Shown: positions 1-64,000 of the stretch, in pieces | How the letters are laid out: every line of letters begins with the position of its first letter | Numbering within the stretch: the first letter of the stretch is position 1 | Made by a program: the position numbers and the translations under genes | Assembly (NCBI GenBank): GCA_951813565.1 | Contig: OX638351.1 | Location: 3,264,001 to 3,328,000 of the forward strand | Length of the DNA stretch: 64,000 nt | DNA from: an uncultured Poribacteria bacterium | GTDB taxonomy: Bacteria; Poribacteria; WGA-4E; WGA-3G | Direction of reading: 5' to 3' | Notes under the pieces: generated by a model | Told to the model about the DNA's origin: nothing | What the model saw: the letters and a program-made list of their open reading frames with translations, nothing else | Database searches by the model: none

Positions 1-2
1 TT

Positions 3-734
3 CTTTCATTCGCGCCTGCAATCACTGCTAAACTAAAAGAAATTTTATCAGATGTAACTTCTTACGAAGTGCCTACAACCCTCTTTCCTATTCCACAAAC
101 GTCAAGTGATATTCGGTTGTTTGAGGGCTCATGCCTTGAAATTCTACCTGCCTTAGAAACAGCATCGTATGATGCGATAATGACCTCGCCCCCCTATTGC
201 AATCGCTACGATTATACTCGTACTTATGCTCTTGAATTGGCAATGTTGGGTTTAACACAAACAGAAGTTTCTAATTTACGTCAGGAAATGCTCAGTTGCA
301 CCGTAGAAAATAGAGAGAAAGATTTGTTAAAAATCTGCCCAAATTGGTCTCCGTTTATAGAAGCTGCCAATCATCAGAGATTGCTAAAGACAATAAATAC
401 TTATCTTGAAAACGAAAAAGCAGCGGGAATATTAAACAACAATAGCATTCCGAGAATGGTGCGCGGCTATTTTTCTGAAATGGCGTGTGTCATTGGAGAG
501 TGTATCCGTGTGTTAAAACCGAATGCACGCCTTTTCATGGTGAATGACAACGTTCGCTACGCAGGTGTCGGCATTTCCGTAGATATGATTTTGTCGGATA
601 TAGCAAGAACGTTGGGGTTTGAGGTTGAAAAAATTCTCGTAGTACCAGGGAAAAAAGGAAATAGCAGCCAGCAAATGGGTACGTATGGTCGCATTCCACT
701 TCGAAAATGTGTGTATGTCTGGCGAAAGAGATAA
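3..734 (+). CDS. DNA methyltransferase (N4-cytosine type) of a type II RM system, 5'-truncated by window edge
   Basis: Frame open from position 3; catalytic motif TSPPY; stop overlaps the start of the downstream endonuclease (TAATG at 732-736). Confidence 0.85.
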
Positions 735-1681
735 TGTCATATATTCAACATTTATCTAATAATAGTGATCTCATAACTCCACCTGAAGAAATTCGCTCTG
801 GTTTTGTCGCTCTTGCATTGGAAAGAAATCGACAGGCTACTCCGTTTGTTGAACAAGCACGGGCATTGAAAGTTTTTGCATTGCGGGCCGAAACCCCTAT
901 TGATTTACTAAAAATTAATGAGATTCGACCCGCGTTACTGACAGCTGCAGGGTTTTCAGATAAGGCAGTTGGACATACAGATGAAGTCAACCAAACAAGA
1001 GCAATAGAACAATTAATAGAGAATTTTTTAGAGCCTGCTGGCATAGAGTTTGTAGAGGAATTAGTTTATCGATTTCTGTTAACACGTGGAGATTCGTTAG
1101 GCGGCTCAATGCGAAACATTGCAGGGAAGTTAGCAGAAAGAAAACTAACCCGAGCAATTATTTCTGCCCTGACTCTGACTGAAACAGCTTATCAATGGCT
1201 TAATACTGTTAGTAACACATGGATCGAGGGAAAAAGTGGTGGAGCGGATATAGAATTGAGTCTCAAAGCACTGAGTTGGAAAAGGAATGGTGAAATGCGA
1301 ACGCTGATTTACAACCGAACTATCCCATTAGTGAGTAAAAACATAGATATGTGTTTACTTCACTGTGCTTCGGACGAAATGAAGCCTGCGACTTATAGAA
1401 TTCCCGAAAAATTTATTGCTTTTGGCGAACTAAAAGGAGGAATTGACCCAGCAGGTGCTGACGAACATTGGAAAACTGCCCAAACAGCATTAACTCGTAT
1501 TAGAACAGCTTTTGCATCTGAAAACTTATCACCAGACCTCTTTTTTATTGGGGCTGTTATTGTTGACAGTATGGCACAGGAAATTTGGCGACATCTTGAG
1601 GAAGGAATGCTGAAGAACGCAGCTAACTTAACAAACGCTGATCAAGTTGCATCGTTATCTAATTGGCTTGTTAGTTTGTAG
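734..1681 (+). CDS. AvaI/BsoBI-family type II restriction endonuclease
   Basis: Motifs FLLTRGDSLGGSMRN and GELKGGIDPAGADEHWKTA; ATG at 734 translationally coupled to the MTase. Confidence 0.85.
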   Translation: MSYIQHLSNNSDLITPPEEIRSGFVALALERNRQATPFVEQARALKVFALRAETPIDLLKINEIRPALLTAAGFSDKAVGHTDEVNQTRAIEQLIENFLEPAGIEFVEELVYRFLLTRGDSLGGSMRNIAGKLAERKLTRAIISALTLTETAYQWLNTVSNTWIEGKSGGADIELSLKALSWKRNGEMRTLIYNRTIPLVSKNIDMCLLHCASDEMKPATYRIPEKFIAFGELKGGIDPAGADEHWKTAQTALTRIRTAFASENLSPDLFFIGAVIVDSMAQEIWRHLEEGMLKNAANLTNADQVASLSNWLVSL

Positions 1682-1719
1682 ATTCAGAAAACACAATTCA
1701 GTCATTAGAAGATGCGGAA

Positions 1720-2079
1720 TTATTCTATGGATTCATCTTGACTATCGGATGATTCCTGTTCCAATTGCGCAAGACGTTGATCTAATGCTTGCTGCTGCCT
1801 TCCCAATCGCACTAAGTAGAGCATAAAGACCAGCCAAATAACGAGATAGGCGGAGACAAGGTATTTGAGGCGCTTGCGTTGCTTCGTTTCCAACTCTCCT
1901 ATAGAAAGAGTGACTGCTGCTCTGACAGTATCTTCATCTCCCACAGTAACTTGAGATTCTGATATTGCTTCTTTGGTAGCTGCGTCAATCTTTTTCTGAT
2001 CCAAAGTTGGGACCTGAATCGCCAAGAACACCAAACCGACAACGATTAGAAAACTAACTATAATTACGATTCGCATCAA
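1720..2079 (-). CDS. ccmD: CcmD-like heme exporter protein D with N-terminal extension
   Basis: C-terminal YLVSAYLVIWLVFMLYLVRL...LDQRLAQLE (TM + coiled coil); directly follows ccmC with a 4-nt overlap. Confidence 0.6.
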   Translation of the reverse strand: MMRIVIIVSFLIVVGLVFLAIQVPTLDQKKIDAATKEAISESQVTVGDEDTVRAAVTLSIGELETKQRKRLKYLVSAYLVIWLVFMLYLVRLGRQQQALDQRLAQLEQESSDSQDESIE

Positions 2080-2750
2080 GATGTCTCCTCTATATGTTTC
2101 CGGCGAATCACCTCATACCGTGACTCCGTCTTTTTGATCTGATACTGCAAAATTAATAGTAGTGAAAAAAGTCCGATGAATACGAGTAACACCACAAGCC
2201 ATGTATGTAGTATGGTTGGAACTACATCGATTTTTGCCCCACGCTCTGGATGATGTTTTGATTCCCAGAATTTTGTGGCAAAATGGACAATAGGCACATC
2301 GAAAAAGGCTATAATTCCAAGCACCGCCGAATAGAGTTTTTGTTTGTCTTCAGCTAAAGCAGAACGAAGAATGAAATACCCGACATACATTAGCCAGAGA
2401 ACAAGTGTACTCGTGAGTCTTGCTTCCCAATTCCACCAAGTATTCCAAGCATATTTCGCCCAAATCGGTCCAGAAAGAAGCACAATAGTGCAAAAAACAA
2501 GACCTATTTCAGCTGCTGATACTGCCAATAAGTCATCGTTCAATTTGCGTTTAATTAGATACTTTATGCTAAATATGAAGTTCACACCAAATGCCAGATA
2601 AACAGTCATTGCAGCTGAAACGTGTAAGTAGAAAATCTTCTGCACTTCTAACATTGACTTTTCCACCGCTGCATATCCGAAAATAAGATAGAGGGCAATG
2701 AATAGTAAAATTGCAGTGGCAACCGTCAGAATTTTTACTGATTTTCCCAT
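2076..2750 (-). CDS. ccmC: Cytochrome c biogenesis heme exporter CcmC/CcsA
   Basis: Trp-rich motif GPIWAKYAWNTWWNWEARLT, conserved His (IFYLHV, HHP), multiple TM segments. Confidence 0.85.
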   Translation of the reverse strand: MGKSVKILTVATAILLFIALYLIFGYAAVEKSMLEVQKIFYLHVSAAMTVYLAFGVNFIFSIKYLIKRKLNDDLLAVSAAEIGLVFCTIVLLSGPIWAKYAWNTWWNWEARLTSTLVLWLMYVGYFILRSALAEDKQKLYSAVLGIIAFFDVPIVHFATKFWESKHHPERGAKIDVVPTILHTWLVVLLVFIGLFSLLLILQYQIKKTESRYEVIRRKHIEETS

Positions 2751-3523
2751 ATTGGACTCCCCGTTAGAATTTCAGGTCCATCTGAAAGAACAGCCACCGT
2801 ATGCTCAAAGAGGGCAGACAAACTTCCATCTGACGTAACAATACTCCACCCATCTTCCAAGGCATCCACACCAGGGTGTCCTGCGTTGACCATTGCTTCA
2901 ATGGCAAGCACCATCCCTGGTCGTAAACGGACACCACGACCCGGTTTGCCAGTAGTGGGGATTTGTGGTTCTTCATGCAGGTTTCGACCAATACCGTGTC
3001 CAGAAAAATTCTGAATGACGGAGAATCCTGCCTTTTCAGCAACATTTTGGAGTTGAAAAGAGACATCGCCTATACGGTTCCCCGGTTTTGCTTCTGATAT
3101 TGCAGCGTACAGCGAGGCTTTCGTCGCATCCAGTAAGCTTTGTGCTTCGGTAGATATTTTTCCTACTGGAAACGTGAAGGCGTTATCGCCATGAAAACCA
3201 TCAATACTCACAGCGGTGTCTACACCGATAATATCACCCTCTATGAGTTCCTCTGATTTATCTGGGATACCGTGAATGACTTTGTTATTAACAGAGACAC
3301 AGATTGTGGCGGGATAAGGACTGTGTTCCGGAATTACGTAGTTCAAAAATGATGAGGTGGCATTTAGATTAGCAATCGCTTTGCGGGATACCATTTCCAA
3401 TTCGTAAGTCGTTACGCCTGGCTCAATGGCATCTGCAATCGCTTGCAATACCTTTGCTGCGGCTTGTCCACTCCGTTTCATTTTCTCAATTTCTATTCTG
3501 TTCTTAATTCTAATTTTTTGCAT
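2735..3523 (-). CDS. map: Type I methionine aminopeptidase
   Basis: CVSVNNKVIHGIP, GFHGD, GHGIGRNLHEEP, AIEAMV, FEHTV motifs. Confidence 0.93.
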   Translation of the reverse strand: MQKIRIKNRIEIEKMKRSGQAAAKVLQAIADAIEPGVTTYELEMVSRKAIANLNATSSFLNYVIPEHSPYPATICVSVNNKVIHGIPDKSEELIEGDIIGVDTAVSIDGFHGDNAFTFPVGKISTEAQSLLDATKASLYAAISEAKPGNRIGDVSFQLQNVAEKAGFSVIQNFSGHGIGRNLHEEPQIPTTGKPGRGVRLRPGMVLAIEAMVNAGHPGVDALEDGWSIVTSDGSLSALFEHTVAVLSDGPEILTGSPIWENQ

Positions 3524-3617
3524 ATTTACAAGAGATTGGTTTTCGGGAAAACAAATGTATGACTTATAAACCTGATAATGCTTTGCAGAAAACCAATGTT
3601 ATTAAGTGAAAACTTTG

Positions 3618-5018
3618 TTATCCAGCAATTTCGCCTATCAACGTATGAGCAGTAGTAGATTGGATTTCCACATTCACAATTTCACCGACCTGAGCATTTT
3701 CTTTTGGAAAAACTGCCGTTTTGAATGTGTCCGTTTTACCGTGATATTGTTCTGCGTCGCGTCGACTATCTCCCTCAACTAAAACAGAAGCAGTAGTTCC
3801 AATCGCATCTTGATTGATCTCAGCAGATATTTTCTCTTGCAACTTTATTATCTCATTGAGTCGTCTGGCCTTTTCAGACTCAGGCACGCCGTCCTCTAAC
3901 GACTTATTTGCTAAAGTTCCCTCTCTATCAGAATACTTAAACATAAACGCTGAATCGAATCGGATATCTGCCATTAGTTGATAGGTTTGCATAAAATCTT
4001 CTTCGGTTTCGCCACAAAAACCGACAATAATATCCGTTGAAAGCGCAATTTGAGGGATACGGTCCCTGAGTTTTGAAACCAGTTCACGATATTCTTCTGC
4101 TGTATAAGTGCGCCGCATCCGTTCTAATACATGTGTTGACCCAGATTGCAACGGAAGATGAAGTTGTTTACATACCTGCGGGCAATTTTCTATCGCATCA
4201 ATCATGCTATCGGTTGCATCTGCAGGGTGAGGTGAGGTGAATCGCACCCGTTCAACACCATCAACTTCAGCAATAGACCACAAGAGTTCTCCAAAATCAT
4301 GTTTACCATCGTGATAAGAGTTGACTGTCTGTCCCAAGAGGACGATTTCTTTAAAACCTTCATCAACAAGTCTTTTGACATCATCTGTAAGGGATTTCAG
4401 TGGTATACTCCGTTCTCTACCCCGGACAAACGGGACAATACAGAAGGTACACATTTTATTGCATCCACGCTGAATAGTGAGCCATGCCCGAATTCCTTCT
4501 TTACGAATAGGTGCAATATCTGCGTAGTCCTCACTTTTATCCAACTGTAAACCGAGAAAAGGATCGCCGCTTGCTACAGCATTGAGTGCCATCGGTAAAT
4601 TCCGATAGGCATCGGGCCCCATAACAAGATCAACATACGGGGCTGCTTTCAAAAGTTTGTCGCGTAGGTGTTGTGCCATACATCCACAAACCCCGATAAT
4701 CAGATTTCCTTCTCGCCGCTTCCGATGATTCAAATGTTCAAGCCGATTGATAACTTTAGTTTCAGCGTTCTCCCGTATGGCACAAGTATTGAGTAAAATC
4801 ACATCCGCATCATCAATGTGGGAAACAGTCCGATGTCCTGATTGCGTCAAGATGCCTGCCATCAGTTCGCTATCACTGACGTTCATCTGACATCCATAGG
4901 TTTCAATATAGATATTACGCGCAGATTGTCCATCGACATCAGTGGGACGAACACTCATTTCAGATTGAAGTAATGGGGGTTGGGAATTATAGATTGGGAG
5001 AGAGGATTTATCTTTCAT
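3618..5018 (-). CDS. miaB: tRNA-2-methylthio-N6-dimethylallyladenosine synthase MiaB
   Basis: ETYGCQMNVSDSE, radical-SAM GCNKMCTFCIVP, C-terminal TRAM domain. Confidence 0.93.
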   Translation of the reverse strand: MKDKSSLPIYNSQPPLLQSEMSVRPTDVDGQSARNIYIETYGCQMNVSDSELMAGILTQSGHRTVSHIDDADVILLNTCAIRENAETKVINRLEHLNHRKRREGNLIIGVCGCMAQHLRDKLLKAAPYVDLVMGPDAYRNLPMALNAVASGDPFLGLQLDKSEDYADIAPIRKEGIRAWLTIQRGCNKMCTFCIVPFVRGRERSIPLKSLTDDVKRLVDEGFKEIVLLGQTVNSYHDGKHDFGELLWSIAEVDGVERVRFTSPHPADATDSMIDAIENCPQVCKQLHLPLQSGSTHVLERMRRTYTAEEYRELVSKLRDRIPQIALSTDIIVGFCGETEEDFMQTYQLMADIRFDSAFMFKYSDREGTLANKSLEDGVPESEKARRLNEIIKLQEKISAEINQDAIGTTASVLVEGDSRRDAEQYHGKTDTFKTAVFPKENAQVGEIVNVEIQSTTAHTLIGEIAG

Positions 5019-5056
5019 GAATCTTCAGCGTATCGGCAGGTTAGTTTTCATAAAAC

Positions 5057-5863
5057 CTAACCGTTTTTACAATTAATATATTTTTCGTAATAATTCCACA
5101 CGTCAAAGGTAAACAGGTCTCCGAGATAGATGAGTAAGCGATAGTTTAATTCTCGATTTTCGTTAACATTTAAAGTAAAGGGTGTTGTGTTAGCGAATAA
5201 AAATCCTTTGTATGCATCCTCAGCAAGAAAGATTGTTTGTCCGTTTGCAGGGTGTGGCAGGATTGCCACACCAATAGCAGCATTGCTATTAATACCACAC
5301 AACGTTGCCCACTCTGATTCCTGTTCGTTTACTTCAGATTCGCCAATTTTTCCACTTGCGTTTGCTGCTTTTCTATGCTCCATTTCAATAGCATAGTAAC
5401 CTAACCCAATTTCACCTTCAAACGTTATAAGGTTAGAAGATGCGTGTAAAACGACTGACAAGTCAAGTATCCGAACTTCATCTTGGAGTGGATAGATTGT
5501 AACTTTACATGTTTCTGTCAACACAGTGTTAGAAACTTTCCAAGTTGTTTTGCAAACAAAATTGGCAGATTCTTCAGTTGCGGAAGATTTAAACTTTTCC
5601 CGATTAAATGTTGGATGACTCGGCCGAAATTCAATAGGCTTTCCACTATCATCGTTCACTGTGCCAAGTGTGAAACAGATACCCGGTGGATGTCGTTGTT
5701 CAGTTTCCGTCATTCCCTCCGTTACTACCTCTCCATTCGGGGCATAGATCGGATGAAAATGTGGATGTGATACCGCCTCTCCATAGGAGAAGGTGAGTAC
5801 TGGCTCTCCCTCTTCTGTTATGGATACCTCTTTTCCGGACATTTCGTCCAACATAAATTTCAT
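5057..5863 (-). CDS. DUF6807/'PmoA-family' putative carbohydrate-binding beta-sandwich protein
   Basis: HPHFHPIYAPNGEVVT, HPPGICF and GVAILPHPAN resemble DUF6807-type proteins. Confidence 0.5.
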   Translation of the reverse strand: MKFMLDEMSGKEVSITEEGEPVLTFSYGEAVSHPHFHPIYAPNGEVVTEGMTETEQRHPPGICFTLGTVNDDSGKPIEFRPSHPTFNREKFKSSATEESANFVCKTTWKVSNTVLTETCKVTIYPLQDEVRILDLSVVLHASSNLITFEGEIGLGYYAIEMEHRKAANASGKIGESEVNEQESEWATLCGINSNAAIGVAILPHPANGQTIFLAEDAYKGFLFANTTPFTLNVNENRELNYRLLIYLGDLFTFDVWNYYEKYINCKNG

Positions 5864-6030
5864 GTGCTAAATTATACCATGCATGCCCTATAAATGCAAA
5901 CGTAATTCAGATTGGTTTGTTTTCTGTTGCCATAATAAGGTATACTTTAAAACCAAATTTTTGATTTCGAGATCGTTCAAAAACTATTATACGAAGGTTG
6001 AGTAACAGTATCTAAAAATCTACATTTTTC

Positions 6031-6059
6031 TTGACATTCCTTGATATTTATGTGATACT
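6031..6059 (+). promoter_or_regulatory. sigma70-type promoter for tnpA (probably leaderless mRNA)
   Basis: TTGACA 6031-6036, 17-nt spacer, GATACT 6054-6059; ATG at 6066 lies 7 nt downstream. Confidence 0.6.
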
Positions 6060-6065
6060 ATATAC

Positions 6066-6653
6066 ATGACTTATGTATCAGCGCGCAAAGCAAGTGAGCT
6101 GCTGGATTATACACCTGACCATTTACGGAGGTTGGCAAATGAAGGAAAGATTGATATTATCCGCACAGGAGGCGGACACAGACGCTATGATGTTGACGGA
6201 TACATCAAAAGCAAATCCAAATCAATTGCAACTGTTTGCTACAGCAGAGTATCCAGCACAAAGCAAAGAGACGACCTTGAACGACAAGTTGAATATATGC
6301 GAAGTATCTACCCCGCCGCAGAAGTTATCCGAGACATCGGAAGCGGTATCAACTTCAAAAGAAAAGGGCTTAGAACCTTATTGGAACGGCTTATGCAAGG
6401 TGATAAGCTCCAAGTTGTTATTGCCCATCGGGATAGATTCGCCCGGTTCGGTATCGACCTTATACAATACCTCATTGAACAAAACGGTGGCGAACTCGTG
6501 GTTTTGGACCAAACAGAACACAGTCCGCAAGAGGAACTCACGCAGGATCTTCTCGCAATCCTGCATGTCTTCAGTTGCCGGATGCACGGGCTCAGAAGTT
6601 ACCGTGACAAAATCAAAGAAGATAAGAGTTTATCCGACAACAAAACAACGTGA
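6066..6653 (+). CDS. tnpA: IS607 serine recombinase/transposase TnpA
   Basis: N-terminal MerR-like HTH (RTGGGHRRY); YSRVSSTKQRDDLERQ, DIGSGINFKRKGL, HRDRFARFG. Confidence 0.92.
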   Translation: MTYVSARKASELLDYTPDHLRRLANEGKIDIIRTGGGHRRYDVDGYIKSKSKSIATVCYSRVSSTKQRDDLERQVEYMRSIYPAAEVIRDIGSGINFKRKGLRTLLERLMQGDKLQVVIAHRDRFARFGIDLIQYLIEQNGGELVVLDQTEHSPQEELTQDLLAILHVFSCRMHGLRSYRDKIKEDKSLSDNKTT

Positions 6654-7722
6654 AACACTTCGGCAGTGGTTTGGCACAGCACGTTTCACTTACAATAAAA
6701 CCGTTGCTTTGTTAAACGAAACAGACATAAAAGCGAATTGGAAAGCGATAAAAACAGACATGCTCCACGATCTACCTGATTGGAGCAAAGAAACTCCGTA
6801 TCAGATAAAGTCTATTGCTATCCGAGATGCTTGTATTGCTGTCCGAGAAGCAAAGCAAAAATGTAAGAAAACAGGTGTGTTTCAATCTGTTTCTTTCAAA
6901 TCTAAGCGAAATCCATCAGATAGTATTTTCATGCCGAAGTCTGCCATAAAAAAACAAGGTGTTTACCACACCTTGCTGGGACACCTCAAAATGTCGGAGA
7001 CGCTGCCTGAGAATATCTGTGACTCACGCCTCGTGAAAGAGAATGATAAATACTATCTCTGTGTTTCCTATACTGTGACAACTCCGAAGCGAAAGCCAAA
7101 CGGAAGTGTTGTTGCTTTAGACCCAGGCGTGAGAACATTCCTCACATATTTTCATGAGCGTGGTTTCGGATGGCTTGGACACCATGCTATTAATCGGATT
7201 CAAAGACTTTGTTCACACCTTGATAATCTTTTATCCCGTGCAACTAAAGCAACTCAACAATCACGCAAGAATATGAGACGTGCTGCGAATAGAATACGTA
7301 AACGTATCAGAAATCTTGTAGATGAATTGCACCATAAAGTCGCGCGATACCTTGTAGATACCTTTGATATTATCTTACTCCCCACCTTTGAGACTTCAGA
7401 TATGGTGATGCGTGGAAAACGCAAACTACACAAGAAGTCTGCCCGACAAATGTTGACACTGTCGCACTACAGATTCAAACAGTTTCTAAAGCACAAAGCG
7501 AAAGAGACTGGATGTATCGTCCTTGATGTCTGTGAAGCATACACATCAAAAACAGTGTCGTGGAATGGTGAGATTAGAAAATCACTCGGTGGACGAAAGA
7601 TAATCAAAGATAGCACAGGACTCAAGATGGACAGAGACTTGAATGGCGCACGCGGGATATTCCTGCGTGCTTTGGTAGATGAACCCTGGTTACTATCTAT
7701 GAGTAACTTGCAAACCGTATAA
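6604..7722 (+). CDS. tnpB: IS607 TnpB RNA-guided endonuclease, rearranged-RuvC type; start uncertain (frame open from 6073)
   Basis: KSKKIRVYPT N-terminus; RuvC-I ALDPGVRTF; LLPTFE with P at the usual Glu; CEAYTSKT; RuvC-III DRDLNGARGI. Confidence 0.85.
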   Translation: MTKSKKIRVYPTTKQRETLRQWFGTARFTYNKTVALLNETDIKANWKAIKTDMLHDLPDWSKETPYQIKSIAIRDACIAVREAKQKCKKTGVFQSVSFKSKRNPSDSIFMPKSAIKKQGVYHTLLGHLKMSETLPENICDSRLVKENDKYYLCVSYTVTTPKRKPNGSVVALDPGVRTFLTYFHERGFGWLGHHAINRIQRLCSHLDNLLSRATKATQQSRKNMRRAANRIRKRIRNLVDELHHKVARYLVDTFDIILLPTFETSDMVMRGKRKLHKKSARQMLTLSHYRFKQFLKHKAKETGCIVLDVCEAYTSKTVSWNGEIRKSLGGRKIIKDSTGLKMDRDLNGARGIFLRALVDEPWLLSMSNLQTV

Positions 7723-7790
7723 GATGTGAAATGCCCAGCATTGCACGGATATATATAGGTTAATATCATCGGGAATAAGACATGACACCT
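7640..7790 (+). ncRNA. Predicted omegaRNA (right-end scaffold plus flanking guide); boundaries approximate
   Basis: Inferred only from established TnpB biology (scaffold from the tnpB 3' end and right end, guide from the flank); no fold was computed. Confidence 0.3.
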
Positions 7791-8480
7791 ATTATTGGTA
7801 TTCCTGCGGTAGATTCTGCAGCAAAGTATAAGTTTGAGAACTATAAAAACGCAATTGAGCAGCACGGAGGAGTCGTTCGCTTTTTGGTCCGAGGCGAACA
7901 ATCTATTGAAGAATTTGTCGCAGGTATTGATGGGCTTTTACTACCGGGGGGTGGTGACCTTGATCCAAAAAATTTCAATCAAGAATGGCATCCTACACTA
8001 AAGTATGTTAACGAGGATCGCGATGAATTAGAGTTGTCAATATTCAAACAGGCGATTGAAAAGGATACTCCTACTATAGGGATTTGTTTTGGTATCCAGA
8101 TCATGAATGTTGCAATGGGCGGGGACATATATCAAGATATAGAGTCTGAATACCCGCAGCAAGCACTCACGCATCCTAAGGTAGGTGGTGAGGATTCCCT
8201 GCATGAAATTGAGATTGAACCCGGCAGTCTGTTAAGCAAACTTGTAGGCAAAAGTAAAGACTTCGTCAATTCAGCGCACCATCAAGCAGTAGACGAAATT
8301 GGCGAAGGGTTTGTTGTAACAGCTCGTTCAAAAGATGGTATCGTTGAGGCTATTGAAAATCCATCAAAGCGATTTGTGATAGGTGTGCAATACCATCCAG
8401 AACGAATGCTTGAAACCAGCGAATTCCGTGAACACAGACGCAAACTATTTGAGGCATTTATTAAGGCTGCGGCTGAATAA
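7782..8480 (+). CDS. Peptidase C26 / gamma-glutamyl-GABA hydrolase (PuuD-like glutamine amidotransferase)
   Basis: GLLLPGGGD, GICFGIQ (nucleophile Cys), NSAHHQAV, GVQYHPE. Confidence 0.88.
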   Translation: MTPIIGIPAVDSAAKYKFENYKNAIEQHGGVVRFLVRGEQSIEEFVAGIDGLLLPGGGDLDPKNFNQEWHPTLKYVNEDRDELELSIFKQAIEKDTPTIGICFGIQIMNVAMGGDIYQDIESEYPQQALTHPKVGGEDSLHEIEIEPGSLLSKLVGKSKDFVNSAHHQAVDEIGEGFVVTARSKDGIVEAIENPSKRFVIGVQYHPERMLETSEFREHRRKLFEAFIKAAAE

Positions 8481-8486
8481 TACTGC

Positions 8487-9416
8487 CTAAAAATTCGCAA
8501 TCAAAGAAAATCGGTGTGTTAGCCCCAAATCTCCGAACGGTATAAGTGCGTAATCAATTTGGAATCTTCGGAGAGTCAGTCCAAAACCGCCTCTAAGCCC
8601 TGAAGTTGCACCTAAATCGTTTCCACCAAGTTTATATATATAACCTGTTCGTAGTTGCATAACGTTAGCTACCGTATAAGCGCCACCTATACCTATGGAA
8701 TTATCGTTGTCCGTGGGACGAATGAAATCCATCGTTAGGATGACAGCATCGTTCCAAAGTCTATACGCTGTCCCTATTCTTAAAGTGAAAGGAAGTTCAA
8801 ACGCATCTTCAACGTACTGTACTCGCGGTCCAATGTGTTGCGCGTTGAAACCGAGTGAAAGTGGAACGTTTGCAAAAGCGTATAACCCTCCAAGATCGAA
8901 TGCGATACCGCTCCCGCTTTCGTCTGCGATCTGTTCCCGTAAGAATTTTGCGTTTGCACCAAAAGCTAACGTTTTACCGATACTACGTGCATAAGAGAGA
9001 ACTACTGCAAAATCATAAGGTCGGAAAAGCGTTGTTTCATTCCCTTCTTGATCGCGTCCTTGTAATTCACCGAAGGATAAGAAATTTGCACTTGCACCAA
9101 CAGTATTATTTCCAATCGGAAGGGCAAACCCCACAAACTCGTGATTAATTCCTGCAAACCATTCGTTATGCATAAGTGCAAGTTGCGGTTTTTGTAGTCT
9201 TGTGAGACCAGCAGGATTCCAATATGATGCATAAAGATCGTCTGTTGCAGCGACTTGCGACTCTCCCATTCCCATTGCCTTCGCACCGACGCCTATTTTG
9301 AGGAATGTCATTGCACGAGTTCCTGCGTTCTCGTGGATGTCTGTGCTATCAGCCGCAACGGGTATACACGTGAAGATGGAAGTTATGATCAGAATACAAG
9401 TAAAGATGTAATTCAT
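8487..9416 (-). CDS. PorV/PorQ-like (UPF0164) outer-membrane beta-barrel
   Basis: Signal peptide; FLKIGVGAKAMGMG, YWNPAGL; C-terminal DYA...LGLTHRFSLIANF. Confidence 0.75.
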   Translation of the reverse strand: MNYIFTCILIITSIFTCIPVAADSTDIHENAGTRAMTFLKIGVGAKAMGMGESQVAATDDLYASYWNPAGLTRLQKPQLALMHNEWFAGINHEFVGFALPIGNNTVGASANFLSFGELQGRDQEGNETTLFRPYDFAVVLSYARSIGKTLAFGANAKFLREQIADESGSGIAFDLGGLYAFANVPLSLGFNAQHIGPRVQYVEDAFELPFTLRIGTAYRLWNDAVILTMDFIRPTDNDNSIGIGGAYTVANVMQLRTGYIYKLGGNDLGATSGLRGGFGLTLRRFQIDYALIPFGDLGLTHRFSLIANF

Positions 9417-9538
9417 AAGATGTTTTACTCAGGCAAACCATCACCAATGTTCTTAATGTTTGTGGTTTTTTCCTAAATTTATATTCAAATATTATATCAC
9501 GTGGCTATGTTGAAGTCAACTTCCATTTATTCAAGTTA

Positions 9539-10107
9539 CAGAGGCATTCAATTTTCGTCTAATTATCCGTTTTAGTCGAAAAGTTGGGACCTAAAAATCG
9601 TTCCCAAATACACGAATTGATTGTATTTTTCTTCTCATTTTATTGGAATCATCTCCTTAAAAAGTTACCATACGGTAACTTTTTTCATACCGTGGTAACT
9701 TTTTGAAATTCACTATAAACTCAGTATCTATAGGGGTTTATAGTGAATTTTTTTAAGTTTTATATTTTTCATCTGTGTTGAGGAACACGGGTTTCCTTTT
9801 GCTGAAGATATTTTGGTAAGTTTTGCGTTGTCGTCTTTGCATTTAGAGAGTTACTTATGATGTGTTTGGGGATCGGTTTTCTCTTTTCATACTGATATTA
9901 TACCTGTTTCTATGTAGTGATCAGAGGTTTTTGTGGCGTTAGGAACAATAGATATCCAATATATTGACAATAAGTTTGCAGGAAAAGTTGGGTTGATACG
10001 TTTTTTGCATCTTGGATGAGCGTGCATTTTGTTGTCAGCATGGTGGTTGACGCGATTTTTTGGAGTCTTAGTAAAGAAAGAAATGATTGGAGAATTGAAT
10101 GCCTCTG
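9539..10107. mobile_element. 569-bp non-autonomous element (MITE) with 18-bp TIR and 10-bp TSD
   Basis: TIR CAGAGGCATTCAATT(T/C)TC at both ends; direct repeat ATTCAAGTTA at 9529-9538 and 10108-10117. Confidence 0.8.
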
Positions 10108-10184
10108 ATTCAAGTTACAAACGTTTTGACTTCACATCTCTCTAATGATATACTAAGCCTAAATATGCTTTGCGACGATCAAAT

Positions 10185-11900
10185 ATGAATCTTGATAAAA
10201 ACCAAGAGAAAGCTGTCAACCACTTTACAGGTCCCGCTATCGTTGTTGCTGGACCTGGGAGTGGTAAAACCGCAGTTGTAACAGCTCGCATTCTGAACCT
10301 TATTCAAACTCACAATATCCCTCCTTCAAAAATCCTTGCTATAGCATTCAATAGAAAAGCAGTCGAAGAAATGGAAAATCGGATTGTGCGTGGACTAACG
10401 TCAAAGGGCACTTTGCCGGTCATTCGTACACTCCATGCCTTTGGAAAAGATATTATCACTCAAAACTACAAGCAGGCAGGATTTGAACATCATCCCGAAA
10501 TTTGGTCAGGGGAGATAAACAAAATCATTGCTGAAGAAAAAGGACAGATTGATCAGAAAGCCGCAATCACAAAAGTTTCCATATATAAAATTGAAAACAA
10601 ACTTACAGGCAAGTGTTACATAGGACAGTCCACAAATCCGGAACGGCGCAGGCGCGAACACTTTAGTCATTCCTCAAATGATCGACTCCGTCAAGCCATC
10701 CGATCTGAAGGAGAATTACAGTTCACATTTAAGGTTTTAGAACAGGTTGAAGGAAGAGAGACGAACCGACGCGAAGCATACTGGATTAGGCATCACAGAA
10801 ACTGTGGCGAAGTTTTCAACCGCGCAGACCCGATGCGTGAACAGTTTAGCAATCAAGTTTTGCTTGAGATGTTCTGTCAACATTTTAGCATTCAATATAC
10901 TGATCATCTGGATAGAGACCCCGATTTTGAAAACCTTCGTGATCGTTTTTACGATATAAAAGATATAGTCATGCGTGCAAAACGGCAAGTAGAATCCGGA
11001 ATCTTTGATCCAAACACATTACAAAATCCTGTGGCACGCGAATTTGCGAAGAAATATGAAGACCAAAAATCAGCCGCGAATGCTATTGATTTTGAGGATA
11101 TGATTATCTACGCCGCACATCTATTAGAAACCCACTCAAATATCCGCCAGACCTACCAAGACAGATACCTTTATGTGCTTGTAGACGAATTCCAAGATAT
11201 CGCACCAATTGATTTTCGGTTGATTTCCCAGTTATCAGAGAACCTTTTTGCGGTTGGAGACGATGATCAGGCTATTTATAGTTTTCGCGGCGGTGATTCC
11301 CAGATTATGCAGAAATTTTCCAACCGATCAGATGTTAAAAAATATGAGATTACACGCAATTATCGTTCCACGTCAACAATTGTTGAGCATGCAAGAGCTA
11401 TAATTGAACGAAACAAGCCTCGGATTCGGAAAAACCTACGTTCCCATAATCCGATAAAAAAAGAAATAGGTATTATAGAGACAACGCCTGAAACCATCAA
11501 AAAATATCTACTACAACAATTATCTGATGTTGTTGAGACAGCTATCCTTGTCAGAACGAACTATGAGGTTGATCGGATTGAGGAGATACTCTCAAGTGAA
11601 TCCTTATCTTTTTCAATAGAGGTGACGACAATACACAAAGCAAAGGGACGTGAATGGGAAAAGGTTATCCTCGTTCACAATACGCTGGATCGGAAATTCC
11701 CTCGCCGCGATACCATCCTTGAAGAAGAACGTCGCGTTTTCTATGTCGCAATGACGCGGGCAAAGGAGCAGTTGGTTATCCTCGGCGGGACATGTCAATT
11801 CGTGCCAGAGTGTAAGAACATTCCGAAAAATATAAGGTATTATTATCGGCAGTTTGTATACTGGTGGGTAAGAAGGAAACTGAAAAAACTTGAGACGTAA
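10185..11900 (+). CDS. UvrD/Rep-family SF1 helicase with inserted GIY-YIG nuclease domain
   Basis: AGPGSGKT, LVDEFQD, VGDDDQAIYSFRG, NYRS, TIHKAKGREW, EERRVFYVAMTRAK; internal SIYKIENKLTGKCYIGQS...R...EH...E segment. Confidence 0.85.
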   Translation: MNLDKNQEKAVNHFTGPAIVVAGPGSGKTAVVTARILNLIQTHNIPPSKILAIAFNRKAVEEMENRIVRGLTSKGTLPVIRTLHAFGKDIITQNYKQAGFEHHPEIWSGEINKIIAEEKGQIDQKAAITKVSIYKIENKLTGKCYIGQSTNPERRRREHFSHSSNDRLRQAIRSEGELQFTFKVLEQVEGRETNRREAYWIRHHRNCGEVFNRADPMREQFSNQVLLEMFCQHFSIQYTDHLDRDPDFENLRDRFYDIKDIVMRAKRQVESGIFDPNTLQNPVAREFAKKYEDQKSAANAIDFEDMIIYAAHLLETHSNIRQTYQDRYLYVLVDEFQDIAPIDFRLISQLSENLFAVGDDDQAIYSFRGGDSQIMQKFSNRSDVKKYEITRNYRSTSTIVEHARAIIERNKPRIRKNLRSHNPIKKEIGIIETTPETIKKYLLQQLSDVVETAILVRTNYEVDRIEEILSSESLSFSIEVTTIHKAKGREWEKVILVHNTLDRKFPRRDTILEEERRVFYVAMTRAKEQLVILGGTCQFVPECKNIPKNIRYYYRQFVYWWVRRKLKKLET

Positions 11901-11958
11901 AATATGAATTGTGCTATAATCGCCAGATATTTAAAAAACCGAATGTTAATTTTACCTG

Positions 11959-13188
11959 ATGGAAAACAATCAAAAAACCAAGAATTCATCTACTCGCAAT
12001 CAGTTCTTCTTCCTCACATTTACACATACCATCCTTGATTCTTACGCTAACCTATTTCCACATTTACAACCGCGTTTATTAGCTAACCTTGCTTCCGCAA
12101 CTACGCGAAATAGTTTTGCGGGTATTCTCATCTCAGTCTATAGCCTTTTCAGTTCTCTTGGACAGGTTTTCTTTGGATGGTTGTCGGATAGGGTAAGGAC
12201 TATACATTTCATTACATTCGGAGTTGCATTCACGGTAATCGGTTTAGGCCTGGTGAGTCTTGTCCCTTCAACAACTATTGTAATTATGTTATTAGCTATC
12301 GGTGGTACTGGTGTTGCAGCATTTCATCCACAAGCAACTACCTATGCTGGGGCACTCGCAGCTGAAACAAGAGGTATGGGAATTTCCATTTTTCTCACAG
12401 GTGGTAATATTGGACGCGCTATTGGTCCAGTAGTACTACTTTTGATACCATACCGTCTCGGATACGGACATTTAATTTGGGAAATGATACCGGGTTTACT
12501 TGTAGCGTTATCGGTACCTATCATATTGAAATTTGAACATGGACTTGACCTGACCGCTTCTACTCGTGTACTATCACATGTAGGAAAGACACAACGAGAA
12601 TCCTTTTGGATTGTTGCCCAACCCCACCTGTTCCCACTAATTGTATTGTTTGTTGTTGCCTCGTTTCGAACGGTCACTGGGATAGGATTAGAGAACTTTC
12701 TCTCCATCTACTTAAATGATCTTAACTATTCTGACCAGAAACGTTCATTAGTTATTGCACTCTATATCTTTGCAGGTTCTATGGGTATTATGGGAAGTGG
12801 ATGGGTATTAAGTCGTGTACATACACTTATTTTATTGTTGTTCTCACTTGTTGTTGCACCGCCACTGCTCTATGTTGCACTTCACACTCAGGGTATCACT
12901 TCACTGGTATTTCTGTTTTTGGGTAACGTAGTTCTATCAAGTTCAATTACCTTAAACATCATAGTAGCACAGATTATTTTGCGTGGGCATGAGAACATCG
13001 CATCAAGTTTTATGATGGGTGCATCGTGGGGTGTGGGTGGATTATTAAATTTGATTGTCGGTGCTTTGGCTGATAAGTACGGATTACCTATTGTGCTGGA
13101 TTGGTTAGTAATGGTGCCGTTGATGGTGTCTCCACTGGTCATATTCCTCAGGAGTCAACCAGATTTGTCTAACCCAAAATCTGACTAA
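11959..13188 (+). CDS. MFS transporter (Fsr-like)
   Basis: About 12 hydrophobic segments; FGWLSDR, GVAAFHPQA, GGNIGRAIGP. Confidence 0.8.
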   Translation: MENNQKTKNSSTRNQFFFLTFTHTILDSYANLFPHLQPRLLANLASATTRNSFAGILISVYSLFSSLGQVFFGWLSDRVRTIHFITFGVAFTVIGLGLVSLVPSTTIVIMLLAIGGTGVAAFHPQATTYAGALAAETRGMGISIFLTGGNIGRAIGPVVLLLIPYRLGYGHLIWEMIPGLLVALSVPIILKFEHGLDLTASTRVLSHVGKTQRESFWIVAQPHLFPLIVLFVVASFRTVTGIGLENFLSIYLNDLNYSDQKRSLVIALYIFAGSMGIMGSGWVLSRVHTLILLLFSLVVAPPLLYVALHTQGITSLVFLFLGNVVLSSSITLNIIVAQIILRGHENIASSFMMGASWGVGGLLNLIVGALADKYGLPIVLDWLVMVPLMVSPLVIFLRSQPDLSNPKSD

Positions 13189-14264
13189 AAAGTCCACAGC
13201 ACACTCAAAAAATGGGTATTAATCAGGTCTCCAATGAGAAGTGCGTAATCAAGCCGAAACTGTTTGAGTTGGATACCGACTCCACTTGTCAACCGGGTAT
13301 CACGGTAGCCAACGCGCAGTGCTAACGGAGGACTGAGTTGATATTCTATGCCGAGATGTGTTTGCCCACCATAACGTTCCTGCCATTGATAAGATAAAAT
13401 GAGTTCACGATTAAAAAGAAGTTTTGTGAAATATGCGAGACCTATATTCAGATTCGCTGGGATTGATTCTTTGCGTGCGGGTACGGTATTCCATGTCAAA
13501 GTAGTCTGTGATACGTCTTGAAGATTCACACCGAAAGCAAAACCACCCACGTTCTCAAGTCCAAAAAGGGCATTCATGTCTGGCAGCCGCATTAACATAC
13601 CCGCATCAAAGCCGTATCCGCTGCTACCATAACTTGAGAACAAAGCAGTGGCATCGTCAAGATCACCCGCTCCATTGAAATTTTGAAAGATACCTTTCGC
13701 ATTTATGCCAAATAGAAATTCCGGCGGAACAGAATCTCTACCAAAGTTATCCCACCAAGATTGACTGACCGCGACACGCGTTGCAAGTGATAGCACAAAT
13801 GCGTTTTCACTATCGTTAAGATAACCTGAAGGGATAAAATCTTCTTCTCGTGGTCTGTATTTTGGGTTGTTTTTGCGTTGATCAGCACTAATATCTGGAT
13901 CAAATGCTGGCACATCGTAATAGATAGGGATGTCGTCAATACCAGCGCGAATCCACGAGAGGCCGAGTGTAACTTGCGGTAAGATTTTTCCTATACCGCT
14001 GACGTAACTAAAAGCCCCTAATCCAGAGCGGCGTGTGGCATGCATCATACAGACTTGATAATTTTGTGGAACGCCTGCTATTCCCGCGGGATTCCAGTAG
14101 GTAGCAGTAGCATCGTCAGCGATGCTTACATAGGCACCCCCGAGTCCAAGAGCGCGCGCCCCAATGCCGTTCGTCAAAAAATCGCCTGTATAGTTTTCTG
14201 CCGATGCGGACAATACGATGAGAAAACAGCATCCGATAAGTCCCAAGTATTTTAGTTTACGCAA
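13185..14264 (-). CDS. PorV/PorQ-like outer-membrane beta-barrel
   Basis: Signal peptide; FLTNGIGARALGLGGA, YWNPAGI; C-terminal DYA...THFLSVLWTF. Confidence 0.7.
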   Translation of the reverse strand: MRKLKYLGLIGCCFLIVLSASAENYTGDFLTNGIGARALGLGGAYVSIADDATATYWNPAGIAGVPQNYQVCMMHATRRSGLGAFSYVSGIGKILPQVTLGLSWIRAGIDDIPIYYDVPAFDPDISADQRKNNPKYRPREEDFIPSGYLNDSENAFVLSLATRVAVSQSWWDNFGRDSVPPEFLFGINAKGIFQNFNGAGDLDDATALFSSYGSSGYGFDAGMLMRLPDMNALFGLENVGGFAFGVNLQDVSQTTLTWNTVPARKESIPANLNIGLAYFTKLLFNRELILSYQWQERYGGQTHLGIEYQLSPPLALRVGYRDTRLTSGVGIQLKQFRLDYALLIGDLINTHFLSVLWTF

Positions 14265-14309
14265 TGATTTCTATTTCCTTTTAAATTCCGCCATAACAGT
14301 GTATTATTT

Positions 14310-15131
14310 TTATGGTTTGACATTTCGTACACATCTAAACCCGACATCACTGCTCAAAAGCGAAGGTTTCTCACCCATGCGGTTTGCAACACGAACGCTC
14401 TTTGCATTGAAACTCCACGAACCGCCACGCACAACACGTCTTGTCTCTATATTTTGGAAGTTATCAATAACCTCATTTAGACGTTCTGCTCCAGCGATAG
14501 GGTTCTGCTGAGGTGATTTAGCATAGAAATTTTTCTGATACGCATCAAGACACCACTCCGACACATTGCCTGACATATCAAATAATCCGTACTTATTGGC
14601 ACGATATTTTCCAACAGGCGTTGTCTGCTCATCATGTGTGCCAGATTTTGTGTTCTTATTGTAGTTTGCTTTGCTTGTATCAATCACATTACCCCAAGGA
14701 TATTTCTGTCCAATTAATCCGCCTCGTGCTGCTTTTTCCCATTCTGCTTCTGTCGGCAGCCGTTTGCCTACCGACTGGGCATAAGCCATAGCGTCGTGCC
14801 AACTCACACTAACAACAGGGTGCTGATCGGTAGGTGAACACCGAAAAACAGAATCGGATAGCGCGCGATGTCCAGTGGCTTTGATGAACTTTTTGTATTC
14901 TCCAACTGTAATCTCATGTTCATCTATGTAAAATGCATCAAGATGAACGGTATGTATAGGCTTTTCGTCACGATCACCGTTTTTGCTCCCCATCTGAAAC
15001 TCGCCTGCGGGAATCAATACCATTCCATCAGGAATTGGTACGGTTTCAGTGTCGTTATGATTCTCCGACAATAGACTTGCTGAAAGACAGAAAGAGCTAA
15101 ATATTAGCAAGATCAACCCGATTTTCATCAA
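14310..15131 (-). CDS. Formylglycine-generating enzyme (SUMF1/FGE-sulfatase) domain protein, exported
   Basis: HPVVSVSW, RLPTEAEWEKAARGG, GLFDMSGNVSEW, RGGSW, GFRC. Confidence 0.88.
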   Translation of the reverse strand: MMKIGLILLIFSSFCLSASLLSENHNDTETVPIPDGMVLIPAGEFQMGSKNGDRDEKPIHTVHLDAFYIDEHEITVGEYKKFIKATGHRALSDSVFRCSPTDQHPVVSVSWHDAMAYAQSVGKRLPTEAEWEKAARGGLIGQKYPWGNVIDTSKANYNKNTKSGTHDEQTTPVGKYRANKYGLFDMSGNVSEWCLDAYQKNFYAKSPQQNPIAGAERLNEVIDNFQNIETRRVVRGGSWSFNAKSVRVANRMGEKPSLLSSDVGFRCVRNVKP

Positions 15132-15201
15132 TTTGCTACACCCGATTTAGATCAAAAGCATTCTGTAATGTCGCGACCAGGAGGTTGCTCCTACAGAAAG
15201 A

Positions 15202-16065
15202 TTACACCCTATTAAGATCAAAATTGTTCCAATAGTACTGAAATTGTGTAGATTTCCATCCGTTATAAATTTCATCCCAAGGCATTCTGTTGAAATGTGG
15301 CAAAAGCGAACCCTCCGTCACAGGTTTTGAGCAACCTTGATACCGATAATCCACTGAAAGGCGTATCCGATCAGGTGACTGATTCGGCAGTGCTTTGTGA
15401 ATAGTATGGCTATGGAAGAAAATGGCATCACCTATCTCGTAATCTCCACCAACCCAATGCAATCCATCTGCTTCCAACGGATCAGTATCAATGCCTAGTC
15501 CGCCCGCGCCAAACGCTGGCTTCACGGGAAAAATGCCAAACCGATGCGATCCAGCTAAAACAGATAATCCACCCATATATTCAGGACACGCACCCAGTGG
15601 AATCCAACCTGTGTAGGTATCTTCTGTACCTCGGATATGGATAAAGTCTTGGTGTGCAGGGGTTGTATACTTTGTGTTTTCTGGGAACATGATTCTTCCG
15701 ATATTCCGCGGATGCACCAGTGTTTTTTCGCCAAACAACTTGTCGCACATATCTAAAATTGCAGGATGATGTGCAAACGCATGAAATGATTCAAGAGATT
15801 GGAATTCGTCTAACACGGGCCAATATCCATCATCACCTTCCATAAATGGGCCACCCGTGCGTATGCCTTCCATCAGTGCTTCTCCGCCTTGTGCCCATCC
15901 GTGCCGATGACAAATCTCTAAGAAATCTCTGCGTAAGTTATGAATGGATTCAGCATCAATTAATCCACGAAAGTAGAGATAGCCATCCTGCTGTGCGCGT
16001 TCGCGGAGTTTTCCAGGTTGATCTAACAATTCATTTGAGACAAAAAAAGGTTCAATTCTTGTCAT
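15202..16065 (-). CDS. Phytanoyl-CoA dioxygenase (PhyH) family 2OG-Fe(II) oxygenase
   Basis: TPAHQD, WIPLG, GGLSVLAGSH, HSHTIH, RLSVDYRY. Confidence 0.85.
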   Translation of the reverse strand: MTRIEPFFVSNELLDQPGKLRERAQQDGYLYFRGLIDAESIHNLRRDFLEICHRHGWAQGGEALMEGIRTGGPFMEGDDGYWPVLDEFQSLESFHAFAHHPAILDMCDKLFGEKTLVHPRNIGRIMFPENTKYTTPAHQDFIHIRGTEDTYTGWIPLGACPEYMGGLSVLAGSHRFGIFPVKPAFGAGGLGIDTDPLEADGLHWVGGDYEIGDAIFFHSHTIHKALPNQSPDRIRLSVDYRYQGCSKPVTEGSLLPHFNRMPWDEIYNGWKSTQFQYYWNNFDLNRV

Positions 16066-16111
16066 AACGCGTTCCTCGTCTCTCCGATAGAATGTTGTTT
16101 ATATAACTGAT

Positions 16112-16141
16112 ATTATACCAACAAAATAGGAGGCGTGTCAA
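16112..16141 (-). promoter_or_regulatory. sigma70-type promoter for the phyH gene
   Basis: Minus-strand TTGACA (16136-16141), 18-nt spacer, TATAAT (16112-16117). Confidence 0.6.
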
Positions 16142-16143
16142 AT

Positions 16144-16238
16144 GGGTGTGTAAAGTTTTTGTAGAAATCCGCCCTACAGTGGAAAACGCCGCGTAATCAT
16201 TGCAAATTGAACCTATGTAACTAAATATTTACACACCC
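16144..16238. mobile_element. 95-bp MITE, TIR GGGTGTGTAAA, 8-bp TSD
   Basis: GGGTGTGTAAA...TTTACACACCC flanked by TGTCAAAT at 16136-16143 and 16239-16246; its right part recurs at ~26871-26940. Confidence 0.8.
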
Positions 16239-16458
16239 TGTCAAATGATATAGAATGATGCCAGACAGAGCTTCAGGTCTAAGTCGTGCCTTACTTCAAA
16301 TTAAAATCAATCCCATGATTACCATTTACTCGTTTGTTGAGACTTGCTCCAATTTTCTTCAAAGAATTATAAAACCTATAATTTAGAAATATCTCGTAAT
16401 TACTATGCTATATTTTAGAATTATTTACTCACTCTGCACCCGCGAGGTTAGGAAACCT

Positions 16459-16776
16459 CCAAATCAAGAAATCAACGCTACAAATCATGGCGAATGCCAT
16501 ACGGGGAATGCCAAAGGGCATTCATACCGTTGATTTGGCGCATTCGTCTTGAGGCATTTGGCCAAATCAACGCTGAATACGCTTTTGGTATTCAGCCAAA
16601 TCAACGCAGCATGCGCCAAATCAAGAAATCAACGGTATGAATCATGGCGAATCATGTAGAATACCAAAAGCGTATTCTACCAAGCGCATTCGTCTTTAGT
16701 CATTCACCGGGTCCGAATGCCTGTTGGCATTCCCCGTCCGGCATGCTGCGGGTATGAATGCCATTTAGGCATTCCC
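16459..16776 (-). repeat. Array of nested hairpin micro-units inserted in a GTAG REP
   Basis: Host GTAGGCG|AGGTTTCCTAACCTCGCG (minus strand) is split by repeated hairpins with CGTTGATTTGG tails. Confidence 0.75.
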
Positions 16777-16899
16777 CGCCTACCGAGGGATGAAAGTGTC
16801 CATTTATTTCTATAATTCACCATAAATCGTATAATTCTTAACAGATTATTTTGAGAATATGCTACAATTCAGAACAATCCAAACATTAGGAGGCATCAG

Positions 16900-18081
16900 A
16901 TGCTTAGCATCAAGCATATAGAAACAATTCCATTGAATGTACCGTTCTATTGTGAACGTGTCAGTCAACACATGCACCGAGCAGCAACACATGGGGAACG
17001 CGTTTACGTCTATCGCGTTGAACTTAGCAACGGGGTGATTGGATATGGTGAAAATTTATCTGATGAATCAGGGAATATTGAACGATTGATAGGGCAGAAT
17101 CCGTTTGCATGTATGAACGATGATGGTTTCGGGTTCGGTATTCAAATGTCGCTTTATGATGCTGTGGGGAAAACGGTCGGTGTCCCTGTTTCCGACCTGA
17201 TTGGTCCTAAAGTTCGTGAAAGATGCCCAATTTCTTGGTGGGATATTGACATGCCACCTGAGGATTGGGTTGCAGAAGTCCAAGAATCTGTCAAAAGAGG
17301 TTATACTTCCGCAAAACTCAAAGCGCGACCTTGGCGAGACATCTTCGCACAAGTTGATGCAGTCGGCAACGCAGTACCAGCGGACTATCGGCTTGACATT
17401 GATTTCAACGGTTTCCTGCGGACAGCGGATAACGCTATTCCTGTTTTACAGAAGTTAGATAAACATCCGAATGTTGCCATCTACGAGAGTCCGTTTTACC
17501 TCGGAACTGATATAGAAGGTGCTGGGAGGTTACAGGAGGCTGTTCAAAAACGTATCGTAGAGCATTACAACGAATCCTGTTTGCATGCGCGCTGTTGTGG
17601 CGGGTTTGTTGTCGGCGGTGGTGTAAACTCACTACTACGAACCAACGCGCTCTGTGCTTCGTTTGGGCAACCTTTCTGGCTTCAAATGGTTGGCACTGGC
17701 ATTACAACGGCATATTGTGTACATCTTGGTGCAGTACTATCGCAAGCCGAGTTGCCTGCAATCACTTGCCATGAGTTGTGGGAATCGGACCTGCTTGAAA
17801 CACGACTCGAAGTAGTTGATGGGACGATCCAAGTTCCAGACTCACCTGGGTTGGGAGTTTCTGTGGATGAGGACGCATTAACAACATATCGCGTTGAGAA
17901 ATCAACACCCACACCGCAGCAGCTGTTCCACCAAAGTGAGTATACCTGTAGAGTGCATATCCCAAATGCGGATGGTGGCGAGACAGTCCATGATTTCAGC
18001 AGTGAGGGTGTCTATTATCCCGCATTCAGTGAAGGGAAATATCCCGGTTTTGTGCCGGGAGTATGGATGGAAGTAGTTTAA
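16900..18081 (+). CDS. Enolase superfamily (mandelate racemase/muconate cycloisomerase-like) protein
   Basis: KLKARPW (KxK), LDIDFN, IYESP, PDSPGLGV; RBS AGGAGG. Confidence 0.8.
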   Translation: MLSIKHIETIPLNVPFYCERVSQHMHRAATHGERVYVYRVELSNGVIGYGENLSDESGNIERLIGQNPFACMNDDGFGFGIQMSLYDAVGKTVGVPVSDLIGPKVRERCPISWWDIDMPPEDWVAEVQESVKRGYTSAKLKARPWRDIFAQVDAVGNAVPADYRLDIDFNGFLRTADNAIPVLQKLDKHPNVAIYESPFYLGTDIEGAGRLQEAVQKRIVEHYNESCLHARCCGGFVVGGGVNSLLRTNALCASFGQPFWLQMVGTGITTAYCVHLGAVLSQAELPAITCHELWESDLLETRLEVVDGTIQVPDSPGLGVSVDEDALTTYRVEKSTPTPQQLFHQSEYTCRVHIPNADGGETVHDFSSEGVYYPAFSEGKYPGFVPGVWMEVV

Positions 18082-18132
18082 TGATTCACTTGTTGTTTAT
18101 TTCTAACCAATTTTTCTGAAAATCTACTATAT

Positions 18133-18288
18133 TAACCTAAGTTGCTACGGACAAGATTTCAAGCTTGCAGACATTGCTTTTTACTGAAAAACAAGGATTT
18201 CCAGCTAATTCTTATGCTTTCTTTTCTAAATCGGGGTTAGAAACCCCTCCTACAAGAGCATTCGCGATATAGGTAGCAACTTGGGTTA
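18133..18288. mobile_element. 156-bp MITE, TIR TAACC(T/C)AAGTTGCTAC, 3-bp TSD, carrying a GTAG REP
   Basis: TSD TAT on both sides; homologous copies at ~47098-47272 and 54468-54624 in opposite orientation. Confidence 0.8.
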
Positions 18289-18293
18289 TATTA

Positions 18294-18322
18294 TTGACAA
18301 AAATATAGCAAACTGGTATAAT
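18294..18322 (+). promoter_or_regulatory. Consensus sigma70 promoter
   Basis: TTGACA 18294-18299, 17-nt spacer, TATAAT 18317-18322 with an extended TG. Confidence 0.65.
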
Positions 18323-18518
18323 AGACATTATAATGAATTAATCACAGAAGTTTCATAAGACCAGGGTCTAAAGTTTAGGTGAAAGTTGTGTAACCTACAA
18401 CAGGTTTCCATACCTAAATCACAAAAGCCTTTTTCCAAGTCCGTAGTTTATCTTTTTCGTTGCTGTATCTTTTGACACCGCATTATGCCTTAGTGCTTAA
18501 AAATCCGACTATTTTTCC

Positions 18519-18578
18519 TTGACTTTGATTTAATACTTAGCATATAATTCACATAAAGTCATTTATGTGAATTATATG
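18519..18578 (+). promoter_or_regulatory. Promoter overlapped by a 17-bp-arm palindrome (candidate operator)
   Basis: TTGACT 18519-18524 and TATAAT 18543-18548; CATATAATTCACATAAA-gtca-TTTATGTGAATTATATG. Confidence 0.5.
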
Positions 18579-18621
18579 AAACTAAATAATTGGCTTATAT
18601 ATGATATTGTTCGAAATTACT

Positions 18622-18775
18622 TAGGACTTACGTAATAATCCTTGATATAGACTATTCAACTTTCCAATATGGCTATGGTGTGAGAGGGTAAAAAATGGCA
18701 AACCAACTCGTGTTGATTACTGTCAATCTATATTCAGCACACACTTCTCAACTATACTCTAATGTGTAAGTCCTG
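18622..18775 (+). mobile_element. Internally deleted mini-derivative of an IS701-type element
   Basis: Ends AGGACTTACG / GTAAGTCCTG match the IS at 34051-35140; contains a transposase N-terminal remnant MAKPTRVDYCQ. Confidence 0.65.
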
Positions 18776-18836
18776 ACACAATTAAATCGTTATAATGTCT
18801 AATATCTCAACTTTTAACTAAGGAGGAATTATAATC

Positions 18837-19682
18837 GTGAAATCTGGAAATGTTACAAATAATTATCATCATTCTATATTTTCCATTTTTTGCGGAAACC
18901 TTCACAAAATGGTGATATATATATTATTGTTTACTTTTATTTTTGTCCTGATCCCTTACGTAATGTCGGCAGACTTTGCGGACGGGCTAATACTATATCA
19001 CGCTTATGACAAAGGGGAAGGTGATATCGCAGAAGATATTAGCGGTAGCGGCCACGATGGTAAAATAGATAACCCAAATTGGGTTGATGGAAAATTTGGA
19101 AAATCGCTACAATTTAATGGTGCTGGCAGCGGTATGTTTGTCACCGTTGAAAGTACTGAGGCACTTAACGTCAATGAATGCACATTCATGGCATGGGTTC
19201 ATGCGGAACATTGGGATGACACACGTCAGATTGTTGGCAAATCTGTTCACGGCGGTTGTAGTGGGAGAGGACAATACGGTCTGTTCAGCGAAAACGGGGT
19301 TTTCAAACTCCGTTTTGAAACTGAAGGAGGCCGTGCTGACATCAATGCCGATTTGCCCGAAACCGAGAAATGGGTGCATGTTGCTTTTACAAACGATGGC
19401 ACTACCGGAAAAATCTATATTGATGGAGACGAAGTAATGGCAGGCAATGTTCCAGGGAAACTTAAATCTAACGCCGATCCCTTGCGGATAGCGCAAGATT
19501 GTGACAGACCCAACAACGTCTTCGCTGGAATGATTGACGAGGTGCGTCTCTGGAATCGCGCATTAAGTGAAAACGATATTGATAAGTATAAGGACCAAGA
19601 TGTAGAAGGTGCGCTCGCTGTTACACCATCTGGAAAACTCTCAACTACATGGGGTTACCTCAAACAGGTACCCTTATTCTAA
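18837..19682 (+). CDS. Exported LamG/concanavalin-like domain protein (paralog 1)
   Basis: WVDGKFG, WVHVAFT, GMIDEVRLWNRALS; C-terminal GKLSTTWG; RBS AAGGAGG; start uncertain. Confidence 0.8.
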   Translation: MKSGNVTNNYHHSIFSIFCGNLHKMVIYILLFTFIFVLIPYVMSADFADGLILYHAYDKGEGDIAEDISGSGHDGKIDNPNWVDGKFGKSLQFNGAGSGMFVTVESTEALNVNECTFMAWVHAEHWDDTRQIVGKSVHGGCSGRGQYGLFSENGVFKLRFETEGGRADINADLPETEKWVHVAFTNDGTTGKIYIDGDEVMAGNVPGKLKSNADPLRIAQDCDRPNNVFAGMIDEVRLWNRALSENDIDKYKDQDVEGALAVTPSGKLSTTWGYLKQVPLF

Positions 19683-19698
19683 AAAGGAGACAAATAAT

Positions 19699-20469
19699 AT
19701 GAAAAACTTAAGTGTTTTTACGCTAATTATAGCAATTTTTGTGTTGACACCACTGATGGCATCTGCGGACTTCTCAGATGGACTCGTCCTGAATTTCTCT
19801 TTTGATGAAGGCGAAGGCGATATTGCTGGGGATATCAGTGGCAATAGTCATAATGGCACAATTGACAACCCACAATGGGTTGATGGAAAGTTCGGAACAG
19901 CACTGAAATTTGACGGTGCGGGAAGTGGCATGTTTGTTACGGTGGAAAGCACCGATGCGCTCAACGTCAATGAATGTACCTTTATGGCATGGATTAACGC
20001 CGAAACGTGGGATGGCACTCGTCAGATTGTTGGCAAATCTGTGCACGGCGGTTGTAGTGGGAGAGGACAATACGGTCTGTTCAGCGAAAACGGGGTTTTC
20101 AAACTCCGTTTTGAAACTGAAGGAGGCCGTGCTGACATCAATGCCGATCTGCCTGAAACTGGAAAGTGGATACATGTTGCTTTTACGAATGATGGCGAAA
20201 TGGCTAAACTCTATATTGATGGAGAGGTCATAGGTGAAGCGGAAATCCCCGGAGCACTAAAAAGCATTGACGACCCGTTGCGGATAGCCCAAGATTGCGA
20301 TAGACCCAATAACGTCTTCACTGGAATAATTGATGAAGTACGTCTCTGGAACCGTGCATTGAGCCAAGACGATATTAATATCGCCAAAGATCTGAGTGCC
20401 CAGGCCACACCGGTTGATCCGCTTGGTAAACTTTCTACGACTTGGGGAAATCTCAAATCAAGATTTTAG
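19699..20469 (+). CDS. Exported LamG/concanavalin-like domain protein (paralog 2)
   Basis: RBS AAGGAG, signal peptide MKNLSVF; tandem paralog of 18837; ends GKLSTTWGNLK. Confidence 0.85.
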   Translation: MKNLSVFTLIIAIFVLTPLMASADFSDGLVLNFSFDEGEGDIAGDISGNSHNGTIDNPQWVDGKFGTALKFDGAGSGMFVTVESTDALNVNECTFMAWINAETWDGTRQIVGKSVHGGCSGRGQYGLFSENGVFKLRFETEGGRADINADLPETGKWIHVAFTNDGEMAKLYIDGEVIGEAEIPGALKSIDDPLRIAQDCDRPNNVFTGIIDEVRLWNRALSQDDINIAKDLSAQATPVDPLGKLSTTWGNLKSRF

Positions 20470-20531
20470 TCGTAGGTTGGGTAGAGCGGTAAGCGAAACC
20501 CAACAATTTGGCAACCTTCATACTTAAACAT

Positions 20532-20566
20532 AATGCTCCAGTTGTCCTTCAACTGGAGCATTTTTT
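20532..20566 (+). terminator. Intrinsic terminator between convergent genes
   Basis: AATGCTCCAGTTG-tcctt-CAACTGGAGCATT followed by a T-run. Confidence 0.7.
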
Positions 20567-21565
20567 ATTCTGTTTCCGCAAAATAATCTGAATCTACACG
20601 CTTGATTACGTATGTGTCTTTTGTTGAAACACCGACGTTGTGTTCTATCATAAGCTTCGCGAGTTGTTGTCCATCAATTAGAACAACATTCTTGGAACTT
20701 CTTTCCGCAAACTTTTCAGCTGATGGATTAAAATTCGAGGTTGTAATGAAAATGCCTTTCTGTGCTCCTTCTCCATCTAATGCCCCTACAAAATCTCGAA
20801 TTGGAGGTTCACCAGTGTTTGCCTCCCAACGCTTTGCTTGAACATAAACCACATCAAGGCCGAGTCTGTCTTCGTTTATGATACCGTCTATACCACCATC
20901 ACCACTACGTCCTACGGCTTCAGCATCTTCTCTTGAACCACCATAACTCATTTCAACTAGTGTTCTGTCTACACTAAAATTGCGATTCGTGTCAGTAGTC
21001 GGGAATCGGAGTTCCCTCCTAACAAAGAGGGGTGTTCTGTAGGAGCGATCTCCGAATCGCGACCTTTACCCGCAAAATTTCGGTAGACACTCCACTAGAA
21101 GGTGAATGACAAGTTTCTCAAAGAAAGCAGGCTTTTTGCTTTTAATTTGCTCTAAAAGTTCCTTTGCCAATTTATTGTGCACCTCTTGGTAAATGTCTTC
21201 AATGTCCTCAACGGTAGGTGCTACATCTTCTTGCTCTTCTTCCTCTTCAACAGGGAAATAAGGTGTTCTTAGTCCATCAGGTTGTTTTAACTTCCCTTTT
21301 CTTAAGAGATATCGAAAGGCAGCAGCAACTACGTCATAATAAAAAAGATCAATATATCGTCCACTGCTTTTTATTTTTGCGTTTTTTTGTTCCTCAGATA
21401 AATTAAAATACTTTGTTAACTTATCCGTGGCCCCAAAATAGTAATTCCTTCAGGTGGATAATCAAGTTCAAGGATTGCTTGTCTTACTAACTCAGGTGCA
21501 GGAAAATCTATTTGGTATCTTTCATCAGTTTCAGGATGAATAGCATTTCTTGCTACAGTTTCCAT
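20565..21565 (-). pseudogene. mrr: Mrr-family (type IV) restriction endonuclease, disrupted
   Basis: C-terminal GDGGIDGII...YVQAKRW...FITTS. Removing the MITE restores FEKLVIHLL|VEMSYGG. A further frameshift lies near 21435. Confidence 0.8.
20961..21094. mobile_element. 134-bp REP-bearing MITE with CTAG duplication
   Basis: CTAG at 20957-20960 and 21095-21098; imperfect TIR TGTTCTGTCTAC / GTAGACACTCCA. Confidence 0.75.
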
Positions 21566-21862
21566 AAAAATTCACTCTTGGATTCAGAAATGTGTCAATA
21601 GCATGACACACCCAACCTAATTTGTCAATCTAAATTCAACCATAACCAGAGGCATTCAGTTTTCATATTTTTCTAAATATTTTGGCAGGGTCGCGACCTG
21701 CAGGTCGCTCCTACAAAGAAATCGGGGTTGAATACTTCTCCTACAAGAAGAAAGAGTATTCATGTCAAAATTTTACACACCTATGCAGTTCAAAATGTCC
21801 CCTTGAAAACATATCCAAGACACTGTATAATAAACGCAAACTTTTACAGAGGTTCAATATCA

Positions 21863-22600
21863 GTGAGCGATGTTCCAAAATCCCATCCGCGTTATCTATC
21901 TCTCACATTACGAGATAGAATTGTGTCGGGAGTGGAGCAGGGGATTACCTCTATCCACGGTCTCATTGCGCATGGGCGCGGGGAAGCATTTGACTACCTC
22001 ATTGAAGAAAAAACACAACCTTTTGCGTTAGCGGCAATTCGTGCTGCAGCATCCATGCTGTGTTTGGCAGAACACCCCGTTATCTCTGTAAATGGCAACG
22101 TAGCAGCATTAGTGCCAGAACATCTCATTGAATTGGGACAATTGTTGAAGGCACCTTTAGAGATAAATATTTTCCACACAGAAGCAGGACGGGAACGGAA
22201 AATCCAAGACTATCTGCTAAAACACGGTGCATCAGAAGTGCTAATGCCTACCACCGAAGCACAACTGTCCTATATTGATTCAAATAGACGTTTCGTGCAT
22301 CCAGACGGAATTTTCAAAGCAGATGTGGTTTTCGTTCCACTTGAAGATGGCGATCGATGTGAGGCACTTCGGAAGATGGGAAAAGAGGTTGTTACCGTTG
22401 ACCTGAATCCGATGTCGCGAACCGCAAAACAGGCAAGCGTTACAATTGTAGATAACGTTGTACGGGCATTGCCGTTGTTATGTAAAGAAATTAAGGTAAT
22501 ATCGGTAGATTCCGTAACACAAACTATCATAACACAATATAGCAACGAAGCAGTACTGCAGGAGGCATTACAGCATATTAGCAGGGGTGTCGATGGCTAA
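21863..22600 (+). CDS. Archaeal-type 4-phosphopantoate--beta-alanine ligase (phosphopantothenate synthetase)
   Basis: VPKSHPRYLSL, GLIAHGRGEAFDYL, PVISVNGN, VPLEDGDRCEAL, VDLNPMSRT; GTG start after AGAGG. Confidence 0.85.
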   Translation: MSDVPKSHPRYLSLTLRDRIVSGVEQGITSIHGLIAHGRGEAFDYLIEEKTQPFALAAIRAAASMLCLAEHPVISVNGNVAALVPEHLIELGQLLKAPLEINIFHTEAGRERKIQDYLLKHGASEVLMPTTEAQLSYIDSNRRFVHPDGIFKADVVFVPLEDGDRCEALRKMGKEVVTVDLNPMSRTAKQASVTIVDNVVRALPLLCKEIKVISVDSVTQTIITQYSNEAVLQEALQHISRGVDG

Positions 22601-24512
22601 CAGAAAACAGCACCGTGTTAAGCCGCATATCCTACTAATTGGGTTAGCACTTGTAGCCTTTAATAGCTACTGGTGTCTGATGGGAACAGAGGTGTGGCAC
22701 TCCACGCAGCTGACGATCGCTTCCTTATTTTTTAATGCGGTTTTCACGCTCCTTGTTTTCGTCCTTGTCAATCTACTACTCCAAAGATTTTTACCCCGTT
22801 TGGCGATGTCCCAAGCTGATTTGCAAACCATCTATGTGATGGTTGTGATGGTAACGACCATCAGCGGACATACGATGATGGGGTATCTCATTCCTGTCCT
22901 CGCGCATACATTTCATTTTGCATCTCCCGAAAATGAATGGCTATCACTGTTTGGACAGCACATTCCAGACTGGATTGCTGTCAAAACACCACGTATATTG
23001 GACGGATTCTACAATGGAGATTCTACACTCTATAATCCGTCTACTTTAAACGCGTGGATACCTCCAGTGCTTGCATGGTCAAGTTTTGTTATCGCGCTAT
23101 GGCTGACGTTGTTAGCGGTAACGGTCTTTCTCCGTAAGCAGTGGACAGAAAATGAACGTCTGAACTATCCGATTGTCCAACTCCCTTTGGCATTGACCAG
23201 CAACCCGAAACGTTTCTTTAGTTCCCCGTGGATGTGGGTTGGATTCGCTATTGCTGGTAGTGTTGAACTGCTAAATGGCTTGAGTTTCCTGTTTCCAGAG
23301 ATACCTTCCCTACCTATTAGAAACAAAAGACTTGGGCAATTCACTTCGAAGCCGTGGAGTGCGATGGGACCCATTGACATCTCATTCTATCCGTTTAGTA
23401 TCGGTTTAATGTTTTTTACACCGCTGGATCTGTCTTTTTCCTGCTGGTTCTTCTGGTTACTGACCCGTATACAACTGATTGTAACAGATATGTTCGGCGC
23501 ACGTAATATCTATAATCTTGAGCAGCAAACAGGTGCGTGGATTGCGTTTGGGTGCATTCCGTTGTGGATGGGTCGGCGGCATTACGGACGTATTATTCGG
23601 AAGATATTCGGCATTGCGCAACGCCAGGGTGTATCGCCGCCTGACGATAGCAGTGAGCCGATGCGTTACCGGACTGCAGCGGTATTGTTTACAGTTGGAA
23701 TGTTGTTCCTTTTCTTCTTCTGTTTTCAGATGGGGATGGCATTATGGGCAATTGGTCTCTTTTTTCTGCTTTACTTTCCTATGATTCTCGGCATAACACG
23801 GATTCGTGCTGAAATTGGTCCACCGCTGCATCAACTTATCCTTGTGGACCCGGGGCGGACGATGGTGTTGGGATTAGGCACACGCCGGTTAGGCGTGGGC
23901 AATTTGACAGGATTAACGTTTCTATATCCGTTTGTCCGATGTTTCCGCGCGCACCCAACACCAAGCGAATTAGAGGCGTTTCGATTAGCTGAACGTAGCC
24001 GTATTGGGTATCGACAACTACTCATCGGGATGATTTTGGCTATAGCGTTCGGTATTGTGATAACGTTTTGGACATATCTACATGTCCTATACGATATGGG
24101 GGCAGGAAGTAAGGCACGCGGCTGGATCGTCTATATGGGTTGGGAGACGTTCAACCGATTGCAAACTTGGCTTGTCAGTCCGCGTGAGACGAGCGTGCCA
24201 GAACTCGGTGTTATTGGTAGCAGTTTCCTGTTTACAATATTCCTTATGATTATGAAGATTCGGTTTTTGTGGTGGCCCCTGCATCCGGGTGGTTATGTAT
24301 TAGTGAGTGGTACAGGCATGGGGCGGTTGTGGTTTCCAATCTTCTTGAGTTGGTTAGCAAAAGCGACTGTGCTAAAGATTGGTGGTGTCAAGTTGTATCG
24401 GCAAGCGGTGCCGTTCTTTTTGGGGCTAATCTTGGGAGATTATACGCTTGGATGCGTGTGGAGTCTCATTGGGTTGGTGCTGAAGATGCCGACCTATATT
24501 GTGTGGCATTGA
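22593..24512 (+). CDS. DUF6785/DUF6784-type polytopic membrane protein (putative transporter)
   Basis: LRKQWTENERLNYPIVQLP, WWPLHPGGY, PFFLGLILGD; many TM segments. Confidence 0.65.
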   Translation: MANRKQHRVKPHILLIGLALVAFNSYWCLMGTEVWHSTQLTIASLFFNAVFTLLVFVLVNLLLQRFLPRLAMSQADLQTIYVMVVMVTTISGHTMMGYLIPVLAHTFHFASPENEWLSLFGQHIPDWIAVKTPRILDGFYNGDSTLYNPSTLNAWIPPVLAWSSFVIALWLTLLAVTVFLRKQWTENERLNYPIVQLPLALTSNPKRFFSSPWMWVGFAIAGSVELLNGLSFLFPEIPSLPIRNKRLGQFTSKPWSAMGPIDISFYPFSIGLMFFTPLDLSFSCWFFWLLTRIQLIVTDMFGARNIYNLEQQTGAWIAFGCIPLWMGRRHYGRIIRKIFGIAQRQGVSPPDDSSEPMRYRTAAVLFTVGMLFLFFFCFQMGMALWAIGLFFLLYFPMILGITRIRAEIGPPLHQLILVDPGRTMVLGLGTRRLGVGNLTGLTFLYPFVRCFRAHPTPSELEAFRLAERSRIGYRQLLIGMILAIAFGIVITFWTYLHVLYDMGAGSKARGWIVYMGWETFNRLQTWLVSPRETSVPELGVIGSSFLFTIFLMIMKIRFLWWPLHPGGYVLVSGTGMGRLWFPIFLSWLAKATVLKIGGVKLYRQAVPFFLGLILGDYTLGCVWSLIGLVLKMPTYIVWH

Positions 24513-24594
24513 TGACTGTAACGCGGTTTCTCTGTGTGCTGCTCTGAACGCATACGCGCATTCATAGCGTTGATTTGGGTTTCGCTCCGCTCTA

Positions 24595-25006
24595 CCCATA
24601 GGCGTCAATTTAAGCACACAATTACCAGATTGCCTCTTGTGGGAGGGCTTTATAAGCCCGATTTATATGTATTTATCGGGGTTGAAAACCCGCAGCATGC
24701 CACACGCGCATGCTGCGTTGATTTGGACAAATGCCAAAAAGCGCATTTGGCGGATTTTCAGCCCCGCAGCATGCCATACGGGGAATGCCAATAGGCATTC
24801 ATACCCGGCGAATGACTAAAGACGAATGCGCTTGGTAGAATACGCTTTTGGTATTCTACATGATTCGCCATGATTCATACCGTTGATTTCTTGATTTGGC
24901 GTATTCAGCGTTGATTTGGATTTAACGGCTTGGGTCTCACAAAATCGGGCTTAGAAAGCCCTCCCACAAGAGAAAATCCAACATTTTTTAAGTTGACACC
25001 TATGGG
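24595..25006. mobile_element. Composite MITE (TIR CCCATAGG(C/T)GTCAA(T/C)TTAA) holding a REP doublet and a micro-unit array (24693-24919)
   Basis: 19-bp imperfect TIR; inner inverted REP pair GTGGGAGGGCTT...AAGCCCTCCCAC. Confidence 0.65.
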
Positions 25007-25276
25007 GTTTTGCAAGCCCAACCTACGGACTAAATAAATAGAAAAAGGTATAACGATAATAATTTGGAAAGATGTTTTGTGTTTCGTATCAGATTACTCC
25101 AACCCCAAGCGTTGCATTTATCAGCGTACTTTTTATGCATACCTTCCGTCGTCATCAAAATTTGATTTCTGACCGGATATTTTATCGTGATCGTACCAAA
25201 TCTATCTGTCAGATAACATTCTTTCTTACAGTTTACTACAAAACATCTAAGAAGACAACCACCCTATCGAATTTGC

Positions 25277-26518
25277 CTATACTTCCTCAACAACAACACG
25301 ATGGTAACGCTTTTTACCAGCACGCAGAAGCAGCGCATTTTCTTCTAACAGATTGGCATCAACGACAACATCTATAGCCTTATACTGTTTCTCGTTGATA
25401 TAGGCGCCCCCTTGTTGAATTAGGCGACGCGCTTCACTTTTAGAAGTAGTCAATCCAACTTCATGAAACAACTCCATAATAGGGATACCGGTGTGAAGTC
25501 TATCACCCAGAATAGTCGTTGTAGGCATTGCATCAAGATCAAGTCCGCCGCCACCAAATGCAGCGCGCGATGTTTCCTGCGCTTTGTCTGCCTCAATCTT
25601 TCCGTGGGCAAGTTTAGTTGCTTCGTAGGCAAGAACTGTTTTCGCTTCACGTATTTCGTCATGTTCCAAACTGCCAAGTCGCCTGACCTCATCCATCGGT
25701 AAGAAGGTAAAATATGCCAAGAATCGCTCAACATCGCGGTCATCGGTGTTAATCCAGTACTGATAGAATTGGTAGGGCGATGTCTTATTTGAATCAAGCC
25801 ATACTGCGCCGCCAGCCGTTTTCCCCATCTTTGCACCACCGGCTGTTGTGAGTAATGGAAAAGTCAAGCCATGGACACGTTCACCTTCAATTCTACGCAC
25901 CAAGTCAACGCCAGCAAGGATATTACCCCACTGGTCATCACCACCGAGTTGGAGAACACACCCATATTTTTGGAAAAGGCACAAATAATCATAGGCTTGC
26001 AGCAGTTGGTAGTTAAATTCAAGGAATGAAAGTCCCATTTCACGTTCAAGCCGTTGCCGATACCCTTCGACACGGATCATCTCATTGACACGAAAATGCT
26101 TTCCGATGTCGCGTAGAAATTCAATATAATTTAAGGACAGCAGCCACTCAGCATTATTTAAAAATGACCCTGCCGTGCCATCCAAATCAAGGTAACGCTG
26201 TAGTTGTTGCAGAATGCTTGCTCCATTCTTTTCAATCTGTTCAGCAGAAATCATTGACCGCATCTCTGTTTTATCAGTCGGATCACCAATCATTGTTGTG
26301 CCGCCACCGATGATTGCAATTGGTTTATGTCCTCCGCGTTGCAAATGTGCCATCGCCATAATCGGCACGAGACTTCCCGCATGGAGACTGTCTGCTGTTG
26401 GATCGAAACCAACGTAATATGTAATTTGATTTTCAGAGAGTAAACGAGAAACCTGCTCTGAATTCGTACACTGTTGAACGAAACCCCGTTCTTGTAGGGT
26501 CTCAAAAAGATTTGACAT
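25277..26518 (-). CDS. tyrS: Tyrosine--tRNA ligase
   Basis: GFDPTADSLHAG, YQLLQAYD, GGDDQWGNI, KMGKT, C-terminal S4 domain. Confidence 0.95.
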   Translation of the reverse strand: MSNLFETLQERGFVQQCTNSEQVSRLLSENQITYYVGFDPTADSLHAGSLVPIMAMAHLQRGGHKPIAIIGGGTTMIGDPTDKTEMRSMISAEQIEKNGASILQQLQRYLDLDGTAGSFLNNAEWLLSLNYIEFLRDIGKHFRVNEMIRVEGYRQRLEREMGLSFLEFNYQLLQAYDYLCLFQKYGCVLQLGGDDQWGNILAGVDLVRRIEGERVHGLTFPLLTTAGGAKMGKTAGGAVWLDSNKTSPYQFYQYWINTDDRDVERFLAYFTFLPMDEVRRLGSLEHDEIREAKTVLAYEATKLAHGKIEADKAQETSRAAFGGGGLDLDAMPTTTILGDRLHTGIPIMELFHEVGLTTSKSEARRLIQQGGAYINEKQYKAIDVVVDANLLEENALLLRAGKKRYHRVVVEEV

Positions 26519-26556
26519 GGGAGTTGTTCCTTATAAGAATTTTTCTACCGAATTTT

Positions 26557-26585
26557 ATAATACCATGCAAGGTGGGAGTTGTCAA
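26557..26585 (-). promoter_or_regulatory. sigma70-type promoter for tyrS
   Basis: Minus-strand TTGACA (26580-26585), 17-nt spacer, TATTAT with an extended TG. Confidence 0.55.
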
Positions 26586-26597
26586 ATCCGTTTAGGG

Positions 26598-26940
26598 GCA
26601 GGGTTATTTAGTTTTAAGAATTATCAGTTAATACGTGTTACTGAAAAGTTTATATTGTCCGTTGGGTTTCGCTCCGCTCTACCCATAAGTGTAAACTTTA
26701 GGATACACCTTCTTGTGGGAGGGGTTTCCAACCCCGCTGAATGCCTACACGCGCATTCAGCGTTGATTTGGCAGCATGCCATACGGGGAATGCCATAAGG
26801 CATTCGGACCGTTGATTTGGTGCCTGCCCGTTGCATGGCACGTCCTGCGCAGTGGCGGGGCACAGGGACCCCGCCCTACAGTGGAAAACGCCGCGTAATC
26901 ATTGCAAATTGAACCTATGTAACCAAATATTTACACACCC
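26598..26940. repeat. REP/MITE/micro-unit mosaic bounded by 20-bp direct repeats
   Basis: GTTGTCAAATCCGTTTAGGG at 26578-26597 and 26941-26960; micro-units at 26737-26820. Confidence 0.7.
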
Positions 26941-26966
26941 GTTGTCAAATCCGTTTAGGGTTTATA

Positions 26967-28421
26967 TTATTGAACACGGTGGATATAGATGTCGTAATCG
27001 CCGCCGCGGGCATCACTCCAAACCACTATTGCACTACCAACACCTGCAGAGACTGCCCTCGGCGTAATCTGTTCTTTACCTGCATCGCAGACCGGCACAC
27101 CATTCTTTTGCCAAAGTGTTGTCCCGTTGGCATCAATCCGTTGGGCATAGATAGCATCCTCAGTTGTATCCCCGAAATCTTCCCGATAGTCAAGCCAGTA
27201 AGCAATAGCACCACCTGCACCATCAGGCACAAGCATAGGAATTTGTTGAACGCCTCCCGCAGTGCAAACAGGCACACCTTTTTTATCCCATAAAATTTTA
27301 CCTTGGATATTAACACGCTGAGCGTAGACGTCGGCAAAAATATCCCGATCATCCCACCATATAACGATGAACCCATCCGCGCCATCACTGATGCAATTCG
27401 CTTGTTGTTGATTGACAGGCAGTTCGCAAATCGCTATTCCATCTTTTTGCCATAAGGTTGTGCCATCCGCTGCAATGTGCTGCGCATAAAGTTGGGCGCG
27501 CGTGTAGAAATTCGGGTCGTTTCTATAGTCCGACCAAACACAGAATGCGCCGCCATTTCCATCAGTGACAATAGTCGGACCGCCTTGATTACCTTGCGCT
27601 GTGCAGACGGGTATAGGTGAATCCCATACCGTGTTTCCTTTGCTATCAATTCGTTGCGCGAAGATGTTCCAATCTGGTGTGCTGATATCCCACCACACAA
27701 CGATGAAACCGCCTTCTCCGTCACTGATTAAAGCGGGATCATATTGATCCCCTTCTCCACTATACACAGGAATACCATTCTCTTTCCAAACCGCTTTTCC
27801 TTCAACTGAAATTTTTTGGGCATAGATATCTTGATTGCCAGTTCGCCAATCCTCCCAGACAACAATCACACCTCCGTTATCATCTGGAATAACGGTAAAA
27901 TCATCTTGTAATGCTGCATCCGTACACACTTCAACGCCATCGGGATTCCATAGTTTTTTGCCGTTCTCATCAATCCGTTGCGCGTAACTATCTTGCGTGC
28001 CGTTGCGCGTATCTCCCCAAACGATGATCGCACCACCTTTCAAGTCAGAAACAATGGCAGGACTACTTTGAGATGCTTCGTGATCACAGACAGGGATCCC
28101 ATCAGGTGTCCAGACCATGTCGCCTTTGCTGCTAACACGTTGCGCATAAATATCGTAGTTGCCGTTGCGCGCATCGCGCCAAGCAACAATAACACCATCC
28201 TTACCATCATCTGTTAACACGGGGAAATGTTGCGCATTTTTAGCCGTACATACCGGCAAATTTTCTGTTGGCATCCATTCTGCTTGGGTTGGTAGGGGAA
28301 CAATCACAAAAAGGAGAAAGGATAATAAGCAGTAGAATATAGACACACGTGGGAAAATACGCGTCTGTGGATAATCACACATTGAAGAACAATCAGAAAA
28401 GAGCATAATTTTAAAACGCAA
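26967..28421 (-). CDS. Exported repeat protein (probable beta-propeller); start uncertain
   Basis: About seven ~60-aa repeats DGxGGxIVVWxDxR...DIYAQRI..xG..W...GIPVC; signal-like hydrophobic stretch. Confidence 0.65.
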   Translation of the reverse strand: MRFKIMLFSDCSSMCDYPQTRIFPRVSIFYCLLSFLLFVIVPLPTQAEWMPTENLPVCTAKNAQHFPVLTDDGKDGVIVAWRDARNGNYDIYAQRVSSKGDMVWTPDGIPVCDHEASQSSPAIVSDLKGGAIIVWGDTRNGTQDSYAQRIDENGKKLWNPDGVEVCTDAALQDDFTVIPDDNGGVIVVWEDWRTGNQDIYAQKISVEGKAVWKENGIPVYSGEGDQYDPALISDGEGGFIVVWWDISTPDWNIFAQRIDSKGNTVWDSPIPVCTAQGNQGGPTIVTDGNGGAFCVWSDYRNDPNFYTRAQLYAQHIAADGTTLWQKDGIAICELPVNQQQANCISDGADGFIVIWWDDRDIFADVYAQRVNIQGKILWDKKGVPVCTAGGVQQIPMLVPDGAGGAIAYWLDYREDFGDTTEDAIYAQRIDANGTTLWQKNGVPVCDAGKEQITPRAVSAGVGSAIVVWSDARGGDYDIYIHRVQ

Positions 28422-28458
28422 CTTCTTTCTCCGAAAGCCTTATGCTGAAAACCTACAA

Positions 28459-30036
28459 TTACATCAACAATTCTTCACCTATTGGGAAAAATTGGTCTGC
28501 CATTGCTTGTAAATCCATTGACGTGTTATGCTCAAATGCGACTACCTCTATCCGTTTATGTTGCTGTTTTATGAGTTCAGCCAACGGACAAAAATCTCCG
28601 TCTCCGCTTGCCAGAATAACAACATCTAACATTCCGAGCATTGAGACCACGTCTACGGCGATTCCGACATCCCAATCACCTTTTGCTGAACCGTCTCCGC
28701 GCAGCCGTAAATCTTTACTACGAATTTTGTAGCCATTATGCTCTAATAGAGAGATAAAATTGCCTTGTTTAATTTCAGGAATCTGAACAATATAGACGTA
28801 GGCGACTATGAGTTGTCGCGGACCAACGATCAAGTCAAGAAGTTTAATATAGTCAACTCGACGTTCAAACCGATCTTTGGCAGCGTAGAACATGTTTTGC
28901 ACATCAACGAATACACCAACCCGCTGTTGCGCTCCCGTCCGATTCTCTTGAGCTATAGAATCCAAATCAGGTTCGTCTAAATAGTCTACTGTCTGTCGAA
29001 TTTGATTGAGAGCATTTCGAGATGTCTCATGCGATTTTTCAATCACATCAAAATGATTCTGTAGATCAGTTTTTAGTTGCTCTAAAGCTTGAAATTCCTT
29101 ATAAACGGCTTCTTCAACTAACTTTAGTTCAACCATAAAACTTTCCTTAGACGTTTTGATTTGTGTGAGTTCGTTGAGTTGTGCTGTGACATCCTCATAT
29201 TTCGTCTGTAGCTGCTGGTGTTCAGCCTCTAATTTCATAAAGGAGGCGTTGGTTTCCGCGTACTGTGTTGCTTTTTCAAGAAGGCTTTCATTCTCCTGTT
29301 GTAAAAAAACGATTTGTTTTTCGTTTTCCTGATAGTCGCCTTCTTTTGTTTTCAATGTCTCGTTTTCTTCAAGCAGGAACTTGCAGTGTTGCTCAAGTTG
29401 CTCATGCTTTTTTTCTATTGTAGTATATTCTGCTTTTAAGTCAGCCAAAGCACGTTTAAGGCTATCAGTTTCACTGGTCTGTCCGTGCGACTTTTCCTGA
29501 ACCTGTTCTAAATCGCTGGTATATTCTGTCTGAATCCCTTGATTTTCTGGGGAAGGCGTTTGTGGCGCATCAAAATAAGTGGGAAATTGCAGTTGTGCAT
29601 CTGCATCATCAAGTTCTTTGTGGGTTTCGTACGCTGCCGTTAATAAGTGAATGCCATGTGAGTGCACATCTTCTCTCGAATCCGCCAAGAGTGCCCAGAC
29701 CACTTCACCGAATTCACCTGATTTAATTAAGGGGGCGGGAGATCTAAAAAACGTCTGGATTTCATCGACGACCATGTATCCTACTCGCGAAATTGCCGTT
29801 TCCGCTTTTTGTGAAAGGTGTTCAATAACAATTTCGTCAATATGAGATTGCCCCAAAAAAGCGTTGGTTAACCTATTCAGCAACTCCTGTTTTGTAGATG
29901 AATGTAGTTTGTCTGAATCGGCGACAAGGTTAGTGTTTATTAGCAGTTGGAAAATCTCTCTCTCATTTAAAAGTATGGCAAGAAACCATGTGAGTTGATC
30001 ATGATGTATTTTTAATTTTAGATTAGGTTTTATCAT
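28459..30036 (-). CDS. NYN (LabA/DUF88, PIN-like) domain protein with long coiled coil
   Basis: C-terminal VFVDVQN, KGDWDVGIAVD, LASGDGDF; central Glu/Lys/Gln-rich heptads. Confidence 0.8.
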   Translation of the reverse strand: MIKPNLKLKIHHDQLTWFLAILLNEREIFQLLINTNLVADSDKLHSSTKQELLNRLTNAFLGQSHIDEIVIEHLSQKAETAISRVGYMVVDEIQTFFRSPAPLIKSGEFGEVVWALLADSREDVHSHGIHLLTAAYETHKELDDADAQLQFPTYFDAPQTPSPENQGIQTEYTSDLEQVQEKSHGQTSETDSLKRALADLKAEYTTIEKKHEQLEQHCKFLLEENETLKTKEGDYQENEKQIVFLQQENESLLEKATQYAETNASFMKLEAEHQQLQTKYEDVTAQLNELTQIKTSKESFMVELKLVEEAVYKEFQALEQLKTDLQNHFDVIEKSHETSRNALNQIRQTVDYLDEPDLDSIAQENRTGAQQRVGVFVDVQNMFYAAKDRFERRVDYIKLLDLIVGPRQLIVAYVYIVQIPEIKQGNFISLLEHNGYKIRSKDLRLRGDGSAKGDWDVGIAVDVVSMLGMLDVVILASGDGDFCPLAELIKQQHKRIEVVAFEHNTSMDLQAMADQFFPIGEELLM

Positions 30037-30225
30037 GAGAGTCCTCCGAAGATATTTGGTTCACACTGGGAGAATAGATATGAAATTTAGTTTCCACCTA
30101 TGAACCTTATTTTGGGTAAATTTTATCTATTATTAAATTGAGGTGTAATTGCAATACCTCCTAATATGGAATTATCAACATATAGCGTAAATCAATTTCG
30201 CTTTTCGCTGGTATGATGTAGAGAA

Positions 30226-31596
30226 TTAGATTTTAATTATTTTGTCCAATTCGTTTTGGACGGTGCGGGTTGCATTGCGTGTATCAACGATGACAGCAGC
30301 GTGTTTAACAATTAAATCGTAATCTATAGCGCTGTGGTCAGTAAGAATTACAACGCAATCAACACTTTCTATTAAAGCAGATGTTAGCGTTTGTGAATGA
30401 TATGTCCCTCCTTCTCCAAGAACAATATTTGAGACATGTGGGTCATGATATAAAATATGTGCACCTTTGTCAAGCATTAATCTAATTACTTCAAACGCGG
30501 GGGATTCACGGGTATCTCCGATGTCTTTTTTATATGCTACACCTAAAATTAAGAGGTTTGAGCCATTAAGTGGTTTGCGGTGAAGATTTAGCGCGTGAAT
30601 AACTTTATCAAGCACATAATTGGGCATACTACTGTTAATTTCGCTGGCGAGTTCAATAAATCGAGCGTGGTAATTGTAATTAAGCGCTTGCCAGGAGAGA
30701 TAGTGCGGATCAATCGGTATGCAATGTCCCCCAAGACCAGGACCCGGATAGAAAGGCATAAATCCAAAAGGTTTAGTTGCAGCAGCATCAATAATTTCCC
30801 ATACATTTAAATCCATCCGATCACAAATAAGTGCAACTTCATTGATTAACCCTATGTTTACGCTCCGAAATGTATTTTCAAGCAATTTTGTCATTTCTGC
30901 TATTCGAGGAGAGGAGACAGTATACGTCTTATTGATAAATTGTTCGTAAAAGGTTTTGGCAACTTGAGTGCATTTTGGCGTAACACCACCGACAATTTTC
31001 GGAGTATTCGTCATAAAATACGTACTGTTTCCAGGCTCAATTCGTTCGGGGGAAAAAGCGAGATAGAAATCACGACCTACCTGTAATGATTCAGTGGAAT
31101 CGGGGCTTAAACTTGGGGGTTTGGTGTTGCTGTCGTTCTCAAGTGTTGTTTCGCTGGAATTGGGTTGGAGCGTTGGAAGCACAATTTCTTCAGTTGTACC
31201 AGGGTAGGTGGTGCTTTCAAGAATTACCAGTTGTTCGGAATGCAAATGTTGTGCAATTTGCTCAACAGCAGCGGTGATAAACTGCATATCTGGCGTTCGG
31301 TTTTCGTTCAGAGGGGTTGGCACGCATATATTGACGGTATCCAGTTGGCTCAGAACACTATAATCGGTAGTAACCTGAATTTGTCCGGACTTAATAAGCG
31401 GACCGAGGACCGCATCTGGCACATCGGGAACATCAGAGATACCGCGTTTCAATCGTTCTATTTTTTCTGGATTGATGTCAATCCCAGTGACTTTGAAGCC
31501 AGCATCTGCAATAGCAACCACGAGAGATAATCCGACATATCCAAGACCGATAACGCCAGCATGTGCACTACGAGTTTCTATTTTTTTTAATAGCAT
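30226..31596 (-). CDS. UDP-N-acetyl-hexosamine/nucleotide-sugar 6-dehydrogenase (WbpA/WecC-like)
   Basis: GLGYVG, ICVPTP, ESTTYPGTT, FSPERIEPG, GLGGHCIPIDP, AYKKDIGDTRESP. Confidence 0.9.
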   Translation of the reverse strand: MLLKKIETRSAHAGVIGLGYVGLSLVVAIADAGFKVTGIDINPEKIERLKRGISDVPDVPDAVLGPLIKSGQIQVTTDYSVLSQLDTVNICVPTPLNENRTPDMQFITAAVEQIAQHLHSEQLVILESTTYPGTTEEIVLPTLQPNSSETTLENDSNTKPPSLSPDSTESLQVGRDFYLAFSPERIEPGNSTYFMTNTPKIVGGVTPKCTQVAKTFYEQFINKTYTVSSPRIAEMTKLLENTFRSVNIGLINEVALICDRMDLNVWEIIDAAATKPFGFMPFYPGPGLGGHCIPIDPHYLSWQALNYNYHARFIELASEINSSMPNYVLDKVIHALNLHRKPLNGSNLLILGVAYKKDIGDTRESPAFEVIRLMLDKGAHILYHDPHVSNIVLGEGGTYHSQTLTSALIESVDCVVILTDHSAIDYDLIVKHAAVIVDTRNATRTVQNELDKIIKI

Positions 31597-31848
31597 AATC
31601 TAAATTTGAAAATATCGATAATCTTTGATTTATTAAAATGAGCGGTGTTCACAATTGCATTCAGCCCTGATAGCGGCATACTCTTATCTCACTATTAAAA
31701 GTGAAAGATAAGCATGTGTAACCCTGACCGAAGATATTATATCACATTTTTCGCTAAACTTTACACAGAATTTGAGGCAGCTTTCAACTCAAATGGACTT
31801 TGTTTTATGGATGTCCTATAGAACGTCTTGTCTGAACCAGGATTTACC

Positions 31849-32532
31849 AAATCCTGGTTCAGACAATGACAGCTGAAAGCCAGAAGTCACATGGTAGTTG
31901 GCACACTCCGTGTGCCGCACACCAAAAGAACGGAAGGCGGACGGCACGCGGAGCGTGCCTGCTACCTTATAGGTATAACAACCAGCGGACATAACATGAT
32001 GGGTTGGGGGCTAATCTTTACTATAGTTTGGACAATTTCTGTCTGTTTCCAGTTGAGTTTTCAAGTATTTCCTATTTTTCTGTGAGTTATGTGTAGGATC
32101 GTAACTCACAAGAAAATAATATTCGGGTGCAGCAAGGGCGCAGCCCCAGCGGGGCGACAGGTGTATAGAAAACGATTTCCTAACCATCATAAGCCCCAGC
32201 GGGGCAGCATGCGCGTATGGCATGCTGCATGAGGTGTATCCGTGAAAATTTTATTGGTGTCAAGGTGTTCTATTAACCAGCCTATCGCACAAGAACTCTA
32301 AAAATTGTCCAAACTATAGTAATCTTTAGAATAGAAAGCCATCAATCAAAACTAACAATCCTGAAAATCCTATAATCTTGTAAATCCTGGTTCAGACGAA
32401 CAAACGACAGCTGAAAGCCGGAAGTCACATGGTAGTAGGCACACGCCGTGGGTTTCCGTACACCAAAAGAACGGAAGGCAGACGGCACACGGAGCGTGCC
32501 TGCTACCTTATAGGTATAACAACCAGCGGACA
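31849..32532. repeat. Two ~145-bp direct repeats (31849-31991, 32382-32532), each a REP doublet
   Basis: Near-identical AAATCCTGGTTCAGAC...GGTAGT..GGCACAC...CGGCAC.CGGAGCGTGCCTGCTACC...ACCAGCGGACA. Confidence 0.75.
32021..32319. mobile_element. 299-bp MITE, perfect 18-bp TIR, 9-bp TSD
   Basis: TIR CTATAGTTTGGACAATTT; TAATCTTTA at 32012-32020 and 32320-32328. Confidence 0.85.
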
Positions 32533-32539
32533 GCAAAAG

Positions 32540-32570
32540 AAAAGGCAGGTAACGCAACGGTTACCTGCCT
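32540..32570 (-). terminator. Intrinsic terminator
   Basis: Minus-strand AGGCAGGTAAC-cgttgc-GTTACCTGCCT followed by Ts, downstream of 32606-33091. Confidence 0.55.
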
Positions 32571-32605
32571 GATGTAATTCGCTCCCTTGGCACCACTAAT
32601 CCGTG

Positions 32606-33091
32606 TTACCATGGAATCTTGGCTTCACACGAGATACCAGAATTCTCAGTCATACTGGCGGTTGCCTTACACGACTCTATGTCAGGGCTACCCATCCATA
32701 TATCTTTTGTTATTTCTTTAGGTTGATAAAAGGAATAATTTCCTTCGTACCCTATATCCAGGAATGTTGCTGCTTTATGCGGAACCTCAACATCTATATA
32801 GTATGTTCCAGCGTTCCAGATACTTAAAGACGAAATTGAACCAGTCGCATAATAGTTAATTCTAATAGTCGGATACTGAACATCATCCGTGACGATCCGT
32901 CGAGAATGCGTATAAGAATACGAACCTATTAATGGATTATTTCCTGCAGGAGCGTTCTCTGCCGCGAGCCGGAACGTTCCACGGTTAAGTGCAAAGTCCC
33001 CTTCTCTTTCTACAAGACCATTAGTAGCGAAAACGCAAATTGAGAACAACACTAACATTGGGAAAATTAGAAAAAACATCAATCCTTTCAT
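32606..33091 (-). CDS. Hypothetical exported protein
   Basis: Signal peptide; AAGGAG RBS at the end of the upstream gene. Confidence 0.55.
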   Translation of the reverse strand: MKGLMFFLIFPMLVLFSICVFATNGLVEREGDFALNRGTFRLAAENAPAGNNPLIGSYSYTHSRRIVTDDVQYPTIRINYYATGSISSLSIWNAGTYYIDVEVPHKAATFLDIGYEGNYSFYQPKEITKDIWMGSPDIESCKATASMTENSGISCEAKIPW

Positions 33092-33096
33092 AACTT

Positions 33097-33837
33097 TTAC
33101 TCCTTTAGATCAAGAAATTGATACGGATCAATTCCTCCATTGAGATAGTTAATTACTTCAATACCTGCTGGCATATCTTTTTCTCTAAGTCTTTGCCCCG
33201 GTAAGTGCCCCGGAATACTATTTATTGTAAAAGGGTCGCCCATCATAAGGCCAACATATCTTTCTTTTTTTACTTCGTTCCATTTCCATTCCACATAGAT
33301 CGTCCCGGGAATAGTGGGATAAACTAACCCATTTAACATACCCGCGCCTGTTACATTTTTGCCTTGTTCTACAAGTTTTATTCGGACGCGAGCAAGCAAT
33401 TCGTTATCTCTGTTTCCAATCCTTTTGTCCCAATAGTCTTCGGGGAAACCTGGAGGAAGCTCTGGATACGGACCAAAGCCGTAAGGAGAAACATGCACCT
33501 TCTTATTCGTCGCCTGCGTTTGCTGTGTCAGAGTTGCAGAGGTTTTGTCGGAGGTAGCATCTTTCAACTCTCTTTTAGTCGTAGGTTTCCTGGTGGTTGG
33601 AGTATAACTTTCTACAGAGGCTGCAGAGGTCACATCGGCTGCTTGTCCCGCCCCGCTATCTGTATCGGAGACCTTTTTGGCTGCCTGCGATTGACGTAGC
33701 ATTTCTTCTGCCTCAGCAGCAGCCTTTCTATCATCTGCCGTATCGTACTGATACCAGAACACACACGCAACGGCAAACACAATTAAGAAGGCAACACCAC
33801 CGAGAATCCATCTGTTGGTCAAAATATCACGGAACAT
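33097..33837 (-). CDS. Hypothetical membrane-anchored protein
   Basis: AAGGAGG RBS; N-terminal TM, low-complexity linker, VSPYGFGPYPELP domain. Confidence 0.65.
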   Translation of the reverse strand: MFRDILTNRWILGGVAFLIVFAVACVFWYQYDTADDRKAAAEAEEMLRQSQAAKKVSDTDSGAGQAADVTSAASVESYTPTTRKPTTKRELKDATSDKTSATLTQQTQATNKKVHVSPYGFGPYPELPPGFPEDYWDKRIGNRDNELLARVRIKLVEQGKNVTGAGMLNGLVYPTIPGTIYVEWKWNEVKKERYVGLMMGDPFTINSIPGHLPGQRLREKDMPAGIEVINYLNGGIDPYQFLDLKE

Positions 33838-34050
33838 CTAAGACCTCCTTTTGTTGATAAAAAAATGGACACACAATTCAAGCAAAATATAGGTTTGCTT
33901 GCCATTTCACATAATTATGCCACAAAAAAAAGCAAGGAAAAAATGAAATTTAAGGAAATTTAAGGAAATTTTGAGAAAAATTGTTGGAATTTAAGGAAAT
34001 TGCGGCAATTTTTTAACAATTAAACATTTTTTGGCACGCTTAAACATTTT

Positions 34051-35140
34051 CAGGACTTACGCAATAATCAAAAATTGAGTTATACTATTGGATTATGATT
34101 TCATTTACACTTCCTGAAAAGAAGGAAAACCTATTTTCCGATTATTGTCAGTTTTTGATAGCAAGTGTCACGAATTGGACACAAACCTACTTTGCTGCTC
34201 GGACAGAAAAATGGAGCCACGATCAACTCAATCGATACCTGAGGAACGAAAACATTCCTTCAAGCGAACTCTGGAAATCTGTAAAACCGGACATTGAGTT
34301 TGATGAAGATGGATACATTGCCTTTGATGATGTCGTTCTCTCTAAGAAGTTTCAAAACAGATAGAAGCTGTTTACCATCAATGGAGTGGTAGCGACAAAA
34401 AAGTTATTCGTGGCATCGGTATTGTCACGTGTCTCTATGTCAACCCAAAAACTGGCGAGTATTGGGTCATTGATTATCGCATTTTTGACAAATCGCATGA
34501 TGGTAAGACCAAAATAGACCATTTACTGGATATGTTGCATAATGCTGTCTTGAAAAAACAACTCCCGTTTCGGACCGTGTTGATGGATGCTTGGTATGTT
34601 TGTATGCAAGTGATGAAAGCGATTGAGAAACTTTCCAAGGTTTACTATGCGCCTCTGAAACGAAACCGACTTGTGAATGATACGGATGGTGTTGAACCAC
34701 ACCAGCATGTAGAAGATTTATCTTGGACACAGACAGAAAAGCAACAGGGGAAACGGGTTCACATCAAAAACTTTCCGAAAGGGCATCAAGTGAAGTTGTT
34801 CCGGATTGTATCTGAAAACGGACGCACGGAATATATTGTGACAAACGATTTATCTCAATCGGATGCGACTGCGACCAAAAACGAGTGTCGGGTTCGCTGG
34901 AAGATTGAGCAACTTCACCGTGAAATCAAACAGGTTACAGGTATTGATAAATGTCAGTGTCGTAAGTTGCGTGCCCAACGAAACCATATTGCCTGTTGTT
35001 TTCAGGTCTGGGTCTGTCTAATGCGTGCTGCACGGAAAGCCTCTCAAACGATTTACCGACTCAAAGATAGTTTATTGGATGATTACATGCGACATCAACT
35101 CTCTAATCCTTCAATAATTTTCAAAACTGCGTAAGTCCTG
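34051..35140 (+). mobile_element. IS701-family insertion sequence
   Basis: TIR CAGGACTTACGCA / TGCGTAAGTCCTG; ATTTT duplicated on both flanks. Confidence 0.85.
34095..35134 (+). pseudogene. IS701-family DDE transposase, frameshifted near 34355
   Basis: SHDQLNRYL, AFDD, VLMDAWY, RWKIEQLHREIKQVTG split across two frames. Confidence 0.8.
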
Positions 35141-35452
35141 ATTTTTTAACACGCTCGTTTATTTTTGCAAATTTGGTAATCCTTGCAAATCCTGGTTCAG
35201 ACAAACACGGCGCGTTTACAAAACGCGCCTACAGGTTAGGACATGCGGTTATAGGCAAATGTCCAAATATTCTTATATTTTACTATAGTTTGTGCGTCCG
35301 TGGAACGCAAACTAACAGTTTGCGCTACAAAAATTGCTTACACCAAACTCCCGTTATTTTATAATTTACCAAAGAACATTTATGTGCATCCGTCAGTTAA
35401 ATGAAGGATACGCATAAATATCATCGATATTAGAACTTTAAATAAACCAGTT

Positions 35453-36940
35453 TTACCAGTCTTCAACCAATTGTACTAACAACCGCACACCGTACCCGGA
35501 TGCACCTTCAGGAATATACGTAGACCCTTTCATGCCCCACGCAGTACCAGTAATGTCAAGGTGTACCCAAGGGTATCCCTCAGCGAAATTTTTCAGAAAC
35601 GCTGCACCTGCAAGCGTTCCAGCAGTACCATCTCCGATATTCTGCACATCAGCGACTTTGCTTTTTACGCCTTTATCGTAATCGTCCCAGAGTGGCAATT
35701 CCCAGACGCGTTCATGTGTTTTGTCAGCCGCCTTCTTTACTTTTTCCATTAATGCGCCATCGGTCCCCATTGCCCCAGCTGCGACATGCCCAAGACAAGT
35801 GATCACAGCACCGGTAAGCGTGGCTAAATCAATAACACCTTGCGGTTCGTACTGTGCGGTCCATCCGAGTGCATCAGCCAAAATTAGCCTTCCTTCAGCA
35901 TCAGTGTTGAGAATCTCAATTGTTTTTCCACCGTAGGAGGTAATAACATCACCCGGCTTAATTGCAGTTGCCCCTGGCATGTTTTCGGTTGTGGCGATAA
36001 CACCGATGACGCGCACGTTCGGTTTGAGGTTTCCGATTACCTGCATGGCACCTATAACGGCTGCAGCACCCGACATGTCATGTTTCATTTCATGCATACC
36101 GCTTCCGGATTTAAGTGAAATGCCACCAGTATCAAAGGTAATTCCTTTTCCAACGAGTGCGACGGTATCATGTCCTTCACCTTCAGGCGTGTATTCCAAA
36201 ATGATGAACCGTGGATCTTCTGCACTGCCTTGTGCTACTGCTAAAAGCGTTCGGAAACCTTTTTCCTCCAGCGTCGGTTTGTCGAAAACTGTGCAGTTAA
36301 GTCCTGCTGCTTCCGCGACCGATTCTGCCTTCTCAGCAAGTTGTGTCGGTGTGAGATGATTTCCGGGTTGGTTACTAAGATCACGAGCGATGATTGTGCC
36401 GTTCGCGATCGTTTGTCCGCGTTCAACGATGCGTTCTAAGGACGATTTTTCTACTTCGCTCCCTACGAGAAGGGTCATAAATTCAAGCATTTTATCTTCG
36501 TCATCACTATCATCTTTTTTAGTTTTGTGCTGTTTGAATTCATAGAGTGAGAGAAGACTTGCTTCAACAGCTGCCTGCGCCCAATCATCTTGTGTTTCGG
36601 GGGGAATGGGAACTGTGATAGAATTTAGTCCCATATCACGTGCCTGCCGCGCAGTGTGCCCTGCGACCTGACGAACTTTTTCGGCATTGAGTTCCGCGTA
36701 AATACCGAGACCTACCAAAATGATACGTGGTGACTTCATAGCACCGTTTGTATAAAGCACGCTGGTTGTTTTCGGTTTGCCTTTGAAGTCTCCGAGGTTC
36801 AAAAACGCTTGGATGCGTCCCTCTAAAGCAGCATCAGCGGCTAAAAGTAACTCGTTGTGGAAGTCATCTTCAAGCATAGGGATGAGCACAGCATCAGTTT
36901 CTGCTTGGCGAAAATCACCAGTTTCAACAGTAATATTCAT
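35453..36940 (-). CDS. pepA: Leucyl aminopeptidase (M17)
   Basis: VGKGITFDTGG, MKHDMSGAA, NTDAEGRL, DLATLTGA. Confidence 0.93.
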   Translation of the reverse strand: MNITVETGDFRQAETDAVLIPMLEDDFHNELLLAADAALEGRIQAFLNLGDFKGKPKTTSVLYTNGAMKSPRIILVGLGIYAELNAEKVRQVAGHTARQARDMGLNSITVPIPPETQDDWAQAAVEASLLSLYEFKQHKTKKDDSDDEDKMLEFMTLLVGSEVEKSSLERIVERGQTIANGTIIARDLSNQPGNHLTPTQLAEKAESVAEAAGLNCTVFDKPTLEEKGFRTLLAVAQGSAEDPRFIILEYTPEGEGHDTVALVGKGITFDTGGISLKSGSGMHEMKHDMSGAAAVIGAMQVIGNLKPNVRVIGVIATTENMPGATAIKPGDVITSYGGKTIEILNTDAEGRLILADALGWTAQYEPQGVIDLATLTGAVITCLGHVAAGAMGTDGALMEKVKKAADKTHERVWELPLWDDYDKGVKSKVADVQNIGDGTAGTLAGAAFLKNFAEGYPWVHLDITGTAWGMKGSTYIPEGASGYGVRLLVQLVEDW

Positions 36941-37152
36941 AATATTCCTTTGGGTGTGTAAAGTTTTTGTAGCAACTCTGATGTCCAGAGTTGTTGCGAG
37001 TTACAATAAAAATGGGTATCCTATCCTAATAAATTCAAAAAAGGAAGAGGATACCAATGTTTAATATATCATTAGAGAACCCAGAAGTCAAAGAGATTTT
37101 AGAAGAGATTGCTCAGGTGGCAAGCGAACTTTCGTCATCCCGTTGCATATCA

Positions 37153-38310
37153 TTATAACATATTAACATGATTGTTCTTGCATTTATTTTTTGGATGTGT
37201 TATTGTGATCAGATGAAAAATAAAAAACATGGGGTTTCCCCTCACTTTTCAGTAGAAGTTCTGAAACAAAGGTATCTTGAATGTGAATGTCCTATTGAAC
37301 GGACGCACTGGCATATTATTTGGCTTCTTGCTGATACCACACATCCACGAACACCTCGCGAAGTTGCTGAGATTGTAGGATGCACGCCGGACTGGGTTCG
37401 GAAGTTGCTCAAACGCTACAACGCTGAAGGCGAAGCAGCTATGCGAGACAAACGCAAAAACAATGGACGCCAGCGTATTTTGGATGAAACACAGCAAGCA
37501 GCCCTTGAAGCTGCACTTTCTTCGCCTCCTGCTGATGGCGGTCTGTGGACAGGTCCGAAGGTGGCTGCGTGGATATCCGAGACACTCAAGCGTCCTGTCA
37601 GTGATGTGTCAGGTTGGAAATATCTCAAGCGTCTCGGTTATACTTTACAAACACCTCGTCCTCAACATCAGTCAGCTGCAACACCAGATGAGCAGCAAGC
37701 ATTAAAAAAAACTTAGGGAGCGGGTAGCTGAGCTTGAAGGTCAGCACCCGGAGAAATCGGTAGAAGTCTGGGCAGAAGACGAGGCACGCGTGGGATTATT
37801 GCCGGTTCATCGGCGTGTCTGGGCGAAGCAAGGTGAAAGACCGACAGCCTCGGTGTGTCCGTCATATAAATGGCTTTATGGTTTCGGATTTGTCCGTCCA
37901 CAGACGGGTGAGACCTATTGGCTTCTGATGCCGAGTGTGAGTGTTGAAGTGATGAACCTTGCGTTGGCAGAGTTTGCTCGGGATGTAAACCCGGAAGGCA
38001 AAAAAGAGATAATCCTCTTATTAGATCGTGCCGGTTTTCACACGGGTAAGGATTTAGATGTCCCACAAGGTATTGAGTTATTTTTTTTACCGCCGTATAC
38101 ACCGGAACTTCAACCTGCCGAACGGCTGTGGCCTCTGTTGCGAGAGGTGGTTGCCAATAAAGTTTTTAGAACGCTATCAGACCTTGAAGAAGTGCTTGTG
38201 AAAAGGTGTCAGTGGTTCTCCAAAAACAGAAAGAAGGTGCAAGAACATGTCGGTTTTCAGTGGATTTGCAAAATGGAAAACACAATATGACTTACGTTAA
38301 TTTGGTATGA
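37153..38310 (+). mobile_element. IS630-family insertion sequence; ends approximate
   Basis: Two-ORF transposase; imperfect terminal IR TTATAACATATTAAC / GTTAATTTGGTATGA. Confidence 0.7.
37213..38290 (+). CDS. IS630 transposase, ORFA (37213-37716) joined to ORFB across an A8 slippage site (37704-37711)
   Basis: HTH in ORFA; WAEDEARVG, LLDRAGFH, LPPYTPELQPAE DDE motifs in ORFB. Confidence 0.8.
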
Positions 38311-40117
38311 GACCATTGACAGTGAATGAACTTTCCAAGATGTAAAATACGCAAATTGCTGCTTATCTGAATGATTACAAAGAAGCTAAAATCTTAGATT
38401 TGCCAGACATGGAAGGGCAAGGTTTAGCTGATACATTAGTAAAATGTGTGGAAGCAAACCCTCAACGGTTTTCGGATAATCTCCTGCCCTTCCAAGGTGT
38501 TCGCAACTTGTACTTATCTTCACTATTACAAGGTTTCCACAATGCGTGGCGAGACGGAAAAGAATTTGATTGGGCAGCACTGCTGAAATTCATATATCAA
38601 ACCTTCTCGTCCGAACGATTTTGGATCGAGCAGTATGAAACTGGCTTTAACTATAGAAATTGGATTCTTTCTACTGCCGCCGATTTGATAAGAGAGGGAA
38701 CAAAAAATGATAAACATGCATTTGATGTCCAATTTTTGCCTCTTGCTGAAGAAATTCTGTTGATTCTTGTAGAGAAAGCTGAACCAAGCATTTTCGCACC
38801 GAAAGATTCCTCTCTTAATGTCTTGAGTTCAAATAGGGGGAAGGTGTTTTCAGCAATGATAAACTATGCCTTACGGTACGCCCGTACAAACTAAGATGAA
38901 CTTGAAGATTGCCGATGGCCACAGTCCATCAGAACAGATTTCACTAAAAGGTTAGATAGAAATGTAGAACCATCGCTTGAGTTTTCTTATACGCTTGGGT
39001 TTTACTTACCATACCTATTGTATCTTGATAAAGAGTGGGTCGTTAGCAATATAAATCATATCTTCCCGCTACATGACGAAGTTCACTGGCAAGCTGCTTT
39101 TTCAGGATATCTGCTACATCCGGGAGTCCGCGAGGAGTTTTATTCTCTGCTTAAGGTACATGGACACTATCAGAAAGCATTGAGTACTGATTTTGTTGAT
39201 GAAGAGGTTCAGAGTGGTCTTGTTAAACATATCTGCAAGGCTTGGATAGAAGACAGCGAAACCTTGGCTGATAAAAGCAATCTTATTTATCAGTTATAGT
39301 AAATTAACGTGAGTTTGATAAATAGTTAGGATTTCTACATTTCCTCTTAAAGTCCTCTGATAAGGGGGATTTAGGGGTTAAAAACACCAAAATAACGATT
39401 TTTTCAGCAAATATGCCCGTTCTCTGTTCAATTTTTGCCTGTCCAGTTAATTATCAAACTCACGTTAAATTATGTAAATAAGTTCACATATATTCTGTAG
39501 GAGCGATCTCCGAATCGCGACGAAACCACTAATAGTCGGGAATCGGAGTTCCCTCGGACAGCTCAGATGTCCAGTTAATTGTAGACTCCGCTATAATACA
39601 CAGCAGCAACCCCGATCTTCTTTCTGGCGTAGTCTATTTTTTCTCAAGACGAAGTGACAATCTATCCGACAAAGTGAAGGCAAAAGTAATGCCAACATGG
39701 CGCGCATTGTTTCAAGCCCTTTCCGATAGCAGCGATGCGATGGCGTATCAGAAAGTTTCATGTCCGCTATTAGGTTGGCTAGAATTAGTTGATAATATAA
39801 ATTCAGAAGTGTTAAGTTGGGTAAAAAACACCATAGAGGATATAGACAAAGTTCCTGGGTATGGTAGGGTTTTATCGCGTTTTTTCAAAGCTTTACGGAA
39901 GCATGTTCCGATAACGCCAGAGCTGGTCGGAGAAATTTATCTGGAAATCCCTCAGCGTATCATGCGAGATTTACCGACAGAACAAGACGAGATTAAAAAA
40001 GCTGTGCGAATTCTGTACAATAAAGGGTATAAGAATATTGCCGATGAAATCTGTAATCGATTCGGAAAAGCGGGAGTTGACTTCTTAAGGTCCGTTTATG
40101 AAGAATCTAAACATTAG
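38311..40117 (+). pseudogene. 3' remnant of a large helical hypothetical gene
   Basis: Fragments 38400-38894, 39018-39299 and 39674-40117 join once the stop at 38892 and the MITE are removed (LIYQL|IHSSNP); 5' end abuts IS630. Confidence 0.65.
39297..39593. mobile_element. TA-flanked MITE containing a nested 163-bp MITE (39305-39467)
   Basis: Outer TA duplication; inner perfect 17-bp TIR TAACGTGAGTTTGATAA with AAT TSD; uninterrupted outer end seen inverted at ~46997-47039. Confidence 0.75.
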
Positions 40118-40414
40118 TTGGTATTCGCCCCACCCAATTTTCAGAGTCACTCCGAAATTACATCTACCCTTAACCTTCCATGAATCCATACCCAGACTAA
40201 TTTTATCGCCACTTCTTTATATTTTCTTTTCAGAGTTACTCTGAAAATTCTGAAATTTCCTCACTTTTCTCATCTTAAAATTCTAATAGAAGATACCAAC
40301 TCATATTACAAATTTTCCTCATTTTAATTCCCACCAACTCAAAAAACATGGTATAATATTAATACAATCTCAAGACGCAAATCTAAATTCTGCTTTTGCA
40401 CCGGAGGAACTAAA

Positions 40415-41161
40415 ATGTTCAAAGTTATCTTTATGTTGTCATTATGTTTGCTTTTATGTATTGCAGGTTACGGTGTTGCTAATGTAGCTGAGAAAGGTTT
40501 AGTCGCTTATTGGGCGTTTGACGAAGGTACTGGAAAAGCCGCGACAGATGCTACAGGCAACGGACATAATGGAGAATTTAACGGAGCGCCCAAATGGGTT
40601 GATGGAAAATTTGGCACCGCACTCGAATTTGACGGTGAGGATGACTATGTTGCAGTTGCCGATGACGACGCATTAGACCTAACAGACAGTATCACGCTGA
40701 TGGCATGGTTCAACCCAAATGATGTTTTAACCAGCCGTCGCTTGATGGTTAAGAATGACTCTATCTTTGTCATATTTGACTTCGGCAACACAAATAGCAT
40801 TGATTTTCTCGTCAAGCCGAACAATACCCATGCAGAATCTACAACAACAGATTGGAAAGTTGGTGAATGGTACCATTTCGCAGGGACGTTTGATGGGAAG
40901 ACTATGAAGGTCTATATAAACGGGAAATTAGAAGGTGAAAAACCGAACGATGTTCCAATCGCGCCGTCCGATTTAGAATTATGGATCGGCGGTGATGATT
41001 ATGGTCGTCCGACAGACTTTTTCCCCGGCAAAATTGATGAGGTGCGGCTTTACGACAAGACTCTAAGCGAAGCGGACATCCAAAGAGTCATGGATACACC
41101 CGCGGACGTGCAAGCACGTGGCAAACTCACCACAACGTGGGCGAAAATAAAAGGTCTATAA
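40415..41161 (+). CDS. Exported LamG domain protein
   Basis: Signal peptide; WVDGKFG, WYHFAGTFDG, IDEVRLY; C-terminal GKLTTTWAKIK. Confidence 0.85.
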   Translation: MFKVIFMLSLCLLLCIAGYGVANVAEKGLVAYWAFDEGTGKAATDATGNGHNGEFNGAPKWVDGKFGTALEFDGEDDYVAVADDDALDLTDSITLMAWFNPNDVLTSRRLMVKNDSIFVIFDFGNTNSIDFLVKPNNTHAESTTTDWKVGEWYHFAGTFDGKTMKVYINGKLEGEKPNDVPIAPSDLELWIGGDDYGRPTDFFPGKIDEVRLYDKTLSEADIQRVMDTPADVQARGKLTTTWAKIKGL

Positions 41162-41171
41162 AGGATTTTGT

Positions 41172-42791
41172 ATGACAAGCCAACAGAAACGCCCTGTCGT
41201 TCTCATTATTAGAGATGGATGGGGCAACAATCCGTATCCTGTATTTCAGGAAGTCAACGCTGTTCATCTGGCAAAAACACCTGTAGATGACTGGTTAAGA
41301 CAAAACTATCCGCATGTCCAAATTCACACCTCTGGCGAGGATGTCGGTTTACCACCAAGCGTCATCGGCAACAGTGAAGTTGGACATCAAAATATCGGCG
41401 CAGGACGCATTGTCCATCAAGAACTCCTGCGCATTAGCAAAATGATTCGTTCCGGTGAGTTCACTCGGAACGAAACGCTTTTAAACGCCATTACCCATGT
41501 CAAAAACAACGGAACGAATCTACATCTCATGGGATTAGCAAGCGATGCGGGTGTTCACAGTTCGCTTGAACACCTCTATGGATTGCTTTCCCTCGCGAAA
41601 AACAACGGATTGGAAACTAACCAAGTCTTCATTCACAACTTCAGCGATGGACGTGATTGCCAACCCGACCTCGGCATTAAGTTTTGTGAACAGATTGAGG
41701 CAAAACTCAAAGAAATCGGTATTGGGCAGATAGCCTCCGTTATTGGTCGTTACTACGCAATGGACCGAGATGACCGATGGGAACGGGTTGAGGTAGCATA
41801 TCGCCTGTTAACCGAAGGTGTCGGTTCAAGCGTTACCGCTGCAACACAGGCATATAACGATTACTACAAAAATCCTGATGATGAAAATCGTAAAGGAGAT
41901 GAGTTTATTAGACCTACTGTGGTTGTTGATAGTAACGGAGAGTCACTACCACGAATTGCTAATGGCGATGCGGTTATTTTCTATAACTTTCGTGGTGACC
42001 GACCCCGTGAACTCACGAAATCTTTCTGTTTAGATACATTTCCTTATGAGGCAGAAGGAAAAGACGGTGTTACGCGAGAAATGGGTTTTAAACGGAATTG
42101 TAAAATGAGCGTTAAGTTTGTTACGATGACTGAATATGAACAGGGAATGCCTGTTGAAGCGGCTGTGACAAAACCGCCGAAAATGCGCAATACACTCGGT
42201 TCGTATGTTAGCGAAGCAGGTCTGACGCAATTCCGATGTGCCGAAACAGAGAAGTTTCCACATGTTACCTTCTTTTTTAATGATTATCGAGATGAGCCTT
42301 ATAAAGGTGAAGAACGTCAAATCATCGCTTCCCCGCGCGACGTTACTACATACGACCAGAAGCCTGAGATGTCAGCACCGGGTGTTACGAATGAGATGTT
42401 ACGACGAATCGCTTCTGACAAATACGACCTGATGGTTTTAAACTACGCCAACGGTGACATGGTAGGTCATACAGGATCGCTTCCTGCAGCTATCAAGGCA
42501 GTTGAAGCGGTTGATATAGGGGTTGGAAAGATTGTTAACGCTGTTCTGGAAAAAGGTGGAGCACTCATTGTCACAGCAGATCACGGCAACTGTGAACAGA
42601 TGATTGATCCAGAAACCGGCGGTATTCATACGGCACACACCACCTATGATGTTGACCTCATCGTTGTAGATGAGCAATATAGAAATCATCAACTACGGAC
42701 AGGGGGACGACTTGCAGATATTGCACCGACAGCACTACGTCTCCTCGGTTTACCACAACCTTCTGAGATGACAGGTGAATCCTTGATCTAA
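41172..42791 (+). CDS. gpmI: 2,3-bisphosphoglycerate-independent phosphoglycerate mutase
   Basis: DGWG, GNSEVGH, GRYYAMDRD, AETEKFPHVTFF, DMVGHTG, TADHGN. Confidence 0.95.
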   Translation: MTSQQKRPVVLIIRDGWGNNPYPVFQEVNAVHLAKTPVDDWLRQNYPHVQIHTSGEDVGLPPSVIGNSEVGHQNIGAGRIVHQELLRISKMIRSGEFTRNETLLNAITHVKNNGTNLHLMGLASDAGVHSSLEHLYGLLSLAKNNGLETNQVFIHNFSDGRDCQPDLGIKFCEQIEAKLKEIGIGQIASVIGRYYAMDRDDRWERVEVAYRLLTEGVGSSVTAATQAYNDYYKNPDDENRKGDEFIRPTVVVDSNGESLPRIANGDAVIFYNFRGDRPRELTKSFCLDTFPYEAEGKDGVTREMGFKRNCKMSVKFVTMTEYEQGMPVEAAVTKPPKMRNTLGSYVSEAGLTQFRCAETEKFPHVTFFFNDYRDEPYKGEERQIIASPRDVTTYDQKPEMSAPGVTNEMLRRIASDKYDLMVLNYANGDMVGHTGSLPAAIKAVEAVDIGVGKIVNAVLEKGGALIVTADHGNCEQMIDPETGGIHTAHTTYDVDLIVVDEQYRNHQLRTGGRLADIAPTALRLLGLPQPSEMTGESLI

Positions 42792-42863
42792 TTGTGTCTA
42801 CCCAATTTATGTAAATACCGGCTGAATTTGCCGATGCTATAAATTTACTAAGGAGATTTTGGC

Positions 42864-43859
42864 ATGTCCACAATCATTGACCAACAAATTCGCAACGATT
42901 TCAGGCTATTTGCTGGACGCGCGAACCCGGCTTTAGCAAAGGAGATCGCCGCGATTATAGGCGTTGAACTGGGTAAAATTACTATTGGTCCATTTCCTAA
43001 CAGTGAGACACGTGTTCAGATAGAGGAAAGTATCCGCGGTACCGATATCTATATTATTCAACCGACGTGCGAACCCGCCAACGAAAACCTGATGGAACTT
43101 CTCATCACAATTGATGCGATGAAACGTGCATCTGCACGTCAGATTACTGCGATTATTCCATACTTCGGGTACGCTCGTCAAGACCATAAAACAACAGGGC
43201 GCGAACCGATTAGCGCGAAACTTGTGGCAAACCTCCTAACCACCGCAGGCGCAAGCCGTGTTATGGCGATTGATCTGCACGTCCCACAAATCCAAGGTTT
43301 CTTTGATATTCCGATGGATCACCTCACTGCGCTAACGACTCTGGCAAACTATTTTAGGGATAAACAGATTGAAAATGGCGTGATTGTTGCGCCTGATGTT
43401 GGTCGTGCGAAGCTTGCAGAAAAATACGCCAAAATTCTTCGGCTCCCGTTAGCCATTATGCACAAACGGAGAAATGGTGCTGATGGACAAGACGTTGAAT
43501 TCGTTGAGCTTGTTGGTGATGTCAAAGGTAAAACTCCGATTATTATTGATGATGAAATAGCAACGGGTGGTAGTATCTATGAACAAGCACAAGCGTTGGC
43601 AGCAGCTGGTGCAAAGCCTGCTTATGTCAGTATCGCACATGCAGTGCTTGTAGGTCCCGCATTGGAACGGCTCAGTCACCCTTCAATTCGTGAAGTGGTC
43701 ACTACGGATACAATTCCTGTCCCTGCTGAAAAGCAGCTTGATGGAAAAATTAAAGTACTTTCTATCGCATCACTTCTCGCGCAAGCCATTCTAAGGGTTC
43801 ACCAGCACAGATCTGTAAGTCAAGTTTTCCGAGATCAACATCTTGATTTTGCGGTATAA
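42864..43859 (+). CDS. prs: Ribose-phosphate pyrophosphokinase
   Basis: PYFGYARQD, DLHVPQIQGFF, VAPDVG, IIDDEIATGGS. Confidence 0.93.
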   Translation: MSTIIDQQIRNDFRLFAGRANPALAKEIAAIIGVELGKITIGPFPNSETRVQIEESIRGTDIYIIQPTCEPANENLMELLITIDAMKRASARQITAIIPYFGYARQDHKTTGREPISAKLVANLLTTAGASRVMAIDLHVPQIQGFFDIPMDHLTALTTLANYFRDKQIENGVIVAPDVGRAKLAEKYAKILRLPLAIMHKRRNGADGQDVEFVELVGDVKGKTPIIIDDEIATGGSIYEQAQALAAAGAKPAYVSIAHAVLVGPALERLSHPSIREVVTTDTIPVPAEKQLDGKIKVLSIASLLAQAILRVHQHRSVSQVFRDQHLDFAV

Positions 43860-43888
43860 TCAGAGATTTCGCTCCTGCTGAAAAACAG

Positions 43889-45004
43889 ATGATTCCTATA
43901 CTTTACCTTAGCCATTGTGGGTCAAGCATCGGTGGGGGCGAAAAACAACTCTATTATCTTGTTACGCATCTGAATAAAAAACTTTATCAACCGATTGTCG
44001 TCTGCCCCGATGATGGTATTTTCGCAAACCAATTAAGAGAGGCGAATATTCCCACCGTTATTCTGAATCTGCCGCCTTGGCGGAAAGTTGTATCCCGCCT
44101 CACTCGCCACTCAGCTGCCGCCGAGTTAACCAATCTTGCCAAAAAACACAATGTCCAATTAGTCCACACCTCCGATTCGTGGCTAAATCCATATCTTTTG
44201 CAAATTAAAACTCAACTGAATGTTCCCGTCATTTCGCATGTTCGGAATCTTCTAACACCTGCACAGGTGTCAAAGTACGACTTCAACCAGATGAGCCACA
44301 TCATTGCAATCTCTGAACAGAGTAAAACTCCACTCGTTCAAGCTGGTATCGTTTCTCAAAAAATTGATATTGTCTTAAACTGTGTAGACCTCTCTGTTTT
44401 TCAACCTGATCCTGCAGAAAATGATAAAAAATCGGAACTGTTTATAGTCGGAATAGTAGGTAGGATTGAACCCTTTAAAAGACAAAAAACTTATGTGGAG
44501 ATAGCGAGCGAGGTTGCCAAGCAATACCAAAACGTTCGCTTTCACATCATCGGTGCTGCGCTTGATACACCCGAACATCGCGCTTATGATAAAGAAGTTC
44601 GCCAATTGGTATCCGAATATCAGTTGGATGACTCAATACATTTCGCTGGACATCGGGACGACATACCGCGCGCCATGCAGGAACTTGACCTTTTGGTTAC
44701 GTTATCCGCCGGGAGTATCATAGCAGAGGCAATGGCATCAGGGAAACCTGTCATCGGCACACCAATCGGCAGCACCTCTGAAATGATTATAGACGGTGTG
44801 ACAGGATACGTGGTTCCGTTAGACTCAATTGAGGCAATCTCAGACAGGATTGTCCAATTGATTACAGATTCTGATAAGTGTAAACAGATGGGTAATGCTG
44901 CAAGAAAACATGCTGAGGAAGCATTCAGCATAGAAAAGCATGTCCAAAAGATTCAGAACATATATGAAAAACTAATTGAAACTAATAATGAGAATGGTGT
45001 ATAA
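43889..45004 (+). CDS. GT4-family glycosyltransferase
   Basis: GGGEKQL, VGRIEPFKRQ, EAMASGKPVI. Confidence 0.85.
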   Translation: MIPILYLSHCGSSIGGGEKQLYYLVTHLNKKLYQPIVVCPDDGIFANQLREANIPTVILNLPPWRKVVSRLTRHSAAAELTNLAKKHNVQLVHTSDSWLNPYLLQIKTQLNVPVISHVRNLLTPAQVSKYDFNQMSHIIAISEQSKTPLVQAGIVSQKIDIVLNCVDLSVFQPDPAENDKKSELFIVGIVGRIEPFKRQKTYVEIASEVAKQYQNVRFHIIGAALDTPEHRAYDKEVRQLVSEYQLDDSIHFAGHRDDIPRAMQELDLLVTLSAGSIIAEAMASGKPVIGTPIGSTSEMIIDGVTGYVVPLDSIEAISDRIVQLITDSDKCKQMGNAARKHAEEAFSIEKHVQKIQNIYEKLIETNNENGV

Positions 45005-45053
45005 TTATGGCATAAATAATATCAAAGCAAAATTATCAAGGGAACAGCGACTT

Positions 45054-45554
45054 ATGAGTGATAGATTTGAAGCCACTAATATCAAAGAAGTTGAAAAAGC
45101 GCTAAAGCATTTTAATAGTTTTCATGATGATTACGTTGCGGGGATTGAAATTAAGTTTGAAAATTACAAAGCCTTAGATGGGGATAGCGCGTCTATAGGG
45201 ATTGGAAGTGCTAATAAGACAATTATCCTCATTGTCAACACCGGCCCTTATAAAAAAGAGCATAATAAGTTCGTTCGAGTTGAATTTAAAGATGTCAAAT
45301 CATTTTTTATCTCATCACCGCTGCAGGATGATGGTCCAAAAGCTGGTCCAACATGGGGAATTTCAGACACATACATAGAGTTTGGGCCTGATGAAATTGA
45401 TATTGATTGGGAATTTAGTTTTATATGTGGTAGGGCAAAGTTTTCAGTCATTTGCTCTAAAATTGTCATTTCACATGAGACAGATGCAAAATACGCCCAA
45501 ATGACCGACAACAAAACCTTAAAACTGATCCGTGGACCGGCAAGAGAGTCTTGA
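45054..45554 (+). CDS. Hypothetical protein
   Basis: Open frame with FNSFHDD motif; no family recognised. Confidence 0.5.
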   Translation: MSDRFEATNIKEVEKALKHFNSFHDDYVAGIEIKFENYKALDGDSASIGIGSANKTIILIVNTGPYKKEHNKFVRVEFKDVKSFFISSPLQDDGPKAGPTWGISDTYIEFGPDEIDIDWEFSFICGRAKFSVICSKIVISHETDAKYAQMTDNKTLKLIRGPARES

Positions 45555-45670
45555 TGAATTCTCGAAGACACTGAGCAAACAGGAAAGCTTGAAGACAGAT
45601 AAGCGCATATTGAAGTGGTAAGATAGCGCGACATCCGTAGAAAGCAATATCATATCCAGGAGGTTTATGA

Positions 45671-46531
45671 ATGCTAACACAGGAACAACTTGATTCTTAT
45701 GATAAAAACGGCTATATCGGTGTTGAGTCAGTGCTAAATGATGAAGAAGTAGCAGCACTTCGTCGCGTTACCGATGAATTTGTTGAAAAATCCAGAGAAG
45801 TTACAGAACATAACGACATTTTTGATTTAGAGCCGGGACACTCCGCTGCGAACCCGCGTGTACGCCGTATCAAAAGCCCATGCCTATATCACACTGTCTA
45901 TGACCAAACCTTACGCCATCCTAATATACTTGGCATAGTGTCCCAACTCATCGGTTCAGGAATTCGGTATAATGGACACAAACTCAATATGAAATATCCC
46001 GAATTTGGTAGTCCTGTTGAATGGCATCAGGATTGGGCGTTTTATCCGCATACCAACGATGATCTGCTTGCAGTCGGTGTAGTTATTGACGATATGACTG
46101 TAGAGAACGGCGCTTTGATGATACTCCCCGGTTCCCATAAAGGGCCAACCTTGGACCATCACCAAAACGGTGCTTTTATAGGTGCGGTAACCGACCCAGA
46201 TTTTACACCAGAAGGTGCTGTGCCTATTGAATTAGAAGCAGGTGGGATTACAATCCATCACGTTCGAGCCTTACACGGATCTGCCCCGAATACATCCGAT
46301 AAACCGCGCCGCTTGATGCTTTTCCAGTATTGCGCCGTAGATGCTTGGCCTCTGAAAGGTATTCCAGATTGGGATACATTCAATGAATTCATTATTCAAG
46401 GTGAACCCACAAACCAACCGCGTATCGTCCCTACGCCTGTTCGTATGCCAGAACCTTATTCCGAAAAGAAAGGTTCAATCTACGAAGTACAGTCCCTGCT
46501 TGAGAACCCAATGTATGGGAACAAGCAGTAG
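45671..46531 (+). CDS. PhyH-family dioxygenase
   Basis: EWHQDW, NGALMILPGSH, HGSAPN, PRR. Confidence 0.88.
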   Translation: MLTQEQLDSYDKNGYIGVESVLNDEEVAALRRVTDEFVEKSREVTEHNDIFDLEPGHSAANPRVRRIKSPCLYHTVYDQTLRHPNILGIVSQLIGSGIRYNGHKLNMKYPEFGSPVEWHQDWAFYPHTNDDLLAVGVVIDDMTVENGALMILPGSHKGPTLDHHQNGAFIGAVTDPDFTPEGAVPIELEAGGITIHHVRALHGSAPNTSDKPRRLMLFQYCAVDAWPLKGIPDWDTFNEFIIQGEPTNQPRIVPTPVRMPEPYSEKKGSIYEVQSLLENPMYGNKQ

Positions 46532-46819
46532 GTTAAGGTTTCCCTAAGCCATTGAAATTCGCCAAATGCCGTACACGCATTTGGCGTTGATTTTTAACGC
46601 TATTCAGTTCATTCCCACATAACTCCTACCTAAAACAAACTTATTTTTTTAGAACTCATATTGAGTAAAACATAAAGATGTAGTAAAATAGGGAAAGAAA
46701 GTCAGATAGTTTATGTCCCTATTTCCACTGGACATCCACATTTACTTTATGAGAGGTGTTATTATGGCAGACGAAACTCAAAAAACTCCGAGATACAATG
46801 GTATTCCAAAGATGGCGCC

Positions 46820-46994
46820 GACACACTTCTGCTTGGGAACTTTCACCGCTGAGAGCCTCAAGAACAACTTCGGCTTAAACTCGGGGGTGAAGTTTCTTCG
46901 TTTTCGTTTCGCCATCGGATACTCCTTTCAAGTAGATGGATATTATACCATAATCTTGTCTTAAAGAGTGGCCCGAATTTCCGGTGGCAGTACA
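46820..46994 (-). mobile_element. IS3-family left-end remnant
   Basis: Minus-strand terminus TGTACTGCCACCGG; RBS AAGGAG; frameshifted OrfA start MAKRKRRNFTPEFK..VVLEALSGESSQAEVCRRH from 46915. Confidence 0.6.
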
Positions 46995-47097
46995 CGCTCC
47001 TACAGAATATATGTGAACTTATTTACATAATTTACTATAATAGAGAACAGTTCATTATTCGTCAAATATCGTAGCGCAAATTTTTAGTTTGCGTCCT

Positions 47098-47272
47098 CCT
47101 ATTTCGCAAATGCTCTTGTAGGAGGGTTTCTAACCCCGCCAAATGCCAAACGCGCATTTGGTGTTGATTTGGATTTTAGAACAAAAAACATAAGAATCAG
47201 CGAAAAAGCCTTGTTTTTTCAGTAAAAGCAGTGTTTGCTAACTTGAAATCTTGTCCGTAGCAACTTAGGTTA
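47098..47272. mobile_element. Partial copy of the ~156-bp MITE carrying a 34-nt micro-insertion (47139-47172)
   Basis: Aligns to 54483-54624 except for the insert CCAAATGCCAAACGCGCATTTGGTGTTGATTTGG. Confidence 0.8.
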
Positions 47273-47655
47273 TTATAGTAAAATCTAAAAATACCTTACA
47301 TTTTCTTTAGGTTAGCAGCGTTTGTAGTCGCGCAATTCATTGCGCCTCGGATATTTGTAGGGCGAGGTCTCTGTGCTTCGCCGATATTTGGAGTGCCAAG
47401 CAACGTGAAGGCACAGGGACGCTCACTCACCATAAGAGCGCGGCGTTGGCTTTGGTAAAAACTTTACACACCCTCCAAAAACATAGTTTTCTTGACACAC
47501 CATGCAATTCCATGTTAAACTTTAATCTGACCAAACGCAGACCTTGCCTACTATTCTGAACTTCTCAAGTTTGTTGTTCCAATCACATATTTTGTTTCTA
47601 CAACTTTAAGGAGAAAAACTGATGACAGAACGAAAACAGTTTTTAGGTTGTGCTT

Positions 47656-49557
47656 ATGAAAAATAGAAGTCTATATGTGATCCTGTTACTTGCCGTTTTT
47701 GAACTCACTTTTTCATACAGTTTTGCACAAGACTATACTCAATGGCAACTGCCTCAAGGTGCCGTAGCACGTTTGGGGAAAGGAAAATTATTTGAAATTA
47801 AATATTCCCCAAAAGGCGATCTAATCGCAGTCTCCACAGGAATAGGTGTCTGGCTATACGACTCAAACATAGGTGCTGAAGTAGCACTCATCACCGGACA
47901 CACAGATGCTGTTGAGTGTATTGCCTTCAGTCCTGATGGGGATACATTGGCAACAGGTAGTAACGACAACACCATTCGGTTATGGGACATACAGACACGC
48001 ACACGAAAGGCAACTCTCGTCAAGCATTTAGACGATGTTAGATCACTTGCCTTCAGTCCTGATGGGAGTACCCTGGCAAGTACGAGTGAAGACGCAACCG
48101 TTTGTCTGTGGGACACTCAGGCCGCAACACACAAAAAAACCCTTACAGGACATACAGAATGGGGTAGGTCGATAGCCTTTAGTCCTGATGGGAATACGCT
48201 CGCAAGTGGAAATAATGATGCTACGATCCGACTATGGGATGTAAACACTGGACAGCATCTAAAGACACTTTCAGGACATGACCGTGCGGTGACTTCTGTC
48301 GCGTTTAGTCCAGATGGCAAAACAATCGTCAGCGGTTGTGATGATGGAACGGTTGGTTTGTGGGATACATCAACAGGCCAAAACAAGCAGTTTATCACTG
48401 GACACACTTGGTATGTCGTGTCGGTAGCGTATTCTCCAGATGGAGAAACATTGGTGAGTGCAAGTTGGGACAATGACATTCATTTGTGGAACGCGAATAC
48501 TGGAGAGCAATTGAGAACACTCTCTGGGCACACAAGCCATGTTGTTTCGGTTGCATATTCCCCGAAAGGAGACACAATCGCCAGTGGGAGTTACGATGGA
48601 ACAGTTCGTTTGTGGCATCCACGTACAGGACGTGAAAAAAATGCCTTTGTTGGACATAATAGGGATGTCAAAACTGTTGCCTTTTCGCCGGATGGAAAAA
48701 CGTTGGCGAGTGGAAATTCAGGAAGCACTATCCATCTATGGGATCCACGTTCAGGTGCATACAAAAACACCCTTATTGGACACGTTCAGACAGTTGGCAC
48801 TGTGGCATTTTCGCCGGATGGAAAAACACTTGCCAGTGGTAGTTGGGATGCTACAATCCGTTTATGGGACCCAAACACAGGACAAGAAAAGCAAACACTC
48901 ACTGAACATTTCAATAATGTCGCATCAATAACATTTTCTGCGGATGGGAGTATGCTTGTCAGCGGCAGCTATGATAACACAGTCCGTTTGTGGAACGCGC
49001 AAACGGGGCAACTTTTGTATACGCTTGAAGGACACACAGATAAAGTTAGGGCTGTTGCATTTTCACCTGACGGTAACACACTCTCAAGTGGTGATGGTCA
49101 TAATAAAATCCTTTTTTGGGACCCAAACACCGGAACACAAAAGCAACAGACTACATTTCAACGTTTACTTCAGAAACCAGTGGTCCACACGAATGAAATT
49201 ACAGGACTCGCTTTCAGTCCAGATGGTAGCACGTTAGCCAGCGCAAGCGATGACAGAAAAATCGGTTTGTGGAACGCACAAACGATGAGAAACAAACAGA
49301 TGTTGATAGGTCATACATGGTATGTTTTATCTGTTGCCTACTCTCCTGAAGGAGATGTAATTGCAAGCTGCAGCTGGGACAAGATGATCCGATGCTGGGA
49401 TGCAGACACTGGAAAACATAAGATTGGGTTCACAGGGCATACCGGGTACGTTTTATCGGTAGCGTTTTCTCCAGATGGGAAGATGTTGGCGAGTGGAAGT
49501 GCTGACGGAACTGTGCTATTATGGGATGTTTCAACGTTTCAATCCCAAACTGATTAA
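47656..49557 (+). CDS. Secreted WD40-repeat protein
   Basis: Signal peptide; AQDYTQWQLPQGA..RLGKG N-terminus; about 13-14 GH...FSPDG..LASGS.D..IRLWD repeats. Confidence 0.92.
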   Translation: MKNRSLYVILLLAVFELTFSYSFAQDYTQWQLPQGAVARLGKGKLFEIKYSPKGDLIAVSTGIGVWLYDSNIGAEVALITGHTDAVECIAFSPDGDTLATGSNDNTIRLWDIQTRTRKATLVKHLDDVRSLAFSPDGSTLASTSEDATVCLWDTQAATHKKTLTGHTEWGRSIAFSPDGNTLASGNNDATIRLWDVNTGQHLKTLSGHDRAVTSVAFSPDGKTIVSGCDDGTVGLWDTSTGQNKQFITGHTWYVVSVAYSPDGETLVSASWDNDIHLWNANTGEQLRTLSGHTSHVVSVAYSPKGDTIASGSYDGTVRLWHPRTGREKNAFVGHNRDVKTVAFSPDGKTLASGNSGSTIHLWDPRSGAYKNTLIGHVQTVGTVAFSPDGKTLASGSWDATIRLWDPNTGQEKQTLTEHFNNVASITFSADGSMLVSGSYDNTVRLWNAQTGQLLYTLEGHTDKVRAVAFSPDGNTLSSGDGHNKILFWDPNTGTQKQQTTFQRLLQKPVVHTNEITGLAFSPDGSTLASASDDRKIGLWNAQTMRNKQMLIGHTWYVLSVAYSPEGDVIASCSWDKMIRCWDADTGKHKIGFTGHTGYVLSVAFSPDGKMLASGSADGTVLLWDVSTFQSQTD

Positions 49558-50125
49558 TAAACGCAATTTTGGAGATAATCGCACCAACCACAATCTTGCC
49601 GATATCTACCTGCACAGTTGCACCGAACCCTGCTGCTCTGCGGTCGCGTTCTATGGTGGCATCGCCATGCTGGATAAAGAGTTGTTCGGGGTATTCAAGG
49701 AATACTTGCCATCATCATTGGCCGCCATCAAGATGCTATTTGACACTTTGAAAACATTTAGCTGCGGATAATCTAACGTTATCTCAATGCCGTCTATGCC
49801 TTGCTGATCTTCAGACAAACATCGGCTGTGATGTCCTGCCCAAGCAGGCTAATATGAACATAGGGTATGGTCTGTTTCCCAGATGACGTCTTGTAGTGTT
49901 GGCATGTTTTAAGTTGATTAATTTGTGCTGTTAAGGTTTAATGTAGTTAATAAGTGTATTTGCTATTGCTATAGGAGATATAGACAAATGCCAAAAAATA
50001 GAGATCCATTAGGTTTAACGTTGCCTCCACTTGAAAAATGACATCAATTAACACCTCGTTAACCTTTAACTTGACTTAATACGCACCCTTTATCTATACT
50101 TAACTAAAAATGTTAGGTGAAGACA

Positions 50126-50308
50126 ATGAACGAAAATAAATTTGAACAGATACTTGAGATACTCCGTACAGACATCACAACAATGAAAGCCGACATCGCC
50201 TGGATAAAAGGTAAATTAGAAGGACGCGCTGAAACAAGACACGTCATTCTCACAACGATCTCTGTCGTTGCCGCTATCGCCGCTGTCATTGTCGCAATAC
50301 TTAAATAG
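50126..50308 (+). CDS. Small coiled-coil protein with C-terminal TM
   Basis: MNENKFEQ...KADIAWIKGKLEG plus hydrophobic tail; upstream TTGACT...TATACT. Confidence 0.5.
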   Translation: MNENKFEQILEILRTDITTMKADIAWIKGKLEGRAETRHVILTTISVVAAIAAVIVAILK

Positions 50309-50323
50309 AAAAGAAGAAATAAA

Positions 50324-50608
50324 ATGTTTGTAAAAACACAATTTGACACAATAGTTAACATTGCGAAATATGATAAAATAAACATTGAAATATGTGTAAA
50401 AAGTGGCAATTGTATTACAGAAGCAGTATGCGAAGAAAAGCATGCTGGACCATTGTCAAAAGAGGAATCGGGAATAATTTCAAAATGTGAACCACTTGCT
50501 CAATTCCCACAGGATAAGATACACCAAGCAAAAGTGGCATATGATGATCTCTTTTCTGCTATTTTAAGCAAAGAAACAGCGTTTGATATGACACACTATA
50601 CCTCCTGA
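50324..50608 (+). CDS. Hypothetical protein, possibly a remnant
   Basis: 94-aa ORF in the same apparent operon; no motif recognised. Confidence 0.35.
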   Translation: MFVKTQFDTIVNIAKYDKINIEICVKSGNCITEAVCEEKHAGPLSKEESGIISKCEPLAQFPQDKIHQAKVAYDDLFSAILSKETAFDMTHYTS

Positions 50609-50610
50609 TT

Positions 50611-50868
50611 ATGTCTCAAATAAAAAACCGAACAATTTTTGAAGGCGATAACCTTCCAATCCTCCGCGGGATAGACCCCAAATGCATAGACCTGACATAC
50701 CTTGATCCGCCTTTCAACTCCAATCATAAATATAATACGATATTCAGAGGCAGCGGACTACGCAACATTACGCCACAAATCAAAGCATTTGACGACACAT
50801 CGGAACGGAACACCGAGTCTGCCGACCGCGTCCAACGCGTGAAATCTGTGATCGCCAATCCTGCCTCT
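50611..50868 (+). pseudogene. N-terminal fragment of an adenine DNA methyltransferase, in frame with the following WD40 gene
   Basis: KNRTIFEGDNL..LRG...IDLTYLDPPFNS...AFDDT; no SAM-binding motif follows. Confidence 0.7.
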
Positions 50869-52785
50869 ATGAAAAAACTAAATACCCTTAGCATATTTAT
50901 AATTCTCATTCTGCTGTTGTGTCGGTCAACTGGCTTCGCTCAAGAATACACAAAATGGCATTTACCTGAAGGGGCTACATATCGTTTTGGAAAGGGAATC
51001 ATACGCGACATTGCCTATTTTCCAGATGGTGATAAACTTGCTGTCAGCAGCTCGATTGGTATCTGGATTTATGATGTTAACAGTGGTGAGGAACTTGACT
51101 TACTTACAGATGGCATGCATAATATTACTCAAATTGTGTTCAGTCCCGATGGTAAAACACTGGCAAGCGCGAACCGCAGCAATATACAATTGTGGAATAC
51201 AAATGAAAATAAACCACAAGACATCTTCACAGGACACACCTCAACTATCACTTCATTGGTATTTAGTCCAAATGGAAAATTATTGGCATCTGGAAGTGTA
51301 GATACTACTGTGAGGTTATGGAATATTGACACAGGTGAAGTTGTCCGGACTCTCTTCGGACACACTGATACTGTCCGGTCTGTGGCATTTTCACCGAATG
51401 GTAAAACACTGGCAAGTGTTGGCGATACTGACGATAAAACAATCCAACTTTGGGAGGTAAACAGCGGAGAACTTCAAAAAACTGTTTCTGTGGATTTAGA
51501 CCGTATTTCCAGCAGTACTTTTTCACCTGATGGACATAAGTTCACAACTGGAAATTGGGATGGAAAAATTCGTTTTTGGGATGTCAGTACTGGTCAACTA
51601 CTCGAAACCTTCACAGGACAAGGGCGTACCGGTACGATTACATCTCTTGTGTATTCACCTGATGGTACATCCTTGGTGAGTGGCGGTGGCGGTATTGACA
51701 GAACAATTCGTATTTGGGATGTTAATACCGGAAGTGTTTTACATACACTCATCGGGCATACTGATGATGTTATTACTGTCGCGTATTCACCTGATGGCGG
51801 AACACTTGCAAGCGCGAGTGTTAGAGACGGGGCGATTTGTATTTGGGATGTCGCTATGGGAAAACTCTTGAAAACTATTGATGGACACTCATATTATGTT
51901 AGATCAATTGCGTTTTCTCCTGACAGCACAACCATAGCCACTACAGAGAGAGCAGACAAGGTAATTCCACTTAGGGATGTGAAGACCGGAGAGATCAAGA
52001 AGAAACTCATTGGACATAATTGGCACCCCAGTTCAGTTGTGTTTTCGCCTAATGGTAAGACACTCGCAAGTGGTAGTTGGAACGGTCAAATCTTATTATG
52101 GGATGTAGAAACCGGACAATTCTTGGACAAAATTATTGCGCATACAAGACGTATTCCTTCTCTTGCATTTTCTTCCGCAGGCACAACGTTGATTAGCGGC
52201 AGTTGGGACAATTCAATCCGTTTTTGGGATGTGCAAAACGGCAATCTCTTAAAGACAATTTCTGCAAAATCTTCAAATCCAAATTCTTATTTTGAAATCA
52301 GTGCTATTTCTCTCAGTCCAGATGGCAATTTAGTTGCTGCTGCAACAAATATGCAAGATATACAGTTATGGGATATACACACAGGTGAGCAAAGAGAAAA
52401 TACCTTCGCGCATGATGGTAATATAACATCAGTCGCATTCTCTCCACAGGGAACCGTACTTGCCAGTGGAAGCTACGACAACACAGTCAAATTGTGGGAT
52501 TTGCAATCCGACAATCTATTGGGTAGTTTTACAGAACCAACATCCAACAATGCATACTGTGTAGCATTTAGTCCAGATGGAAATACAATCGCAAGCGGAA
52601 GTTATAAGGTGATTCGATTGTGGGATACCGTCACAGGTAAAAACAATGCAGCATTTACCGGTCATACAACTTGGATTCGCACGGTGGCTTTTAGTCCTGA
52701 CGGTAGTATGTTGGCAAGTGGTGCTTCTGATGGCACAGTCCTACTATGGGATGTTAGCAATAAACAACTGGCTGACAATAGGTAG
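50869..52785 (+). CDS. Secreted WD40-repeat protein
   Basis: MKKLNTLS signal peptide; AQEYTKWHLPEGA..RFGKG; about 13-14 WD40 repeats. Confidence 0.88.
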   Translation: MKKLNTLSIFIILILLLCRSTGFAQEYTKWHLPEGATYRFGKGIIRDIAYFPDGDKLAVSSSIGIWIYDVNSGEELDLLTDGMHNITQIVFSPDGKTLASANRSNIQLWNTNENKPQDIFTGHTSTITSLVFSPNGKLLASGSVDTTVRLWNIDTGEVVRTLFGHTDTVRSVAFSPNGKTLASVGDTDDKTIQLWEVNSGELQKTVSVDLDRISSSTFSPDGHKFTTGNWDGKIRFWDVSTGQLLETFTGQGRTGTITSLVYSPDGTSLVSGGGGIDRTIRIWDVNTGSVLHTLIGHTDDVITVAYSPDGGTLASASVRDGAICIWDVAMGKLLKTIDGHSYYVRSIAFSPDSTTIATTERADKVIPLRDVKTGEIKKKLIGHNWHPSSVVFSPNGKTLASGSWNGQILLWDVETGQFLDKIIAHTRRIPSLAFSSAGTTLISGSWDNSIRFWDVQNGNLLKTISAKSSNPNSYFEISAISLSPDGNLVAAATNMQDIQLWDIHTGEQRENTFAHDGNITSVAFSPQGTVLASGSYDNTVKLWDLQSDNLLGSFTEPTSNNAYCVAFSPDGNTIASGSYKVIRLWDTVTGKNNAAFTGHTTWIRTVAFSPDGSMLASGASDGTVLLWDVSNKQLADNR

Positions 52786-52847
52786 AGATACTGAAAAGCG
52801 GTATACTACTGGAAAATAATCACTGAAAACTTAAATCCGCATGTCCG

Positions 52848-54254
52848 TTAATAGGGTGTATCTCGTGTTGTAAGTGCACACCACCTTGTAGAAAGCAGAT
52901 GATTGAATAGCACTTCTCGTGCTTCTGGCGTATCAATATGCTTTAACGCTAATGCAGCATGAAAACGCACGTATCGGTTCTCATCTTCCAGTTGAGCGAT
53001 TAAGTTTGGCAGTGCTGGTTCAGAGAGCGGTCCCAGTTTTGCTAAGCTACGAGCAGCGTTATAGCGCACCCAATATTGCTCATCGGTTAGCCCTTCTGTC
53101 AATACCTGTACTGTCTGTGCTAAATCGGTGTCCGCAACTGTTTGTTGTCCAATGATGCCTAAACCTTCAATTGCATGTCGGCGAACTAATGGAGATTCAT
53201 CTTTTGCAGCGTGTGCTAATACAGGAATTGCTTCAGCTGCTGCTTTTCCGATATCTGCTAACGCATAGGCTGCAGTTGCACGTACCGAATCATCTGTCCC
53301 CTGCAGTGCGTCAATGAGTTTAGGAACAGCAGGTGTGCCTGTAAGGCTTAATGCGTATCCTGCATAGTTGCGGATTGAGTCAGAAGTCCCATGTAATGCC
53401 CGATTCAAAGTGGGTACTGCCGCTTCGCCAACTCTCCCCAAGCGATATGCAGCATTCAACCGAATCTTCTCATCCTCATGCTGCAAAGTTTCAACCAAAT
53501 TTTTCACTTCGGAAGATGAAACACCGTTAGTCATCCCGTTCTCTTTCCCGTAATACCAATCCCACTGCGATTCCCACAATTCAGGATGGTCGGATCCTGC
53601 ACCGTTGTCAACGGTATGCCAATCTGCAGTATCACTTTGCCAAGAAGGTGTGCTCGGTTCATGAAGTCGTGAGAAAAGAAACTTTAACATATACCGTTTC
53701 TTATCGCTCCGATTCGGCGTGGCACGGTGCCACAGGTCATAGTGGACGATAGTTACGGTACCTGCTTCTCCGCAGAGAGAAATATCTGGCTGTTCGTGTG
53801 CGCTTTCACTGGTGTCATAATATTGCGATCCGGGCAGCACAGCAGTTGGTCCTCTGTCCTCAGGTACATCTTGTGGATAATAGAACGCCATCGTCCAACG
53901 GCATTTGTGCCTCCGGATCTGTTCGTCTCCTTCATAAGTATCCTTATGAAAACCTTGTCCACCACTTCCTTCTGGATTGTAATGGCAGTATCGGTGTGGG
54001 TGCATCATATAGTTTTCGCCAAGCACCCCCTGCATAGCACCATCTACCACTGGATGGTCAAACACTTGTTGAATTTCAGGTATCAGAGGGAGAACATTGT
54101 TTCCCAAGTTACCTGTGTGTTCAAACATAGCATCCAGATGTTGAAAAATGTCTTCATGAAAACTTGGAGGAAAATCGGTTTTGATCGTAATATATCCGTT
54201 GATGATGAAATCCCGCATCTGTTCATCGGTAAGTTGTACCGCCTGATTCTTCAT
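52848..54254 (-). CDS. PhyH-family dioxygenase fused to HEAT/PBS-lyase repeats
   Basis: FHKD and LWHRA..N in the N-terminal half; repeated VR..AA.AL..IG in the C-terminal half. Confidence 0.85.
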   Translation of the reverse strand: MKNQAVQLTDEQMRDFIINGYITIKTDFPPSFHEDIFQHLDAMFEHTGNLGNNVLPLIPEIQQVFDHPVVDGAMQGVLGENYMMHPHRYCHYNPEGSGGQGFHKDTYEGDEQIRRHKCRWTMAFYYPQDVPEDRGPTAVLPGSQYYDTSESAHEQPDISLCGEAGTVTIVHYDLWHRATPNRSDKKRYMLKFLFSRLHEPSTPSWQSDTADWHTVDNGAGSDHPELWESQWDWYYGKENGMTNGVSSSEVKNLVETLQHEDEKIRLNAAYRLGRVGEAAVPTLNRALHGTSDSIRNYAGYALSLTGTPAVPKLIDALQGTDDSVRATAAYALADIGKAAAEAIPVLAHAAKDESPLVRRHAIEGLGIIGQQTVADTDLAQTVQVLTEGLTDEQYWVRYNAARSLAKLGPLSEPALPNLIAQLEDENRYVRFHAALALKHIDTPEAREVLFNHLLSTRWCALTTRDTPY

Positions 54255-54467
54255 ATTGTCTCTCCTCTACGGTTTTTAATCATTTCTCTGTATTTGAAGC
54301 ATTGAATTGCAGATTACCTGATACATAAACATCATTGTCGTTTTGGGCGCTGTTTTAAGTATATTACAATGTAGTGTTGATGTCAAGAAATGGATATAGT
54401 GATTATCAAAGAGGTGTGTAAAAATTTTGTAAATTTTTGAATCTCGGATTACACGAATAAATTAAAA

Positions 54468-54624
54468 TAACCCAAGTTGCCACCTATTTCGCAAATGCTC
54501 TTGTAGGAGGGGTTTCTAACCCCGATTTAGAACAAAAAACATAAGAATCAGCGAAAAAGCCTTGTTTTTTCAGTAAAAAGCAGTATTTGCTAACTTGAAA
54601 TCTTGTCCGTAGCAACTTAGGTTA
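54468..54624. mobile_element. 157-bp MITE (empty allele), 3-bp TSD AAA
   Basis: TAACCCAAGTTGC...GCAACTTAGGTTA. Confidence 0.8.
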
Positions 54625-55332
54625 AAATAAGAAACCGATCGCAAGAACAAAAAGCACCTCTATCAAGTAAAAAATGATAAGCGTGACCGAAAAAATAGCA
54701 GATATCCAACTACATTTTGGTTTGTCTTTGTACTTGCCGAGATCCATATTGAAATCGGTGTCAGTTTGTTCTCTTATATCATCATAGACATGTCGGAACA
54801 ACCGTTCCTGCCAAAGAAAGTAACCATCTAAAATCCCACAATAGGAAGGAAAAGGACTAAAACATAATATGAATTTTGCATATCCTCCTTGGCGATTAAT
54901 ACCATTGCTGCAACGAGAATTACCATACTCCAACTTTTTAACAAGGAACTGTTCCGTGCCAAACGGTTAATTGAGGGGTGTGCATAAATATTTGGCGCAT
55001 CAACACAGACACGGACAGACGCCAGGTGCCGCTTGATTTATAGAAATGCGTTTGTAGTCGCGCAATTCATTGCAGTCGCGCAATTCATTGCCAAATCAAC
55101 GCAGCATGCGCCAAATCAACGGTCCGAATGCCTTATGGCATTCCCCGTGTGGCATGCTGCGCCTCTTTGAACTTGTGGACGGAAACCCACGGCGTGTGCG
55201 GACTACCTTTAAGCGCATATTTAACATCGGAATTATTTATGCACACCCCTCACGGTTAATTACAATTTGGGTCATTTTCAGATGCTTTACGACCTTTTCA
55301 ATACCGTTCATGGATTTATCATCCTTCACCAT
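54622..55332 (-). pseudogene. Small multi-TM protein gene disrupted by a MITE and a frameshift
   Basis: Reconstructs as KHLKMTQIVINR|LARNSSLLKSWS...LDGYFLWQERLFRHVYD. Confidence 0.65.
54972..55252. mobile_element. 281-bp MITE, perfect 19-bp TIR, 8-bp TSD
   Basis: TIR TGAGGGGTGTGCATAAATA; CGGTTAAT at 54964-54971 and 55253-55260; contains a REP with nested micro-units. Confidence 0.85.
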
Positions 55333-55674
55333 GTTTTGCAATCTGATTGTCCGTATGTTAAACTGTACAATTAATAGGTGAATTTGTCAATATCATTTTA
55401 GGGCGTTGGAACGTTCGCATGGGTTTGTATGCTCAGGATCTGTTATCGACAATAGTGATTTCTTTTCTCTGAATCTCGGATTATTACGGATTACACTGAT
55501 TGCGCGGATTGAAAATTTGTAATATCAGGTAATCCTCTAAGGGAATAGTTTTGTGTTTTATTGCTTTTCTTGCGGTGTTAGCATTGCAGCGATGTCTTCT
55601 GGTAGTTTTATATTGTATTCTGTTCAAAATGATGACAAATTACGTAGATCCCAAGTTATTAGAGTTTAAGCCAA

Positions 55675-56007
55675 TTACCGCAGGATAAATAATCCTGCAT
55701 GTGTATCTCTTGCAAATTCTTTAATAACCGCAAAATGCTTTCTCAAATTGTATTCGACAGCACTTGTAGAACAATTCCCTATCCTGATCCAAATCACTTT
55801 TGGAGGATAGCCGTGAATAACGCTCCTGTTCCTGAAGTCTGTGTCCTTTGAAACGATGAAATAATTGTTATCACGAGCGTAATCCCATAACTCGGTATCT
55901 GTTGCTGTATCTAATCCTATAGTTTTGACATGAATAGAATTAGGAAACAGATCTGCCAGCAGCACCATCAGTTGGTCGGATAGGTTCTGATCGAATAGAA
56001 GTTTCAT
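55675..56007 (-). CDS. DUF5615 PIN-like toxin (VapC45-like)
   Basis: MKLLFDQNLS, DTELWDYA, IVSKDTDF, PPKVIWIRIGN. Confidence 0.85.
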   Translation of the reverse strand: MKLLFDQNLSDQLMVLLADLFPNSIHVKTIGLDTATDTELWDYARDNNYFIVSKDTDFRNRSVIHGYPPKVIWIRIGNCSTSAVEYNLRKHFAVIKEFARDTHAGLFILR

Positions 56008-56233
56008 CTGTGTAAACGACCACCTGCGATTTTTCCTTGTCCGCAGCATAAGCGAAACAAGCACGAATGTCTGTTTCCGTTAACTCCGGAAAATCGTGGA
56101 GAACTTCTGCTACTGTCATACCTGATGCGAGGTATTCAAAAATATCGTAAACGGTAAGCCGCATTCCCCGAATACATGGCTGCCCGCTGCGTTTACCCGG
56201 TTCAATGGTAATAATGTCTCTATAGTTGTTCAT
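55940..56233 (-). CDS. DUF433 antitoxin
   Basis: GKRSGQPCIRGMRLTV, DFPELT..DIRACFAYAA. Confidence 0.85.
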   Translation of the reverse strand: MNNYRDIITIEPGKRSGQPCIRGMRLTVYDIFEYLASGMTVAEVLHDFPELTETDIRACFAYAADKEKSQVVVYTDETSIRSEPIRPTDGAAGRSVS

Positions 56234-56433
56234 GATATCCACCTCTTCCTATAAACAGTTGAAAAAAGTATATCACAACTTGCGCCAGTTATCAATGGAT
56301 TTAAATGGAAGTTTCTTAATTGGTGGGATTAGGGATTCGTTGTTATTATTGTCTGAATCGCGGATTACACAGATTTCGCGGATTGAAATCTGTAAGATCA
56401 AGTAATCCAAGAAGGGTCGTATTGGTTTTACTG

Positions 56434-56865
56434 TTATGCTTGTGGGGGAGTTAGCATTGCGGCGATGTCTGGCGGTAATTTTACATTATAATCCTGCCAT
56501 CTTTGTCATGAGAACCGTCACAGGCGAAGAAAAGAGTTCTTAGGTAGTCATTAGCAAAGTCGATAAGGTTGGTTTTACCGCCGTAGTGCCGGAGTTGGGT
56601 TAGGATTTCAAAAAATCGCTATTAGCGTCCATTTCATTAGTAAACTCTCTCGCCTCTTTCAGCATTTGGATTTGGATAGCCTCTATATCAAAAAGCTCCG
56701 CTTCAATACAATATTCACGCCAAAGATTTGATGAAACTTTTCCATGAAATGGATCCGCTTTAAAATGTTGGGGTTCCCGGCGATAGATGAACACTCCATC
56801 AGATGATTTTCCCTCTATCTCGTTGATTTTTCCTTAATCCGACTTATGTCGTTTTCTGTGCTCAT
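56434..56865 (-). pseudogene. FRG-domain gene remnant, frameshifted and internally deleted
   Basis: FIYRRE...VSSNLWR and, in another frame, LTQLRHYGGKTNLIDF...LFFAC; tail YNVKLPPDIAAMLTP. Confidence 0.65.
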
Positions 56866-57267
56866 AATTTATACTCCAGAGTTTGAATGGTGGATATAGA
56901 TGACTTGACTCAAAAATCCGCGTGATTTGCGCAATCCGAGATTCAGACACACTCCTCCATAACACAATTCTATTGGTGTTAAGTCGTATAACGATTATAA
57001 CAGAGAATCAGTTCATACACAATGGAAACGTTGGATTGAGGTTGTGCGTTGGGCAAGGTCTTAGTTTATTTACATATCCATTTCTATTCACAAAAAAGTT
57101 GACATCTAATTACATATCCTATACAATTCCGTTCAGAAACCATCTCATAATATGGACTATCGCGCTGGGAAACCGTGCCTACAGACATTTATGAGACATG
57201 TTTTATAAAAATAAGCTAAAGATGAATACCATCTACAAACATAAAAGAATTGCCTAAGGAGGCGGAC

Positions 57268-58437
57268 ATGGCAGAACGAATAAAAATGGGTTTAGTCGGA
57301 TGTGGCGGTATGTCTGGTGCCCACATGGGTGGATATCGCGAGTTGTGGTCAAAAGAGGTCCGAGAATTCGATATTGTCGCTGCGTGTGATATTGACAAGG
57401 GTAGGGCAGAGAATCGAGCGAATGAGGCACACGAGTTCCAAGGCGGCACAAAACCTGCTGTTTATACCGAACTTGACGAGATGCTTGATAAGCACCCGGA
57501 TTTAGAGTGCGTTGACATCTGCGCGTTGCATAGTGCACACCACGTACTTGCCGTGCCAGCATTGGAAGCAGGCAAACATGTTATCATTGAAAAACCCTTT
57601 GGTATCACGATGCGCGCATGCAAACTGATGATGGAAGCAGCAGATCGCAACGATAAAATCATTTCTGTCGCAGAAAACTATCGGTTGAGTCGTATGGAAC
57701 GTACGCGTAGCTGGGTAATTGCGCAGGGACGCGTCGGTGAGCCCCGGATGTTCTTCTGGATTGATGTCGGCGAGGCATTAGGCAAATGGGGTTGGCGCAA
57801 CTTCAAGATGGATGCTGGCGGCGGATGGGCATTAGATGGTGGCGTGCATTTCACCGATCTGATGCGCTATATTCTCGGGCTGGAGGCTGAAGAAGTTTAC
57901 GCTATCAACAAAGCTTATGAACCTTACCGTTACGATAATGCAGGCGCACGTGAAGGCGGTTATTCAGTTGATGTAGAAGACGCAATGATTGCGACAATTA
58001 AGTTTGAACAAGGCGTTACCGCGCAGTGGACTTGGGTCGGTTCTGCTCCTGCCCACGGTTTCGGTCAGAAAGTCATCTATGGTAGTGAAGGCGCTCTCGA
58101 TTGGGGTAGAGGTTTGGTGCCACGCGGTGGTGAGGCAATTTCTAATGATGATTTACAGAAGGAATTCACTGATAGCCTTAGCGATGATGAGAAGGAATAC
58201 TACTTCCCCGCCGGAATCGGTAATACAGTTGCGATTGAACTGAAATACTTTGCAGATGCTATTCGTAGTGGTGGTAAACCGGAAGTAGATGCAGTGGAAG
58301 GAATGAAGTCTGAAGCGATCTGCATGGCAGCTTATGAATCTGGATATTGGGGTCGCCCAGTGACAATTGCCGAAATTGAAAACTGTGAACTGGAAGGCTA
58401 CCAGAAGGAAATTAACGACCACTTGGGAATAAAATAG
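57268..58437 (+). CDS. Gfo/Idh/MocA-family oxidoreductase
   Basis: GLVGCGGM, AGKHVIIEKP, DGGVHFTD; RBS AAGGAGG. Confidence 0.9.
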   Translation: MAERIKMGLVGCGGMSGAHMGGYRELWSKEVREFDIVAACDIDKGRAENRANEAHEFQGGTKPAVYTELDEMLDKHPDLECVDICALHSAHHVLAVPALEAGKHVIIEKPFGITMRACKLMMEAADRNDKIISVAENYRLSRMERTRSWVIAQGRVGEPRMFFWIDVGEALGKWGWRNFKMDAGGGWALDGGVHFTDLMRYILGLEAEEVYAINKAYEPYRYDNAGAREGGYSVDVEDAMIATIKFEQGVTAQWTWVGSAPAHGFGQKVIYGSEGALDWGRGLVPRGGEAISNDDLQKEFTDSLSDDEKEYYFPAGIGNTVAIELKYFADAIRSGGKPEVDAVEGMKSEAICMAAYESGYWGRPVTIAEIENCELEGYQKEINDHLGIK

Positions 58438-58613
58438 TAAAACACCGACCTTTTTCCGATGCCACGTATTTCTAAGTGATTATATTGCATATAGGTAGGC
58501 GCGCTTTCCAAGCGCGCCTTGTCATTGTTTAATCTTTGGCTCCCTACTTAAACCTTAACTTGCAATCATGGATTTCAGAGACATCTTTTATAACGTATCC
58601 CGAGGGAATTTGA

Positions 58614-59315
58614 GTGAAAACAGTCATATCACAATTGTGTTTTATTGGGTTACTCGCTACTTTTTTTGTGCAACCTACATCAGAGAATGCGCACGCGTTT
58701 GGTCGTGAAGACAGAAATCTAATTTACGAACGCCGTGATATTCTGCGTCGATCTAAAAATCTACGTGGTAGACGTCAAGGCTTTATTTTTGGTATCGGAA
58801 CTGGTGTTGGCCTCACTAATTTTGAAGCACCGCTTGCGCAGTATTGGGGAAGCGCGTACGAAGGGAATTGGCCAGATCCACGTGGCACGACGTCTGCCTT
58901 TGCCACAGAGCTTAAGGTCGGACACGGATTTACAGATCAATTCCTTCTCTATTACACCAGTCGTATCGCATGGTTTCCGCTATCAAACCTCTATCGGGAC
59001 ACTATGGTTGCGAATGGGACTGCTGGCGTGGGAATGATGCTTTACCCACGCCGCAGTTCCGATCTTTATCTTGTCGGTTCTGCCGGTCTTGCAGTTCTTG
59101 TAACTTACCAACCTCCTTTCAAATTGGAAAAGGCACGACAAACTGGACTTGCCGTATCTGGTGGAGTCGGCTACGAGTTTTTTCGTCACCTAACCGTTGA
59201 CTGTACCGTGAATTTTGGAAACGCTAATTCGTCACAACTTGATGCGGCTAATGAGATAACACTTACAAATGAGATTGTCACTTTTTTAGTGAATGTTAAC
59301 CTCATTTTCTACTAA
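58614..59315 (+). CDS. Putative outer-membrane beta-barrel protein
   Basis: Signal peptide, amphipathic strands, C-terminal aromatic residue. Confidence 0.55.
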   Translation: MKTVISQLCFIGLLATFFVQPTSENAHAFGREDRNLIYERRDILRRSKNLRGRRQGFIFGIGTGVGLTNFEAPLAQYWGSAYEGNWPDPRGTTSAFATELKVGHGFTDQFLLYYTSRIAWFPLSNLYRDTMVANGTAGVGMMLYPRRSSDLYLVGSAGLAVLVTYQPPFKLEKARQTGLAVSGGVGYEFFRHLTVDCTVNFGNANSSQLDAANEITLTNEIVTFLVNVNLIFY

Positions 59316-59335
59316 GTGCATTCAATGAGAAACCT

Positions 59336-59977
59336 ATGCCATCAAAAAGAATTGCAAAATCTGCTACAACCTTCCTGCTACTCATAGTTGTGTTTGCATT
59401 CCTCCTGAGTTGCGGGAATAATGAGGAATCTACGGAACGAATCCGATTTACCGAATTTGTGCTTTTCCCGACAGCACCTTACGTTGATAAGTCATACATT
59501 GAAATAGTCCCAGAAGACGAAGTTGCGTCCTTGGAAATTGATTATGAGGCGGAAATAGCAGCAATTCAGGAGGTATATAGTGCTTTCATAAAAGCCTATC
59601 TGGAAAAGGATATGGTAGCACTCATCAAAACATTTGACACAGCAGAAGGAATGGAATACGGCACATCCACCGTGAATGTTTATGGATGGAACAATATTAA
59701 AAATTATATTGAAGCTAACTGGCATGGGCCGTGGGGTGGAGAATGTACGAGTGATCCAAATTGGGAACTGACAGATTTCTATATTCGCCCTAAAAATACG
59801 CAAGCTGCCTGGACAGAAGCAAGTGCAAAGGGACCTATGTTCTACTACGTACCCAATTTGCCTGAGTGCTATAACGACATAGGACAATTTTACCTGACCA
59901 AAAAGTCTGGCAAATGGCGCATTCATCAGATTGATGGAGCAAAATCCTTTACAGACTCAAAATACAAAGCACCTTGA
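59336..59977 (+). CDS. Lipoprotein with NTF2/SnoaL-like domain
   Basis: Lipobox LLSC; EIAAIQEVYSAF...KD; GKWRIHQ. Confidence 0.55.
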   Translation: MPSKRIAKSATTFLLLIVVFAFLLSCGNNEESTERIRFTEFVLFPTAPYVDKSYIEIVPEDEVASLEIDYEAEIAAIQEVYSAFIKAYLEKDMVALIKTFDTAEGMEYGTSTVNVYGWNNIKNYIEANWHGPWGGECTSDPNWELTDFYIRPKNTQAAWTEASAKGPMFYYVPNLPECYNDIGQFYLTKKSGKWRIHQIDGAKSFTDSKYKAP

Positions 59978-60045
59978 CATTGAACTAATCCAAACAAACC
60001 GTATCATAAAATTTCTTGTACACCTATCACAAATATGAGGAAAAT

Positions 60046-61398
60046 ATGCCAAAACCTACAGATATTCGCATCCTTGACGTTCAATATGATTTTGAAGAAC
60101 ACCAATACCGAACTCCGCTTAAATTCGGTGGCGTGCCAACAGATCACTGTGTCCTTTTTAACGTCCGTTTGCAAGTGCAAACACGTGATGGTAAAGAGGC
60201 AGAAGGAAGAGGCTCTATGCCGCTCGGTAATGTTTGGGCATTTCCACCGCGTTATGTGCCTTTTGACCAAAGTCTCGCTGCCATGAAAAATCTCGCTGAA
60301 TTGGCAATTGATGCAACAAGAGATTGCACACGCTGTGCACATCCGCTTGAGCTCTCTGAAGTGCTGGAACCAGAATTTCTACAAATCGCAGATGAATTGC
60401 CGCAGACGATACAGCTTACAGCACCGATACCGAAACTTTGTACTGTTGTCACGACAAGTCCGATAGACGCTGCAATTCATGACGGGTTTGGAAAGGCAAA
60501 CGGTATCAATAGTTATAATGGTTTGGACGAAGATTTCATTGAATCGGATCTGTCGCATTTCTTGGATGGTGAATTCGCAGGAAAATACCTTGATCGGTAT
60601 ACAACACGCCATCCGAAGCCGGATATGCCGCTCTATCATTTGATTGGCGCGCTTGACCCGCTTACGGAAGCGGATATTACAGAACGTCTCAACGACGGAT
60701 TACCAGAAACGTTACCTGAATGGATTGTCGCCGATGGGTTAACACACCTAAAGATAAAACTGAATGGCGACGACTTGGAGTGGGACGTGGCGCGTGTTCT
60801 TGCAATTGACAAAATCACCGCTGAAACACAGGCTAAACGAGGCGTTAACACTTGGCACTATTCCGCTGATTTTAACGAGACATGTCAAGATGTGGAATAT
60901 CTGTTGGAATTTCTTAATCGGATTCAGGAAAAGGAAGCACAAGCATTTGAACGTCTTGCTTACATTGAGCAACCGACCAATCGTGACTTAGAAGCGCATC
61001 CAGAAAATAAGATGCACAAAGCTGCCGAGATAAAACCGGTAGTGATCGACGAATCACTCACTGACTTTGAAACCTTACTATTGGCACGCGATCAGGGATA
61101 TTCAGGTGTTGCGCTAAAAGCGTGTAAGGGACAGTCGCAGGCGTTGCTTATGGGTGCCGCTGCGCAAGAGTATGACATGTTTCTTGCTGTTCAAGATTTA
61201 ACGTGTCCGGGGGCATCGTTTTTACATTCTGCTGGACTCGCTGCGCGCATACGGGGGGTGACTGCTATTGAGGGGAATGCACGTCAATTTTGCCCCAGTG
61301 CGAATGATGGCTGGCGAGACGAATTTCCATCAATTTTCAACATTGCTGATGGTACTGTGGGGACACAAGTGCTAATGGGTCCCGGTCTTGGACATTGA
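60046..61398 (+). CDS. Enolase superfamily (mandelate racemase-like) protein
   Basis: RTPLKFGG, HLKIKL, ADFNE, YIEQP, IDES, ALKACKG. Confidence 0.82.
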   Translation: MPKPTDIRILDVQYDFEEHQYRTPLKFGGVPTDHCVLFNVRLQVQTRDGKEAEGRGSMPLGNVWAFPPRYVPFDQSLAAMKNLAELAIDATRDCTRCAHPLELSEVLEPEFLQIADELPQTIQLTAPIPKLCTVVTTSPIDAAIHDGFGKANGINSYNGLDEDFIESDLSHFLDGEFAGKYLDRYTTRHPKPDMPLYHLIGALDPLTEADITERLNDGLPETLPEWIVADGLTHLKIKLNGDDLEWDVARVLAIDKITAETQAKRGVNTWHYSADFNETCQDVEYLLEFLNRIQEKEAQAFERLAYIEQPTNRDLEAHPENKMHKAAEIKPVVIDESLTDFETLLLARDQGYSGVALKACKGQSQALLMGAAAQEYDMFLAVQDLTCPGASFLHSAGLAARIRGVTAIEGNARQFCPSANDGWRDEFPSIFNIADGTVGTQVLMGPGLGH

Positions 61399-61425
61399 AC
61401 TGTCCATCATGGTCGTAAAACATAA

Positions 61426-62418
61426 TTATTTTCTTTGTTTTATTTCTCCCCAAACCGTCGTGAGTAATCCTTCAGGTTCAAGAGCGTACCGCCTGGTTGC
61501 CCATTCAAACGCCGACAAACCTCCGTTGGAATACGTTTCCAATACTCGCTCAGTCACCCCACTTTCAATATGCACTGCAAAATTAACATAGCTAAATATG
61601 GGAATACGATCAATGTAGGATGAGTAAACAAGGTACTTGCCATCAGCTGACCAGGTGAGGTACTCAATGTAAGCATCTTCTTCAGGTTCTATGTACCGCA
61701 AGTTGTGAGGTCCCACAACGGAGACAATGCCAAGTTTATAGGGTTTAGTTTTAGTCAGAAAAGCTAATTGTTTTGAATTGGGTGAGAAAACAGGAAATTC
61801 ACCGTCTTTGATAATATGTGAAGTCTTTTTCAGAAAAGTATCAAAGAGAAAAACACCGAAGTCTGTGCTGTAGGCGATTTGTTTTCCATTAGGTGCCCAG
61901 TCCACCTGATATGGATTTTCTTTCAATAACAGTTCTGCGATCGGTTTCTTTCTCTCTATCTCCTGATTTGAAATGAGGTAGAGCCCGCGTTCCAGAGGCT
62001 GCTTAATAATAATGAACGAATGGTTCGTGAATATCACATCTCCGTCCGGTGAGACGTCGGCATCAATGATTTCATTATATTCTCCTTGTGTCAGTTTTTT
62101 CGGCGCTGCATTCGGATTCTCTCTATCAAGTAAGTAAACATCATCGAAAGAGTCAAACTCATCTTTGCCTTTTATCCTAACAACAGCTACGATATAGCGG
62201 CCATCTTTTTGTATAGAGAACTTCGTAATATCATGCGGCAATCTGAAAAGCGGTTGTGCGCTGCGTCCATCATTTACGTTGCCAATCCATAATTCTCGGT
62301 AGTCCTTTGGGTATCTAAAGATGATCTCGCCAGTGGGAGCGGCGTGCGTTGCCACTGGCAAGAGAAGAACAAGACTTAAACAGATCGTTTTGAGTGTCTT
62401 TTTAAAACTGGATTTCAT
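61426..62418 (-). CDS. Exported TolB-like (PD40) beta-propeller protein
   Basis: Signal peptide; WAPNGKQIAY, FSPNSKQLAF, WSADGKYL; C-terminal LLTTVWGEIK. Confidence 0.75.
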   Translation of the reverse strand: MKSSFKKTLKTICLSLVLLLPVATHAAPTGEIIFRYPKDYRELWIGNVNDGRSAQPLFRLPHDITKFSIQKDGRYIVAVVRIKGKDEFDSFDDVYLLDRENPNAAPKKLTQGEYNEIIDADVSPDGDVIFTNHSFIIIKQPLERGLYLISNQEIERKKPIAELLLKENPYQVDWAPNGKQIAYSTDFGVFLFDTFLKKTSHIIKDGEFPVFSPNSKQLAFLTKTKPYKLGIVSVVGPHNLRYIEPEEDAYIEYLTWSADGKYLVYSSYIDRIPIFSYVNFAVHIESGVTERVLETYSNGGLSAFEWATRRYALEPEGLLTTVWGEIKQRK

Positions 62419-62564
62419 GATTACTCCTCCTGGAGAGGTGTAAACTGTCTCATTTCCATCGGGAATTCCTAAATCAATGATTTCGCCATCTGGTCGGTGC
62501 GATGGCATCCAAAAACTAAAAAATCAGAGAGAAATTTGAAGAATACGCGAAAACGTCATAATGT

Positions 62565-62715
62565 TCACTTAGATTCCGAAGAAGTCTTCTTGATTTCTCC
62601 CCATTGCGTTTGCATCTTACTTTTTGGGAAACCGATAACGCATTGCCACTAATCCAATCGACCTCATAATCATTACCAGGGTGATCCGTTAATTGGGTTG
62701 TTTTCTTTGTTGCAA
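62565..62715 (-). pseudogene. 3' remnant of a paralogous exported gene truncated by IS1634
   Basis: VDWISGNALSVS / PKSKMQTQWGEIKK across a frameshift. Confidence 0.5.
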
Positions 62716-64000
62716 CCTACATTCCACAGTTGTTAAATCAGATTTTAAGTATTTATGTTATACCCTACATTCCGCAGTTGTTAAATCAGATTTTAAGTAT
62801 TTATGTTATACTGTTGTATCTTGAATAATAGGAGATGATACCATAACTGAACCTACTTTTACAACCCTACGCTTAGATCATCTTGGCATTGTTGCTGGTG
62901 TATGTGATCGTATTGACTTGATTGACACGATTGATACCTTTATTGGTCTAACGAAACGGAAAGTCTCAGTGGGTGAAGCTGTGATGGCAATGGTCTTGAA
63001 TGCTTTAGGCTTTGTCTCACGCCCTCTCTACTTGACACCTGAGTTTTTTTCTAATAAACCCGTGGACTTGTTGGTCCGGTCTCACCGCTGTGCTGCCGAT
63101 TTTTCGGACGATAGTCTTGGGCGTGCTTTAGATACTCTTTATGAAAACGGAGTTACCGAACTTTTTGCGATAGTTGCGTCCAAGGCATTATCAACATTTG
63201 ACATAGCCCATCGTTTTGTCCATCTGGATAGTAGCACGTTTAGTTTGCATGGAGACTATGATACCGAAACGGACGATGAACACGCCATTCACATCACCTA
63301 CGGATATAGTCGGGATCAGCGTCCGGACCTCAAACAGGTGGTTGTCCAACTCATTTGTTCTTATCGGTCTCAGTTCCCGGTATAGTTCAAAGCACTTGGC
63401 GGTGTTCCTCAAAGGTGGTTAGTTGTTTATTCCGATGCAGCGTCCCATCGTGAAGTGGCGACTTTGGAAAAAAAGATTGCCAAAGCACAGGGGGTTGCCG
63501 AGACATCCTTCAAGCGATTGCAGCATAAAACGTTTGACACCTATTCAGCTGCTGAAGCCGCTGTGGCAGATATATCCAAATCTTGGAAGTATCATCAACC
63601 TTGTGCCCCCATCATCTCTGTTCCACATTATACAACTCCGGGACGACCTAACAAAACGGATAAACCGACACACTTCCGTTATCGGATTGAGGGTAAAGTC
63701 GTTGCGAATGTGGAAGCAATTGAAAAACTCAAGCGCAGCAAAGGCAGATTTGTGCTCGCCACGAATGAGTTAGACACAACTTTACTTGACGATGCCACTT
63801 TACTTGATGTGTATAAAGCACAGAACATCTCTGTAGAACGCAGTTTTCGCTTTTTGAAAGACCCTTTATTCTTTGCCGCCAGTCTATATCTAAAAAACAA
63901 CCAACGCATCATGGCATTGCTGATGGTGATGGGACTTTCGCTGCTTGTTTATGCGCTTGCGGAACGATGGGTTCAAACCGAGTTGGTCAAACAAGAACAA
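62716..64000 (+). mobile_element. IS1634-family element with degraded transposase; runs off the window edge
   Basis: Left end CCTACATTCCGCAG; LDHLGIVAG, LGRALD, VHLDSSTF, YGYSRDQRPDLKQ, YKAQ..VERSFRFLKDP; start codon ATA, stop and deletion near 63385. Confidence 0.8.

Follow-up and report, generated by a model that had tools for sequence, protein, structure and literature searches.

Why does one copy of a MITE-like repeat carry a small hairpin that is missing from two other copies of the same repeat? In the window (the whole 64-kb stretch of DNA analysed, from the genome labelled G000), a 34-nt unit follows AACCCCG in the copy at 47098 (+) and is absent from the copies at 54468 (+) and 18133 (-), so the filled and empty alleles pointed out in an earlier note on this DNA are indeed there. 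The unit is very probably a real mobile insertion, and it belongs, as that note had suggested, to a very small mobile non-coding family which targets REP-like repeats.

The members of this family in Ca. Poribacteria consist of a hairpin and a tail, with a length of 33-36 nt. The layout is a CG, four variable bases, AT(G/A)C, a loop of 4-9 nt, G(C/T)AT, an arm, a second CG and TTGATT, in which a 3' arm of 4 nt defines class A and a bulged one of 6 nt defines class B. The units in the window and the repeats around them are as follows.

47139..47172 (+): focal unit of class A (symmetric stem, 8 bp); loop of 7 nt, tail TGTTGATTTGG
47138-47171 (+): focal unit in the equivalent register, insertion at C^G
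47118..47138 (+): GTAG-tagged hairpin of the host REP; the focal unit targets its 3' CG
47098..47271 (+): REP-bearing MITE-like repeat, filled copy, ends approximate
54468..54624 (+): same MITE, empty copy, target CG at 54523-54524
18133..18292 (-): same MITE, empty copy, target CG at 18232-18233
26737..26771 (+): class A unit of 35 nt, heading a tandem stack inside a GTGG REP
26786..26820 (+): class B unit (bulged stem), occupying the loop CG of the class A unit 26772-26785
24693..24726 (+): class A unit with a second, tail-less unit after it and then a nested stack to 24919
24544..24578 (+): degenerate class B unit
24836..24863 (+): U2 unit, from a related second family that has this hairpin core with the tail CATGA; lies within the 3' arm of another hairpin
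46562..46595 (+): old unit of class A on the downstream side of a PhyH gene, tail TTGATTTTT
16450..16780 (both strands): large nested stack of units
16504-16538 (+): class B unit in this stack
16562-16595 (-): class A unit in this stack
55091..55159 (-): class A unit in a REP; its loop holds a class B unit (55111-55145)

The four sister units described before (26737-26771, 24693-24726, 26786-26820 and 46562-46595) are all present, each after a CG on the same strand, while those at 16504, 16562, 24544 and 55091-55159 and two large nested stacks had been missed. The class A unit at 26772-26785, which holds a class B unit in its loop CG, lacks its 3' half.

For the filled MITE at 47098..47271, at least four more copies with 92-98% identity were found in the genome. 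To the right of the focal unit the filled copy reads ATTTTAG and the empty copies read ATTTAG, and this context with one extra T is common to six genome copies, so the focal site amounts to +35 and falls short of a fully clean insertion. In three other cases, a filled copy of the focal REP is identical to its empty counterparts apart from the unit. As the G flanking the unit could belong to either side, “after CG” and “between C and G” describe one event, and there is no duplication beyond this one ambiguous G; the claim of an insertion without TSD holds to that extent, with the reservation that the flank of the focal site carries an extra T. The 15-nt left anchor of the focal REP occurs 73 times in the genome, with a unit next to it in 10 cases and none in 63. 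It turned out that the 10-mer of the tail occurs 11 times in the window (0.24 expected; reached in 0 of 100 shuffles) and 562 times genome-wide, where most of its single-mismatch neighbours occur 5-50 times (the largest 153, 109 and 72). The neighbouring genes of the focal locus are ordinary (PhyH, WD40 proteins and tyrS). Besides, multi-copy fragments resembling truncated IS-family ends lie at 46812-46995, with identity up to 98% across the genus, and at 46652-46811.

To describe the insertions in the whole source genome, we peeled out TGG-type units, 370 of which could be removed precisely, including 24 that enclosed another unit. Most of the vacated junctions (274 of 290) read CG. Only 7 of the 370 peeled units lie in ORFs of at least 150 aa, though such ORFs make up 80% of the genome. 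When contexts from G000 and the fetched loci were pooled (427 in all), 280 had no empty counterpart and the remainder formed 72 site types. Exact insertion at C^G is the largest class among them (24 site types). The host T was changed to C in 6 and lost before G in 4, the core from CG to GATT was inserted exactly at C^T in 3, and the remaining site types lost 1-4 bases; host CT was thus the insertion point in 9 of 72 (6 with the T replaced by C and 3 exact). This mix of exact and base-losing junctions indicates precision at the CG end and occasional imprecision at the tail end. The unit is fixed at both ends, with at least 24 exact site types in unrelated flanks and 64 non-tandem site types, and the composition of the right flank beyond the tail is near background (121 collapsed sites).

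Units nest in each other and stack in tandem, and whole stacks recur identically. Collapsing reduces the 257 filled intergenic CG sites to 40 types, from which it follows that many copies probably multiplied inside amplified host repeats or MITEs and were not inserted singly. The second family, U2, has the hairpin core with a CATGA tail, is about 27-28 nt long and gives 113 pattern matches genome-wide; it inserts into the 3' arm of first-family units, replacing 1-4 bases. In another genome, at G023:C1:1044374-1044611 (L256), seven identical class B units stand head to tail, and no Y1 or reverse transcriptase match was found in that genome.

After TTGATT, up to three lineage-specific bases follow, which are TGG (355), CAC (96), CGC (30), CCC (27), TAT (19) and TCT (14) among 643 permissive matches in G000. 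A conserved 3' tail had been reported earlier, and this is right for TTGATT, the only constant part, whereas TTGATTTGG is not universal. All copies were counted by regex patterns, which means that degenerate ones are undercounted. When the flanking CG is counted in, a 10-bp stem forms in three class A units (z of -3.1 to -4.2), and the fold of the focal unit is weaker (z -1.7). The compensatory stem changes noticed before were confirmed by covariation beyond shuffles, the controls being ones that ignore relatedness. For 112 distinct stems, the class A arm positions are paired in 75 of 112 against 48.3 in shuffles and in 88 against 68.8 (0 of 2000 shuffles each), and the third class A stem position covaries beyond all but 1 of 2000 shuffles. 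In an alignment of 26 copies hand-picked for diversity, 92.7% of cells are paired and double changes number 26 against 8.4 (0 of 500 shuffles). Covariation of the flanking with the inner CG, the outer pair of the stem, is at shuffle level (84 vs 83.1 at the outer base), despite the existence of a CA...TG lineage there.

Target CGs are concentrated in repeats: of the 257 intergenic CGs that carry a unit, 241 belong to repeated sequence, compared with 13,793 of the 38,152 that carry none. Counted by collapsed site type, 33 of 40 are in repeats, and most of the other seven look like remnants of REPs or units. Seen from the GTAG tag of the host, units point either way. The two classes differ in target, since CG is followed by YG in 27 of 43 class B site types and in 0 of 20 class A ones (Fisher p=8e-7; 64 types with 1 tie, sites with another unit next to them excluded), where collapsing lowers founder effects and does not remove them. 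That class predicts target in this way is as expected of a DNA-guide mechanism. A search of the class B arm against the sequence left of the target gave no convincing match.

The hosts are not the same in every genome. In G001, most of the hosts examined are short AATCCGCG-type repeats, not GTAG REPs. For instance, at G001:C2:17000-36900 (L255), units lie within AATCCGCG-type short tandem repeats between paralogous genes, which we take to resemble Rpn- and Uma2-type nucleases. The small dispersed repeats (SDRs) of cyanobacteria occur in heptamer repeats, and the arrangement at L255 may be seen as analogous.

The orientation of units was also compared with replication and with genes. A replication-strand bias appeared in a first split (85 of 209; p=0.008) and did not persist under better definitions (101 of 209 and 107 of 209); the best bisection into replichores, which are poorly defined in G000, was equalled in 323 of 500 permutations. 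TGG-type clusters in G000 number 126 on the minus strand of the assembly and 83 on the plus strand, following no replichore boundary. Units showed no preference for the downstream side of same-strand genes.

In the scan of species genomes, Ca. Poribacteria account for 78 of 80 loci among the matches listed. Of 111 other genomes in the family to which the window belongs, 100 have the unit pattern, including all 39 of its own genus and 58 of 65 of a second genus, so the unit is family-wide among these sponge-symbiont Poribacteria. Outside this family, 4 of 64 genomes have it, with one match each. One of these matches, G088:C13:7959-7993 (L257), comes from a sister-family genome; it is a lone class B unit of perfect form, close to the end of an 8-kb contig, and may be there through mis-binning or transfer. 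Viral sequences gave 5 pattern matches, none with the flanking CG, and among the matches listed 1 of 120 viral loci is family-like, and doubtful.

Insertion polymorphism, which the earlier note had asked for, is seen at strain level. Of the metagenome loci (127 in all), 31 can be aligned to G000 at ≥96% along half or more of their length; 8 of these were inspected closely, and unit content differs in at least three of the 31 same-species loci. L399 has a unit where G000 is empty, although only one flank is covered at the contig end and the neighbouring unit also differs at three bases; L386 is without two nested U2 units present in G000; and the stack of L423 differs from that of G000. The differences in L399 and L423 could be explained by gene conversion or assembly error. 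Across species, orthologous intergenic regions are too turned over for scoring single insertions, except at the 46562 site. The unit there had been listed as a truncated sister of the focal one, and it proved to be old, not a fresh truncated insertion: its orthologous site is filled in 10 of 14 relatives examined, with varying loop contents. The family is therefore both old and recently changing. The unit at 46562-46595 lies directly downstream of a gene and keeps its T-rich tail in most of the 10 relatives, and it has possibly been reused as a terminator.

To find an enzyme that moves the units, we searched the genomes for candidate genes. There are ten Y1 matches in G000, of which five are IS605-type TnpA, two IS200-like and three RAYT-like, and a six-frame search gave no further Y1 homologue. 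The RAYT genes in G000, which lie near C1:242059, C1:5070821 (gene at G000:C1:5070797-5071330) and C1:3098010, are flanked by REPs of the kind that units invade. A Y1 gene is present in 104 of 111 family genomes, and a unit lies within 1.5 kb at 4 of 37 distinct Y1 loci, the inspected cases being inside that gene's own REP. No Y1 was found in G001, G010 and G023, which have 84, 140 and 189 unit pattern matches respectively; G023 is a single contig with 92% completeness. As G023 and G010 keep many REPs (187 and 125), the loss of Y1 there may be recent. In genus g1, the median is 103.5 units in 20 genomes with one RAYT clade and 47.5 in 20 genomes without it (p=0.003), and the corresponding values in g13 are 13 and 7 (p=0.09); these are raw p values that ignore kinship and assembly quality. 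REP counts track the clade as well (191 vs 67.5), so the RAYT effect may run through amplification of the hosts only. Sister families have the same REPs and the same RAYT clade, yet no units.

A gene for the enzyme flanked by the motif (Y1, RAYT, IS110 or RT) had been proposed as something to look for, and no gene recurrently flanked by units came to light: no gene family recurred beside units in the loci of relatives, and peeling of G000 gave no gene or large element bounded by unit halves. An origin from IS110 or IS91 was rejected, as neither enzyme (PF02371, PF04986) was found in G000, which is 95% complete, and the relaxase PF03432 was below the cut-off in 5 of 5 genomes. Reverse transcriptase matches exist in 16 of 36 genomes of the genus and in none of the unit-rich G034, G006, G017 and G012; Cas1 was not found in G017 either. 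In G000, a CRISPR array (G000:C1:3988991-3998027) is bordered on one side by cas1 and a stand-alone reverse transcriptase and on the opposite side by a cas2-like gene, and units flank cas1, with none in the stretch of the array examined. Another reverse transcriptase of 511 aa (G000:C1:811749-813284) is presumably of a defence type (Abi or retron-like).

The reading that we favour, tentatively and with somewhat less than an even chance, is that units are moved as single strands through cut-and-join in trans by a REP-associated HUH tyrosine transposase (RAYT). The opposite strand of the unit presents a conserved leader and then the hairpin, with both junctions after C. Recruitment of the RAYT would depend on the host REP, or on the leader and hairpin in the opposite strand of the unit itself, and the enzyme would cut after C at each end of the unit (C^C and C^G, as read in the opposite strand). 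The released single-stranded unit would then be joined into another C^G, and units would multiply further when host repeats are copied. Each insertion would leave a CG in place again, so that a further unit could enter ahead of the earlier one and head-to-tail stacks would build up; the CAC, TAT and TCT tail lineages would have started from imprecise events at CT-like sites. If the published cross-pairing rule is extended to the unit, a leader with AACG at its end would direct it to C|G and C|T, which are the targets seen most often. The sequences that are hit suggest the same enzyme, in that the CGs lie mostly in repeats and the host REPs are those flanking RAYT genes. The higher unit numbers of the g1 genomes with the RAYT clade and the class-dependent choice of target point to it as well. 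Against it stand the lack of a REPtron-style RAYT flanked by units, the unit-rich genomes without a Y1 match, the sister families that share REPs and RAYT clade and have no units, the absence of a detected replichore bias, the two orientations to the GTAG tag and the different hosts in G001, and the correlation with RAYT in g13 is weak. In the parts of the RAYT literature examined, no characterised RAYT cuts C|G; TnpA-REP uses the tetranucleotide 5' of the hairpin as its guide and makes single-strand cuts to either side of the REP, at C|T and, in one system, at C|A, as far as the available text of PMC8266576 describes, and elements of IS200/IS605 make no target duplication according to the available text of PMC3333891. 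We consider it unlikely, in turn, that the unit is a minimal DNA-guided single strand of 35 nt whose own arm picks the bases beside the target CG, moved by a RAYT borrowed from the host REP, as a parasite of REPs, or by an unknown enzyme.

Alternatively, the units might be moved by a different, unrecognised enzyme confined to this Poribacteria family, or by a repurposed host repair enzyme, which recognises the AT(G/A)C...G(C/T)AT hairpin with TTGATT. This lies on the unlikely side. It would suit the occurrence of units in 100 of 111 family genomes and their near-absence from 64 others that share REPs and RAYTs, the many near-identical units and the seven-unit tandem in genomes without Y1, and the second family with the same hairpin core, another tail and another target (113 pattern matches). 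However, neither a candidate gene next to units in the loci of relatives nor a large element between unit halves was found, and a single origin of the unit explains the family restriction equally well. An origin with no dedicated enzyme is quite unlikely; here founders would arise by template switching at hairpins, and copies by REP or MITE amplification, slippage and gene conversion. The collapse of 257 filled sites to 40 types, the identical recurrence of whole stacks, junctions that often lose 1-4 target bases with microhomology of 1-3 nt, and the unit next to the insertion in L399, whose three base differences are as conversion would give, all agree with it. Yet both ends are fixed (at least 24 exact and 64 non-tandem site types), where switching should drag variable flank along, and unit class governs target choice.

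Insertion of an RNA copy, a terminator-like hairpin with a U-rich tail, by a reverse transcriptase or RT-Cas1 is very unlikely. CRISPR spacers are of about the size of the unit, its 5' end is fixed with a variable 3' end, and G000 does have a reverse transcriptase beside cas1 and a CRISPR array; but the enzyme is limited to 16 of 36 genus genomes and missing in the four unit-rich ones named above, G017 shows no Cas1, no repeat is duplicated, the array stretch examined is free of units, and units do not prefer the downstream side of same-strand genes. The possibility that would have undone the claim of mobility is that the empty sites are deletions from a longer ancestral repeat containing the hairpin. 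Filled and empty pairs alone give no direction. Two sister families without units, however, do have one of the host REPs (in 11 of 11 and in 26 of 29 genomes), so the empty state is ancestral for that REP and the deletion explanation, to the extent that this REP is concerned, fails; moreover, the unit is found in many unrelated hosts and inside itself. Deletion is thus barely conceivable, and RAYT-mediated movement remains our preferred reading.

Among known systems, the closest by analogy appears to be the small dispersed repeats of Nostocaceae, of which SDR1-8 were reportedly described by Elhai et al. in 2008. These repeats are 21-27 nt long, have a structure backed by compensatory changes and nest in themselves, in minitransposons and in heptamer repeats; we know of no identified mobilising enzyme for them. 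The units resemble them in being very small, dispersed and precisely inserted, with filled and empty sites, nested copies and stems likewise backed by compensatory changes. They differ in phylum, in length (33-36 nt against 21-27 nt) and in target, which is a bare CG inside GTAG REPs, with subfamilies picking different targets. By size and host, the units are not members of the SDRs, a separation drawn from SDR descriptions and not from sequence. SDR5 inserts between the third and fourth base of HIP1 according to the available text of PMC4390886; further background is given in the accessible parts of PMC5861425 and PMC3116915.

The analogies with SDRs and with HUH elements drawn before are both supported. 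With REPs and REPINs mobilised by RAYTs, as described in the available parts of PMC8266576, PMC3333891, PMC3116915 and PMC3733652, the units share an intergenic hairpin of 20-50 nt whose stem has a conserved motif on its 5' side (in the unit, this holds for the opposite strand), hundreds of copies, restriction to a lineage and the lack of target duplication. In contrast, the tag of the unit is AATCAAC rather than GTAG or CGTC and its invariant flank is TTGATT; a GTAG, GTGG or CGTC tag is absent from the end of its palindrome. Units are singlets and guests inside REPs, whereas REPINs are doublets; no cognate RAYT is flanked by units, and the junction is C^G instead of C|T. The likeness to IS200/IS605 elements (IS608 and ISDra2) and their non-autonomous derivatives lies in the absence of terminal inverted repeats and of target duplication, the kept 5' target, the recognition of a hairpin and a target selected by a guide (available text of PMC3333891). 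Unlike them, the unit has one hairpin instead of two ends and no transposase gene; by eye, it shows no likeness to the ends of the resident IS605 elements. No lagging-strand bias was detected under three definitions, with replichores that are poorly defined in G000. Classical MITEs, for which the available text of PMC3733652 gives 70-300 bp, are larger, and the units have neither terminal inverted repeats nor target-site duplication. The available part of that source makes no mention of Poribacteria. The earlier note had called the family possibly undescribed. The general kind, very small mobile repeats, is already in print for Nostocaceae, while this family itself gave no match in an Rfam search of the window and no description in the full-text literature searched, a scope outside which most subscription papers lie.

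To our knowledge, no mechanism has been established for SDR-type elements under 40 nt. The family offers short substrates that can be fully synthesised, with exact ends, a two-base target, subfamilies of differing preferences and candidate enzymes in the same genomes. The available text of PMC8266576 states that the spread of REPs in vivo is unresolved; with such defined substrates, both this spread and the mechanism of SDR-type elements become directly testable. If the DNA-guided reading is true, it would provide the mechanism that is still lacking for the whole class of very small mobile repeats, and mark natural in vivo sites of cut-and-join by RAYTs. An enzyme that inserts a 35-nt oligonucleotide under a DNA guide without duplication would also be of interest as a tool.

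Besides the units, the window contains other multi-copy intergenic repeats common to relatives (9540-10108, 20954-21099 and 16459-16617). TnpB, pieces of DDE transposases and a DUF4277 gene are found at 6073-7722, 34532-35134, 37168-38290 and 62918-63385, and TnpB has about 37 copies genome-wide, which form three clusters.
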